From: Moraxella nasovis
GTDB lineage: Bacteria > Pseudomonadota > Gammaproteobacteria > Pseudomonadales > Moraxellaceae
Length of the DNA: 32,000 bases
Direction of reading: 5' to 3'
NCBI RefSeq assembly: GCF_022701215.1
Contig: NZ_CP089976.1
Span: 540,001-572,000, forward strand
Below, piece by piece: positions 1 through 32,000 of this stretch. Positions within the stretch are counted from its first letter, which is position 1. Each line of letters begins with the position of its first letter. The position numbers and the translations under genes are program-made. Under the pieces are notes generated by a model. It had not been told where the DNA came from. It saw nothing but the letters and a program-made list of their open reading frames with translations, and did no database searches.

Positions 1-146
1 TCTTCCGTCAGCCTGATGTCGGTTATGAGCTGTTTTTTGGGTGGATGAGTAAAGGGCAGCTGTACAGCCTACCGATGATCGTCTTAGGTGTAATCTTATT
101 CATCATCGCATATCAAAAACAAATTTACGACTGGCAAAAACCATGA
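1..146 (+). CDS. lgt: Prolipoprotein diacylglyceryl transferase, C-terminal fragment (gene runs off the 5' edge)
   Basis: The frame is open from the window edge and reads [47 protein letters not shown], which resembles an Lgt C-terminus. The TGA stop overlaps the thyA ATG (ATGA at 143-146). lgt-thyA adjacency is classic in gammaproteobacteria. It is absent from the ORF track because no start lies in the window. Confidence 0.7.
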
Positions 147-985
147 AAAGCTATCTAGACTTACTCAAGTACATCTTAGATCACGGACAAGATAAGTCTG
201 ACCGTACAGGAACAGGCACACGCTCAGTGTTTGGCTACCAAATGCGATTTAACTTAGCTGACGGCTTTCCGCTGCTCACCACCAAAAAAATACATTTTCG
301 TTCGGTTGCCATTGAACTACTGTGGTTCTTAAAAGGCGATACCAACGTCAAATACCTACAAGACAATAAAGTTACCATCTGGGACGAATGGGCGACTGCA
401 CAGCAGACTGCACGCTTTAACAGGCAAGCAGGTGATTTAGGGGCGGTGTACGGACATCAATGGCGAAACTTTGGGGCAACTAAGAATGCTGATGGCAGTT
501 ATCAATCAGATGGATTTGACCAGATTAAATGGCTGATTAATGAGATTAAGACCAATCCAGATTCTAGGCGTTTGATTGTTTCTGGCTGGAATCCTAACGA
601 AGCCAATGAAGTTGCCCTACCGCCCTGCCATACGCTATTTCAGTTTTATGTGGTAAATAATAAGCTATCATGCCAACTGTATCAGCGTTCTGCCGACGTA
701 TTTTTAGGCGTGCCATTTAATATCGCAAGCTATGCTTTACTGACGCACATGGTCGCCCAAGTGTGCAATCTAAATGTCGGTGAGTTTATCTGGACAGGCG
801 GCGATACGCATTTATACCACAATCATTTTGAGCAAGCCAAAAAACAGCTGGGACGAAAAACTTTACCATTATGCCGATTACAATTAAATCCAAATGTTAA
901 AGATATTTTTGAGTTTAGCTATGATGACATCACAATCTTAGATTATGACCATCACCCAGCAATCAAAGCAGACGTGGCAGTATAA
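143..985 (+). CDS. thyA: Thymidylate synthase
   Basis: 280 aa. Matches include the N-terminus [27 protein letters not shown], the active-site LPPCH motif and the DTHLY motif. Length is typical of ThyA. Confidence 0.97.
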
Positions 986-987
986 TC

Positions 988-1506
988 ATGACAGACATTC
1001 AAATCGTTCATGTTGTGGCGGTGGATAACAGCCACTGTATCGGTAAAGACAATCAGCTGGCTTGGCATATCCCAGATGACCTAAAGCACTTTAAATCGCT
1101 AACAACAGGTGGCGTTATCATCATGGGGCGAAAGACTTTTAAGTCACTTGGTCGCCCATTGCCAAATCGCACAAATATTGTCATTACTCGTGACACCGCT
1201 TGGCAAGCAGACGATGTTAAAGTGGCTCACTCTTTAGAACATGCCATCAGCATGGCAAAAAACATAGCCAAATCTGCTAATCAGCAAGCGGTATTCATCA
1301 TCGGTGGCGGAGAGATTTATAAGCAAAGCCTTGATATGGCAGACAGACTTGAGATTACTTATGTAAACCTTGACGTGGCGGGCGATACTTTTTATCCATC
1401 ACAGTTAAGCGATTTTCAGCAAACTTTTCAATCTGATGTAATGACAGATGAAAAAAGCGGTATCCAATTTCGTTTTAGCACATGGCAACGTAAACTTGCA
1501 CATTAA
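988..1506 (+). CDS. folA: Dihydrofolate reductase
   Basis: 172 aa with IGKDNQLAWHIPDDLKHFKSLT and GRKTFKSLGRPLPNRTNIVITR motifs. It starts 2 nt after the thyA stop. Confidence 0.93.
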   Translation: MTDIQIVHVVAVDNSHCIGKDNQLAWHIPDDLKHFKSLTTGGVIIMGRKTFKSLGRPLPNRTNIVITRDTAWQADDVKVAHSLEHAISMAKNIAKSANQQAVFIIGGGEIYKQSLDMADRLEITYVNLDVAGDTFYPSQLSDFQQTFQSDVMTDEKSGIQFRFSTWQRKLAH

Positions 1507-1522
1507 TACTCTAGGGGTTATT

Positions 1523-2560
1523 ATGCGTTCTATCTTTATGCCTTTGATTTTTGGCTCAATCATACTAACAGCCTGCTCTGATACACCAAACTACCAAAAG
1601 CTTGAAGGGCAGACGATGGGGACAAGCTATCACATCACCTTTGAGTTGCCAAAAAACGTCGATAAATCCGCCATCAGTGCAAGCATTGATGATAGGCTTG
1701 ATGACATTATCCACAGTATGTCCACTTACGAAAAAGACAGCACCATTTCTAAGTTTAACCAGCTAAGAGCAGGTGACTCCATTCAGATTGATGACGACTT
1801 TAGTCGTGTCTTAGCAGACAGTCGTACCATTTTCGCCCAAAGTGGTGGGGTTTTTGATCCTACCGTCTATCCACTCGTGGAACTTTGGGGGTTTGGTAGC
1901 AAGATGAATGTAGAACGCTTACAATCGCCACCAAGTGAATCTGAAATCAATGCTGCCAAGGATAAAATCGGATTAGATAAAGTCATTCTAAACGGCAATA
2001 CACTGACCAAGACGACAGACGGCGTGGGACTTGACTTTTCTGCAATCGCCAAAGGCTATGGCGTGGATGCCATTGCTGATGTCTTACGCTCAAAATACCA
2101 CATCACCAACTACATGGTAGAAATCGGTGGCGAAGTTGCAACACACGGACATAACGCCAAGAACCAACCATGGACACTTGCCATTGACAGCCCTATTGAA
2201 GGCAGTACAGTCCAAGATCGTAACGTCATCGCCACCATTACCCAAAACGGTGATGGGCTAAACATCGCCACTTCTGGCAACTACCGTAACTCAATAGAGT
2301 TTGACGGTGTGCGTTATAGCCACAGCATTAATCCGCACACAAGCCACCCTGTGGCAGATGGAGCACCCAGCGTAACGGTCGTGCATGACAGCGTCGCCTT
2401 AGCTGATGGGTGGGCGACCGCACTAACCGCTACAAGCTTTCAGCAAGCACTTGCCATCGCCAACTCAAACAACATCAAAGCGTTATTTATCATCAAAAAT
2501 AAAGATAAAGATAAATTTGAGCTGGTTAAAAGCGATGCTTATCAAGCAACCTTTAAATAA
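1523..2560 (+). CDS. apbE: FAD:protein FMN transferase (ApbE family) lipoprotein
   Basis: The ORF-track frame 1448..2560 overlaps folA. The internal ATG at 1523 gives MRSIFMPLIFGSIILTAC, a lipobox signal peptide. The body matches ApbE (GTSYHITF, AIAKGYGVD, ATSGNYRN, DGWATAL). Confidence 0.88.
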   Translation: MRSIFMPLIFGSIILTACSDTPNYQKLEGQTMGTSYHITFELPKNVDKSAISASIDDRLDDIIHSMSTYEKDSTISKFNQLRAGDSIQIDDDFSRVLADSRTIFAQSGGVFDPTVYPLVELWGFGSKMNVERLQSPPSESEINAAKDKIGLDKVILNGNTLTKTTDGVGLDFSAIAKGYGVDAIADVLRSKYHITNYMVEIGGEVATHGHNAKNQPWTLAIDSPIEGSTVQDRNVIATITQNGDGLNIATSGNYRNSIEFDGVRYSHSINPHTSHPVADGAPSVTVVHDSVALADGWATALTATSFQQALAIANSNNIKALFIIKNKDKDKFELVKSDAYQATFK

Positions 2561-2651
2561 AAATATATTTTAAATAAACCTTTATCATTGCTAAAAATTG
2601 CATTACAATGATGAAATATATTCATTTAAAGCAATAAAATTAAGGATTGTT

Positions 2652-3077
2652 ATGGCAAATTTCTCCCCTTCTTTACAATTTCAAAAACGTTGGCAAGCCG
2701 CTCCAGCTCAAGTAAAGGATATGTTTCACCAAGAATTAGACGACATCATTGATATGCTAAAAGGCGACACGTTAGCCAAAGATTATCGCTTTCGTCATGG
2801 TAATTTTGCCGACACCATCGAGCCACTACTCACCAAGCATCAAGAAAATCTTAGCACATCAACCAGCACGGTTCTTCAAAACCCAGAAAGTCTTTCTTTA
2901 ACAGATGATAAATCACCAATAAATGAGCATGAATTAGAACTCATGGAAGAGCGTATCATCGCCAAACTAAATAATCAGCTTGATGAGTTCGTTATAGAGC
3001 ATATAGATCAGCTGTCTGATGAGCTTAGATCATGGCTAAAAACCGCCGTAAAAAGTGAAATAGCACAGTATAAATAA
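2652..3077 (+). CDS. Hypothetical acidic protein, no family recognised
   Basis: The ORF-track frame is 2598..3077. I prefer the ATG at 2652 (MANFSPSL...), which is preceded by AAGGA at about -7. The protein is acidic and helix-prone, and I recognised no motif. Confidence 0.55.
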   Translation: MANFSPSLQFQKRWQAAPAQVKDMFHQELDDIIDMLKGDTLAKDYRFRHGNFADTIEPLLTKHQENLSTSTSTVLQNPESLSLTDDKSPINEHELELMEERIIAKLNNQLDEFVIEHIDQLSDELRSWLKTAVKSEIAQYK

Positions 3078-3098
3078 CTTAACATAAGTAGAACATCA

Positions 3099-4289
3099 AT
3101 GAACCATCACAGCGACATCATCGTTATCGGCGCAGGGCCTGCAGGTCTTGCATTCGCTTGTCAATTCAAAAATAGCGATCTGCGTATCACCGTTTTAGAA
3201 AAAGCACCGCTTGAGAGCATTGCACACCCTGCCTACGATGGGCGTGAAATCGCACTAACGCATAAGTCTAAAGAGATACTCCAAAACCTAGGGGTATGGC
3301 AGCGTTTTAATCCTAAAGAAATCTATAAGCTGCATGAAGCTAAAGTGTATAATGGTGACTTTAACTACGCTTTGCATTTTAAGCTGCCAAAAGACCTAAA
3401 GGCATTAAGCTCTATTGACCGCTTAGGCAACCTTATCTCAAACCACAACATCAGACAAGCCTTATATGATGAAGTCAAAGAGCTGCCAAACGTCACAATC
3501 ATCACCGATACGACCGTAAAAAGTGTACAAACTTCTGCACAGCAAGCCTTTGTAACGCTTGATAATGGCGATACATACACATCTGACTTATTAGTCGGCG
3601 CAGATAGCCGTATGTCATTTGTACGAAGACAGCTTGGCATCGGTGCTGATATGAATGATTTTGGACGCATAGTGATGGTATTTAGGGTGTCGCACCCATT
3701 ATCTAACGAAGCAACCGCCCAAGAGTGCTTCTTATATGGTCGCACCTTGGCATTATTACCGCTACATGACAACCTAACCAACTGTGTTATCACCATTGAT
3801 AATACTCAAGCTGATAGCCTACTTAGCCTAAGCGATGAAGAACTAGCGGCAGAAGTTCAGCGTATGATGAGTGATAAACTTGGTAAAATCACACTGGCAG
3901 GCACAGTACATCACTACCCACTCATGGGTGTTCACGCCAAGACTTTCGTTTCTACTCGTGCCGCTCTCATCGGCGACAGTGCTGTCGGTATGCACCCTGT
4001 TACCGCTCACGGCTTTAACCTAGGCTTACTTAGCACCGAAACGCTAAGCAATCTTATTTTAAACGCTCACCAAAAAGGCGATGACATCGGCTCAAGCTCA
4101 CTACTACGCCGTTATAATCACACCCATCAGCTACACACTCGCCCACTATATCACGGCACAAATGCTATGGTGTCTTTATTCACCGATGATAAAAAACCCA
4201 TGAAGATGGTGCGTGATGTCGCCCTTAGAGTGAGTAATCATTTACCACCACTAAAGCGTTGGATAGCAGGACAGCTGACAGGCAAATAA
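3099..4289 (+). CDS. UbiH/UbiF/VisC/COQ6-family FAD-dependent monooxygenase (ubiquinone biosynthesis hydroxylase type)
   Basis: 396 aa with an N-terminal GxGxxG motif (DIIVIGAGPAGLAFA), DGREIAL, and the GD motif LIGDSAVGMHPVTAHGFNLG. Confidence 0.85.
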   Translation: MNHHSDIIVIGAGPAGLAFACQFKNSDLRITVLEKAPLESIAHPAYDGREIALTHKSKEILQNLGVWQRFNPKEIYKLHEAKVYNGDFNYALHFKLPKDLKALSSIDRLGNLISNHNIRQALYDEVKELPNVTIITDTTVKSVQTSAQQAFVTLDNGDTYTSDLLVGADSRMSFVRRQLGIGADMNDFGRIVMVFRVSHPLSNEATAQECFLYGRTLALLPLHDNLTNCVITIDNTQADSLLSLSDEELAAEVQRMMSDKLGKITLAGTVHHYPLMGVHAKTFVSTRAALIGDSAVGMHPVTAHGFNLGLLSTETLSNLILNAHQKGDDIGSSSLLRRYNHTHQLHTRPLYHGTNAMVSLFTDDKKPMKMVRDVALRVSNHLPPLKRWIAGQLTGK

Positions 4290-4327
4290 TTGGTTATAAA
4301 TCATTGATTGCCTAATCACCAAAAACA

Positions 4328-4358
4328 AAAAGAGCGTAACTGATTACGCTCTTTTTAT
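4328..4358. terminator. Bidirectional intrinsic terminator between convergent genes
   Basis: The stem is AGAGCGTAA (4331-4339), the loop is CTGA, and the partner arm is TTACGCTCT (4344-4352). An A-run lies upstream and a T-run downstream. Confidence 0.75.
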
Positions 4359-4459
4359 TGGGGTTACACTAAGCTTAAAAATTACAACATCAAGCAAAAT
4401 AAGTACAGATAACGTTATTTAAGTAAATTTAACAAGCAAAATGTATTTTTAAGACGGTG

Positions 4460-5992
4460 TTATTTTTTCACCACGTCGCTTTTAACAACACCACCTTCCC
4501 AGATTTTAGCATCTACTTTTGATCTTAATTCAGGGAACTGATTGAGATCAAACACAGGCTCTGCTATGCCTGATTTAAGCTGACGACTGTAGTCTTTAAC
4601 AAGAGTAAAAACGTACTTAGATAGTAAAGCAATCGCTATTAAGTTAATCATCGCCATCGTACCCATGGTCAAGTCGCCCATGTCCCATACAACAGATACT
4701 TTAGCCACCGCACCAAAATACACAAATACTAAGACAGCGACACGAAAAGCGTTCAATACTACTGGGTTGTTTTTCAAAAACTGCATATTTGATTCAGCAT
4801 AAGCATAGTTACCAATGATGGTAGAATATGCAAACAAAAGAATCATCAATGCCAAGAAATACTGTCCCCACATGCCGACGTGATTTTCTAAAGCCAGCTG
4901 GGTCAACTGTACACCATCTGCTGCATCATTTGCAATCGGAGCAAGCAAAATGACAAAGGCTGTGCAAGAACAAACAATCAATGTATCTACAAACACGCCT
5001 AGCATCTGAATGACGCCTTGCTCTACAGGGTGCTTGACACTAGCGGCTGCCGCTGCGTTCGGGGCTGAGCCTTGACCTGCTTCGTTTGAATATAGACCAC
5101 GCTTAATCCCCAGCATCATCGCTTGCGAAACAAGCGATCCAAACAGACCGCCGCCAGCTGCTTCATAAGAAAACGCTTTACTAAAAATCAAAGCTAGTAC
5201 GCCCGGCACTTCACCAATATTAATAATGATGATATAAAACGCCACAAGTAAATAGATACCCGCCATAAATGGCACAATGCTCTCAGCAATCTTCGCCACA
5301 CGACCAATACCACCAAAAATCACAGGGGCTGTCATCACCACAAGAGCAAGAGCTACAAAGTGCTTATACGTTGCCCATGCATCATGACATGAATCGCCAT
5401 CTGCCACACAGCCTGACGCTGATTGCAGTGCTTGGGTGATGGTGTTTGACTGAATTGATTCATATACCAAACCAAAACACACGATCAGTGCTACAGCAAA
5501 GACCACGCCCAGCCATTTTTGACCCAAGCCTTGCTCGATATAATAAGCAGGACCGCCACGAAATTTACCTGTTACTGCATCTTTGACCTTAAACAGTTGG
5601 GCTAAGCTTGATTCTGATAAGGCGGACGCCATGCCGATTAAGGCGATGAACCACATCCAAAATACCGCACCTGCACCGCCTACACTGATGGCGATTGCCA
5701 CGCCTGCGATGTTACCCACACCAACACGACTGGCAAGACCTGTTACAAAAGCCTGAAAAGCGGTGATACCCTCGCCAGTATTTGCAGCTTTACGGCTACC
5801 TAGCATGGTTTTGACACTGTTTCCAAACAAGCGAAACTGCGCAAATCCTGTCATCAATGTAAAGAAAAACCCCACACCAACCAAGACCCACACCAAAATA
5901 TCCCAAAGCGGGGCATTAAATGTATTGACTACGCAATGCAAGCCTTCTACAAATGTAGGCTTAGCTGCACATGAAAATGGACTGTCGTACAT
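4460..5992 (-). CDS. Alanine/glycine:cation symporter (AGCS family)
   Basis: 510 aa and polytopic. It carries AGCS hallmarks: GFAQFRLF, GEGITAFQAF, VGVGNIAGVA, GLYSNEAGQGSAP. Confidence 0.9.
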   Translation of the reverse strand: MYDSPFSCAAKPTFVEGLHCVVNTFNAPLWDILVWVLVGVGFFFTLMTGFAQFRLFGNSVKTMLGSRKAANTGEGITAFQAFVTGLASRVGVGNIAGVAIAISVGGAGAVFWMWFIALIGMASALSESSLAQLFKVKDAVTGKFRGGPAYYIEQGLGQKWLGVVFAVALIVCFGLVYESIQSNTITQALQSASGCVADGDSCHDAWATYKHFVALALVVMTAPVIFGGIGRVAKIAESIVPFMAGIYLLVAFYIIIINIGEVPGVLALIFSKAFSYEAAGGGLFGSLVSQAMMLGIKRGLYSNEAGQGSAPNAAAAASVKHPVEQGVIQMLGVFVDTLIVCSCTAFVILLAPIANDAADGVQLTQLALENHVGMWGQYFLALMILLFAYSTIIGNYAYAESNMQFLKNNPVVLNAFRVAVLVFVYFGAVAKVSVVWDMGDLTMGTMAMINLIAIALLSKYVFTLVKDYSRQLKSGIAEPVFDLNQFPELRSKVDAKIWEGGVVKSDVVKK

Positions 5993-6005
5993 AATTTATA
6001 CTCAT

Positions 6006-6034
6006 AAAAAAAAGGCTTGGCACTAGACCAAACC
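6006..6034 (-). terminator. Intrinsic-terminator-like hairpin inside the AGCS 5' leader (candidate attenuator)
   Basis: On the minus strand the stem is GGTTTGG, the loop is TCTAGTG, and the partner arm is CCAAGCC (one G-U pair), followed by T8. The T-run ends 13 nt upstream of the ATG at 5992. Confidence 0.5.
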
Positions 6035-6249
6035 ATCCTTGTTACTCCAAAAGACTGCATTTAGCTTGTGATGCCAAAGCAATATCCATCATCCATGAAT
6101 GCTGTCTTCAACAGATACCCTTTTTAATCTGACACGTCAAGATTAAACCTTGTGGGTGTATGGCACGCATTATAAAGCATTTCTGTACTTTTCTCACCAC
6201 TTTTTTGCAGTGATGTAAATACTAACTTATTTTATGTAAAATCTGTCAA

Positions 6250-7278
6250 TCATTTCTTAGCAATCATGACTGCACGCTTTGGTCGTGGGTAGCCTTCTGA
6301 TGTTTTACTGTCGTCGTCTTTATCTAAAAAATCAGCCAAAGATTGGTAACCCATCCATTCGGTCGCTCGCTGCTCATCTGTGGTTGTGATGTTAATATCC
6401 ACACATCGAACATCTGTAAACCCTGCCTTGATTAGCCATTTTTCAAGGGCCTTAATGCTTGGTAAAAAATACACATTATTCATCATAGCATAACGATCCG
6501 ATGGCACAAGCACGGTATTTTCATCGCCATCAATGACGAGTGTCTCAAGCACAAACTCGCCACCTTTTTTAAGCTGTGTTTTTACTTGCTCAAAATGCTC
6601 AAATGGCGATGCACGGTGGTACAAAACACCCATGCTAAACACCACATCAAAAACAGCAGAAGCAGGCAGTGCCTCTAATGGCACAGGAATGTAATGCACA
6701 TTTACCTCACCCACAAAGTGCTTGACCGCCATAAATTGATGATAAAATAAGCAAGATGGATCAATCACCACGACCGTATCAGCACCCGCTCCTATCATAC
6801 GAAAGCCGTGATAGCCAGAACCACCACCAACATCTAACACCGTCTTATGCCTTAAATCTAGATGAATAGCTACTCTATCCCATTTAAAATCTGATCGCCA
6901 TTCGGTATCAATATATATCTTATCATCGCCTTGACCCAAGCAAAAAGGACCTTTACGCCATGGCATTAGGCTCTTTAGTAGGTTTTCAGCTTTCTTAAGG
7001 TCTGCCTTTTGCCATTGAAATCTGACCGCTACCTCATCTACCAAACAAACCTCTTTATCATCAATCGTTGGCAACTTTTGTATCACTGATGCATAAAAAG
7101 GAGCATGGGCATAGCGTGACTTATTTTTTATATCAAAAAGCCAAGTAGGCAATAAAGTAAGCCAGTTTTGTATTTGGGGATTTTTTTGGGATAAATCCAA
7201 TAAAGTCAGATACAAATCACGCTCAAACTGAGCGATGCTTTTGTTATTTTTTGATGTCAGACTCATTGCTTTTCTCAT
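6250..7278 (-). CDS. cmoB: tRNA U34 carboxymethyltransferase CmoB
   Basis: 342 aa with the SAM motif VLDVGGGSGYHGFRM and a CmoB-like WRSDFKWDR segment. It lies next to cmoA. An alternative start at 7266 (MSLTS) is possible. Confidence 0.9.
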   Translation of the reverse strand: MRKAMSLTSKNNKSIAQFERDLYLTLLDLSQKNPQIQNWLTLLPTWLFDIKNKSRYAHAPFYASVIQKLPTIDDKEVCLVDEVAVRFQWQKADLKKAENLLKSLMPWRKGPFCLGQGDDKIYIDTEWRSDFKWDRVAIHLDLRHKTVLDVGGGSGYHGFRMIGAGADTVVVIDPSCLFYHQFMAVKHFVGEVNVHYIPVPLEALPASAVFDVVFSMGVLYHRASPFEHFEQVKTQLKKGGEFVLETLVIDGDENTVLVPSDRYAMMNNVYFLPSIKALEKWLIKAGFTDVRCVDINITTTDEQRATEWMGYQSLADFLDKDDDSKTSEGYPRPKRAVMIAKK

Positions 7279-7398
7279 TGATGTAAAGTCATTTTATATG
7301 TTTTTATATGCAAAGCCATTTGGTAAAGCTGCTTGGTAATTTTGGCACTTATGACGGCATATCCTAAAAACCAAAAACACAACCAAACTGTTATTTAA

Positions 7399-8160
7399 TC
7401 ACTTAAATGCCACCATAGAGATGAAATTTAAAAAGCGAAACCACGTTATCACTTTATCAAAGCCAGCTTTATTTAGCCGATCATGGTGCATTTGTTCGGT
7501 GTCGGTTATCAGTACATTCTCAAGTGCATTACGCTTACCGCTAATCTCCATCTCACTATAACCATTAGCTCGCTTAAAGTCATAGTAACGCTCCACCTGC
7601 CAAGCATCCTGCTCTTCATTTAGCAAATGCGTTTTTTCGGTCAGGATTAAAATACCGCCTTTAGTTAATGCTTGATGGCATTTTTTAAGCAATTGTAGTC
7701 GCTTATCAGGCGATAAAAATTGTAAGGTTAAATTTAGCACAATCATATCGCACGGCTGTAACTTAAGCTCATAAATATCATCAGTAATAATCATGATGTC
7801 ATGATTTGGATAATGCGTTTTTAACATCTTACTTGCTTTATCGGTCATTGGCTGTGAGATATCCACACCAATCAACTGCAAATCACGCTCACCAAACTCG
7901 CCTGCCAGCGAAAAAATCACCGCCCCTAAAGATGTACCTAAATCATAGATACGACTAAACTTACGCCCCTGATTATCACTTTGACCAAAAGCCAGATGTC
8001 TTTTGGCAAAAATAGGGAGCATAGACAGCACCTGCCCATAGCCCGGTACGCTGCGGCGTATCATATCAGGAAAGCACGCTACCACTTCTTCATCAAAGCT
8101 AAATCGGGCGTTCTCATCTAAGGGCGTGGTAAAAATTGTATCTTTAGACAAGTGATTCAT
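7399..8160 (-). CDS. cmoA: Carboxy-S-adenosyl-L-methionine synthase CmoA
   Basis: 253 aa with [30 protein letters not shown] and LNLTLQFL motifs typical of CmoA. Confidence 0.9.
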
Positions 8161-8184
8161 GTAATTGCTCTTAGTTATTGTTCG

Positions 8185-11100
8185 TTATTGTTCTAAATAT
8201 TTTTCAGCTTGTGCCAAATCAACCGTAACAAGACTTGAAACACCTGCTGTCGGCATGGTGATGCCTTTTAACTCATCGGCAATTTGCATGGCAAGCTTAT
8301 TATGACTGATAAAAATAAACTGCACGCTGTCTGCAAGCTCATGGATTAAGCTTGTAAAGCGTCCGACGTTCGCATCATCAAGCGGGGCGTCCACTTCATC
8401 AAGCAGACAAAATGGTGCTGGGTGCTGCTTAAAGATTGCAAAAATTAAGCTTAATGCGGTTAATGTTTTTTCGCCACCAGACAGCACAGCAAGGCGTGAG
8501 TTTCGCTTGCCCTTAGGCTGAGCCATCAAAACAAGCCCTGCTCGCCATTTATCCGACTTTGGCAGGCTATCATCCTCCATTAACGTTAAGCTTGCCGTAC
8601 CACCCCCAAATACCTTGGAAAATAAAGCGTTTAGCTCTGTGTTTACTGCATCTAATGCCGCTAAAAATAGCGTTTTTGTCTTCTCATCAATCGCCCGAAT
8701 CGCATCTTGGAGCTTTATCATACTCTCGGTGATGTCAGAGATCTGTGCATCCATTGGCGATACTCTAGCATTTAGCTCATCAAGCTCGGCAGCGGCAGCA
8801 AGGTTTACCGCGCCGATCTTGGCAATTTCATCATTAATTGCACTAATGCGAGCAGAATTATCCTTAAACTTAGGCGTTTTTTGGCGAAAATCTGCAAGCG
8901 TTGATGATAGATTAAACGTCTCATCACACTTTCTCATCTGCTCACCAAAATCTTGTAAACGACTTAACGCCACGGCTGTATCTGCACCCACTTGGGCAGC
9001 TTTAGCTTGTTCTTTGGCAAGTTCAGCGTGCGACTGCGTTAAGTCTTCTTGTAGCTTAGTGTGCATTAGCTGTAAGGCTTTAGCTGCTGCTTCATGCTCT
9101 TCGCTGATGATTTTTAATCGCATGGTTTGGGCTTTAGCTTCCTTAAAGATAAGCTCAGCTTGCGGCAGTTTATCATCGAGCCGCTGTTGACTCTCGGTCA
9201 GCTTAGCAAGGTCTAAAGCCGCCTGTTTGGCATTTTTATCTGCCATCTCAAGCAGTCTTTTATTATGCGTTAAGCTTTGGGTTAATGCACTGTGTTTTAA
9301 TTGTAAATCTTGGCTACTGTCATGGTGGTGCTTAATCACACGATTAAGCTCATCAAGCTTAGCTGTTAAGTGCGCCAAATCTTTTTCAGACTGAGTAAGC
9401 TTTGGTAAGTGTTCTGCCAGCTTTTGAGTAATATCTGTGATTTCTTGCTCTAACGCCTTTAATTCTTGGACGATTTCGGCTTTTTCTTCGTCTAAGATTG
9501 CTTTATTTTTTGTAAAATTGTCTTTTTTGAGTTGTTCAAGTTTTATCTGGCTTTGTAATACCGTTTGTTCTTCTCGCAATTTATGCAATGCTGCTGTGGC
9601 TGCTGTCTTTTGAGCGGTATGCTCGTCGAGTAGAATTTTTTGGTTTTCAAGCTGAGCAGATAACGCCTTCATCTTAGTCTGCTGACCTTCTAACTCTTCT
9701 TCAAGCGTGTTTAAATCATCTTCTAGCACAGCCAAACGTTTGGTGTACTCTGCTTTTTGTGCCAAAAAATTGTCATGTTGTGAGCCAAACTTAGTAATGT
9801 GTAAAGTCCCGAACGCACCGACAATCCAGCCGTTCATCGTTAAAATCACAGCACCTGTACTTAGCAAATCGGCATACCGCTTGGTCAAATCATTTGCTTC
9901 ATCAAGCTCATCTATGCATAAATAACACCGCTCAAATAATGCTAGCTTTGGCGTGTCTATCAAGCGATTGATTGGTAATAACTGAGTGTGCTGTTCGCTA
10001 TGGGCTTTAGTGCCGATGGTTAATATCGCTTTAGGCATATCCTTGGCAGGAATGTGCCAAAATACAGCATCTGGCATAGTATCTGATATACAAGCATCTA
10101 ACCAAAACCCTAAAAAGCCATCAAGCACCGCTGCATAATTTTCGCCCATCTGGCTTAGGCGGATATGTTCTTTTAGGGTAGATAGACCCATTAAAGGCGA
10201 TGGCTTATCTGCTGACTGCAACGCCTGCTCTGGTTTTTTATGAACGATTTTATGTAAAAACTCATACTCTGCCATTAAGATTGCATGACGCTTTTGTAAT
10301 GTTGTAACTTGTGTTTGTGTATTTTTTAGGTTAACTTCTGTCGTCTCTACATCTGTCTTAATCGTTTGATTGTCTTGTAGATTAATCAGCTTATCTTCAG
10401 CAATATCAATTTGCTCAGTCAGTCTTATCAATCGATCATTATCTTTTGTATCATCGCTAAATTCTGTTGCACTAAGTGATAAGTCGTTATGCTTTTTAAT
10501 CCATTTTTCACGCAAGCTAAGCGTGCGACTCTTTTGGGTTTCGGCAAGTTTTTTGGCGTTTTGTAGTGAGTTTTTTTGCTCTTGCAAGGCTGTAAGATCT
10601 TGGCGAGCTTTTTGCCAAGCGTCTTGTGCTTGGTTTTGCGATTCTTGTACCGATTTTAGCTTGTCACTTTCGTCGGCAAGTAAGGGGGTGATACTGATAA
10701 GCTCAGCATCTATCTTATCAATATCAGCCTTAGCATGGGTCATGCTTTCTTGGGCGTCTTTTTGTGTCGCGATAAGCCGTGCTTGTTTTTCATCTACTTG
10801 GCTTAGCTCTTGGCTCATCGTATAAAAATTATGCTGTGCCGTTTGTTCTGCCATCTGGGCGTTATGGTATTTATCCTTGGCATCGTCTTTTAGCCACTGC
10901 CCTTCGGCAACCTTAGCCGACAGCTTATCAAGCTCAGCTTTAGCGCGATTAACCGACGCTTGCAATGTCGTTAGATGAGCATTCACCTCTTGCTCTTGTT
11001 GCTGATTTTGTTCATGATACTGCCACGCCTCAAAGATACGCTTTAGCAGATCTTCTTGGTTAATCTTAGCAAGCTCTTCGCTTAAGGCTTGGTATTTTTT

Positions 11101-11754
11101 GGCCGATTCTGCTTGGCGTTCTAGGGTGCGTTGCTGTTTTTTGAGCTCACCTTGTAGATCGCTTAGTCGCTCTAGATTATCTTGAGTTTCTGCAAGCTTT
11201 TTTTCTGTTTCATCTCGACGTGCCTGATAGCGAGAGACGCCTGCACCTTCTTCGATGAATTCTCTTAGCTGCATGGGACTACTCTCAACGATACGCCCAA
11301 TCATACCCTGCTCGATGACCGCATAACTTCTAGCACCAAGCCCTGTTCCTAAAAACACATCTACCACATCACGGCGACGCACTCTTTGACCATTAATATA
11401 GTAGTCTGACTTACCCTCTCGAGTAACTTGGCGACGCAGTGTCAGCTCTTGGTAGAGATTTAACGCATGGCGAATCCCTGTCGTCTCATCTTGGGTATGC
11501 TCAAAGGTCAGCTCCACACTTGCAAGACTCTTGGCGGCACGCCCCTCCACACCTGCAAAAATCACATCACTCATGGACGCCCCACGCAGCTGCTTGGCAG
11601 AAGTCTCTCCAAGCACCCAGCGAATCGCATCAATGACGTTTGATTTACCGCAGCCATTTGGTCCGACGATGGCAGTAATGTCATGCTTAAAAGTGAAAGT
11701 TGTCGGATTGGCAAAGGATTTAAAGCCAGCAAGTTTTAAAGATTTTAATCGCAT
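8185..11754 (-). CDS. smc: Chromosome segregation protein SMC
   Basis: The ORF-track frame extends to 11823. The canonical SMC N-terminus MRLKSLKLAGFKSF begins at 11754. It has Walker A GPNGCGKSN, long coiled-coil arms, the signature LSGGEKTLTALSL, and Walker B CLLDEVDAPLD. Confidence 0.95.
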   Translation of the reverse strand: MRLKSLKLAGFKSFANPTTFTFKHDITAIVGPNGCGKSNVIDAIRWVLGETSAKQLRGASMSDVIFAGVEGRAAKSLASVELTFEHTQDETTGIRHALNLYQELTLRRQVTREGKSDYYINGQRVRRRDVVDVFLGTGLGARSYAVIEQGMIGRIVESSPMQLREFIEEGAGVSRYQARRDETEKKLAETQDNLERLSDLQGELKKQQRTLERQAESAKKYQALSEELAKINQEDLLKRIFEAWQYHEQNQQQEQEVNAHLTTLQASVNRAKAELDKLSAKVAEGQWLKDDAKDKYHNAQMAEQTAQHNFYTMSQELSQVDEKQARLIATQKDAQESMTHAKADIDKIDAELISITPLLADESDKLKSVQESQNQAQDAWQKARQDLTALQEQKNSLQNAKKLAETQKSRTLSLREKWIKKHNDLSLSATEFSDDTKDNDRLIRLTEQIDIAEDKLINLQDNQTIKTDVETTEVNLKNTQTQVTTLQKRHAILMAEYEFLHKIVHKKPEQALQSADKPSPLMGLSTLKEHIRLSQMGENYAAVLDGFLGFWLDACISDTMPDAVFWHIPAKDMPKAILTIGTKAHSEQHTQLLPINRLIDTPKLALFERCYLCIDELDEANDLTKRYADLLSTGAVILTMNGWIVGAFGTLHITKFGSQHDNFLAQKAEYTKRLAVLEDDLNTLEEELEGQQTKMKALSAQLENQKILLDEHTAQKTAATAALHKLREEQTVLQSQIKLEQLKKDNFTKNKAILDEEKAEIVQELKALEQEITDITQKLAEHLPKLTQSEKDLAHLTAKLDELNRVIKHHHDSSQDLQLKHSALTQSLTHNKRLLEMADKNAKQAALDLAKLTESQQRLDDKLPQAELIFKEAKAQTMRLKIISEEHEAAAKALQLMHTKLQEDLTQSHAELAKEQAKAAQVGADTAVALSRLQDFGEQMRKCDETFNLSSTLADFRQKTPKFKDNSARISAINDEIAKIGAVNLAAAAELDELNARVSPMDAQISDITESMIKLQDAIRAIDEKTKTLFLAALDAVNTELNALFSKVFGGGTASLTLMEDDSLPKSDKWRAGLVLMAQPKGKRNSRLAVLSGGEKTLTALSLIFAIFKQHPAPFCLLDEVDAPLDDANVGRFTSLIHELADSVQFIFISHNKLAMQIADELKGITMPTAGVSSLVTVDLAQAEKYLEQ

Positions 11755-12009
11755 TATATTCGTAGTTTTGTAATGTAATAAGTTATGCCAACAAAAAGGT
11801 GGGTATTTCCTATCTATTTGCAATCATAGCCGCCTATTTTATCATAATTTACCAAAAATCATTTGAGATGTTTTATATGACTGACCAAAACCAACTGGTC
11901 TTTTAGACTGCTGTTTAACTTTAACGTCGTTACAAAACAATAAAATAATCATCATTGCAAAAATCCAAAGCTTTAGTATAATGATTGCATCAATCACAGG
12001 AACTTTACT

Positions 12010-12255
12010 ATGAAACAACTTGCACTTTTGGCATCATTGGCAGTTATCCTAACAGGCTGTAACGCCATGACCTCTACTTTTGACAAAGTTTTCTACAAAC
12101 AAAGCAATTTTTCCCAGTTAGAAAACACGCAATACCCTGTTGGCGAAGGTCATGAATACGACGCTAACAAAAAAGCACAAGCTGCTCTAACAGATATGCA
12201 AGAAACTCAGCGTAAAGGCGGCCAATACCCAAGCTCTAGCAGCCAACCACAATAA
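12010..12255 (+). CDS. Small lipoprotein, function unknown
   Basis: 81 aa with a lipobox signal peptide, MKQLALLASLAVILTGC. Its stop shares 1 nt with the bioF ATG (TAATG). Confidence 0.6.
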   Translation: MKQLALLASLAVILTGCNAMTSTFDKVFYKQSNFSQLENTQYPVGEGHEYDANKKAQAALTDMQETQRKGGQYPSSSSQPQ

Positions 12256-13457
12256 TGAACACACCACTGGCAAACTATACCAAGCAAGTCAACACCCTCA
12301 AAAGCTTGGATAACTACCGAGAGCTTCGAACTCATCAGCAAAGCTGCCAGTGGATTAATCAAGGGGCTAATCATCCGCCTCTACTTAATCTTGCCAGTAA
12401 CGACTATCTTGGTATCGCTCAAGATGGTCAATTACAACAAAAGTTTTTTGATTGTCATCATTCTTATCGCCTTAGTGCCTCTTCATCACGTCTTTTGACA
12501 GGCAGTTTTGATGAGCATATGCAGCTTGAAGCACTGCTTGGCAAGGCATTTAGTGAGTCAGGCAACACCGAACTTCACGCCCTAACCTTTAACAGTGGCT
12601 ATCATGCTAATATCGGCATTTTGCCTGCCATTGGCACAGATAAAACACTTATTTTAGCTGATAAATTGGTACACGCTAGTATCATTGATGGCGTACGCCT
12701 TGCTAAGGCTAAATATCTACGCTATCGCCATCAAGACTTAGACCAGCTAAAGCAGCTGCTTGATAAGTACGCTCATCAATACGATCAAGCCATCATCGTG
12801 ACCGAAAGCATCTTTAGCATGGATGGCGATGTCACAGATTTGCAAAGCTTAGTTGCACTAAAGCACCAATATCCCAATGTCTTACTGTATGTAGATGAAG
12901 CCCATGGTATTGGCGTGCGTGGTGTGCATGGGCTTGGCGTGTGTCAAGAGCAAGGCGTGATTGACGGCGTTGATTTTATCGTAGGAGCGTTTGGTAAAGC
13001 TATCGCTTCTGTTGGGGGTTATGTAATCTGCCATGTCGATATGAAAGCCTACTTGATTAACACCATGCGGTCGCTGATTTTTAGCACCGCCCTACCACCC
13101 CTTAATGCAGCATGGACAGCTTTTACCTTTAGCCACATTATCACCATGCAAGATGAACGAGAAACGCTTGCTCAAAACACTCAATACTTTATCCAAAAAA
13201 TAAAATCACTAGGGCTTAACTGCCCATCAAACAGCCATATCACGCCCATCATAGTCGGCAGTAACCACAATGCCTTAACTTTATCAAAGCATCTAAAACG
13301 GTCAGGGATTTTCGCCCTAGCGGTGCGTCCGCCTACCGTGCCACAGAATGCTGCACGACTTCGTATCTGCCTAAACAGCCTAATCACCAAGGCAGATATT
13401 GATGATGTTCTTACCACCTTAAAAGACGCTTTGCCGTTACTTGATGGGCGGTTATGA
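12255..13457 (+). CDS. bioF: 8-amino-7-oxononanoate synthase
   Basis: 400 aa alpha-oxoamine synthase fold with NDYLG, DEAHGIGVRG, and the PLP-lysine context GAFGKA. It is followed by bioC. Confidence 0.9.
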   Translation: MNTPLANYTKQVNTLKSLDNYRELRTHQQSCQWINQGANHPPLLNLASNDYLGIAQDGQLQQKFFDCHHSYRLSASSSRLLTGSFDEHMQLEALLGKAFSESGNTELHALTFNSGYHANIGILPAIGTDKTLILADKLVHASIIDGVRLAKAKYLRYRHQDLDQLKQLLDKYAHQYDQAIIVTESIFSMDGDVTDLQSLVALKHQYPNVLLYVDEAHGIGVRGVHGLGVCQEQGVIDGVDFIVGAFGKAIASVGGYVICHVDMKAYLINTMRSLIFSTALPPLNAAWTAFTFSHIITMQDERETLAQNTQYFIQKIKSLGLNCPSNSHITPIIVGSNHNALTLSKHLKRSGIFALAVRPPTVPQNAARLRICLNSLITKADIDDVLTTLKDALPLLDGRL

Positions 13458-14242
13458 CCGATTTACCAATAACAAAACCCACTATTTTGGGCGTTGCTAA
13501 GCATTTTAGTAAAGCATACGACAGCTATAATCAGCATGCGACCGCTCAATATGTCATTTGTCAGCATCTAATCACAAAAATATTGCCCTACTTACCTAGC
13601 AGGCAACTAGATACCGTCCTAGAAATCGGCTGCGGCACTGGCAATCTTAGTAAGCTGTTATTTGAAAATTTACGCATTGATAGCATTTTTTTAAACGACC
13701 TATACGATAAAATCACCAAAAACTTGCCCAACCCCCACGGTAAAACTCACCACATCATCGGTGATGTCTTGGCAGTCGCCTTGCCTCACCATCTAAATCT
13801 TGTGACAGCAAGCTCAAGCTTACAATGGATTGATGATGTCGCACAGTTATACCAAAAAATCCACACCCATATGGCAAGCGGTGGTATTTTAGCATTCTCA
13901 GACTTTTTGCCAAACAACCTGCACGAAATCAAAAGCCTAACTGGTCGTGGGTTAGACTATCGCAGCACAGATGAGCAAATATCGCTTTTAAATCAGGCTG
14001 GATTTAAGCTGTTACACACATCAACAAGTACGCAGACGTTATACTTTAATGACCCTATGGCGGTTTTACATCACTTAAAGCTAACAGGCACGACAGCAAC
14101 AAATAGCGGTTTTATATGGAATAAAACCAATTTACACGCCTTTAAGACAGCTTATCAAGAACGATTTGGCGTACACACAGCCGATGGTACTTGGCAATAT
14201 CCATTAAGCTATCACGCAAGTTATTTCATCGCCCAAAAATAG
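13454..14242 (+). CDS. bioC: Malonyl-ACP O-methyltransferase
   Basis: 262 aa class I SAM methyltransferase (VLEIGCGTGNLS). It overlaps bioF by ATGA. The BioC call rests on context plus fold. Confidence 0.8.
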   Translation: MTDLPITKPTILGVAKHFSKAYDSYNQHATAQYVICQHLITKILPYLPSRQLDTVLEIGCGTGNLSKLLFENLRIDSIFLNDLYDKITKNLPNPHGKTHHIIGDVLAVALPHHLNLVTASSSLQWIDDVAQLYQKIHTHMASGGILAFSDFLPNNLHEIKSLTGRGLDYRSTDEQISLLNQAGFKLLHTSTSTQTLYFNDPMAVLHHLKLTGTTATNSGFIWNKTNLHAFKTAYQERFGVHTADGTWQYPLSYHASYFIAQK

Positions 14243-14260
14243 CAAAAACCACCAAAACAA

Positions 14261-14287
14261 AAACCCCAAGCTTTACTTGGGGTTTTA
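14261..14287. terminator. Bidirectional intrinsic terminator (bioC / rpsU convergent)
   Basis: The stem is CCCCAAG (14264-14270), the loop is CTTTA, and the partner arm is CTTGGGG (14276-14282). It is flanked by A-rich and T-rich runs. Confidence 0.75.
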
Positions 14288-14305
14288 TCATAAGCTGGGC
14301 TATGA

Positions 14306-14521
14306 TTAGTATTTACGCACAGTGCGTACTTGCTCACGCCATACTTTTTTCTTGTAACGCTTAACAGCAGCGGCTTTTTTACGCTTACGCTCTTGCGTTG
14401 GTTTTTCAAAGAATTCTTTTTTACGTACGTCAGCTAGGACACCTGCTTTTTCACAAGCACGCTTAAAGCGACGGATAGCAATATCAACTGGTTCGTTTTC
14501 TTTTACCTTAACTGAAGGCAT
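14306..14521 (-). CDS. rpsU: 30S ribosomal protein S21
   Basis: The internal start gives [28 protein letters not shown]..., 71 aa, a classic S21 sequence. The ORF-track N-terminal extension to 14557 was discarded. Confidence 0.95.
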
Positions 14522-14721
14522 AGAATCACTCCTAAAAATCAAGACAGGTTGCATCAATCAGGCTGTATTATAATATATAGCGTTACGGTCTTGACGTAGG
14601 CATCAGCTCAGATCGGAAAAATAAACCAAACCAACCTTTGGCTTGGGGCTTGCCGCACCTATTGCACAACAAGCCCCATATTATAGCCATTTACTATCAT
14701 AAAAGCAAGAAAGATTTTAAA

Positions 14722-15027
14722 TTATTGAGCCGTTTCAGTCGCCTGTACCGCTTCAGCTGTGGCAGGTGCGTCCGTAGTAGCAGGTGCAGTCTCACTGGCT
14801 GTATCCGTCGCTGTCGCACTGGCAGGTGCAGCATCGGCTGCTAATTGAACCATGCTAGGCTGACCTTCATCGTCAAACTTAATTTCTTCAACTTGGGGTG
14901 CTTTTTCTTTGGCAATCGCTTGGGCTTCTGCCAGCTTATCAACCGCTGCCACTTCTTCGTGGTGTCCGCCACATGCTGTTAACACTACTGCTGATAAAAC
15001 AAGACCTAAAATGCTTTGAATTTTCAT
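14722..15027 (-). CDS. Lipoprotein with a low-complexity Ala/Thr-rich C-terminus
   Basis: The start at MKIQSILGLVLSAVVLTAC provides a lipobox. The tail is an Ala/Thr/Glu-rich repeat-like sequence. Confidence 0.65.
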   Translation of the reverse strand: MKIQSILGLVLSAVVLTACGGHHEEVAAVDKLAEAQAIAKEKAPQVEEIKFDDEGQPSMVQLAADAAPASATATDTASETAPATTDAPATAEAVQATETAQ

Positions 15028-15340
15028 GGTTGCTCCAAATATCAAAATTGCCAAACAGGCAAATTACACCAAAATAATCGCTCTATTATGCCATATTTTA
15101 CAGCATTTTACACATGATTTTAAAAGATTTGCACTGCAATATCATCCTATGAGTATCGCACCAATCAATTTAAGCCACTCATAAAATAACAACCAAAAGC
15201 GATAAAATACGCATAAACCAAATAAGCAAACTGTGACAGTACTCTTATCACATTAGGCGTGTGATTTTTAAAGCGTTGGTAGCGGCAAGCTTATGGCTAT
15301 GCCATTATAAACTTGCCAAAACACTTCATGGCTTGCCTAG

Positions 15341-15952
15341 TCACTCTTTCACCGCAAGCGTTACCGTATAAGTCTTGCCTTGTTTGATTTTGTCGCTATT
15401 ACCAAACACTTCGGTAAACGAGCGTTTCATAAAATCCCTTAACCCATTGATGGTAACCACATAAAAGCGTCCGCCCATCTCCATGCGTTCATAGGCATCT
15501 AGCAGATACAAATAATGCTGTTCTTTGCTTGCTTTGGCAGGCAGATTGCTCATGACTAGGCTAAATTTTTGGGTATTGTCTACCTGATTAAAGCCGTTGG
15601 AGAGCTGTACGTGCGTGTTTTTTAGCCCATTTTTCTCACAGTTTAAGCGAGCGTATTCTACCGCCACAAAGTCCTTATCTATCAAAAAATGCTGACCGTT
15701 TGGGCATTCACGAGCGGCTGTCATGCCAAGTACGCCATAGCCACAGCCTAAGTCAATGCTGGTGTCATCATCTTTAAAATCAATATAATCAAGCAGCATA
15801 AGACTGCCATCGTCCAATTTTTCAGGACTAAAAATCCCCCAAGTGGTGGCAAAACTAAACGGCTTACCCAAAACGTCTTGGGTGAAGGTGATGTCATTTC
15901 GCCATGTTTTGGCTTTGTGTTGGAGTTCGGTAAGTGTGGTTTTGATGGTCAT
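15341..15952 (-). CDS. Class I SAM-dependent methyltransferase (RsmC/RlmG-like small methyltransferase domain)
   Basis: The start is at MTIKTTL. It has the SAM motif IDLGCGYGVLG and an NLPA motif in place of NPPF. The substrate cannot be assigned from sequence. Confidence 0.7.
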   Translation of the reverse strand: MTIKTTLTELQHKAKTWRNDITFTQDVLGKPFSFATTWGIFSPEKLDDGSLMLLDYIDFKDDDTSIDLGCGYGVLGMTAARECPNGQHFLIDKDFVAVEYARLNCEKNGLKNTHVQLSNGFNQVDNTQKFSLVMSNLPAKASKEQHYLYLLDAYERMEMGGRFYVVTINGLRDFMKRSFTEVFGNSDKIKQGKTYTVTLAVKE

Positions 15953-16158
15953 GGTTGATTTTTGGTGTGGGTTTGGACTATTGTAACAAAAAACAGCGAT
16001 GAATAACATCAGTTAAATTTGGCTTTTAATATTCAAGATGCCCATCAATCGTTGGTGTGTTTGGTGGTTCAAGTGGTTGATTGGTGTTGTAAAGCATTTT
16101 TAAAATGAAATTTCACTAAAAATCACCAAAATCCAACCGCTTGCTCAATCTTTCACTT

Positions 16159-16509
16159 TCACTTTCCCTGCACTACATACATTCCCAAAGCCGTCAAAGC
16201 CAATGAACCCAAAACATGTAGCACAACCGCCATCAATGCCCCAAAAAACCGTCCGTTTTGGATCAGCGTTACCACTTCTAATGAAAAACTAGAAAAAGTC
16301 GTCAGCCCACCCAAAAAGCCTGTGATCAATAGCAGTTTATAGTGCGGATTATCCAGCCATTGTGCCAGTACACCAATCAAAAACGCCCCAAGCCAGTTCG
16401 CCGTCAGCATTCCAAGCGATAATGCCGTCTGCCCGCTCCATTGACTAAGTCCCCAACGCAGTACCGCCCCAGAGCCACCGCCTATTGCAACCATCAGCAG
16501 ATTATACAT
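16159..16509 (-). CDS. crcB: Fluoride ion channel CrcB/FluC
   Basis: About 116 aa with four TM segments. Motifs include AIGGGSGAVLRW and GFLGGLTTFSSF. The ATG at 16509 lies 2 nt after the DUF6428 stop. Confidence 0.88.
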   Translation of the reverse strand: MYNLLMVAIGGGSGAVLRWGLSQWSGQTALSLGMLTANWLGAFLIGVLAQWLDNPHYKLLLITGFLGGLTTFSSFSLEVVTLIQNGRFFGALMAVVLHVLGSLALTALGMYVVQGK

Positions 16510-16511
16510 AA

Positions 16512-16979
16512 TTAACAGCACCCTGAATTAGGCTTACAGACTTGACCAAATTCTGAAAGTTTCATTTTGGATTTTTGTGGCTTGGCAGGAATACCGCATT
16601 GGTCTTCGGCAAGGCAGACAGTGTGTTTATTTTTGAGTAAAAAATGTGTGCCGTCAAATGCTAAATCATATTTACCAATGGTATCACATTGGTATTCTAC
16701 CTCGATCTCTACATCAGGTAAATTGAGCTTTTCTTCGGAAAGTTTGATGATATCAAGTAGCTTGTATGCTTTTAGCCTATGGTCAAAATCATCGGCAGTC
16801 CACAACTGAAAATTAACAGTATTTTCTTGTCTAACCGTGCCACCACAATCAATAAAATGCTGACTAATTAGCCCCACTTCGGTAACGTGAAAATGTGGTG
16901 GCACTGTCGTACCGTCTTCTAGTATAAACGAGATGTTATCAACAGAACCCAAGATGTCTTTGATTTGTGAGAGTTTCAT
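16512..16979 (-). CDS. DUF6428-like protein (family commonly seen in ars clusters), Cys-rich C-terminus
   Basis: 155 aa. It reads MKLSQIKDIL...PPHFHVTEVG and ends in CKPNSGCC. The family assignment is from memory of ars-cluster neighbours and has not been searched. Confidence 0.6.
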   Translation of the reverse strand: MKLSQIKDILGSVDNISFILEDGTTVPPHFHVTEVGLISQHFIDCGGTVRQENTVNFQLWTADDFDHRLKAYKLLDIIKLSEEKLNLPDVEIEVEYQCDTIGKYDLAFDGTHFLLKNKHTVCLAEDQCGIPAKPQKSKMKLSEFGQVCKPNSGCC

Positions 16980-17040
16980 AATAAATACCTTTTAAGATGG
17001 TGAATGTAAAAAATATAAAAACAATGACCGCTTTGCCTGT

Positions 17041-18042
17041 CTAATTTTTCCCCCGATTGATCAGCCACACCAGCGACAACATCACAGGCACTTCCACCAG
17101 CACCCCCACCACCGTTGCCAATGCCGCCCCAGAGTGCAGGCCAAATAGAGATATCGCCACCGCTACGGCAAGTTCAAAAAAGTTGCTCGTGCCAATCAAG
17201 CAGGCGGGAGCAGAGATTTCGTGCGGTAATTTAAGCCATTTGGCAATTCCCATACTCAAAAAGAAAATGCCATAGGTCTGCACTAAAAGTGGAATGGCAA
17301 TCAGCACAATCACAAACGGATTTGACAAAATCGTACCTGCTTGAAAAGCAAACAACAGCACCACTGTCAAAAGCAAGCCAAAGATGGAAAAGGGCTTTAA
17401 TTTGGCGGTGAATTTAGCGATAGAGCGGTCAGATTTGATTAAAATTTTGCGAGTTAGCCAGCCTGCGACAAGGGGCAAAAGCACATACAAAACCGTGCTT
17501 ACAATCAAGGTCTGCCAAGGAATACTAATGTCGCTTACACCAAGTAGCAAGCCTGCAATCGGTGCAAAGGCAAAAATCATAATGATGTCGTTCACCGACA
17601 CCTGCACGAGTGTGTAGTTCGGATCGCCCTTGACCAACCCAGACCACACAAACACCATCGCCGTACACGGAGCCACGCCGAGCAAAATCATACCTGCGAT
17701 GTATTCTTGTGCCGTCTGTGCGTCCACCCAATCAGCAAACAGCAACCGAAAAAACAGCCAACCGACCAGAGCCATCGTAAAGGGCTTAATCAGCCAATTT
17801 ACTGCCAAAGTCATCGCCAAGCCCTTCGGCTTTTTGCCGACATCTTTGATGGCAGACCAGTCAATCTGAATCATCATCGGATAAATCATCAGCCAAATCA
17901 GCACGGCAATCGGCAAATTGATGTGGGCGATTTGTAGTGTCGCAATCTTTCCCACCGTATCAGTGAAATTAACCCCAATGACCACGCCCAAAATGATGGC
18001 AAGAGCCACCCAAATACTTAAAAATCGTTCAAAATTTCCCAT
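17041..18042 (-). CDS. acr3: Arsenite efflux transporter, ACR3 family
   Basis: I prefer the start at [12 protein letters not shown] (ATG ending at 18042, with GGAG upstream), 1 nt after the arsC stop. It carries the conserved [12 protein letters not shown] motif and about 10 TM segments. Confidence 0.92.
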
Positions 18043-18043
18043 T

Positions 18044-18490
18044 TTATGCTCCTTGTTTTGGGTGTTGTTTGGTGATGATTTCGCCATCTTCTTTGACAAA
18101 ATCCGCTTTCAAAGGCACAGGCGAGATGTCCAAAAATACTTCGGACGGACGGCACAGTTTCACGCCCTTTTCGGTGACAACAATCGGGCGATTGATTAAA
18201 ATCGGCTGGGCAAGCATTGCCGAAATGAGCTTGTCATCAGACAGCTCTGGGCGTTCTAAATTTAAGCGTTCGTATGGTTCAACATTGGTGCGAAGTAGTG
18301 AGCGTGGTGTGATATTCATTTTGGCGATTAACTCACGCAAAGTCGCTTCATCAGGCGGATTGTCCAGATAATGAATGATGGTCGGCTCAATACCCAAATG
18401 GCGAATTAACGCCAAAGTGTTGCGGGACGTACCGCAGTTTGGGTTGTGGTAGATGGTGATTGGGGTGTTTGATGTATTAGCACTTGGCAT
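18044..18490 (-). CDS. arsC: Arsenate reductase, glutaredoxin-coupled ArsC family
   Basis: [20 protein letters not shown] provides the catalytic Cys. LINRPIVV and LCRPSE are also present. I prefer the ATG at 18490, which has a GGAGG SD 5 nt upstream. The ORF-track start at 18505 remains an alternative. Confidence 0.92.
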
Positions 18491-18582
18491 AGTGCCCTCC
18501 GTCATTAGTTTAATTATTCAAGAAATATTGAATTATAAAAGCAAAAATAACCTGATAAAGCCATCAGGTGAGATTTAAGCGC

Positions 18583-18626
18583 ATTTTAGCAGGGGTTTTT
18601 AGATATTTCAATGGTTATTGAAATAA
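18583..18626 (-). promoter_or_regulatory. ArsR-type promoter/operator, copy A (upstream of arsC; no arsR directly downstream)
   Basis: The minus strand reads TTGAAA (18606-18611), a 17-nt spacer, then TAAAAT (18583-18588). The inverted repeat ATATTTCAAT-GGTT-ATTGAAATA (18603-18626) overlaps the -35. It is paralogous to copies B and C. Confidence 0.6.
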
Positions 18627-18778
18627 AAGAGCGGTCGGAAATCGCAAAATTTTTGTAAAATCCTATCGCTTGTATTTTTCAAGCTGTCTGAAAAAACCTT
18701 GTTCGAATACTTGCAGGTGCTATCATCAATCTTCTAATTTGGTTTATTTGATGATATAAGGTCGTCTCTTTTGTTCAA

Positions 18779-19873
18779 TTAATTCGCAAAGTTCGTGGCT
18801 CTTTGTAAATCCAACTCCAACGGATTGGAAAGCTCACAAAACCATTTAGCCCATCGTTCTGATATAGACGTTAGAGATATTTCATCAAATAGAGTATTTT
18901 CAGATTGAATTGCAAAAAATCGATTTAGTGAATTAGCTAAATTTTTATTTTCTAAAAATCTTCTACAAATCCATAAATGAATATCTACTAATTGCAAGCC
19001 AACATTACTATCACTTGACTTATAATCTATATCTATTGATGGCATATTTGATAAGTTTATACTTGGTAAAAATGGACCAATTTGTAAATTTGTGTCTGTA
19101 CTATTACTGATATTTTGATATAGTTTAGTTAGCCAATTTTGTGATTTGTTAAATTGAGACTGAATATCCACAATAATTTTTGTTGCACTTGATTGATTTT
19201 GTTCAATTCTATGACAAATCATAAAAATTACTGATTGAAAGGATGTGATATTTGGTGAAACTTGTAATATATTTTCTTTGGAATGAACATTGTAACCAAT
19301 CTCGGAAGGATTTTTTATCACCCATTTCATTGCATCGGAAATAATCTCAACTAAGCGTTTATCTGAAAAACAAGATGCTTTAAGTAAAATTTGTTCACAA
19401 ATATCAACCAGACTAGTTTCTGTCTCTTTTGAATTTATATTTATGCGTGCTTTCCAAGCCTGATTAGCTAAATCATCATCAAATAACTCTGCGATTGCAA
19501 GTAGCAAAGGATATCTTAATGGTGTCCAATACCAATTCCAAGGAACAGCAGGATTAACACCTTGGTCGAAGACTTGGTCAAAAAAACTGATAATTGCAAA
19601 ATCTTTTTTATTTAGCCTACAACAATCAAAATATATGTCATATTTTTGATATATATCTCCTAAATCATCAATAATTCTAACTAATCCACCATTACCCAGC
19701 TCATTAGCATGCAATTCACTCACTGACAATTTATTCTTTAAATTTATAACATCCTGTTGGGCTACGATGTCTAAATCAAATTTAGAACTCAATACTCCGT
19801 AATATAAGTATGGTTGGTCTAAATCAAAAAGGTTTGAACCAGAATTACCACTCTCATCTATATAAAAATACAT
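18779..19873 (-). CDS. DUF3800-family protein, function unknown
   Basis: The start at MYFYIDESGNSG matches the DUF3800 N-terminal IDESG hallmark. A C-terminal GLQLVDIHLW segment resembles the family LQxAD motif. The gene is visibly much more AT-rich than its neighbours. The family call is from memory and has not been searched. Confidence 0.7.
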   Translation of the reverse strand: MYFYIDESGNSGSNLFDLDQPYLYYGVLSSKFDLDIVAQQDVINLKNKLSVSELHANELGNGGLVRIIDDLGDIYQKYDIYFDCCRLNKKDFAIISFFDQVFDQGVNPAVPWNWYWTPLRYPLLLAIAELFDDDLANQAWKARININSKETETSLVDICEQILLKASCFSDKRLVEIISDAMKWVIKNPSEIGYNVHSKENILQVSPNITSFQSVIFMICHRIEQNQSSATKIIVDIQSQFNKSQNWLTKLYQNISNSTDTNLQIGPFLPSINLSNMPSIDIDYKSSDSNVGLQLVDIHLWICRRFLENKNLANSLNRFFAIQSENTLFDEISLTSISERWAKWFCELSNPLELDLQRATNFAN

Positions 19874-19920
19874 AACAATCCCTAAAATGCGCTTATATTT
19901 TTTAGTTAGCCTACAAACGC

Positions 19921-20220
19921 TTAGCAATTCTCACCACTGTCCTGACAGCATTTGTCCGTCAAAAACACCACCAACGCCATCATCAAATCCAAATTGGCGT
20001 AATAACGCACAAACCGCCCTTGCTGTTCGCTTTGCACCAGCCCAGCATGGCTTAATGTTTTAAGATGAAAAGAAAGGCTGTTGGGGGCGATGCCCAGTAT
20101 TTTTGCCAAATCGCCTGCAATCATGCCCTCCGTTCCCATTTTGGTAAGTTCCTGAAAAATCGCCAAACGAATGGGCGATGACAGGCTTTCAAAGAGTAGG
20201 CTTGCGTTTTGAGTGTTCAT
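19921..20220 (-). CDS. arsR: ArsR/SmtB-family metalloregulator with a C-terminal Cys triad (copy 1)
   Basis: 99 aa wHTH protein ([26 protein letters not shown]). The C-terminus is CC-x6-C (KCCQDSGENC), resembling the Acidithiobacillus-type As(III) site. Confidence 0.88.
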   Translation of the reverse strand: MNTQNASLLFESLSSPIRLAIFQELTKMGTEGMIAGDLAKILGIAPNSLSFHLKTLSHAGLVQSEQQGRFVRYYANLDLMMALVVFLTDKCCQDSGENC

Positions 20221-20251
20221 GGCTTGTGTTTATCCGTTGGATTGAAGGGGT

Positions 20252-20295
20252 ATTTTAGCAAAGACGTACAGATATTTCAATGATGGTTGAAATGA
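20252..20295 (-). promoter_or_regulatory. ArsR-type promoter/operator, copy B (upstream of arsR copy 1)
   Basis: The minus strand reads TTGAAA (20275-20280), a 17-nt spacer, then TAAAAT (20252-20257). An imperfect inverted repeat ATATTTCAAT...TTGAAATGA lies at 20272-20295. Confidence 0.6.
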
Positions 20296-20310
20296 TGGGC
20301 GTTTTTATTT

Positions 20311-20325
20311 TTCAGGCAGCCTGAA
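20311..20325. repeat. Palindromic DUS-variant TTCAGGCAGCCTGAA
   Basis: It reads as AGGCAGCCTGAA on the plus strand and AGGCTGCCTGAA on the minus strand. Both are Neisseriaceae DUS dialect forms. Confidence 0.7.
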
Positions 20326-20351
20326 AACCCAAATTGAAAAACCAAAAAACA

Positions 20352-20418
20352 ATGCCGTCTGAAAGATTGGTTTTCAGACGGCATTTTGGCAAAAACCGAC
20401 CTTTCAGGCTGTCTGAAA
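20352..20418. repeat. Inverted pair of exact AT-DUS 12-mers (hairpin terminator of the CueR-like gene) plus a TTTCAGGCTGTCTGAAA palindrome
   Basis: ATGCCGTCTGAA lies at 20352-20363 and its reverse complement at 20373-20384. The palindrome lies at 20402-20418. Together they form a composite junction repeat. Confidence 0.85.
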
Positions 20419-20422
20419 CCGC

Positions 20423-20806
20423 TTACTGTAAATTTTGTAATATCGCACAATGTGAACGCTCATCGCCTGCACATTCGTCGTGCCACGCCTGCAAGGTATT
20501 TTTCATCTGTTCCAACTGGGCGATTTTTTGAGCCAACGTGGCGATATGGCTGGCGGTCAGGGCTTTGACATCACAGCTTTTGCGGTTGGGGTTGTCTTGC
20601 AAGGCGAGCAATTCGCCGATTTGTGCCAAGCCAAAGCCCACTTCTCGGGCGTGGTGGATAAAGTGAAGCCGTGCCAAATCCGCTTGTTTGTAATCACGGT
20701 AGCCTGAAAAGGTGCGTTCGGCAGGGGTAAGCAAGCCCAATTTTTCGTAATCTCGGATTTGTTTGCTGGATAGACCGGTGATTTTGGCGACTTCGCTGAT
20801 TTTCAT
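20423..20806 (-). CDS. MerR-family Cu(I)-type metalloregulator (CueR/HmrR-like)
   Basis: The internal start MKISEVAKITGLSSKQIRDYEKLGLL gives 127 aa. It has Ser77 in RKSCDVK and a C112-x7-C120 loop (CAGDERSHC), as in CueR. The ORF-track extension to 21103 crosses the promoter and was discarded. Confidence 0.88.
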   Translation of the reverse strand: MKISEVAKITGLSSKQIRDYEKLGLLTPAERTFSGYRDYKQADLARLHFIHHAREVGFGLAQIGELLALQDNPNRKSCDVKALTASHIATLAQKIAQLEQMKNTLQAWHDECAGDERSHCAILQNLQ

Positions 20807-20853
20807 GGTTTTTTCTCCTTTACAAAACGTAACATAAAAGTTTTGAAAAACCC

Positions 20854-20884
20854 TTGACCTTGACGCAAGGTTAAGGATTATTAT
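20854..20884 (+). promoter_or_regulatory. MerR-type promoter with a 19-bp spacer and dyad operator
   Basis: It reads TTGACC (20854-20859), a 19-nt spacer, then TATTAT (20879-20884). The dyad ACCTTG-ACG-CAAGGT sits inside the spacer, and CTTGACCTTGACGCAAGGTTAAG is a 23-bp near-palindrome. Confidence 0.75.
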
Positions 20885-20968
20885 ATGTCCATACACAGCA
20901 AAACAGCAATACTGCTTGTGTATCCGTCCAGAACATTCTGGTTTATCAATCCAAAACGGAGAAATGTT

Positions 20969-21097
20969 ATGAACATCAAAAACAAAACTTGCCAATGTCC
21001 CAACTGCCCTTGTGGCACACACAACGCCAACTGCACTTGCGTTTGCTGTGCGGACTGCCAATGCACTACCGAGCAATGCTCGTGCAACTGCCAATAA
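20969..21097 (+). CDS. 42-aa Cys-rich metallothionein-like peptide
   Basis: The peptide is MNIKNKTCQCPNCPCGTHNANCTCVCCADCQCTTEQCSCNCQ, with 13 Cys in 42 residues, no aromatic residues, and CxC/CC motifs. A GGAG SD lies 7 nt upstream. It sits about 80 nt downstream of the MerR-type promoter. Confidence 0.65.
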   Translation: MNIKNKTCQCPNCPCGTHNANCTCVCCADCQCTTEQCSCNCQ

Positions 21098-21203
21098 GGG
21101 CAAACGCTGTTTTTAAACAAGTCCATGCCAAGTCATCACGGCTTGGTATGGCAAACAAACCAACTTAATTTATCCATTTTTATCCATGCTTTAAGGAGCT
21201 GTT

Positions 21204-21647
21204 ATGAACAATTTAAAAAAATACCTTACCGTTGCCGTGCTGTCTGTGGCACTTGGCGGTGTGGGCGGATTTGCCATTGCCAATACCACCCAGCAAAATA
21301 ATATGTCGCAAATGCACGAAAACATGATGAACAATCACGCCAAAATGGGGGCGATGAACCACGACATGAATGCCATGAACCAAAATAAAGCCAACCAAGC
21401 ACCGCACACCCAAGAATATATGCAGTCGATGAACGCCCTGCACGATGAGATGATGGTAGGCGTTGCCGACAGCGATGCCGACCGAGCCTTTGCCCGCTCC
21501 ATGATACCGCACCATTTGGGGGCGATTAAGATGGCAGAAGTTCAGCTTAAATACGGCAAAGACCCAGAAATGCGAAAACTCGCTGAACAAATCATCAAAG
21601 CCCAAGACCCCGAAATCAAACAGATGGAGCAATGGCTCAAAAAATAA
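21204..21647 (+). CDS. DUF305-family (CopM-like) periplasmic Met/His-rich protein
   Basis: It has a signal peptide, a Met/His/Asn-rich N-terminal region, and the MIPHHLGAIKMAE motif typical of DUF305. Confidence 0.85.
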   Translation: MNNLKKYLTVAVLSVALGGVGGFAIANTTQQNNMSQMHENMMNNHAKMGAMNHDMNAMNQNKANQAPHTQEYMQSMNALHDEMMVGVADSDADRAFARSMIPHHLGAIKMAEVQLKYGKDPEMRKLAEQIIKAQDPEIKQMEQWLKK

Positions 21648-21717
21648 ACCTGTCGCCCGCCAAGCCAGCTGGTTTGGTCGGGCAAATCTTGCCTTTAAAT
21701 AGGATTTAGGAGTTTTT

Positions 21718-22209
21718 ATGCGTAGCATGAAAAAAGCATTGGCAACAGGCGTGTTAAGTGTTTCTATCATCGCAGGGGCGGTATCCTTGTTTGTCATGAA
21801 CCGCCCAGCACAAGCCGTCAATCATGTGGAAGTGTGGAAAGACGCCAATTGCGGTTGTTGTGGCGAATGGGTAGAACACATGAAGAAAAACGGCTTTACC
21901 GTGAGCGTCCACAACACGGGCAACCGTGAAATGCGTGCCAAGCTCGGTATGCCTGAAAAATTTGCGTCCTGCCACACCGCCAAAGTGGGCGGTTATGTGA
22001 TTGAAGGACACACGCCGGCATCCGACATCAAGCGTCTGCTCACACAAAAGCCTAATGCCCTAGGTCTGGCAACCCCCGCCATGCCACTTGGCTCGCCCGG
22101 TATGGACGGCGAAGCCTATCAGGGTAAAAAGCATGATTACAACGTGCTTTTGGTGCAAAAAGACGGCACCAGCCAAGTGTATCAGGCTTACAAGGGCAAC
22201 CAAAATTAA
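21718..22209 (+). CDS. DUF411-family (CopG-like) periplasmic copper-binding protein
   Basis: It has a signal peptide, the CGCC motif (DANCGCCGEW), the CHT motif, and MPLGSPGMD. Confidence 0.85.
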   Translation: MRSMKKALATGVLSVSIIAGAVSLFVMNRPAQAVNHVEVWKDANCGCCGEWVEHMKKNGFTVSVHNTGNREMRAKLGMPEKFASCHTAKVGGYVIEGHTPASDIKRLLTQKPNALGLATPAMPLGSPGMDGEAYQGKKHDYNVLLVQKDGTSQVYQAYKGNQN

Positions 22210-22214
22210 ACAAG

Positions 22215-22252
22215 AACGCTGTTTTAAAAACAGCGTTTTTTTCAGACGGCAT
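22215..22252 (+). terminator. Intrinsic terminator followed by an exact AT-DUS
   Basis: An AACGCTGTTTT / AAAACAGCGTT hairpin with a T-run spans 22215-22243. It is followed by TTCAGACGGCAT at 22241-22252. Confidence 0.8.
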
Positions 22253-22282
22253 AGATTTTTAATTTTCAGGCAGCCAAAACGG

Positions 22283-22687
22283 TCAAACTTCACAATTTTT
22301 TTGCAGTCCCGTTATCACTTTGCAATGTGCCACGTCGTTTTCTTGGCAACCTTGCAAGGCGGTCAGGTGGGCTTTCATGTGCTGTAATTGTGCGATTTGC
22401 TCGTCAATCCGTGCGATATGGCGAGTGAGCAGTTCGGTGGCGTTATCACAGCGGTTGTGCGGTTGGCTTTGCATTTGCTGTAAGGCTTTGATTTCTTCAA
22501 CAGAAAAACCGACATGACGGCAGTTTTTGATGAATTTTAGGGTGTCTGTCATTTCTTGGTTAAACAGCCGATAGCCGTTTTCGCCACGAATGGGGCTAAT
22601 CAGCCCCATTTTTTCATAATAACGGATACTTTCAAGCGACAAGCCGACTTGCTCGCTGACGGTTTTTACCTGCAATAAATTTTTCAT
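22283..22687 (-). CDS. MerR-family divalent-metal-type regulator (ZntR/CadR/PbrR-like)
   Basis: The start MKNLLQVKTVSEQVGLSLESIRYYEKMGL gives 134 aa. It has Cys80 (HNRC) plus C114-x7-C122, the Cys pattern of divalent-cation MerR sensors. Confidence 0.85.
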   Translation of the reverse strand: MKNLLQVKTVSEQVGLSLESIRYYEKMGLISPIRGENGYRLFNQEMTDTLKFIKNCRHVGFSVEEIKALQQMQSQPHNRCDNATELLTRHIARIDEQIAQLQHMKAHLTALQGCQENDVAHCKVITGLQKNCEV

Positions 22688-22694
22688 AAAACGC

Positions 22695-22725
22695 TTGACC
22701 TTGTTCCGACAACAGGGTTTATGAT
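22695..22725 (+). promoter_or_regulatory. MerR-type promoter with a 19-bp spacer (drives the CDF gene)
   Basis: It reads TTGACC (22695-22700), a 19-nt spacer, then TATGAT (22720-22725). The spacer holds an imperfect dyad ACCTTGTT-n5-AACAGGGT. Confidence 0.7.
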
Positions 22726-22759
22726 AAACCATAAACAGTTATTTTAAAAGGGTAAAATC

Positions 22760-23368
22760 ATGTCTTGCCAATGCTCTACGCAAAACAACGCCGTACACTC
22801 GGACAGATACCGCAATATATTGTGGATTGTGCTTATTCTCAATTTCTCCATGTTTTTTGTGGAAGTCTTTATCGGCTGGCGGTCTGGCTCGGTGTCCTTG
22901 CTGGCTGACAGCTTGGACTTTTTGGGCGACAGTGCCAACTATCTCATCACGCTGTTTGTGTTGGGCAAAACCTTGCAAACTCGTGCCAAAGCCAGCCTGA
23001 TTAAGGGTATTTCTATGGGGCTAATGGGGCTTTGGATTTTGTTTACAACTTTATACAATCTATTTATGGGCGATGTACCAAATTATCACGATATGGGCGT
23101 GGTCGGCTTACTTGCTTTGGCGGTCAATGTAACCGCAGCGTGGCTGTTGTACCATTTTCGTGAAGGCGACAGCAATATGCAAAGCGTTTGGCTGTGTTCT
23201 CGCAACGATGCCATTGGCAACGTGATGGTGGTTTTGGCGGCGGTTGCGGTGTATTTTAGCCAATCCAAAATCCCTGATTTGCTGGTGGCAGGCATTATGG
23301 TGTATTTATCACTATCTGCAAGCAAAGCAATCATCAGTAGAGCTTGGTCGGAGTTAAAGGAGCATTGA
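22760..23368 (+). CDS. Cation diffusion facilitator (CDF) family transporter, short form
   Basis: 202 aa with LLADSLDFLGDSANY (a TM2 DxxxD-type site), about 6 TM segments and an N-terminal MSCQCS. There appears to be no room for the usual C-terminal cytoplasmic domain. Confidence 0.82.
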   Translation: MSCQCSTQNNAVHSDRYRNILWIVLILNFSMFFVEVFIGWRSGSVSLLADSLDFLGDSANYLITLFVLGKTLQTRAKASLIKGISMGLMGLWILFTTLYNLFMGDVPNYHDMGVVGLLALAVNVTAAWLLYHFREGDSNMQSVWLCSRNDAIGNVMVVLAAVAVYFSQSKIPDLLVAGIMVYLSLSASKAIISRAWSELKEH

Positions 23369-23385
23369 GATTTGTCTAAAATAAA

Positions 23386-23421
23386 AACGCTGTTTTGCTC
23401 ATGAAAAACAGCGTTTTTTTT
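23386..23421 (+). terminator. Intrinsic terminator of the CDF gene
   Basis: The stem is AACGCTGTTTT (23386-23396), the loop is GCTCATG, and the partner arm is AAAACAGCGTT (23405-23415), followed by a T-run. It uses the same stem sequence family as the terminator at 22215. Confidence 0.8.
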
Positions 23422-23493
23422 CAGGCAGTCTGAAAGGTCGGTTTTACAAATATGCCGTCTGAAAATTTGTCCGAACGGGTTTTCAGACGGCAT
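23420..23493. repeat. Composite junction repeat: TTCAGGCAGTCTGAA palindrome plus an inverted pair of exact AT-DUS
   Basis: The palindrome lies at 23420-23434. ATGCCGTCTGAA lies at 23452-23463 and its reverse complement at 23482-23493. Confidence 0.85.
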
Positions 23494-23527
23494 GGGTTTC
23501 GTTGGGTCTTGACCCAACCTTGTATCT

Positions 23528-23728
23528 CACCACCAAGACTAGCTATCTTGGTGATGGCATGGTAGATTATACCATCACCCTAAGTTACTTGGCAGTTTCT
23601 ACCCAACCTGAGTACTTTGATGCTGTCTCGTAGATTAAACCCGAGTAACTTTTTAATCATCGTACAATCTGAATGGTATCCAAGCGCTTGATTGATTTTC
23701 AATCATGACGCTGAATGAACAAGGCTAG
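23528..23728 (+). ncRNA. Candidate IS110 bridge (guide) RNA in the left non-coding end
   Basis: Structure is visible by eye. CACCAAG (23531-37) can pair with CTTGGTG (23547-53). A GGTG..ATGGTA-loop-TACCAT-CACC hairpin spans 23550-23579. A TGATTGA-TTT-TCAATCA stem lies near 23690-23708. The position matches where IS110-group elements encode their bridge RNA. Confidence 0.4.
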
Positions 23729-24736
23729 ATGACAATGACTTATTATGTTGGTATTGATGTTAGTAAGCACAAGCTGGATGTGGCTTGGCTTAAAGAGTTA
23801 AGTACAATGAAAGTCAAAACCAAAGTCTTTAATAATCACTTTGATGATTTTGAACACATCATTCATTGGCTTAAAACCAATCTTGGTACAGATGTCAGCT
23901 TCAATGACATTCATCTTATTATGGAAGCCACAGGGGTGTATCATGAACCTTTGGCGTATTATTTACACGATTTGGGTTTTAAAGTCTCTATCATCAATCC
24001 TGCCTTTGTCAAGCACTATGCAGACAGTTTAGGCGTAAGACAAAAGACAGATAAAAAAGACAGTATTGTCCTTGCCAGATACGGCAGAGCCACCCACCCT
24101 GATGCTTGGATTGCCCCAAGTATTGAAGCTCGTCATTTAAAGTCTTTGCTTTCTCGTCTTGATGCTCTAAATGAAGACTTACAACGAGAAGAAAACCGCA
24201 AAGAAAAAGCAGAAGTGGCAGACACAACCCCCATTGTTAAACAATCCATTGATGAGATGATTGTGGCATTAAAATTGGCAATCAGCAAATTAAACCAAGA
24301 CATTGACACTCATATCAACAACCACCCCAAACTTAAAGAAGAGCAAACACTCTTACAAAGCATCAAAGGAGTAGGACAAGTCATTTCAAGACAAATGCTA
24401 ACTCTGTTTAATACCAAGCAATTTAACAATGCCAAACAAGTCTCTGCCTTTTTAGGGTTAATTCCCAAACAACAAGAATCAGGATTGTTTAAAGGCAGAT
24501 CAAGACTTGCCAAAACAGGCAATGCTCAATTAAGAGCTAAGCTATATATGGCAGCAGTTGTTGCCACCAAGTACAATCCAGACATTAAAGACCAATACGA
24601 ACGCTTACAACAAAATGGCAAATGCAAAATGCAAGCTTTATGTGCTTGTATGCGTAAATTGGTACAAATCTGCTTTGGTGTGATCAAACACCAAACTCCC
24701 TACACCCCACAAGTTAGGATAGAAAATATGGCTTGA
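23729..24736 (+). CDS. IS110-family transposase/recombinase
   Basis: 335 aa with the N-terminal YVGIDVSKHKLDV (DEDD RuvC-like domain) and the C-terminal LQSIKGVGQVISRQML...GLIPKQQESG (Tnp_20 domain). Confidence 0.92.
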   Translation: MTMTYYVGIDVSKHKLDVAWLKELSTMKVKTKVFNNHFDDFEHIIHWLKTNLGTDVSFNDIHLIMEATGVYHEPLAYYLHDLGFKVSIINPAFVKHYADSLGVRQKTDKKDSIVLARYGRATHPDAWIAPSIEARHLKSLLSRLDALNEDLQREENRKEKAEVADTTPIVKQSIDEMIVALKLAISKLNQDIDTHINNHPKLKEEQTLLQSIKGVGQVISRQMLTLFNTKQFNNAKQVSAFLGLIPKQQESGLFKGRSRLAKTGNAQLRAKLYMAAVVATKYNPDIKDQYERLQQNGKCKMQALCACMRKLVQICFGVIKHQTPYTPQVRIENMA

Positions 24737-24780
24737 CAAGGGGTGAGGAGAGATGGTATCTACAAGCTGAAAACCAATCT

Positions 24781-24826
24781 TTCAGACGGCATTTACTTTT
24801 GATTTAGGCTTTCAGACAGCCTGAAA
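24781..24826. repeat. Composite junction repeat: exact AT-DUS plus TTCAGACAGCCTGAA palindrome
   Basis: TTCAGACGGCAT lies at 24781-24792 and TTCAGACAGCCTGAAA at 24811-24826, just downstream of the SulP stop on the minus strand. Confidence 0.85.
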
Positions 24827-24836
24827 GCCCCACCAA

Positions 24837-26327
24837 TCAATGCCCCATCACAATATCCACATCTTCGGATTTGTCGTGTACACCGAATCTGTCCACGAGC
24901 GTTTGGCTGGCTTCGTTTAAGCCATATACACTCACATTCGCCCCTAATTTGCGGTATTTGATAACCACTTTATCTAAGGCTGAGATGGCAGTTACGTCCC
25001 AAAAGTGGGCGTGAGTCAAATCAATGCTGACATCGGTAATGCCTTGTTTGCCAAAGTTAAATTGGGCAATAAAATCATCGGCAGATGCAAAAAACACTTG
25101 TCCTACCACAGCATATGCCAAACTTTTGGGGCTGTCGGTCGGCAAGGTATTTATCACCATATAGCGTCCGATTTTGTTGGCAAAAAACAAAGCGGCGAGC
25201 AGCACGCCAGCAAATACACCCAGTGCCAAATTGTGCGTAAACACCACGATGGCGACCGTTACCACCATCACCACGTTAAAGCCGACAGGGTGGCTTTTAA
25301 GCTCTTTGATTGAAGCCCAATTAAATGTGCCGATAGACACCATAATCATCACCGCCACCAGTGCAGGCATTGGGATAATTTTGATTAAATCCGCCAAAAA
25401 CACCACCATAATCAGCAAATACACACCTGCCAAAAAGGTAGAAAGTCGTGTGCGACCGCCTGATTTGACGTTAATCACCGACTGCCCAATCATCGCACAG
25501 CCCGCCATTGCCCCCATTAAGCCTGACGCAATGTTAGCGATGCCTTGCCCTTTACATTCACGGTTTTTGTCGCTGTCGGTTTCGGTCATCTCGTCCACGA
25601 TGGTCGCCGTCATCAAGGATTCAAGCAGTCCCACCATCGCAAGGCTAAATGAATACGGCAAAATAATCCACAAGGTCTCCAAGTTTAGCGGTATATCAGG
25701 CAACAAAAATACAGGCAAGGTATCAGGCAGCTGCCCCATATCGCCCACTGTGCGTACATCAATGCCCAGTGCCACCGTCAAAGCGGTGAGCGTGATGATG
25801 GTAACGAGTGGCGATGGGATAATTTTGCCAAGTTTGGGAATATAAGGAAATAGATAAATAATCGCAAGACCCAATGCCACAAGGGCGTAAGTATGCCATG
25901 TTACACCCGTCAGCTCTGGCAGTTGTGCCATAAAAATCAAAATCGCCAAGGCGTTCACAAAGCCGATGACCACCGCCCGAGCCACAAATCGCATGAGCGA
26001 GCCAAGCTTTAAAAAGCCTGCGATAATCTGAATGACTCCTGTCAAAATCGTTGCCGCCAGCAGATACTCTAAACCGTGTTCTTTGACGAGTGTAACCATC
26101 ACGAGTGCCATCGCCCCTGTCGCTGCCGAAATCATCGCAGGACGACCGCCGACAAAGCTAATCACCACCGCAATACAAAATGACGCATACAGCCCCACTT
26201 TGGGGTCAACCCCTGCAATGATAGAAAAGGCAATCGCTTCTGGAATGAGTGCCAGCCCCACCACCAAGCCTGAGAGCATATCGCCACGCACATTACAAAA
26301 CCATTGCTGTTTTATGCTGTCAATCAA
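24837..26327 (-). CDS. SulP-family inorganic anion transporter with a C-terminal STAS domain
   Basis: Motifs include [26 protein letters not shown], many TM segments and a STAS-like tail ([26 protein letters not shown]). I prefer the TTG start at 26327, which has AGGAG 7 nt upstream. The ORF-track ATG at 26441 adds a non-homologous extension. Confidence 0.85.
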
Positions 26328-26460
26328 TGAAAAACTCCTAAAATCAACCAAAATCAAAAGGCATGGCCATCGCACGCCTAAAACAAAAAAACCAAGCCTT
26401 TGCTTGGCTAACTCACGCAGGTTTGCCCTACCGTCAATCAATCAAAAACAAACAACCACA

Positions 26461-26760
26461 CTAACAACGCCCGCCACTATCTTGACAGCATTCGTCCGTC
26501 AAAAAGCCTGCTAACTGCTTCATCAAATCCAAATTGGCATAATAACGCACGAACCGCCCCTGCTGTTCGCTACGCACTAAGTCTGCGTGGGTGAGCGTTT
26601 TTAGATGAAAGGATAAATTGTTGGGGGCGATGTCTAGTTTTTTGGATAAATCACCTGCCACCAGCCCAGATTTTCCTGCTCGTGTGAGCATTTGAAAAAT
26701 CGCCAAGCGAATGGGCGATGACAGACTTTCAAAAAGTTTGCTTGCGGTTTTGGGGTTCAT
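26461..26760 (-). CDS. arsR: ArsR/SmtB-family metalloregulator with a C-terminal Cys triad (copy 2)
   Basis: 99 aa and clearly paralogous to copy 1 ([27 protein letters not shown]-terminus [10 protein letters not shown]). It has the same orientation as copy 1. Confidence 0.88.
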
Positions 26761-26790
26761 AAGTGAAGATGCGTGCTGTTAAAAGGGGGT

Positions 26791-26834
26791 ATTTTAGCAG
26801 GGGCGAGATAATATTTCAATGATAATTGAAGTAT
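26791..26834 (-). promoter_or_regulatory. ArsR-type promoter/operator, copy C (upstream of arsR copy 2)
   Basis: The minus strand reads TTGAAA (26814-26819), a 17-nt spacer, then TAAAAT (26791-26796). The inverted repeat ATATTTCAAT-GATA-ATTGAAGTAT spans 26811-26834. Confidence 0.6.

Positions 26835-32000: not shown

Follow-up and report, generated by a model that had tools for sequence, protein, structure and literature searches.

The DUF3800 gene described here lies on the minus strand of the Moraxella nasovis chromosome, between the arsR and arsC genes of an arsenic resistance operon, in a stretch of 32,000 nt that was analysed as a whole and is called the window below. The features to which the text refers are listed in the direction of minus-strand transcription.

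26786-26830, minus strand, operator/promoter copy upstream of arsR2
26461-26760, minus strand, arsR2, whose product is 75% identical to ArsR1
24837-26441, minus strand, SulP transporter gene, which follows arsR2
20252-20293, minus strand, P1, a palindrome (ATTTCAA-N6-TTGAAAT) over the −35 element TTGAAA, with a 17-nt spacer and TG-n-TAAAAT
19921-20220, minus strand, arsR1, encoding a 99-aa ArsR/SmtB family protein (HTH_20 and HTH_5)
19874-19920, minus strand, spacer/5′ UTR of 47 nt from the arsR1 stop codon to the DUF3800 ATG, with a Shine-Dalgarno-like site (AGGGA)
18779-19873, minus strand, DUF3800 ORF, 364 aa from the ATG
18744-18778, minus strand, out-of-frame remnant of the C-terminal tail (by translation, EQKRRPYIIK followed by a stop)
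18627-18743, minus strand, 3′ flank of the cassette, with hairpins and a DUS-like palindrome
18583-18625, minus strand, P2, a P1-like palindrome and promoter upstream of arsC
18550-18569, minus strand, terminator-like hairpin of 8 bp followed by TATTTTTGCT, between P2 and arsC
18517-18532, minus strand, fourth palindrome, just 5′ of the arsC start, with equivalents before arsC in three relatives
18044-18490, minus strand, arsC (ArsC by Pfam)
17041-18042 from the likely ATG, minus strand, acr3 (SBF/Acr3 by Pfam)
16512-16979, minus strand, DUF6428 gene (by Pfam)
16159-16521, minus strand, crcB (CrcB by Pfam)

The initial annotation had read the downstream genes as arsC-acr3-DUF6428-crcB, and Pfam assigned all four in that order. 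ArsR1 scored 59.9 bits against NF033788 (cutoff, 55), is 74% identical to a Moraxella ArsR, and has three cysteines near its C terminus (Cys91, Cys92, and Cys99). Both the arsR1 and arsR2 products combine a winged-helix HTH with a cysteine cluster and are thus predicted As(III) repressors of the ArsR/SmtB family; in Acidithiobacillus, the C-terminal cysteine triad of ArsR can reportedly bind As(III).

Although the mechanical ORF of the DUF3800 gene extends to a TTG at 19927, alignment with 15 homologues placed the start of the protein at MYFYIDESG. The HMM search confirmed the proposed membership of DUF3800 (PF12686), with an E value of 3.3e-13 and 51 bits against a cutoff of 21 (Pfam); this match, the sole Pfam domain of the protein, spans residues 2 to 305 and nearly the whole profile (positions 1 to 148 of 149). 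The 364-aa ORF carries the YIDESG and LQLVD motifs and begins 47 nt after arsR1, as had been described, and the span given for it (18627-19920) does contain the ORF but also takes in 152 nt of 3′ flank. The N-terminal DE motif corresponds to D6-E7 in MYFYIDESG, and the C-terminal QxxD motif corresponds to Q294-L-V-D297 in GLQLVD; D6 and D297 are invariant across 42 sequences. All subfamily-invariant residues are kept, including D6, S8, G9, D83, K89, D91, D99, Q100, D103, D236, Q238, and D297. An AF2 model of the protein (mean pLDDT, 92; pTM, 0.88) has a helical insertion of ~115 residues at residues 112 to 226 and a last helix at residues 353 to 363.

The ORF now ends at a TAA stop codon that arose through the loss of 1 nt near 18779-18782. 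Homologue C termini align as ...LVEERRxPxIIK, with the E and R of this tail at least 90% conserved in the subfamily, and family matches in the profile search reach profile position ~372. Because the frameshift costs the protein this conserved 12-residue tail, the copy may be partly disabled.

The composition of the gene sets it apart from its surroundings. Its GC content is 0.299 and its GC3 is 0.205, compared with a GC content of ~0.47 and a GC3 of 0.50 to 0.57 for the flanking ars genes and with ranges of 0.37 to 0.52 and 0.32 to 0.60, respectively, for the other genes of the island, so that the first impression of a gene far more AT-rich than the rest of the island was borne out. Sharp steps in GC content occur at 19920 and at about 18490. 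Pasteurellaceae orthologues also have a GC content of ~0.29, in host genomes of 0.37 to 0.41. The DUF3800 gene is compositionally foreign and was acquired horizontally. Its description as foreign cargo is upheld by this departure from its ars neighbours, together with the lack of ars genes at homologous loci.

In three related ars operons, arsR and arsC adjoin each other with no DUF3800 gene between them, being 121 nt apart in Neisseria sp. CCUG12390, 56 nt apart in Actinobacillus vicugnae, and 53 nt apart in Moraxella sp. FZLJ2107. The view that the DUF3800 gene splits arsR from the arsenic structural genes therefore stood. We searched 81 loci of the DUF3800 subfamily for ArsC, Acr3, DUF6428, and CrcB within ~8 kb and found them at none (0/81), and likewise none had the order arsR-DUF3800-arsC that the initial annotation had named as the sign of an ancestral accessory gene. 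Since three relatives have adjacent arsR and arsC genes and no DUF3800 locus carries ars genes, comparative sequence argues that the gene is a foreign insertion and not an ars accessory gene. The opposite reading, to which we give almost no credence, is that the protein aids arsenic tolerance, for example, through the repair of arsenic-induced nucleic acid damage, and was recruited for this reason. The gene does lie within an ars operon and is probably cotranscribed with arsR1, and such operons gather uncharacterised genes, the DUF6428 gene being an example here. Against this, the gene has no conserved neighbour of any kind and is foreign in composition even relative to the ars genes, and the comparative data, including the three operons that lack it, largely refute an accessory role. 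Because its relatives are carried on plasmids, keep company with anti-phage genes, and never occur with arsenic genes, the arsenic link looks accidental, a matter of position rather than function.

Exact-sequence lookups of ArsR1, ArsC, and the DUF3800 protein of the window found no other contig, and ThyA, BioF, ArsR1, ArsR2, and the DUF6428 protein of the window are singleton clusters at 90% identity. With no close relative of the genome in the databases, the insertion boundaries and the preinsertion state are seen only indirectly.

The P1 promoter (20280-20252) and the P2 promoter (18611-18583) both consist of TTGAAA-17 nt-TAAAAT with an upstream TG; each has an extended −10 element and scores 10/12, and the two share 71% identity over 45 nt. 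A second ArsR-type operator/promoter before arsC-acr3-DUF6428-crcB is thus present, with the architecture of P1. It had been called a duplicate, but the window contains four copies of the palindrome TTCAA-N6-TTGAA, not two (18517-18532, 18607-18622, 20276-20291, and 26815-26830), against an expectation of 0.62, and none of 100 shuffles reached four. By their sequences, P1 and P2 are paralogues that diverged long ago. The idea that the second promoter was a by-product of the insertion did not survive this comparison, as the element also occurs before arsR2 and relatives too have a palindrome just before arsC. The palindrome ATTTCAA-N6-TTGAAAT offers a useful candidate for the ArsR operator in ars operons of Moraxella, Neisseria, and Pasteurellaceae.

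On the minus strand from arsR1 to the DUF3800 stop codon, we found neither a promoter-like nor a terminator-like site. Because nothing of either kind separates the DUF3800 gene from arsR1, the two genes are likely cotranscribed and the DUF3800 gene is likely arsenite inducible. Its proposed placement under an arsenic-responsive regulator is something we infer in the same way, from a 47-nt spacer with neither promoter nor terminator.

The flanks of the gene contain repeats of different significance. Positions 19895-19916 of the spacer match an internal segment of the gene (19601-19622) at 20 of 22 nt, a repeat obtained in none of 300 shuffles. A role for this 5′-UTR repeat as a feature of the family was rejected, as it is unique to the window among 79 loci. 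In the 3′ flank, a 9-bp hairpin overlaps the ancestral DUF3800 stop codon, a degenerate DUS-like palindrome lies at 18677-18697, and the hairpin region at about 18630-18676 resembles an inverted uptake-sequence-like hairpin 5′ of arsR in A. vicugnae; the predicted fold of this flank is modest (z = −1.85). The two arms of a 17-nt inverted repeat (16/17 matching) lie on either side of the cassette, at 18573-18589 and 19882-19898, but repeats of this kind arose in 65 of 300 shuffles, which is chance level, and a search of the three closest DUF3800 loci revealed no inverted repeats in their flanks. Identification of the cassette as an IS or transposon was rejected, its only flanking inverted repeat being at chance level and the gene occurring in more than one copy at only one of 82 scanned loci. 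When the flanks of 78 DUF3800 loci were compared all against all with blastn, conserved sequence was shared only by close relatives, in small groups.

Many transposases share an RNase H-like DDE fold. It is conceivable, and in our judgment very unlikely, that the DUF3800 protein is itself a transposase-like or homing enzyme that inserted its own gene into the intergenic spacer. In Actinobacillus equuli the gene is a single-gene insertion between two housekeeping genes, those for a SpoU methylase and QueF, the distribution of the subfamily is very patchy, and there is the inverted repeat around the present cassette. That repeat is not significant, however, and the three closest loci lack one; the gene is single copy in nearly all genomes, its flanks have no family-wide conservation, and neither conserved terminal repeats or target site duplications nor multiple identical copies per genome were seen.

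The wider region is a mosaic metal resistance region of the Moraxella chromosome with an IS110 element. All six copies of GCCGTCTGAA (Neisseria-type uptake sequences) lie within 20354-24790, and the window has no intact uptake signal sequence of the Haemophilus or Actinobacillus type. The S21 protein of the window clusters only with Moraxella. A Neisseriaceae host, which the uptake sequences had suggested, was rejected on account of this clustering and of the confinement of those sequences to one segment. The mod gene of the type III restriction-modification system starts at 27223, 7.35 kb from the DUF3800 gene; the distance of ~7 kb first reported is therefore accurate, but, with metal resistance genes and the IS110 element intervening, it is uninformative for function.

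A possible, if on balance rather unlikely, reading is that the gene arrived by chance on transforming or plasmid DNA, is useless to its host, and is an early pseudogene, with the 3′ frameshift as its first lesion. The loss of 12 conserved residues would fit such decay, as would a singleton gene with no relative above 69% identity, mosaic surroundings with the IS110 element and imported Neisseria-type uptake sequences, and the 22-nt copy of an internal segment in the 5′ flank, which looks like junction filler. Yet 364 codons are still open at 30% GC and no subfamily-invariant residue has been lost; moreover, a sequencing error could account for the frameshift, which falls within a short run of T, and the lost tail is peripheral in the AF2 model.

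Database searches returned 870 homologues, the best of them an Actinobacillus protein of 69% identity, with none closer among 5.8 billion proteins. A profile search gave 774 representative clusters, nearly all of ~375 aa and with full-length matches. On these sequences, the subfamily is a compact group of ~375-aa single-domain DUF3800 proteins with a patchy distribution in Proteobacteria. Its members occur on 2,014 of 72,556 plasmids (~2.8%), 1,108 of these records being conjugative, and no relative was found in phage records. The plasmid neighbours of homologues repeatedly include Abi, HEPN, and DUF4238 genes, with ccdAB also nearby. Among 149 immediate chromosomal neighbours, we counted four short pAgo, two LmuB, two IetS, and two PDC-S14 proteins (raw counts), as well as integrases, methylases, and HipA; IetAS was present in four chromosomal loci, and one AriA/OLD-like protein and methyltransferases were also found beside homologues. 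The large neighbours of cluster 6 were rejected as Argonautes, being the S8 subtilases of IetAS; the pAgo proteins are those of cluster 5 (468 to 515 aa). Homologues thus recurrently lie near known defence genes, with Abi, HEPN, pAgo, IetAS, and Lamassu neighbours, in raw counts. These neighbourhoods lend the suggested defence role circumstantial support, but no defence protein family in PADLOC-DB v2 matched the protein at an E value of ≤1.

Plasmid carriage also bears on the reading that the gene is an addiction- or toxin-like module, encoding a toxic or immunity factor that ArsR silences and that stabilises the island or its carrier plasmids. Members of the subfamily abound on conjugative plasmids, in the vicinity of ccdAB and Abi genes, and Tn-seq of Legionella classed a DUF3800 gene of a variable region as essential, together with antitoxins (bioRxiv 10.1101/2020.10.01.323287). 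We nevertheless consider such a module improbable, since the subfamily overall has no conserved partner gene, and the 94-aa gene that lies downstream of homologues is conserved only in Enterobacteriaceae and is absent here.

Searches with the AF2 model and the protein sequence did not confirm a nuclease or RNase H-like active site. The best Foldseek match in the PDB had an E value of 1.4, the only match in BFVD was another DUF3800 protein (E value, 3.8e-4), and a profile search of PDB sequences found nothing; neither did an hhalign comparison with an Escherichia coli RNase HII sequence. NCBIfam and PHROGs gave no useful match. The order of strands and helices in the model is compatible with an RNase H-like fold, without proving it. 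As our own fold searches found nothing, the assignment of a nuclease or RNase H activity here rests on published predictions for other DUF3800 subfamilies.

Taken together, these results suggest an account that we consider probable, though by no means firmly so: horizontal transfer brought in a stand-alone DUF3800 gene, which became inserted in the short arsR-arsC spacer of a Moraxella ars operon, its link to arsenic being positional. The subfamily would spread via plasmids and genomic islands, repeatedly coming to lie beside anti-phage and abortive infection genes, and its most likely function would be that of a nucleic acid-targeting enzyme that either defends against mobile elements or takes part in the competition among them. 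The arsR1-DUF3800 pair would probably be transcribed from the ArsR-repressed P1 promoter and hence be arsenite inducible, and ArsR would still control arsC-acr3-DUF6428-crcB through P2, the older operator/promoter of those genes. We infer the nuclease activity, the defence role, the cotranscription, and the arsenite induction alike; a role as a defence or anti-mobile-element nuclease is plausible. A bolder version, that the ~375-aa stand-alone subfamily is an unrecognised single-gene anti-phage or anti-plasmid nuclease, placed here behind an ArsR-repressed promoter, is one that we put forward tentatively and think doubtful. If it were true, this Moraxella would carry an immune or toxic gene that metalloid stress turns on.

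The window gene is a fresh member of a known, uncharacterised family, and new biology is not in evidence. DUF3800 is a widespread predicted nuclease with ties in the literature to retrons, Cas12a2/a3 and Cas13 loci, and eleven orphan RNA motifs. The stand-alone subfamily, common on enterobacterial conjugative plasmids beside Abi, HEPN, DUF4238, pAgo, IetAS, and Lamassu genes, is a reasonable candidate for defence screening. The locus itself is an anecdote, a slightly truncated copy in an ars operon that is probably arsenite inducible and may serve as a convenient natural inducible allele.

Several known systems invite comparison. In type VII retrons, the effector is a DUF3800 protein or a fusion of DUF3800 to reverse transcriptase (Mestre et al. 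2020, PMC7736814); the window protein shares with it the Pfam domain, the DE motif, and the proposed RNase H2-like catalytic core. The retron proteins, however, lack the Q of QxxD and fall in separate clades (PMC7736814), whereas the window protein has Q294 and also the ~115-residue helical insertion at 112 to 226; the ORFs of the window include no reverse transcriptase domain, and Rfam gave no match for msr/msd.

In CRISPR systems, DUF3800 is associated with Cas12a2 (PMC10910872), and at V-A2 and VI-F loci it has been described as an accessory nuclease with an RNase H fold (PMC12669027); the papers on these loci predict that the domain is a nuclease of this fold with a setting in immunity (PMC10910872, PMC12669027, bioRxiv 10.64898/2026.01.16.699850). 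The DUF3800 domain is what the window protein has in common with the TPR-DUF3800 proteins of Cas12a2/Cas12a3 (V-A2) and VI-F loci described there, but it has no TPR repeats, and the window contains no cas genes, CRISPR array, or CRISPR repeat family above threshold. The window protein also belongs to the family that structured RNAs accompany, namely, DUF3800-I to -XI, drum, and skipping-rope (Weinberg et al. 2017, PMC5737381). In neither the window nor nine related loci did a match to any Rfam family reach the gathering score, and when 18300-20500 was scored permissively for the DUF3800-associated RNAs, all matches were at chance level.

The ars genes resemble those of Moraxella, Neisseria, and Actinobacillus operons (ArsC, 72 to 78% identical; Acr3, 78 to 84%; ArsR, 62 to 74%), with which they share the ATTTCAA-N6-TTGAAAT palindrome overlapping the −35 element, a second palindrome before arsC, and the C-terminal cysteine triad of ArsR. 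They differ from these in that ~1.4 kb of AT-rich DNA with the DUF3800 gene and a full second promoter separates arsR from arsC; in addition, sulP lies inside the A. vicugnae operon but is paired in the window with a second arsR 6.5 kb away. As for the stand-alone ~375-aa subfamily, whose members are annotated as "DUF3800 domain-containing protein" (for example, in A. vicugnae, A. equuli, and enterobacterial IncF/IncR plasmids), the window copy is the only one found in an ars operon and lacks both the last 12 residues and the 94-aa gene. It is otherwise alike in being 43 to 69% identical over its full length and in sharing the N-terminal FYxDESG and C-terminal QxxD/ExxD motifs, equal length, and single-domain architecture.

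The AT-rich gene between arsR1 and arsC, which the initial annotation described as a 364-aa DUF3800-type ORF, is listed as a longer frame. An alignment of 15 homologues placed its true start at the ATG codon at position 19873 (MYFYIDESG...), which restores the length of 364 aa and the gap to arsR1 that had been claimed.

18779-19927, minus strand: DUF3800 ORF as listed, 382 aa from a TTG codon
19921-20220, minus strand: arsR1, the first arsR copy, 47 nt from the DUF3800 ATG

Both of the motifs reported for this ORF, YIDESG and the C-terminal LQLVD, were found, and the family assignment was upheld by a match to Pfam PF12686 that covered the whole model (E=3.3e-13; 51 bits, cut-off 21). The gene has a GC content of 0.299 and a GC3 of 0.205; the values for arsR1, arsC and acr3 are 0.465 to 0.470 and 0.50 to 0.57, and every other gene of the 16- to 29-kb region has a GC content of at least 0.37. 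In a profile taken in 100-nt steps, GC falls at the arsR1 stop codon (~19920) and rises again where arsC begins (~18490). Pfam matches likewise bore out the downstream genes as ArsC, an SBF/Acr3 transporter, DUF6428 and CrcB. The DUF6428 gene (16512-16979; E=2e-60) lies between acr3 and crcB, overlapping crcB by 10 nt; its product, an uncharacterised protein that accompanies ars operons, is rich in Cys at its C terminus (...CKPNSGCC).

The DUF3800 gene had been proposed to be foreign cargo splitting arsR from its structural genes. We read the probable pre-insertion layout from three related ars operons, none of them a close relative, in which arsR and arsC are next to each other, 121 nt apart in Neisseria sp. 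CCUG12390, 56 nt in Actinobacillus vicugnae and 53 nt in Moraxella sp. FZLJ2107. The window's ArsC, Acr3 and SulP have their closest counterparts in A. vicugnae (78%, 84% and 81% identity), whereas ArsR1 best matches the Moraxella protein (74%); ThyA, BioF, ArsR1, ArsR2 and DUF6428 form singleton clusters at 90% identity, and the best ArsC match has 79% identity. A GTDB-wide scan found relatives of the DUF3800 protein in 115 species, from which 80 loci were fetched, and all-against-all ORF clustering of these loci revealed no conserved neighbour. Homologues of ArsC, Acr3, DUF6428 and CrcB were present in 0 of 81 DUF3800 loci, on which ground we rejected an ancestral ars accessory gene; the order arsR-DUF3800-arsC occurred in none of the 81. 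The nearest DUF3800 proteins (63 to 69% identity) are from Pasteurellaceae, where the genes have a GC content of ~0.29 in genomes of 0.37 to 0.41 and where, in A. equuli, the gene stands as a solitary insertion flanked by queF and a SpoU methylase gene. Taken together, the adjacency of arsR and arsC in the relatives, the lack of ars genes at all 81 loci and the foreign composition indicate that the DUF3800 gene is foreign cargo that split the arsR-arsC pair.

The promoter before arsC had been regarded as a duplicate of the one before arsR1. A consensus scan found two equivalent minus-strand promoters (TTGAAA, a 17-nt spacer and TAAAAT preceded by TG), P1 and P2, each with its -35 element within the palindrome ATTTCAA-N6-TTGAAAT.

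20280-20252, minus strand: P1, promoter before arsR1
18611-18583, minus strand: P2, promoter before arsC
18550-18569: weak terminator-like hairpin and T run between P2 and arsC, inside the predicted leader
18517-18532: fourth TTCAA-N6-TTGAA palindrome, directly 5' of the arsC start codon

A third operator/promoter copy precedes arsR2 (26461-26760; 75% identity to ArsR1), and the gene after arsR2 encodes a SulP transporter. Four copies of the core TTCAA-N6-TTGAA are present in 32 kb, against 0.62 expected (0 of 100 shuffles reached four), each of them in an ars promoter region. The palindrome-plus-promoter layout recurs upstream of arsR in all three relatives, as does a related palindrome right before arsC. 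From this position and conservation, we infer that the palindromes are ArsR operators. ArsR1 itself has an ArsR-type HTH and a C-terminal cluster of Cys91, Cys92 and Cys99, resembling the site at which Acidithiobacillus ArsR binds As(III). A second promoter is present, as claimed, but it is not a product of the insertion: its identity to P1 is only 71% over 45 nt, a further hairpin region of ~46 nt in P2 is similar to one upstream of A. vicugnae arsR, and the relatives have the palindromes. P2 is therefore an old, ancestral paralogue of P1. The hairpin at 18550-18569 could be an attenuator or the leftover terminator of a lost arsR copy. At 24837-26830, arsR2 and its own operator/promoter would drive the SulP/STAS transporter gene. 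The A. vicugnae operon (L083) has the order arsR-arsC-sulP-acr3, with a SulP 81% identical to that of the window; the arrangement suggests either the splitting of an ancestral operon or a SulP function connected with arsenic or antimony.

No promoter- or terminator-like site was found on the coding strand from arsR1 to the DUF3800 stop codon, and AGGGA lies 5 nt before the DUF3800 ATG. The simplest reading is that arsR1 and the DUF3800 gene would be transcribed from P1 as one bicistronic mRNA, with ArsR as the repressor and arsenite as the inducer, and that the same repressors would control P2, from which arsC-acr3-DUF6428-crcB would be expressed. The DUF3800 gene appears to owe its arsenic linkage to the chance of where it inserted, and its ars context, although curious, is probably incidental.

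The window copy may be slightly damaged. Homologues are ~376 aa long and end in ...LVEERRxPxIIK, and family matches reach profile position ~372; the window ORF ends 12 residues early. The lost tail (EQKRRPYIIK*), whose E and R are at least 90% conserved among homologues, is legible one frame over at 18776-18744. Deletion of one base from a short run of Ts explains the loss, which reflects either the onset of decay or an error in sequencing; the remaining invariant residues are all kept. A direct repeat (20 of 22 nt) links 19895-19916, in the 5' UTR 5 nt past the arsR1 stop codon, to 19601-19622, covering codons CCRLNKKD of the gene. None of 300 shuffles gave such a repeat, and among 79 loci it was unique to the window (absent in the 78 others); it may be filler DNA of an illegitimate recombination event. 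A 17-nt inverted repeat flanking the cassette is at chance level (65 of 300 shuffles).

The window's ribosomal protein S21 falls in a cluster of Moraxella sequences only. All six copies of the canonical Neisseria uptake sequence, GCCGTCTGAA, lie within 20354-24790, several as inverted terminator pairs. This segment, with genes for two merR-family regulators, DUF305, DUF411 and cation efflux (CDF) and with an IS110 element, looks like Neisseria DNA that was taken into a Moraxella genome. Thus, imported metal-resistance modules make up a mosaic in this region of a ~2.03-Mb Moraxella chromosome. The Type III restriction-modification system noted ~7 kb away is indeed near, its mod gene starting 7.35 kb from the DUF3800 gene. 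About six tandem copies of a GAATTGC/TTCGCAA heptanucleotide (27169-27210), resembling a phase-variation repeat, lie ~10 to 55 nt upstream of the listed mod start (27223).

At 50% identity, the DUF3800 subfamily resolves into 774 representative clusters, almost all of single-domain proteins of ~375 aa. It occurred on 2,014 of 72,556 plasmid records (PLSDB), 1,108 of them conjugative, with Escherichia (1,000), Klebsiella (653) and Salmonella (291) as hosts, and in none of 50,697 phage records. An Abi-like gene adjoins DUF3800 on an IncFII plasmid of E. coli and a MOBQ plasmid of Psychrobacter (9 kb). Genes for a HEPN nuclease and for a DUF4238 protein, often near enterobacterial DUF3800, adjoin it on Klebsiella IncR and E. 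albertii IncF plasmids. In Enterobacteriaceae, a conserved gene of 94 to 97 aa, without a Pfam match and labelled once "putative korC," always follows DUF3800 by 15 to 20 nt on the same strand (L085, E. coli pCV839-15-p3; L086, K. pneumoniae pCAV1016-90; L088, E. albertii pEA22_3; and L042, L045, L049, L050 and L052).

On chromosomes, short pAgo systems are immediate neighbours at four loci (L066, L067, L075 and L077), with pAgo proteins of 468 to 515 aa (PADLOC pAgo_I, E down to 2e-181). Partner, pAgo and DUF3800 lie in that order on one strand, with gaps of 16 to 28 nt, in L075 (4037-8085) and L077 (1745-5736), from a Caulobacterales and a Litorimonas MAG; pAgo and DUF3800 are convergent in two Maritimibacter loci. 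An IetAS pair (AAA ATPase of ~330 aa, S8 subtilase of ~830 aa) adjoins DUF3800, in either orientation, at four loci of alpha- and betaproteobacteria that are unrelated to one another (L028, L068, L069 and L080). Other chromosomal neighbours include LmuB (two loci), an AriA/OLD-like ATPase, DNA methyltransferases, HipA and P4-type integrases. Because the partners vary by locus, DUF3800 seems a better fit for a resident of defence islands than for a subunit devoted to a single system. The window protein matched no PADLOC model. Our best functional guess, held with moderate confidence, is a defence or plasmid-competition nuclease.

Eleven structured RNA motifs have been described near DUF3800 genes (Weinberg et al. 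2017, PMC5737381). No Rfam family attained its gathering score in the window or nine related loci, permissive RNA-motif scoring of 18300-20500 gave matches at chance level only, and no conservation was found in the flanks of the subfamily.

A confident AlphaFold2 model built from a 42-sequence alignment (pLDDT 92, pTM 0.88) has a beta-beta-(alpha-alpha)-beta-alpha core, a helical insertion of ~115 residues (112-226) and a second beta-alpha-beta-alpha unit that bears D236 and D297. Its best Foldseek match in the PDB had an E value of 1.4, and its sole match in BFVD was another DUF3800 protein; a profile search of PDB sequences and an hhalign comparison with E. coli RNase HII (approximate query sequence) returned no match. 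The family is known but uncharacterised, and the window copy adds one member. Given the negative searches, its predicted RNase H-like nuclease nature rests on the literature, in which this assignment was made for DUF3800 in retron type VII effectors (Mestre et al. 2020, PMC7736814) and in Cas12a2-associated TPR-DUF3800 proteins (Altae-Tran et al. 2023, PMC10910872).

Follow-up and report, generated by a model that had tools for sequence, protein, structure and literature searches.

A cysteine-rich open reading frame behind a CueR-type promoter in Moraxella nasovis: a candidate copper metallothionein gene

The cueR-linked locus of Moraxella nasovis

In the window, by which we mean the whole stretch of Moraxella nasovis DNA analysed here (32,000 nucleotides), a cueR gene is read divergently from a 42-codon cysteine-rich open reading frame (ORF) that is followed by a DUF305 and a DUF411 gene (Table 1). 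The initial annotation, made from the sequence alone, had drawn attention to this ORF, and its coordinates, 13 cysteines, single histidine, lack of aromatic residues and GGAG Shine-Dalgarno sequence are all seen in the DNA. As it had also suggested, the peptide agrees in composition with the operational definition of a metallothionein, being below 10 kDa (about 4.5 kDa), 31% cysteine and free of Phe, Trp and Tyr, and carrying 7 CxC, 3 CxxC and 1 CC motifs.

Table 1. Features of the cueR-linked locus, with positions counted from the first nucleotide of the window
Feature	Position	Strand	Details
Terminator-like hairpin 3' of cueR	20351..20385	-	Inverted pair of Neisseria-type uptake sequences (ATGCCGTCTGAA); terminator scan, uptake sequence (DUS) search
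cueR, Cu(I)-responsive MerR-family regulator	20423..20806	-	127 aa; TIGR02044; WP_242748430.1
CueR-type promoter	20854..20884	+	-35 TTGACC 20854-20859, 19-nt spacer, -10 TATTAT 20879-20884; read directly
Predicted CueR operator	20857..20877	+	21-bp dyad ACCTTGA-CGCAAGG-TTAAGGA, centre 20867; alignment with relatives
Predicted 5' leader	20891..20968	+	About 78 nt; putative start site placed from the -10 element
Leader terminal stem-loop	20892-20922	+	RNA folding
Second leader hairpin	20928-20941	+	RNA folding
Shine-Dalgarno GGAG	20958..20961	+	7 nt 5' of the ATG of the cysteine-rich ORF; read directly
Cysteine-rich ORF	20969..21097	+	42 aa plus stop: MNIKNKTCQCPNCPCGTHNANCTCVCCADCQCTTEQCSCNCQ; no signal peptide
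Intercistronic hairpin	21121..21152	+	12-bp stem; RNA folding
copM-like DUF305 gene	21204..21647	+	147 aa; PF03713 (6.2e-18); NF049983; signal-peptide-like N-terminus
DUF411 (CopG-like) gene	21718..22209	+	163 aa; PF04214 (9.8e-26); signal-peptide-like N-terminus
Intrinsic terminator, operon end	22215..22242	+	AACGCTGTTTT/AAAACAGCGTT, T7, then another DUS; terminator scan, DUS search

The distribution of cysteine codons is far from that expected of random sequence. Thirteen of the 14 TGY triplets on the plus strand of the ORF fall in a single frame. When the 129 nt were shuffled 100,000 times with dinucleotide composition preserved, no frame ever reached 13; the highest count was 12, seen in 14 of the shuffles. 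Synonymous codon usage scores -0.09 bits per codon, compared with +0.01 to +0.16 for genes of the window, and this slightly low value, taken over 41 codons of apparently imported DNA, is weak evidence against coding status. Structure prediction by AlphaFold on the single 42-aa sequence gave no confident fold (pLDDT 58.6), a result that is expected for an apo-thionein, though not supportive. An antisense ORF (20881-21126) and an ORF in the +1 frame (20989-21168) were considered as real genes and rejected, as neither has a family match and neither is consistently open in relatives. The initial annotation had anticipated that gene callers would overlook so small an ORF, and it is indeed absent from the public M. 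nasovis annotation, with its relatives missed or misplaced; neither the 42-aa nor a 70-aa reading is present in a collection of ~15 billion proteins that contains the neighbouring M. nasovis proteins.

The regulator passes the NCBIfam TIGR02044 cut-off (156.2 bits against 147.4) and is labelled 'Cu(I)-responsive transcriptional regulator [Moraxella nasovis]' in RefSeq. It has the Ser77, Cys112 and Cys120 on which it had been called CueR-like, together with a Cys78 that had gone unmentioned; in an alignment of CueR homologues the former three are invariant or nearly so, and Cys78 recurs in the clade of Actinobacillus pleuropneumoniae and Pasteurella multocida. The TTGACC-19 nt-TATTAT promoter reported to diverge from this gene is likewise present. 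It is in register, base for base, with the promoters of six related CueR loci and with Escherichia coli PcopA, whose position 5' of copA was verified in 5417 genomes; the spacer is 19 nt in every one of them. A spacer of 19 nt (19-20 being needed in the CueR regulon), an in-register spacer dyad and a cognate CueR are thus found together. The 15-bp palindrome ACCTTG-ACG-CAAGGT (20857-20871) to which the initial annotation had pointed does exist and arises from a tandem CCTTGA-CCTTGA duplication at the -35 element; it is not conserved and its centre lies 3 bp out of the conserved register, and we reject it as the operator in favour of the predicted 21-bp dyad. Dyads occupy the same position in P. 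multocida (a perfect 7-7-7 ACCCTAA-CGCAAGG-TTAGGGT) and in E. coli (ACCTTCC-N7-GGAAGGT). Symmetry is lowest in the M. nasovis operator, where 6 of the 10 pairs are complementary, compared with 7-8 in the others. Its central ACGCAAGGTTA is identical in P. multocida. The predicted leader folds at -17.2 kcal/mol (z -2.56), and a stem-loop of different sequence lies at the equivalent position in P. multocida and A. pleuropneumoniae.

The ORF had been placed at the head of an apparent operon with the CopM-like DUF305 and CopG-like DUF411 genes, in agreement with our finding that an intrinsic terminator closes this gene order. The hairpin between the ORF and the DUF305 gene has no U tract and is therefore not an intrinsic terminator; its positional counterpart in P. 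multocida is a hairpin of 14 bp (z -2.90). The DUF305 protein scores 117.5 bits against the NCBIfam CopM model NF049983 (cut-off 90). The nearest relatives of the DUF411 protein are from Conchiformibius and Neisseria (62-74% identity), in unrelated genomic contexts. A CadR/ZntR-like MerR regulator (MerR2) and a CDF transporter adjoin the module. No P-type ATPase or RND gene had been seen in the module, and none is present across the whole 32 kb, nor does any Rfam family match the window at gathering thresholds.

Syntenic loci in the Pasteurellaceae and selection on the cysteine frame

Searches with the 42-aa peptide itself found no relatives. A word-index search of 5.8 billion proteins gave no match, and an exhaustive phmmer search of 1.84 billion cluster representatives gave only two unrelated long repeat proteins; these protein searches would detect only gene-called relatives above roughly 50% identity. 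There was no match among PDB sequences, no Pfam family at E <= 10, no NCBIfam model at E <= 0.01 and nothing in viral contigs. A tblastn search of plasmids was empty, where the low-complexity filter may have masked the query, and plasmid blastn with the M. nasovis region also found nothing. Genome contigs searched with the CopM protein yielded only distant cyanobacterial DUF305 loci, in which the small cysteine-rich ORF is absent, and in a metagenome scan with a DNA pattern of the cysteine skeleton (TGY at nine positions) the matches listed were dominated by (TGY)n microsatellites. Klebsiella plasmids carry DUF305 genes too, in a transposon context unrelated to this locus. The protein-collection searches returned no second M. 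nasovis-like sequence of the ORF, and the neighbouring M. nasovis proteins are all singletons at 90% identity, so that there is no sister strain for comparison. No description of such a CueR-linked cysteine-rich peptide was found in the literature searched.

It was through synteny that further cysteine-rich ORFs were found, one of them on a pig-gut contig. At the others, which are from A. pleuropneumoniae, P. multocida and a Glaesserella parasuis plasmid, the order is cueR, a promoter with a 19-nt spacer, a 47-49-aa ORF with 12 cysteines, and DUF305. The DUF305 gene of these Pasteurellaceae loci has two domains, DUF411 is absent, and every locus is adjoined by MerR2 and CDF genes as in M. nasovis. 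The A. pleuropneumoniae operon continues with an HMBD/DUF2933 gene and then a YHS/HMBD P-type ATPase; the ATPase is absent from the P. multocida operon (locus L148), as it is from that of M. nasovis. In a further related locus, L151, the same promoter leads directly into DUF305 and the small ORF is missing, and the peptide is therefore dispensable for the module. Public annotation at the relatives' loci mostly uses the +1 frame ('MULTISPECIES hypothetical protein'), an antisense ORF, as in G. parasuis, or nothing. The correct frame is recorded only in two Actinobacillus species, as unnamed 'hypothetical protein' entries (WP_162028652.1 in A. pleuropneumoniae and WP_278225724.1 in A. equuli). 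Neither NCBIfam nor Pfam has a match to the Pasteurellaceae peptides at E <= 10.

The homologous ORF of the Pasteurellaceae is a coding gene under purifying selection. Between P. multocida and G. parasuis there are 28 nucleotide differences, distributed 8/4/16 over the three codon positions, and dN/dS is 0.17 for the cysteine frame; for the +1 and +2 frames it is 0.99 and 0.63, respectively. The equivalents of the annotated frames thus evolve neutrally, at 0.99 for the +1 frame and 1.13 for the G. parasuis antisense frame. Another antisense frame has a dN/dS of 0.19, as expected of a frame that shares its third codon positions with the cysteine frame; stops interrupt it in G. parasuis and A. 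pleuropneumoniae. Only the cysteine frame is open with an ATG and Shine-Dalgarno sequence in all four loci compared. All 12 cysteines are kept between P. multocida and G. parasuis, with synonymous TGC/TGT swaps among their codons, whereas 10 of the 35 other residues differ; within the core, 10 of 24 non-cysteine residues changed compared with 0 of 12 cysteines (Fisher p 0.008). Cysteines that are invariant while their neighbours vary are a signature of a functional product.

The loci of M. nasovis and the Pasteurellaceae are homologous by sequence comparison. Their CueR proteins are 61-63% identical, their CDF proteins 61% and their MerR2 proteins 42-45%, and the M. nasovis DUF305 protein shares 50-56% identity with each repeat encoded by the Pasteurellaceae DUF305 gene. 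Promoter, leader, a GGAGAA-TGTTATGAAC start and an CGGACTGCCAATGC (DCQC) core are common to both, the block GGAGAA-(N)-TGTTATGAAC being kept in the four loci that were aligned (M. nasovis, P. multocida, A. pleuropneumoniae and L143) and also in G. parasuis. Four of the five gaps inside the ORF in the alignment of M. nasovis with Pasteurellaceae DNA are multiples of three, and the fifth, of 1 nt, falls in an unreliably aligned stretch close to the 3' end. Similarity between the peptides is not significant (BLASTP E 0.84), and only 8 cysteine columns can be aligned, with different spacing; the selection evidence for the M. nasovis ORF is for these reasons borrowed from its relatives. Conservation of the cysteine pattern at homologous loci, on which the initial annotation had staked its proposal, therefore holds for 12 of 12 positions within the Pasteurellaceae and for only those 8 columns between them and M. 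nasovis. The true relatives of the M. nasovis ORF are thus the family represented by the two Actinobacillus entries, which shares with it the CueR-type promoter, a similar leader, the SD-ATGAAC start, a cysteine-rich ORF with the DCQC core and DUF305, and differs in its length of 47-49 aa, its 12 otherwise spaced cysteines, its lack of DUF411 and, in A. pleuropneumoniae, its ATPase.

These comparisons bear on two readings in which the peptide would have no role. The first is that the ORF is an untranslated chance occurrence within non-coding leader or spacer DNA, in keeping with its missing annotation, the lack of a protein homologue in searches, its atypical synonymous codon usage and its low AlphaFold confidence. 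We regard this as highly improbable given the shuffling result, a Shine-Dalgarno sequence and ATG conserved across genera, syntenic cysteine-rich ORFs, the dN/dS of 0.17, indels that are mostly in-frame and a frame that is the sole one open in all loci. The second is that translation of a cis-acting leader ORF, perhaps stalled by copper or by the supply of cysteine, tunes copM and DUF411 through hairpins. The ORF is short, lies 5' of the main genes and is flanked by hairpins conserved in position, and the L151 module exists without it. Such a leader is nonetheless distinctly unlikely: purifying selection acts at the level of amino acids, with every cysteine invariant while neighbours vary, the hairpin 3' of the ORF, situated 24 nt or more beyond the stop, lacks a U tract, and no alternative terminator/antiterminator pairing is evident. 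On sequence grounds, we consider the 42-codon ORF of M. nasovis very probably a genuine gene that is switched on by a copper sensor.

A possible role in copper buffering

On balance we favour the view that the ORF is a genuine gene whose product is a small cytoplasmic cysteine-rich peptide acting like a copper metallothionein. An increase in cytoplasmic Cu(I) would cause CueR, seated on the 21-bp dyad, to remodel the promoter with its over-long 19-nt spacer, giving a single transcript from about 20891 to the terminator at 22242 that would encode the peptide, the CopM-like DUF305 protein and the DUF411 protein. Having no signal sequence, the peptide is proposed to remain in the cytoplasm, where its 13 thiolates and one histidine may hold a cluster of several Cu(I) ions and so buffer copper in the compartment in which CueR senses it. 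The DUF305 and DUF411 proteins, with N-termini that look signal-like by eye, would work in the periplasm. Neisseria uptake sequences mark the segment in which the module lies, and the module is a diverged relative of a mobile cueR / cysteine-rich ORF / DUF305 / merR-CDF island of the Pasteurellaceae. The further suggestion of the initial annotation that the module represents sequestration rather than efflux is unsupported, since the homologous operon of A. pleuropneumoniae runs on into a YHS/HMBD P-type ATPase.

The presence of that ATPase is one reason to ask if the peptide might instead be a chaperone, replacing CopZ and delivering Cu(I) either to an exporter or into the pathway by which the downstream proteins are exported. 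In the canonical and nearest CueR relatives copZ is the first gene behind the same promoter, and it is exactly this slot that the peptide fills. However, the peptide has neither an HMA/CopZ fold nor an MxCxxC motif, thirteen thiols suggest a cluster of several ions over the hand-off of a single one, and the operons of M. nasovis and P. multocida L148 contain no ATPase, and we think a chaperone rather than a store unlikely. The metal itself could also be different. Cysteine-rich thioneins bind zinc and cadmium readily in vitro, and the CadR/ZntR-like MerR and CDF genes that adjoin the module in M. nasovis and all Pasteurellaceae loci could point to a Zn(II)/Cd(II) thionein functionally tied to that pair, with an incidental link to copper. 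This is very unlikely, as the ORF lies behind the CueR promoter and not that of MerR2, CueR-family sensors with Ser77 respond to monovalent ions, and a composition rich in CxC and poor in histidine is typical of copper thioneins. Copper-binding RiPPs exist, and a short cysteine-rich peptide in a copper locus might be the precursor of a modified, exported metal-binding peptide (a RiPP-type metallophore). Of all the readings this seems to us the most remote, since genes for a maturase, protease or exporter are missing from the operon and its surroundings at every locus, and the peptide has no leader/core architecture and no signal peptide.

If the copper metallothionein reading is right, cytoplasmic copper buffering would join a response that is usually described as efflux and periplasmic oxidation. 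More broadly, we see about an even chance that the peptides form a family of bacterial Cu(I) metallothioneins, activated by CueR, that has so far escaped recognition. Such a family would replace CopZ as the first gene of copper operons, on metal islands that move horizontally and occur in farm-animal respiratory bacteria (Moraxella, Actinobacillus, Pasteurella, Glaesserella, Gallibacterium, Rodentibacter, Pelistega and probably a Neisseriaceae donor), and it would have been hidden by wrong-frame, wrong-strand or missing annotation. The relatives occur in important pathogens of pigs, cattle and poultry and on a plasmid, and a regulator and a transporter of the Zn/Cd type lie beside them. Livestock feed commonly contains added copper, so the module may confer a copper tolerance that is mobile. 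The lesson for annotation is that one conserved gene has been recorded in three wrong ways, as a +1 frame, as an antisense ORF and as nothing. The peptide is short enough for chemical synthesis, and the proposal is therefore easy to test.

Comparison with known metal-binding proteins

As judged from profile searches, the peptide falls in no known metallothionein family: at E <= 10 the M. nasovis and Pasteurellaceae peptides match none of the metallothionein families in Pfam (vertebrate, yeast, plant and others). Likeness to fungal copper thioneins, which had been noted from the start, accordingly stands for composition and fails for homology. Fungal copper thioneins are induced by copper and have ~25-30% cysteine and CxC and CxxC motifs, while aromatic residues and histidine are rare or absent. 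Saccharomyces CUP1 and the Neurospora crassa Cu-MT resemble the M. nasovis peptide in size and in each of these features of composition, and its CQCPNCPCG segment recalls the CxCxxC runs of CUP1, a resemblance that is compositional and not homologous.

Two cytoplasmic copper proteins are closer in proposed function. CopZ would be the analogue by position, as the cytoplasmic Cu(I) binder encoded first behind the CueR promoter in the nearest CueR relatives; the M. nasovis peptide differs from it in lacking an HMA domain (PF00403 is unmatched) and MxCxxC, and in having many more thiols. Csp3 provides cysteine-lined cytosolic Cu(I) storage in bacteria, and would be analogous in its proposed role, but is a four-helix bundle of more than 100 aa to which Pfam and PDB sequence searches gave no similarity.

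Among bacterial metallothioneins, SmtA/BmtA (PF02069) are also small metal-thiolate proteins with a divergent metal-sensor gene. SmtA-type proteins have a zinc-finger-like fold with histidine ligands and aromatic residues, bind Zn/Cd and are controlled by an ArsR/SmtB repressor (PMC7387436). The M. nasovis peptide, with one histidine, no aromatic residues and a CueR activator, is unlike them, as the initial annotation had recognised, and PF02069, like the other metallothionein models, is unmatched. MymT of Mycobacterium tuberculosis is similar in kind, being a small cysteine-rich cytoplasmic bacterial protein encoded by a short, easily missed gene, induced by copper and presumed to buffer Cu(I). 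No sequence relation emerged from the phmmer search of 1.84 billion representatives. MymT is under CsoR/RicR-type repressors, whereas the regulator and promoter adjacent to the M. nasovis gene are of the CueR/MerR type, an activator system, and this gene belongs to Gram-negative hosts and to an operon with DUF305 and DUF411 proteins that are periplasmic to judge from their N-termini. By the account of a paper from 2020, MymT and SmtA were until then the only bacterial metallothioneins with an investigated biological function (PMC7387436). If our proposal is correct, the peptide would represent a third family beside these two, CueR-controlled, Gram-negative and unrelated to SmtA, which handles zinc, or to MymT, which handles copper.

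The cysteine-rich frame and its CueR-type promoter

The initial annotation described an unannotated ORF of 42 amino acids, 31% of them cysteine, with one histidine, no aromatic residues and a GGAG Shine-Dalgarno (SD) sequence, and its observation of this ORF and of its surroundings is confirmed. The peptide (~4.5 kDa) contains 13 Cys in seven CxC, three CxxC and one CC motif. By exact look-up, neither the 42-aa nor a 70-aa reading is present in a collection of 15 billion proteins, and the neighbours are M. nasovis WP_242748430.1 (CueR), WP_256462118.1 (CopM) and WP_242748432.1 (DUF411). Of 14 TGY triplets on the ORF strand 13 fall in one frame, a number that was never reached in any frame when the 129 nt were shuffled 100,000 times with dinucleotides preserved. 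The AlphaFold model was of low confidence (pLDDT 58.6), a result that says little about an apo-thionein.

A strong hairpin separating the ORF from copM lacks a U tract, and a canonical terminator follows the DUF411 gene, so that the simplest reading is a single transcript from the CueR-type promoter through the ORF, copM and DUF411. This hairpin and a stem-loop at the extreme 5' end of the predicted leader have counterparts of differing sequence at the corresponding places in P. multocida/A. pleuropneumoniae (z -1.9 to -3.0). Both may act in mRNA stability or processing and so determine how much peptide is made relative to the downstream proteins. The start of CopM differs between GenBank (UNU74280.1, 100 aa) and RefSeq (147 aa), the longer form carrying an AAGGAG SD and a signal-like N-terminus.

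The assignment of the promoter to the CueR type stands, as its -35, 19-nt spacer, -10 and dyad match those of relatives and of E. coli PcopA, whose sequence was confirmed 5' of copA in 5417 out of 5426 genomes. Seven promoters were placed side by side, from E. coli, P. multocida, A. pleuropneumoniae, G. parasuis, a related cueR/DUF305 locus (L151), a copZ-copA locus (L001) and M. nasovis. Their common form is TTGACC, 19 nt and TANNNT, with the exception of TTTACC in A. pleuropneumoniae, and all seven carry a 21-bp dyad from the fourth base of the -35 through spacer position 18, which in P. multocida is a perfect 7-7-7 dyad (ACCCTAA-CGCAAGG-TTAGGGT). The palindrome ACCTTG-ACG-CAAGGT previously proposed as operator does exist, but its centre lies 3 bp upstream of that of the conserved dyad. 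We reject it as the conserved operator because it is absent from relatives and is the product of a tandem CCTTGA-CCTTGA duplication; the predicted operator should move to the 21-bp dyad. The closest CueR of KSCDV type (P0021, 66% identical) is encoded at L002, where DUF305 comes after cueR in the same orientation. The region upstream of this cueR contains a perfect palindrome, TTAACCTT-ATGTG-AAGGTTAA. Its spacing, ACCTT-N5-AAGGT, is that of the rejected palindrome, and a shorter-spaced CueR site therefore retains some plausibility.

Ser77 is diagnostic of monovalent-ion sensors. In the M. nasovis regulator it is directly followed by Cys78, as in several relatives, and the same KSC(D/E)V motif marks the CueR clade of A. 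pleuropneumoniae, P. multocida and P0021, where promoters drive DUF305 and not copZ-copA.

Features of the M. nasovis window and of related loci
Feature	Locus	Position	Strand	Details
DUF3800 gene	window	18779-19927	-	GC 0.35 vs 0.42 for window
cueR	window	20423-20806	-	TIGR02044 CueR (NCBIfam), 156.2 bits vs cut-off 147.4; Ser77, Cys78, Cys112, Cys120
Cys78 codon	window	20573-20575
CueR-type promoter	window	20854-20859, 20879-20884	+	-35 TTGACC, 19-nt spacer, -10 TATTAT; read from sequence
Predicted CueR operator	window	20857-20877		ACCTTGA-CGCAAGG-TTAAGGA, 6/10 pairs complementary; position shared with relatives
Leader stem-loop	window	20892-20922
Shine-Dalgarno GGAG	window	20958-20961	+	7 nt 5' of ATG
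Cys-rich ORF	window	20969-21097	+	ATG start, 42 codons, MNIKNKTCQCPNCPCGTHNANCTCVCCADCQCTTEQCSCNCQ; read from sequence
Hairpin without U tract	window	21121-21152		just 3' of Cys-rich ORF
CopM-type DUF305 gene	window	21204-21647		downstream of Cys-rich ORF
DUF411 gene	window	21718-22209		downstream of copM
Intrinsic terminator	window	22215-22242		canonical hairpin + T7
MerR2 gene	window	22283-22687	-
CDF transporter gene	window	22760-23368	+	202 aa
DNA uptake sequences	window	20354-24790		n = 6
Palindrome	L002	3950-3975		upstream of cueR
Cys-rich ORF	A. pleuropneumoniae			MNADFVQNRHAHCGCQSCTGQNCRPDCQCQNGKPCICDDCTCNGCACES
Cys-rich ORF	pig-gut metagenome contig			two substitutions vs A. pleuropneumoniae
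Cys-rich ORF	P. multocida			MNDIIKNPNAHCGCQSC...CACES
Cys-rich ORF	24-kb G. parasuis plasmid			MNDIIKNPNAHCGCQSCTGQNCNPKCNCQNGEPCICQNCTCGDCDCK
Operon continuation past DUF305	A. pleuropneumoniae (L142)	1-1540	-
Cys-rich gene annotated in +1 frame	A. pleuropneumoniae (L142)	2664-2810	-
Cys-rich gene annotated as antisense ORF	G. parasuis plasmid (L153)	5165-5344	-
Cys-rich gene with no annotation	P. multocida (L148)	2602-3000
Leader stem-loop counterpart	P. multocida (L148)	2829-2912	-
Hairpin counterpart	P. multocida (L148)	2602-2681	-

Relatives in the Pasteurellaceae and selection on the frame

The nearest CueR proteins (60-66% identity) come from Pasteurellaceae and Kingella, and most of their loci have copZ then copA behind the divergent promoter. 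Loci of the KSC(D/E)V clade are laid out as cueR, promoter, a gap of ~400 nt and DUF305, with a MerR/CDF pair on the other side of cueR, and the gap carries an ATG-initiated Cys-rich ORF. At L151 the same promoter is followed directly by DUF305 with no small ORF: the operon can do without the peptide gene as its first cistron.

Between P. multocida and G. parasuis, 28 of 141 nt differ, split 8/4/16 by codon position of the Cys frame, and dN/dS is 0.17 in this frame compared with 0.63 in +2 and 0.99 in +1. Every one of the 12 Cys is kept, two through synonymous TGC/TGT swaps, whereas 10 of the 24 non-Cys positions in the Cys-rich core have changed (Fisher p 0.008). One antisense frame likewise has low dN/dS, as expected from the coincidence of its third codon positions with those of the Cys frame, but it is interrupted by stops in G. 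parasuis and A. pleuropneumoniae. We reject this frame and, on its dN/dS, the +1 frame as the selected frame, since no other frame combines ATG, SD and an uninterrupted reading at every locus; the Cys frame is evidently the one selected in Pasteurellaceae. This evidence belongs strictly to the Pasteurellaceae branch, and would apply to M. nasovis by extension.

Homology of the M. nasovis locus to these loci is well supported. DNA alignment from the -35 to the DUF305 start reveals shared blocks in the promoter (TGACC-YTRAC-GCAAGGTTA-RGG), at the leader start (CAT-CA-A-CAAAA-AGCAAT), at the SD and start codon (GGAGAA-(N)-TGTTATGAAC) and inside the ORF (CGGACTGCCAATGC, encoding DCQC). Gaps inside the ORF are mostly multiples of three (18, 9, 3 and 3 nt), the fifth, of 1 nt, falling in a poorly aligned stretch close to the 3' end. 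Neighbouring proteins are 61-63% (CueR), 50-56% (DUF305), 61% (CDF) and 42-45% (MerR2) identical, and the MerR2/CDF pair accompanies cueR in all Pasteurellaceae loci. The peptides themselves are too diverged for BLASTP (E 0.84), and conservation of the Cys pattern, complete within Pasteurellaceae, extends to only 8 Cys columns aligned by MAFFT with M. nasovis. The M. nasovis MerR2, a second MerR-family regulator encoded divergently from the short CDF transporter, best matches CadR/PbrR yet falls under every NCBIfam cut-off.

Most public annotations of the Pasteurellaceae gene are in error. Databases hold the Cys frame in just two entries, each a 'hypothetical protein', from A. pleuropneumoniae (WP_162028652.1) and A. 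equuli (WP_278225724.1). What they list instead as a 'MULTISPECIES hypothetical protein' (e.g. F4HAF5_GALAU), in at least 7 genera, is the +1 frame (xFKTDTPIAAASLARGKTAV...); it is entered for P. multocida, A. pleuropneumoniae, Gallibacterium anatis, Rodentibacter, A. minor, P. langaaensis and Pelistega suis. An antisense ORF (WP_010787307.1) is annotated on the G. parasuis plasmid, and at the P. multocida locus L148 no gene is called over the ORF.

The M. nasovis window also contains an ars cluster, crcB, an IS110 transposase, a SulP gene and a type III methylase; a DUF3800 gene between arsR and arsC/ACR3/DUF6428 seems to have been inserted there. Six exact Neisseria-type DNA uptake sequences (GCCGTCTGAA) were found where 0.07 were expected over the whole window, all inside 4.4 kb and several in or beside terminator-like hairpins after the cueR, DUF411 and CDF genes. 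This clustering makes the copper / MerR2-CDF / IS110 segment look imported from a Neisseriaceae donor, which fits the best matches of DUF411, in Conchiformibius and Neisseria.

Proposed copper handling and relation to known metallothioneins

The gene is real and lies behind a CueR-type promoter; from there we infer that CueR, activated by cytoplasmic Cu(I), would switch on the operon, that its first product, a thiolate-rich peptide without signal sequence, would bind several Cu(I) as a cluster, and that the CopM-like and DUF411 products, with signal-like N-termini, would act in the periplasm. The peptide takes the place of CopZ in the nearest canonical loci, a position consistent with Cu(I) binding in the cytoplasm, possibly in a chaperone-like variant. 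The earlier interpretation is largely right, with metal binding by the peptide as its putative element and two details, the operator and the choice of sequestration over efflux, in need of correction. The module indeed has no P-type ATPase or RND gene, nor has the entire 32-kb window within which M. nasovis was inspected. However, the proposal of sequestration rather than efflux is not supported. In A. pleuropneumoniae the operon goes on after the Cys-rich ORF and DUF305 to encode an HMBD+DUF2933 protein and a P-type ATPase of 777 aa, the N-terminal YHS/HMBD metal-binding architecture of which is unusual compared with HMA-type CopA.

Searches of the 42-aa peptide against metallothionein families matched none: there was no match in a word-index search of proteins, in Pfam (E <= 10), in NCBIfam (E <= 0.01) or by tblastn on plasmids. 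Exhaustive phmmer over 1.84 billion representatives returned only two long repeat proteins, as chance matches, and PDB sequences a single insignificant ribosomal protein (E 0.59). A genome-contig scan with CopM found only distant cyanobacterial loci, and matches to a Cys-skeleton DNA pattern in metagenomes were dominated by TGY microsatellites. These empty protein and profile searches place the peptide outside the described metallothionein families; as predicted it is unlike SmtA/BmtA, it falls in none of the eukaryotic families, and nothing MymT-like surfaced.

According to a 2020 paper (PMC7387436), only SmtA and MymT had been functionally studied among bacterial metallothioneins. Neither a Cys-rich peptide under CueR control nor the Pasteurellaceae gene turned up in the literature, coverage of which was incomplete, so an earlier description is possible. 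The finding has comparative backing, could be tested at low cost, bears on veterinary pathogens and brings to light a systematic error in annotation, and we consider its interest moderate to high. We rate the ORF as a new sequence family with new regulatory wiring within the operational metallothionein class. Its closest functional analogues would be MymT and the fungal Cu-thioneins; its sequence places it in neither group, and by locus it groups with the unnamed Pasteurellaceae 'hypothetical protein'.
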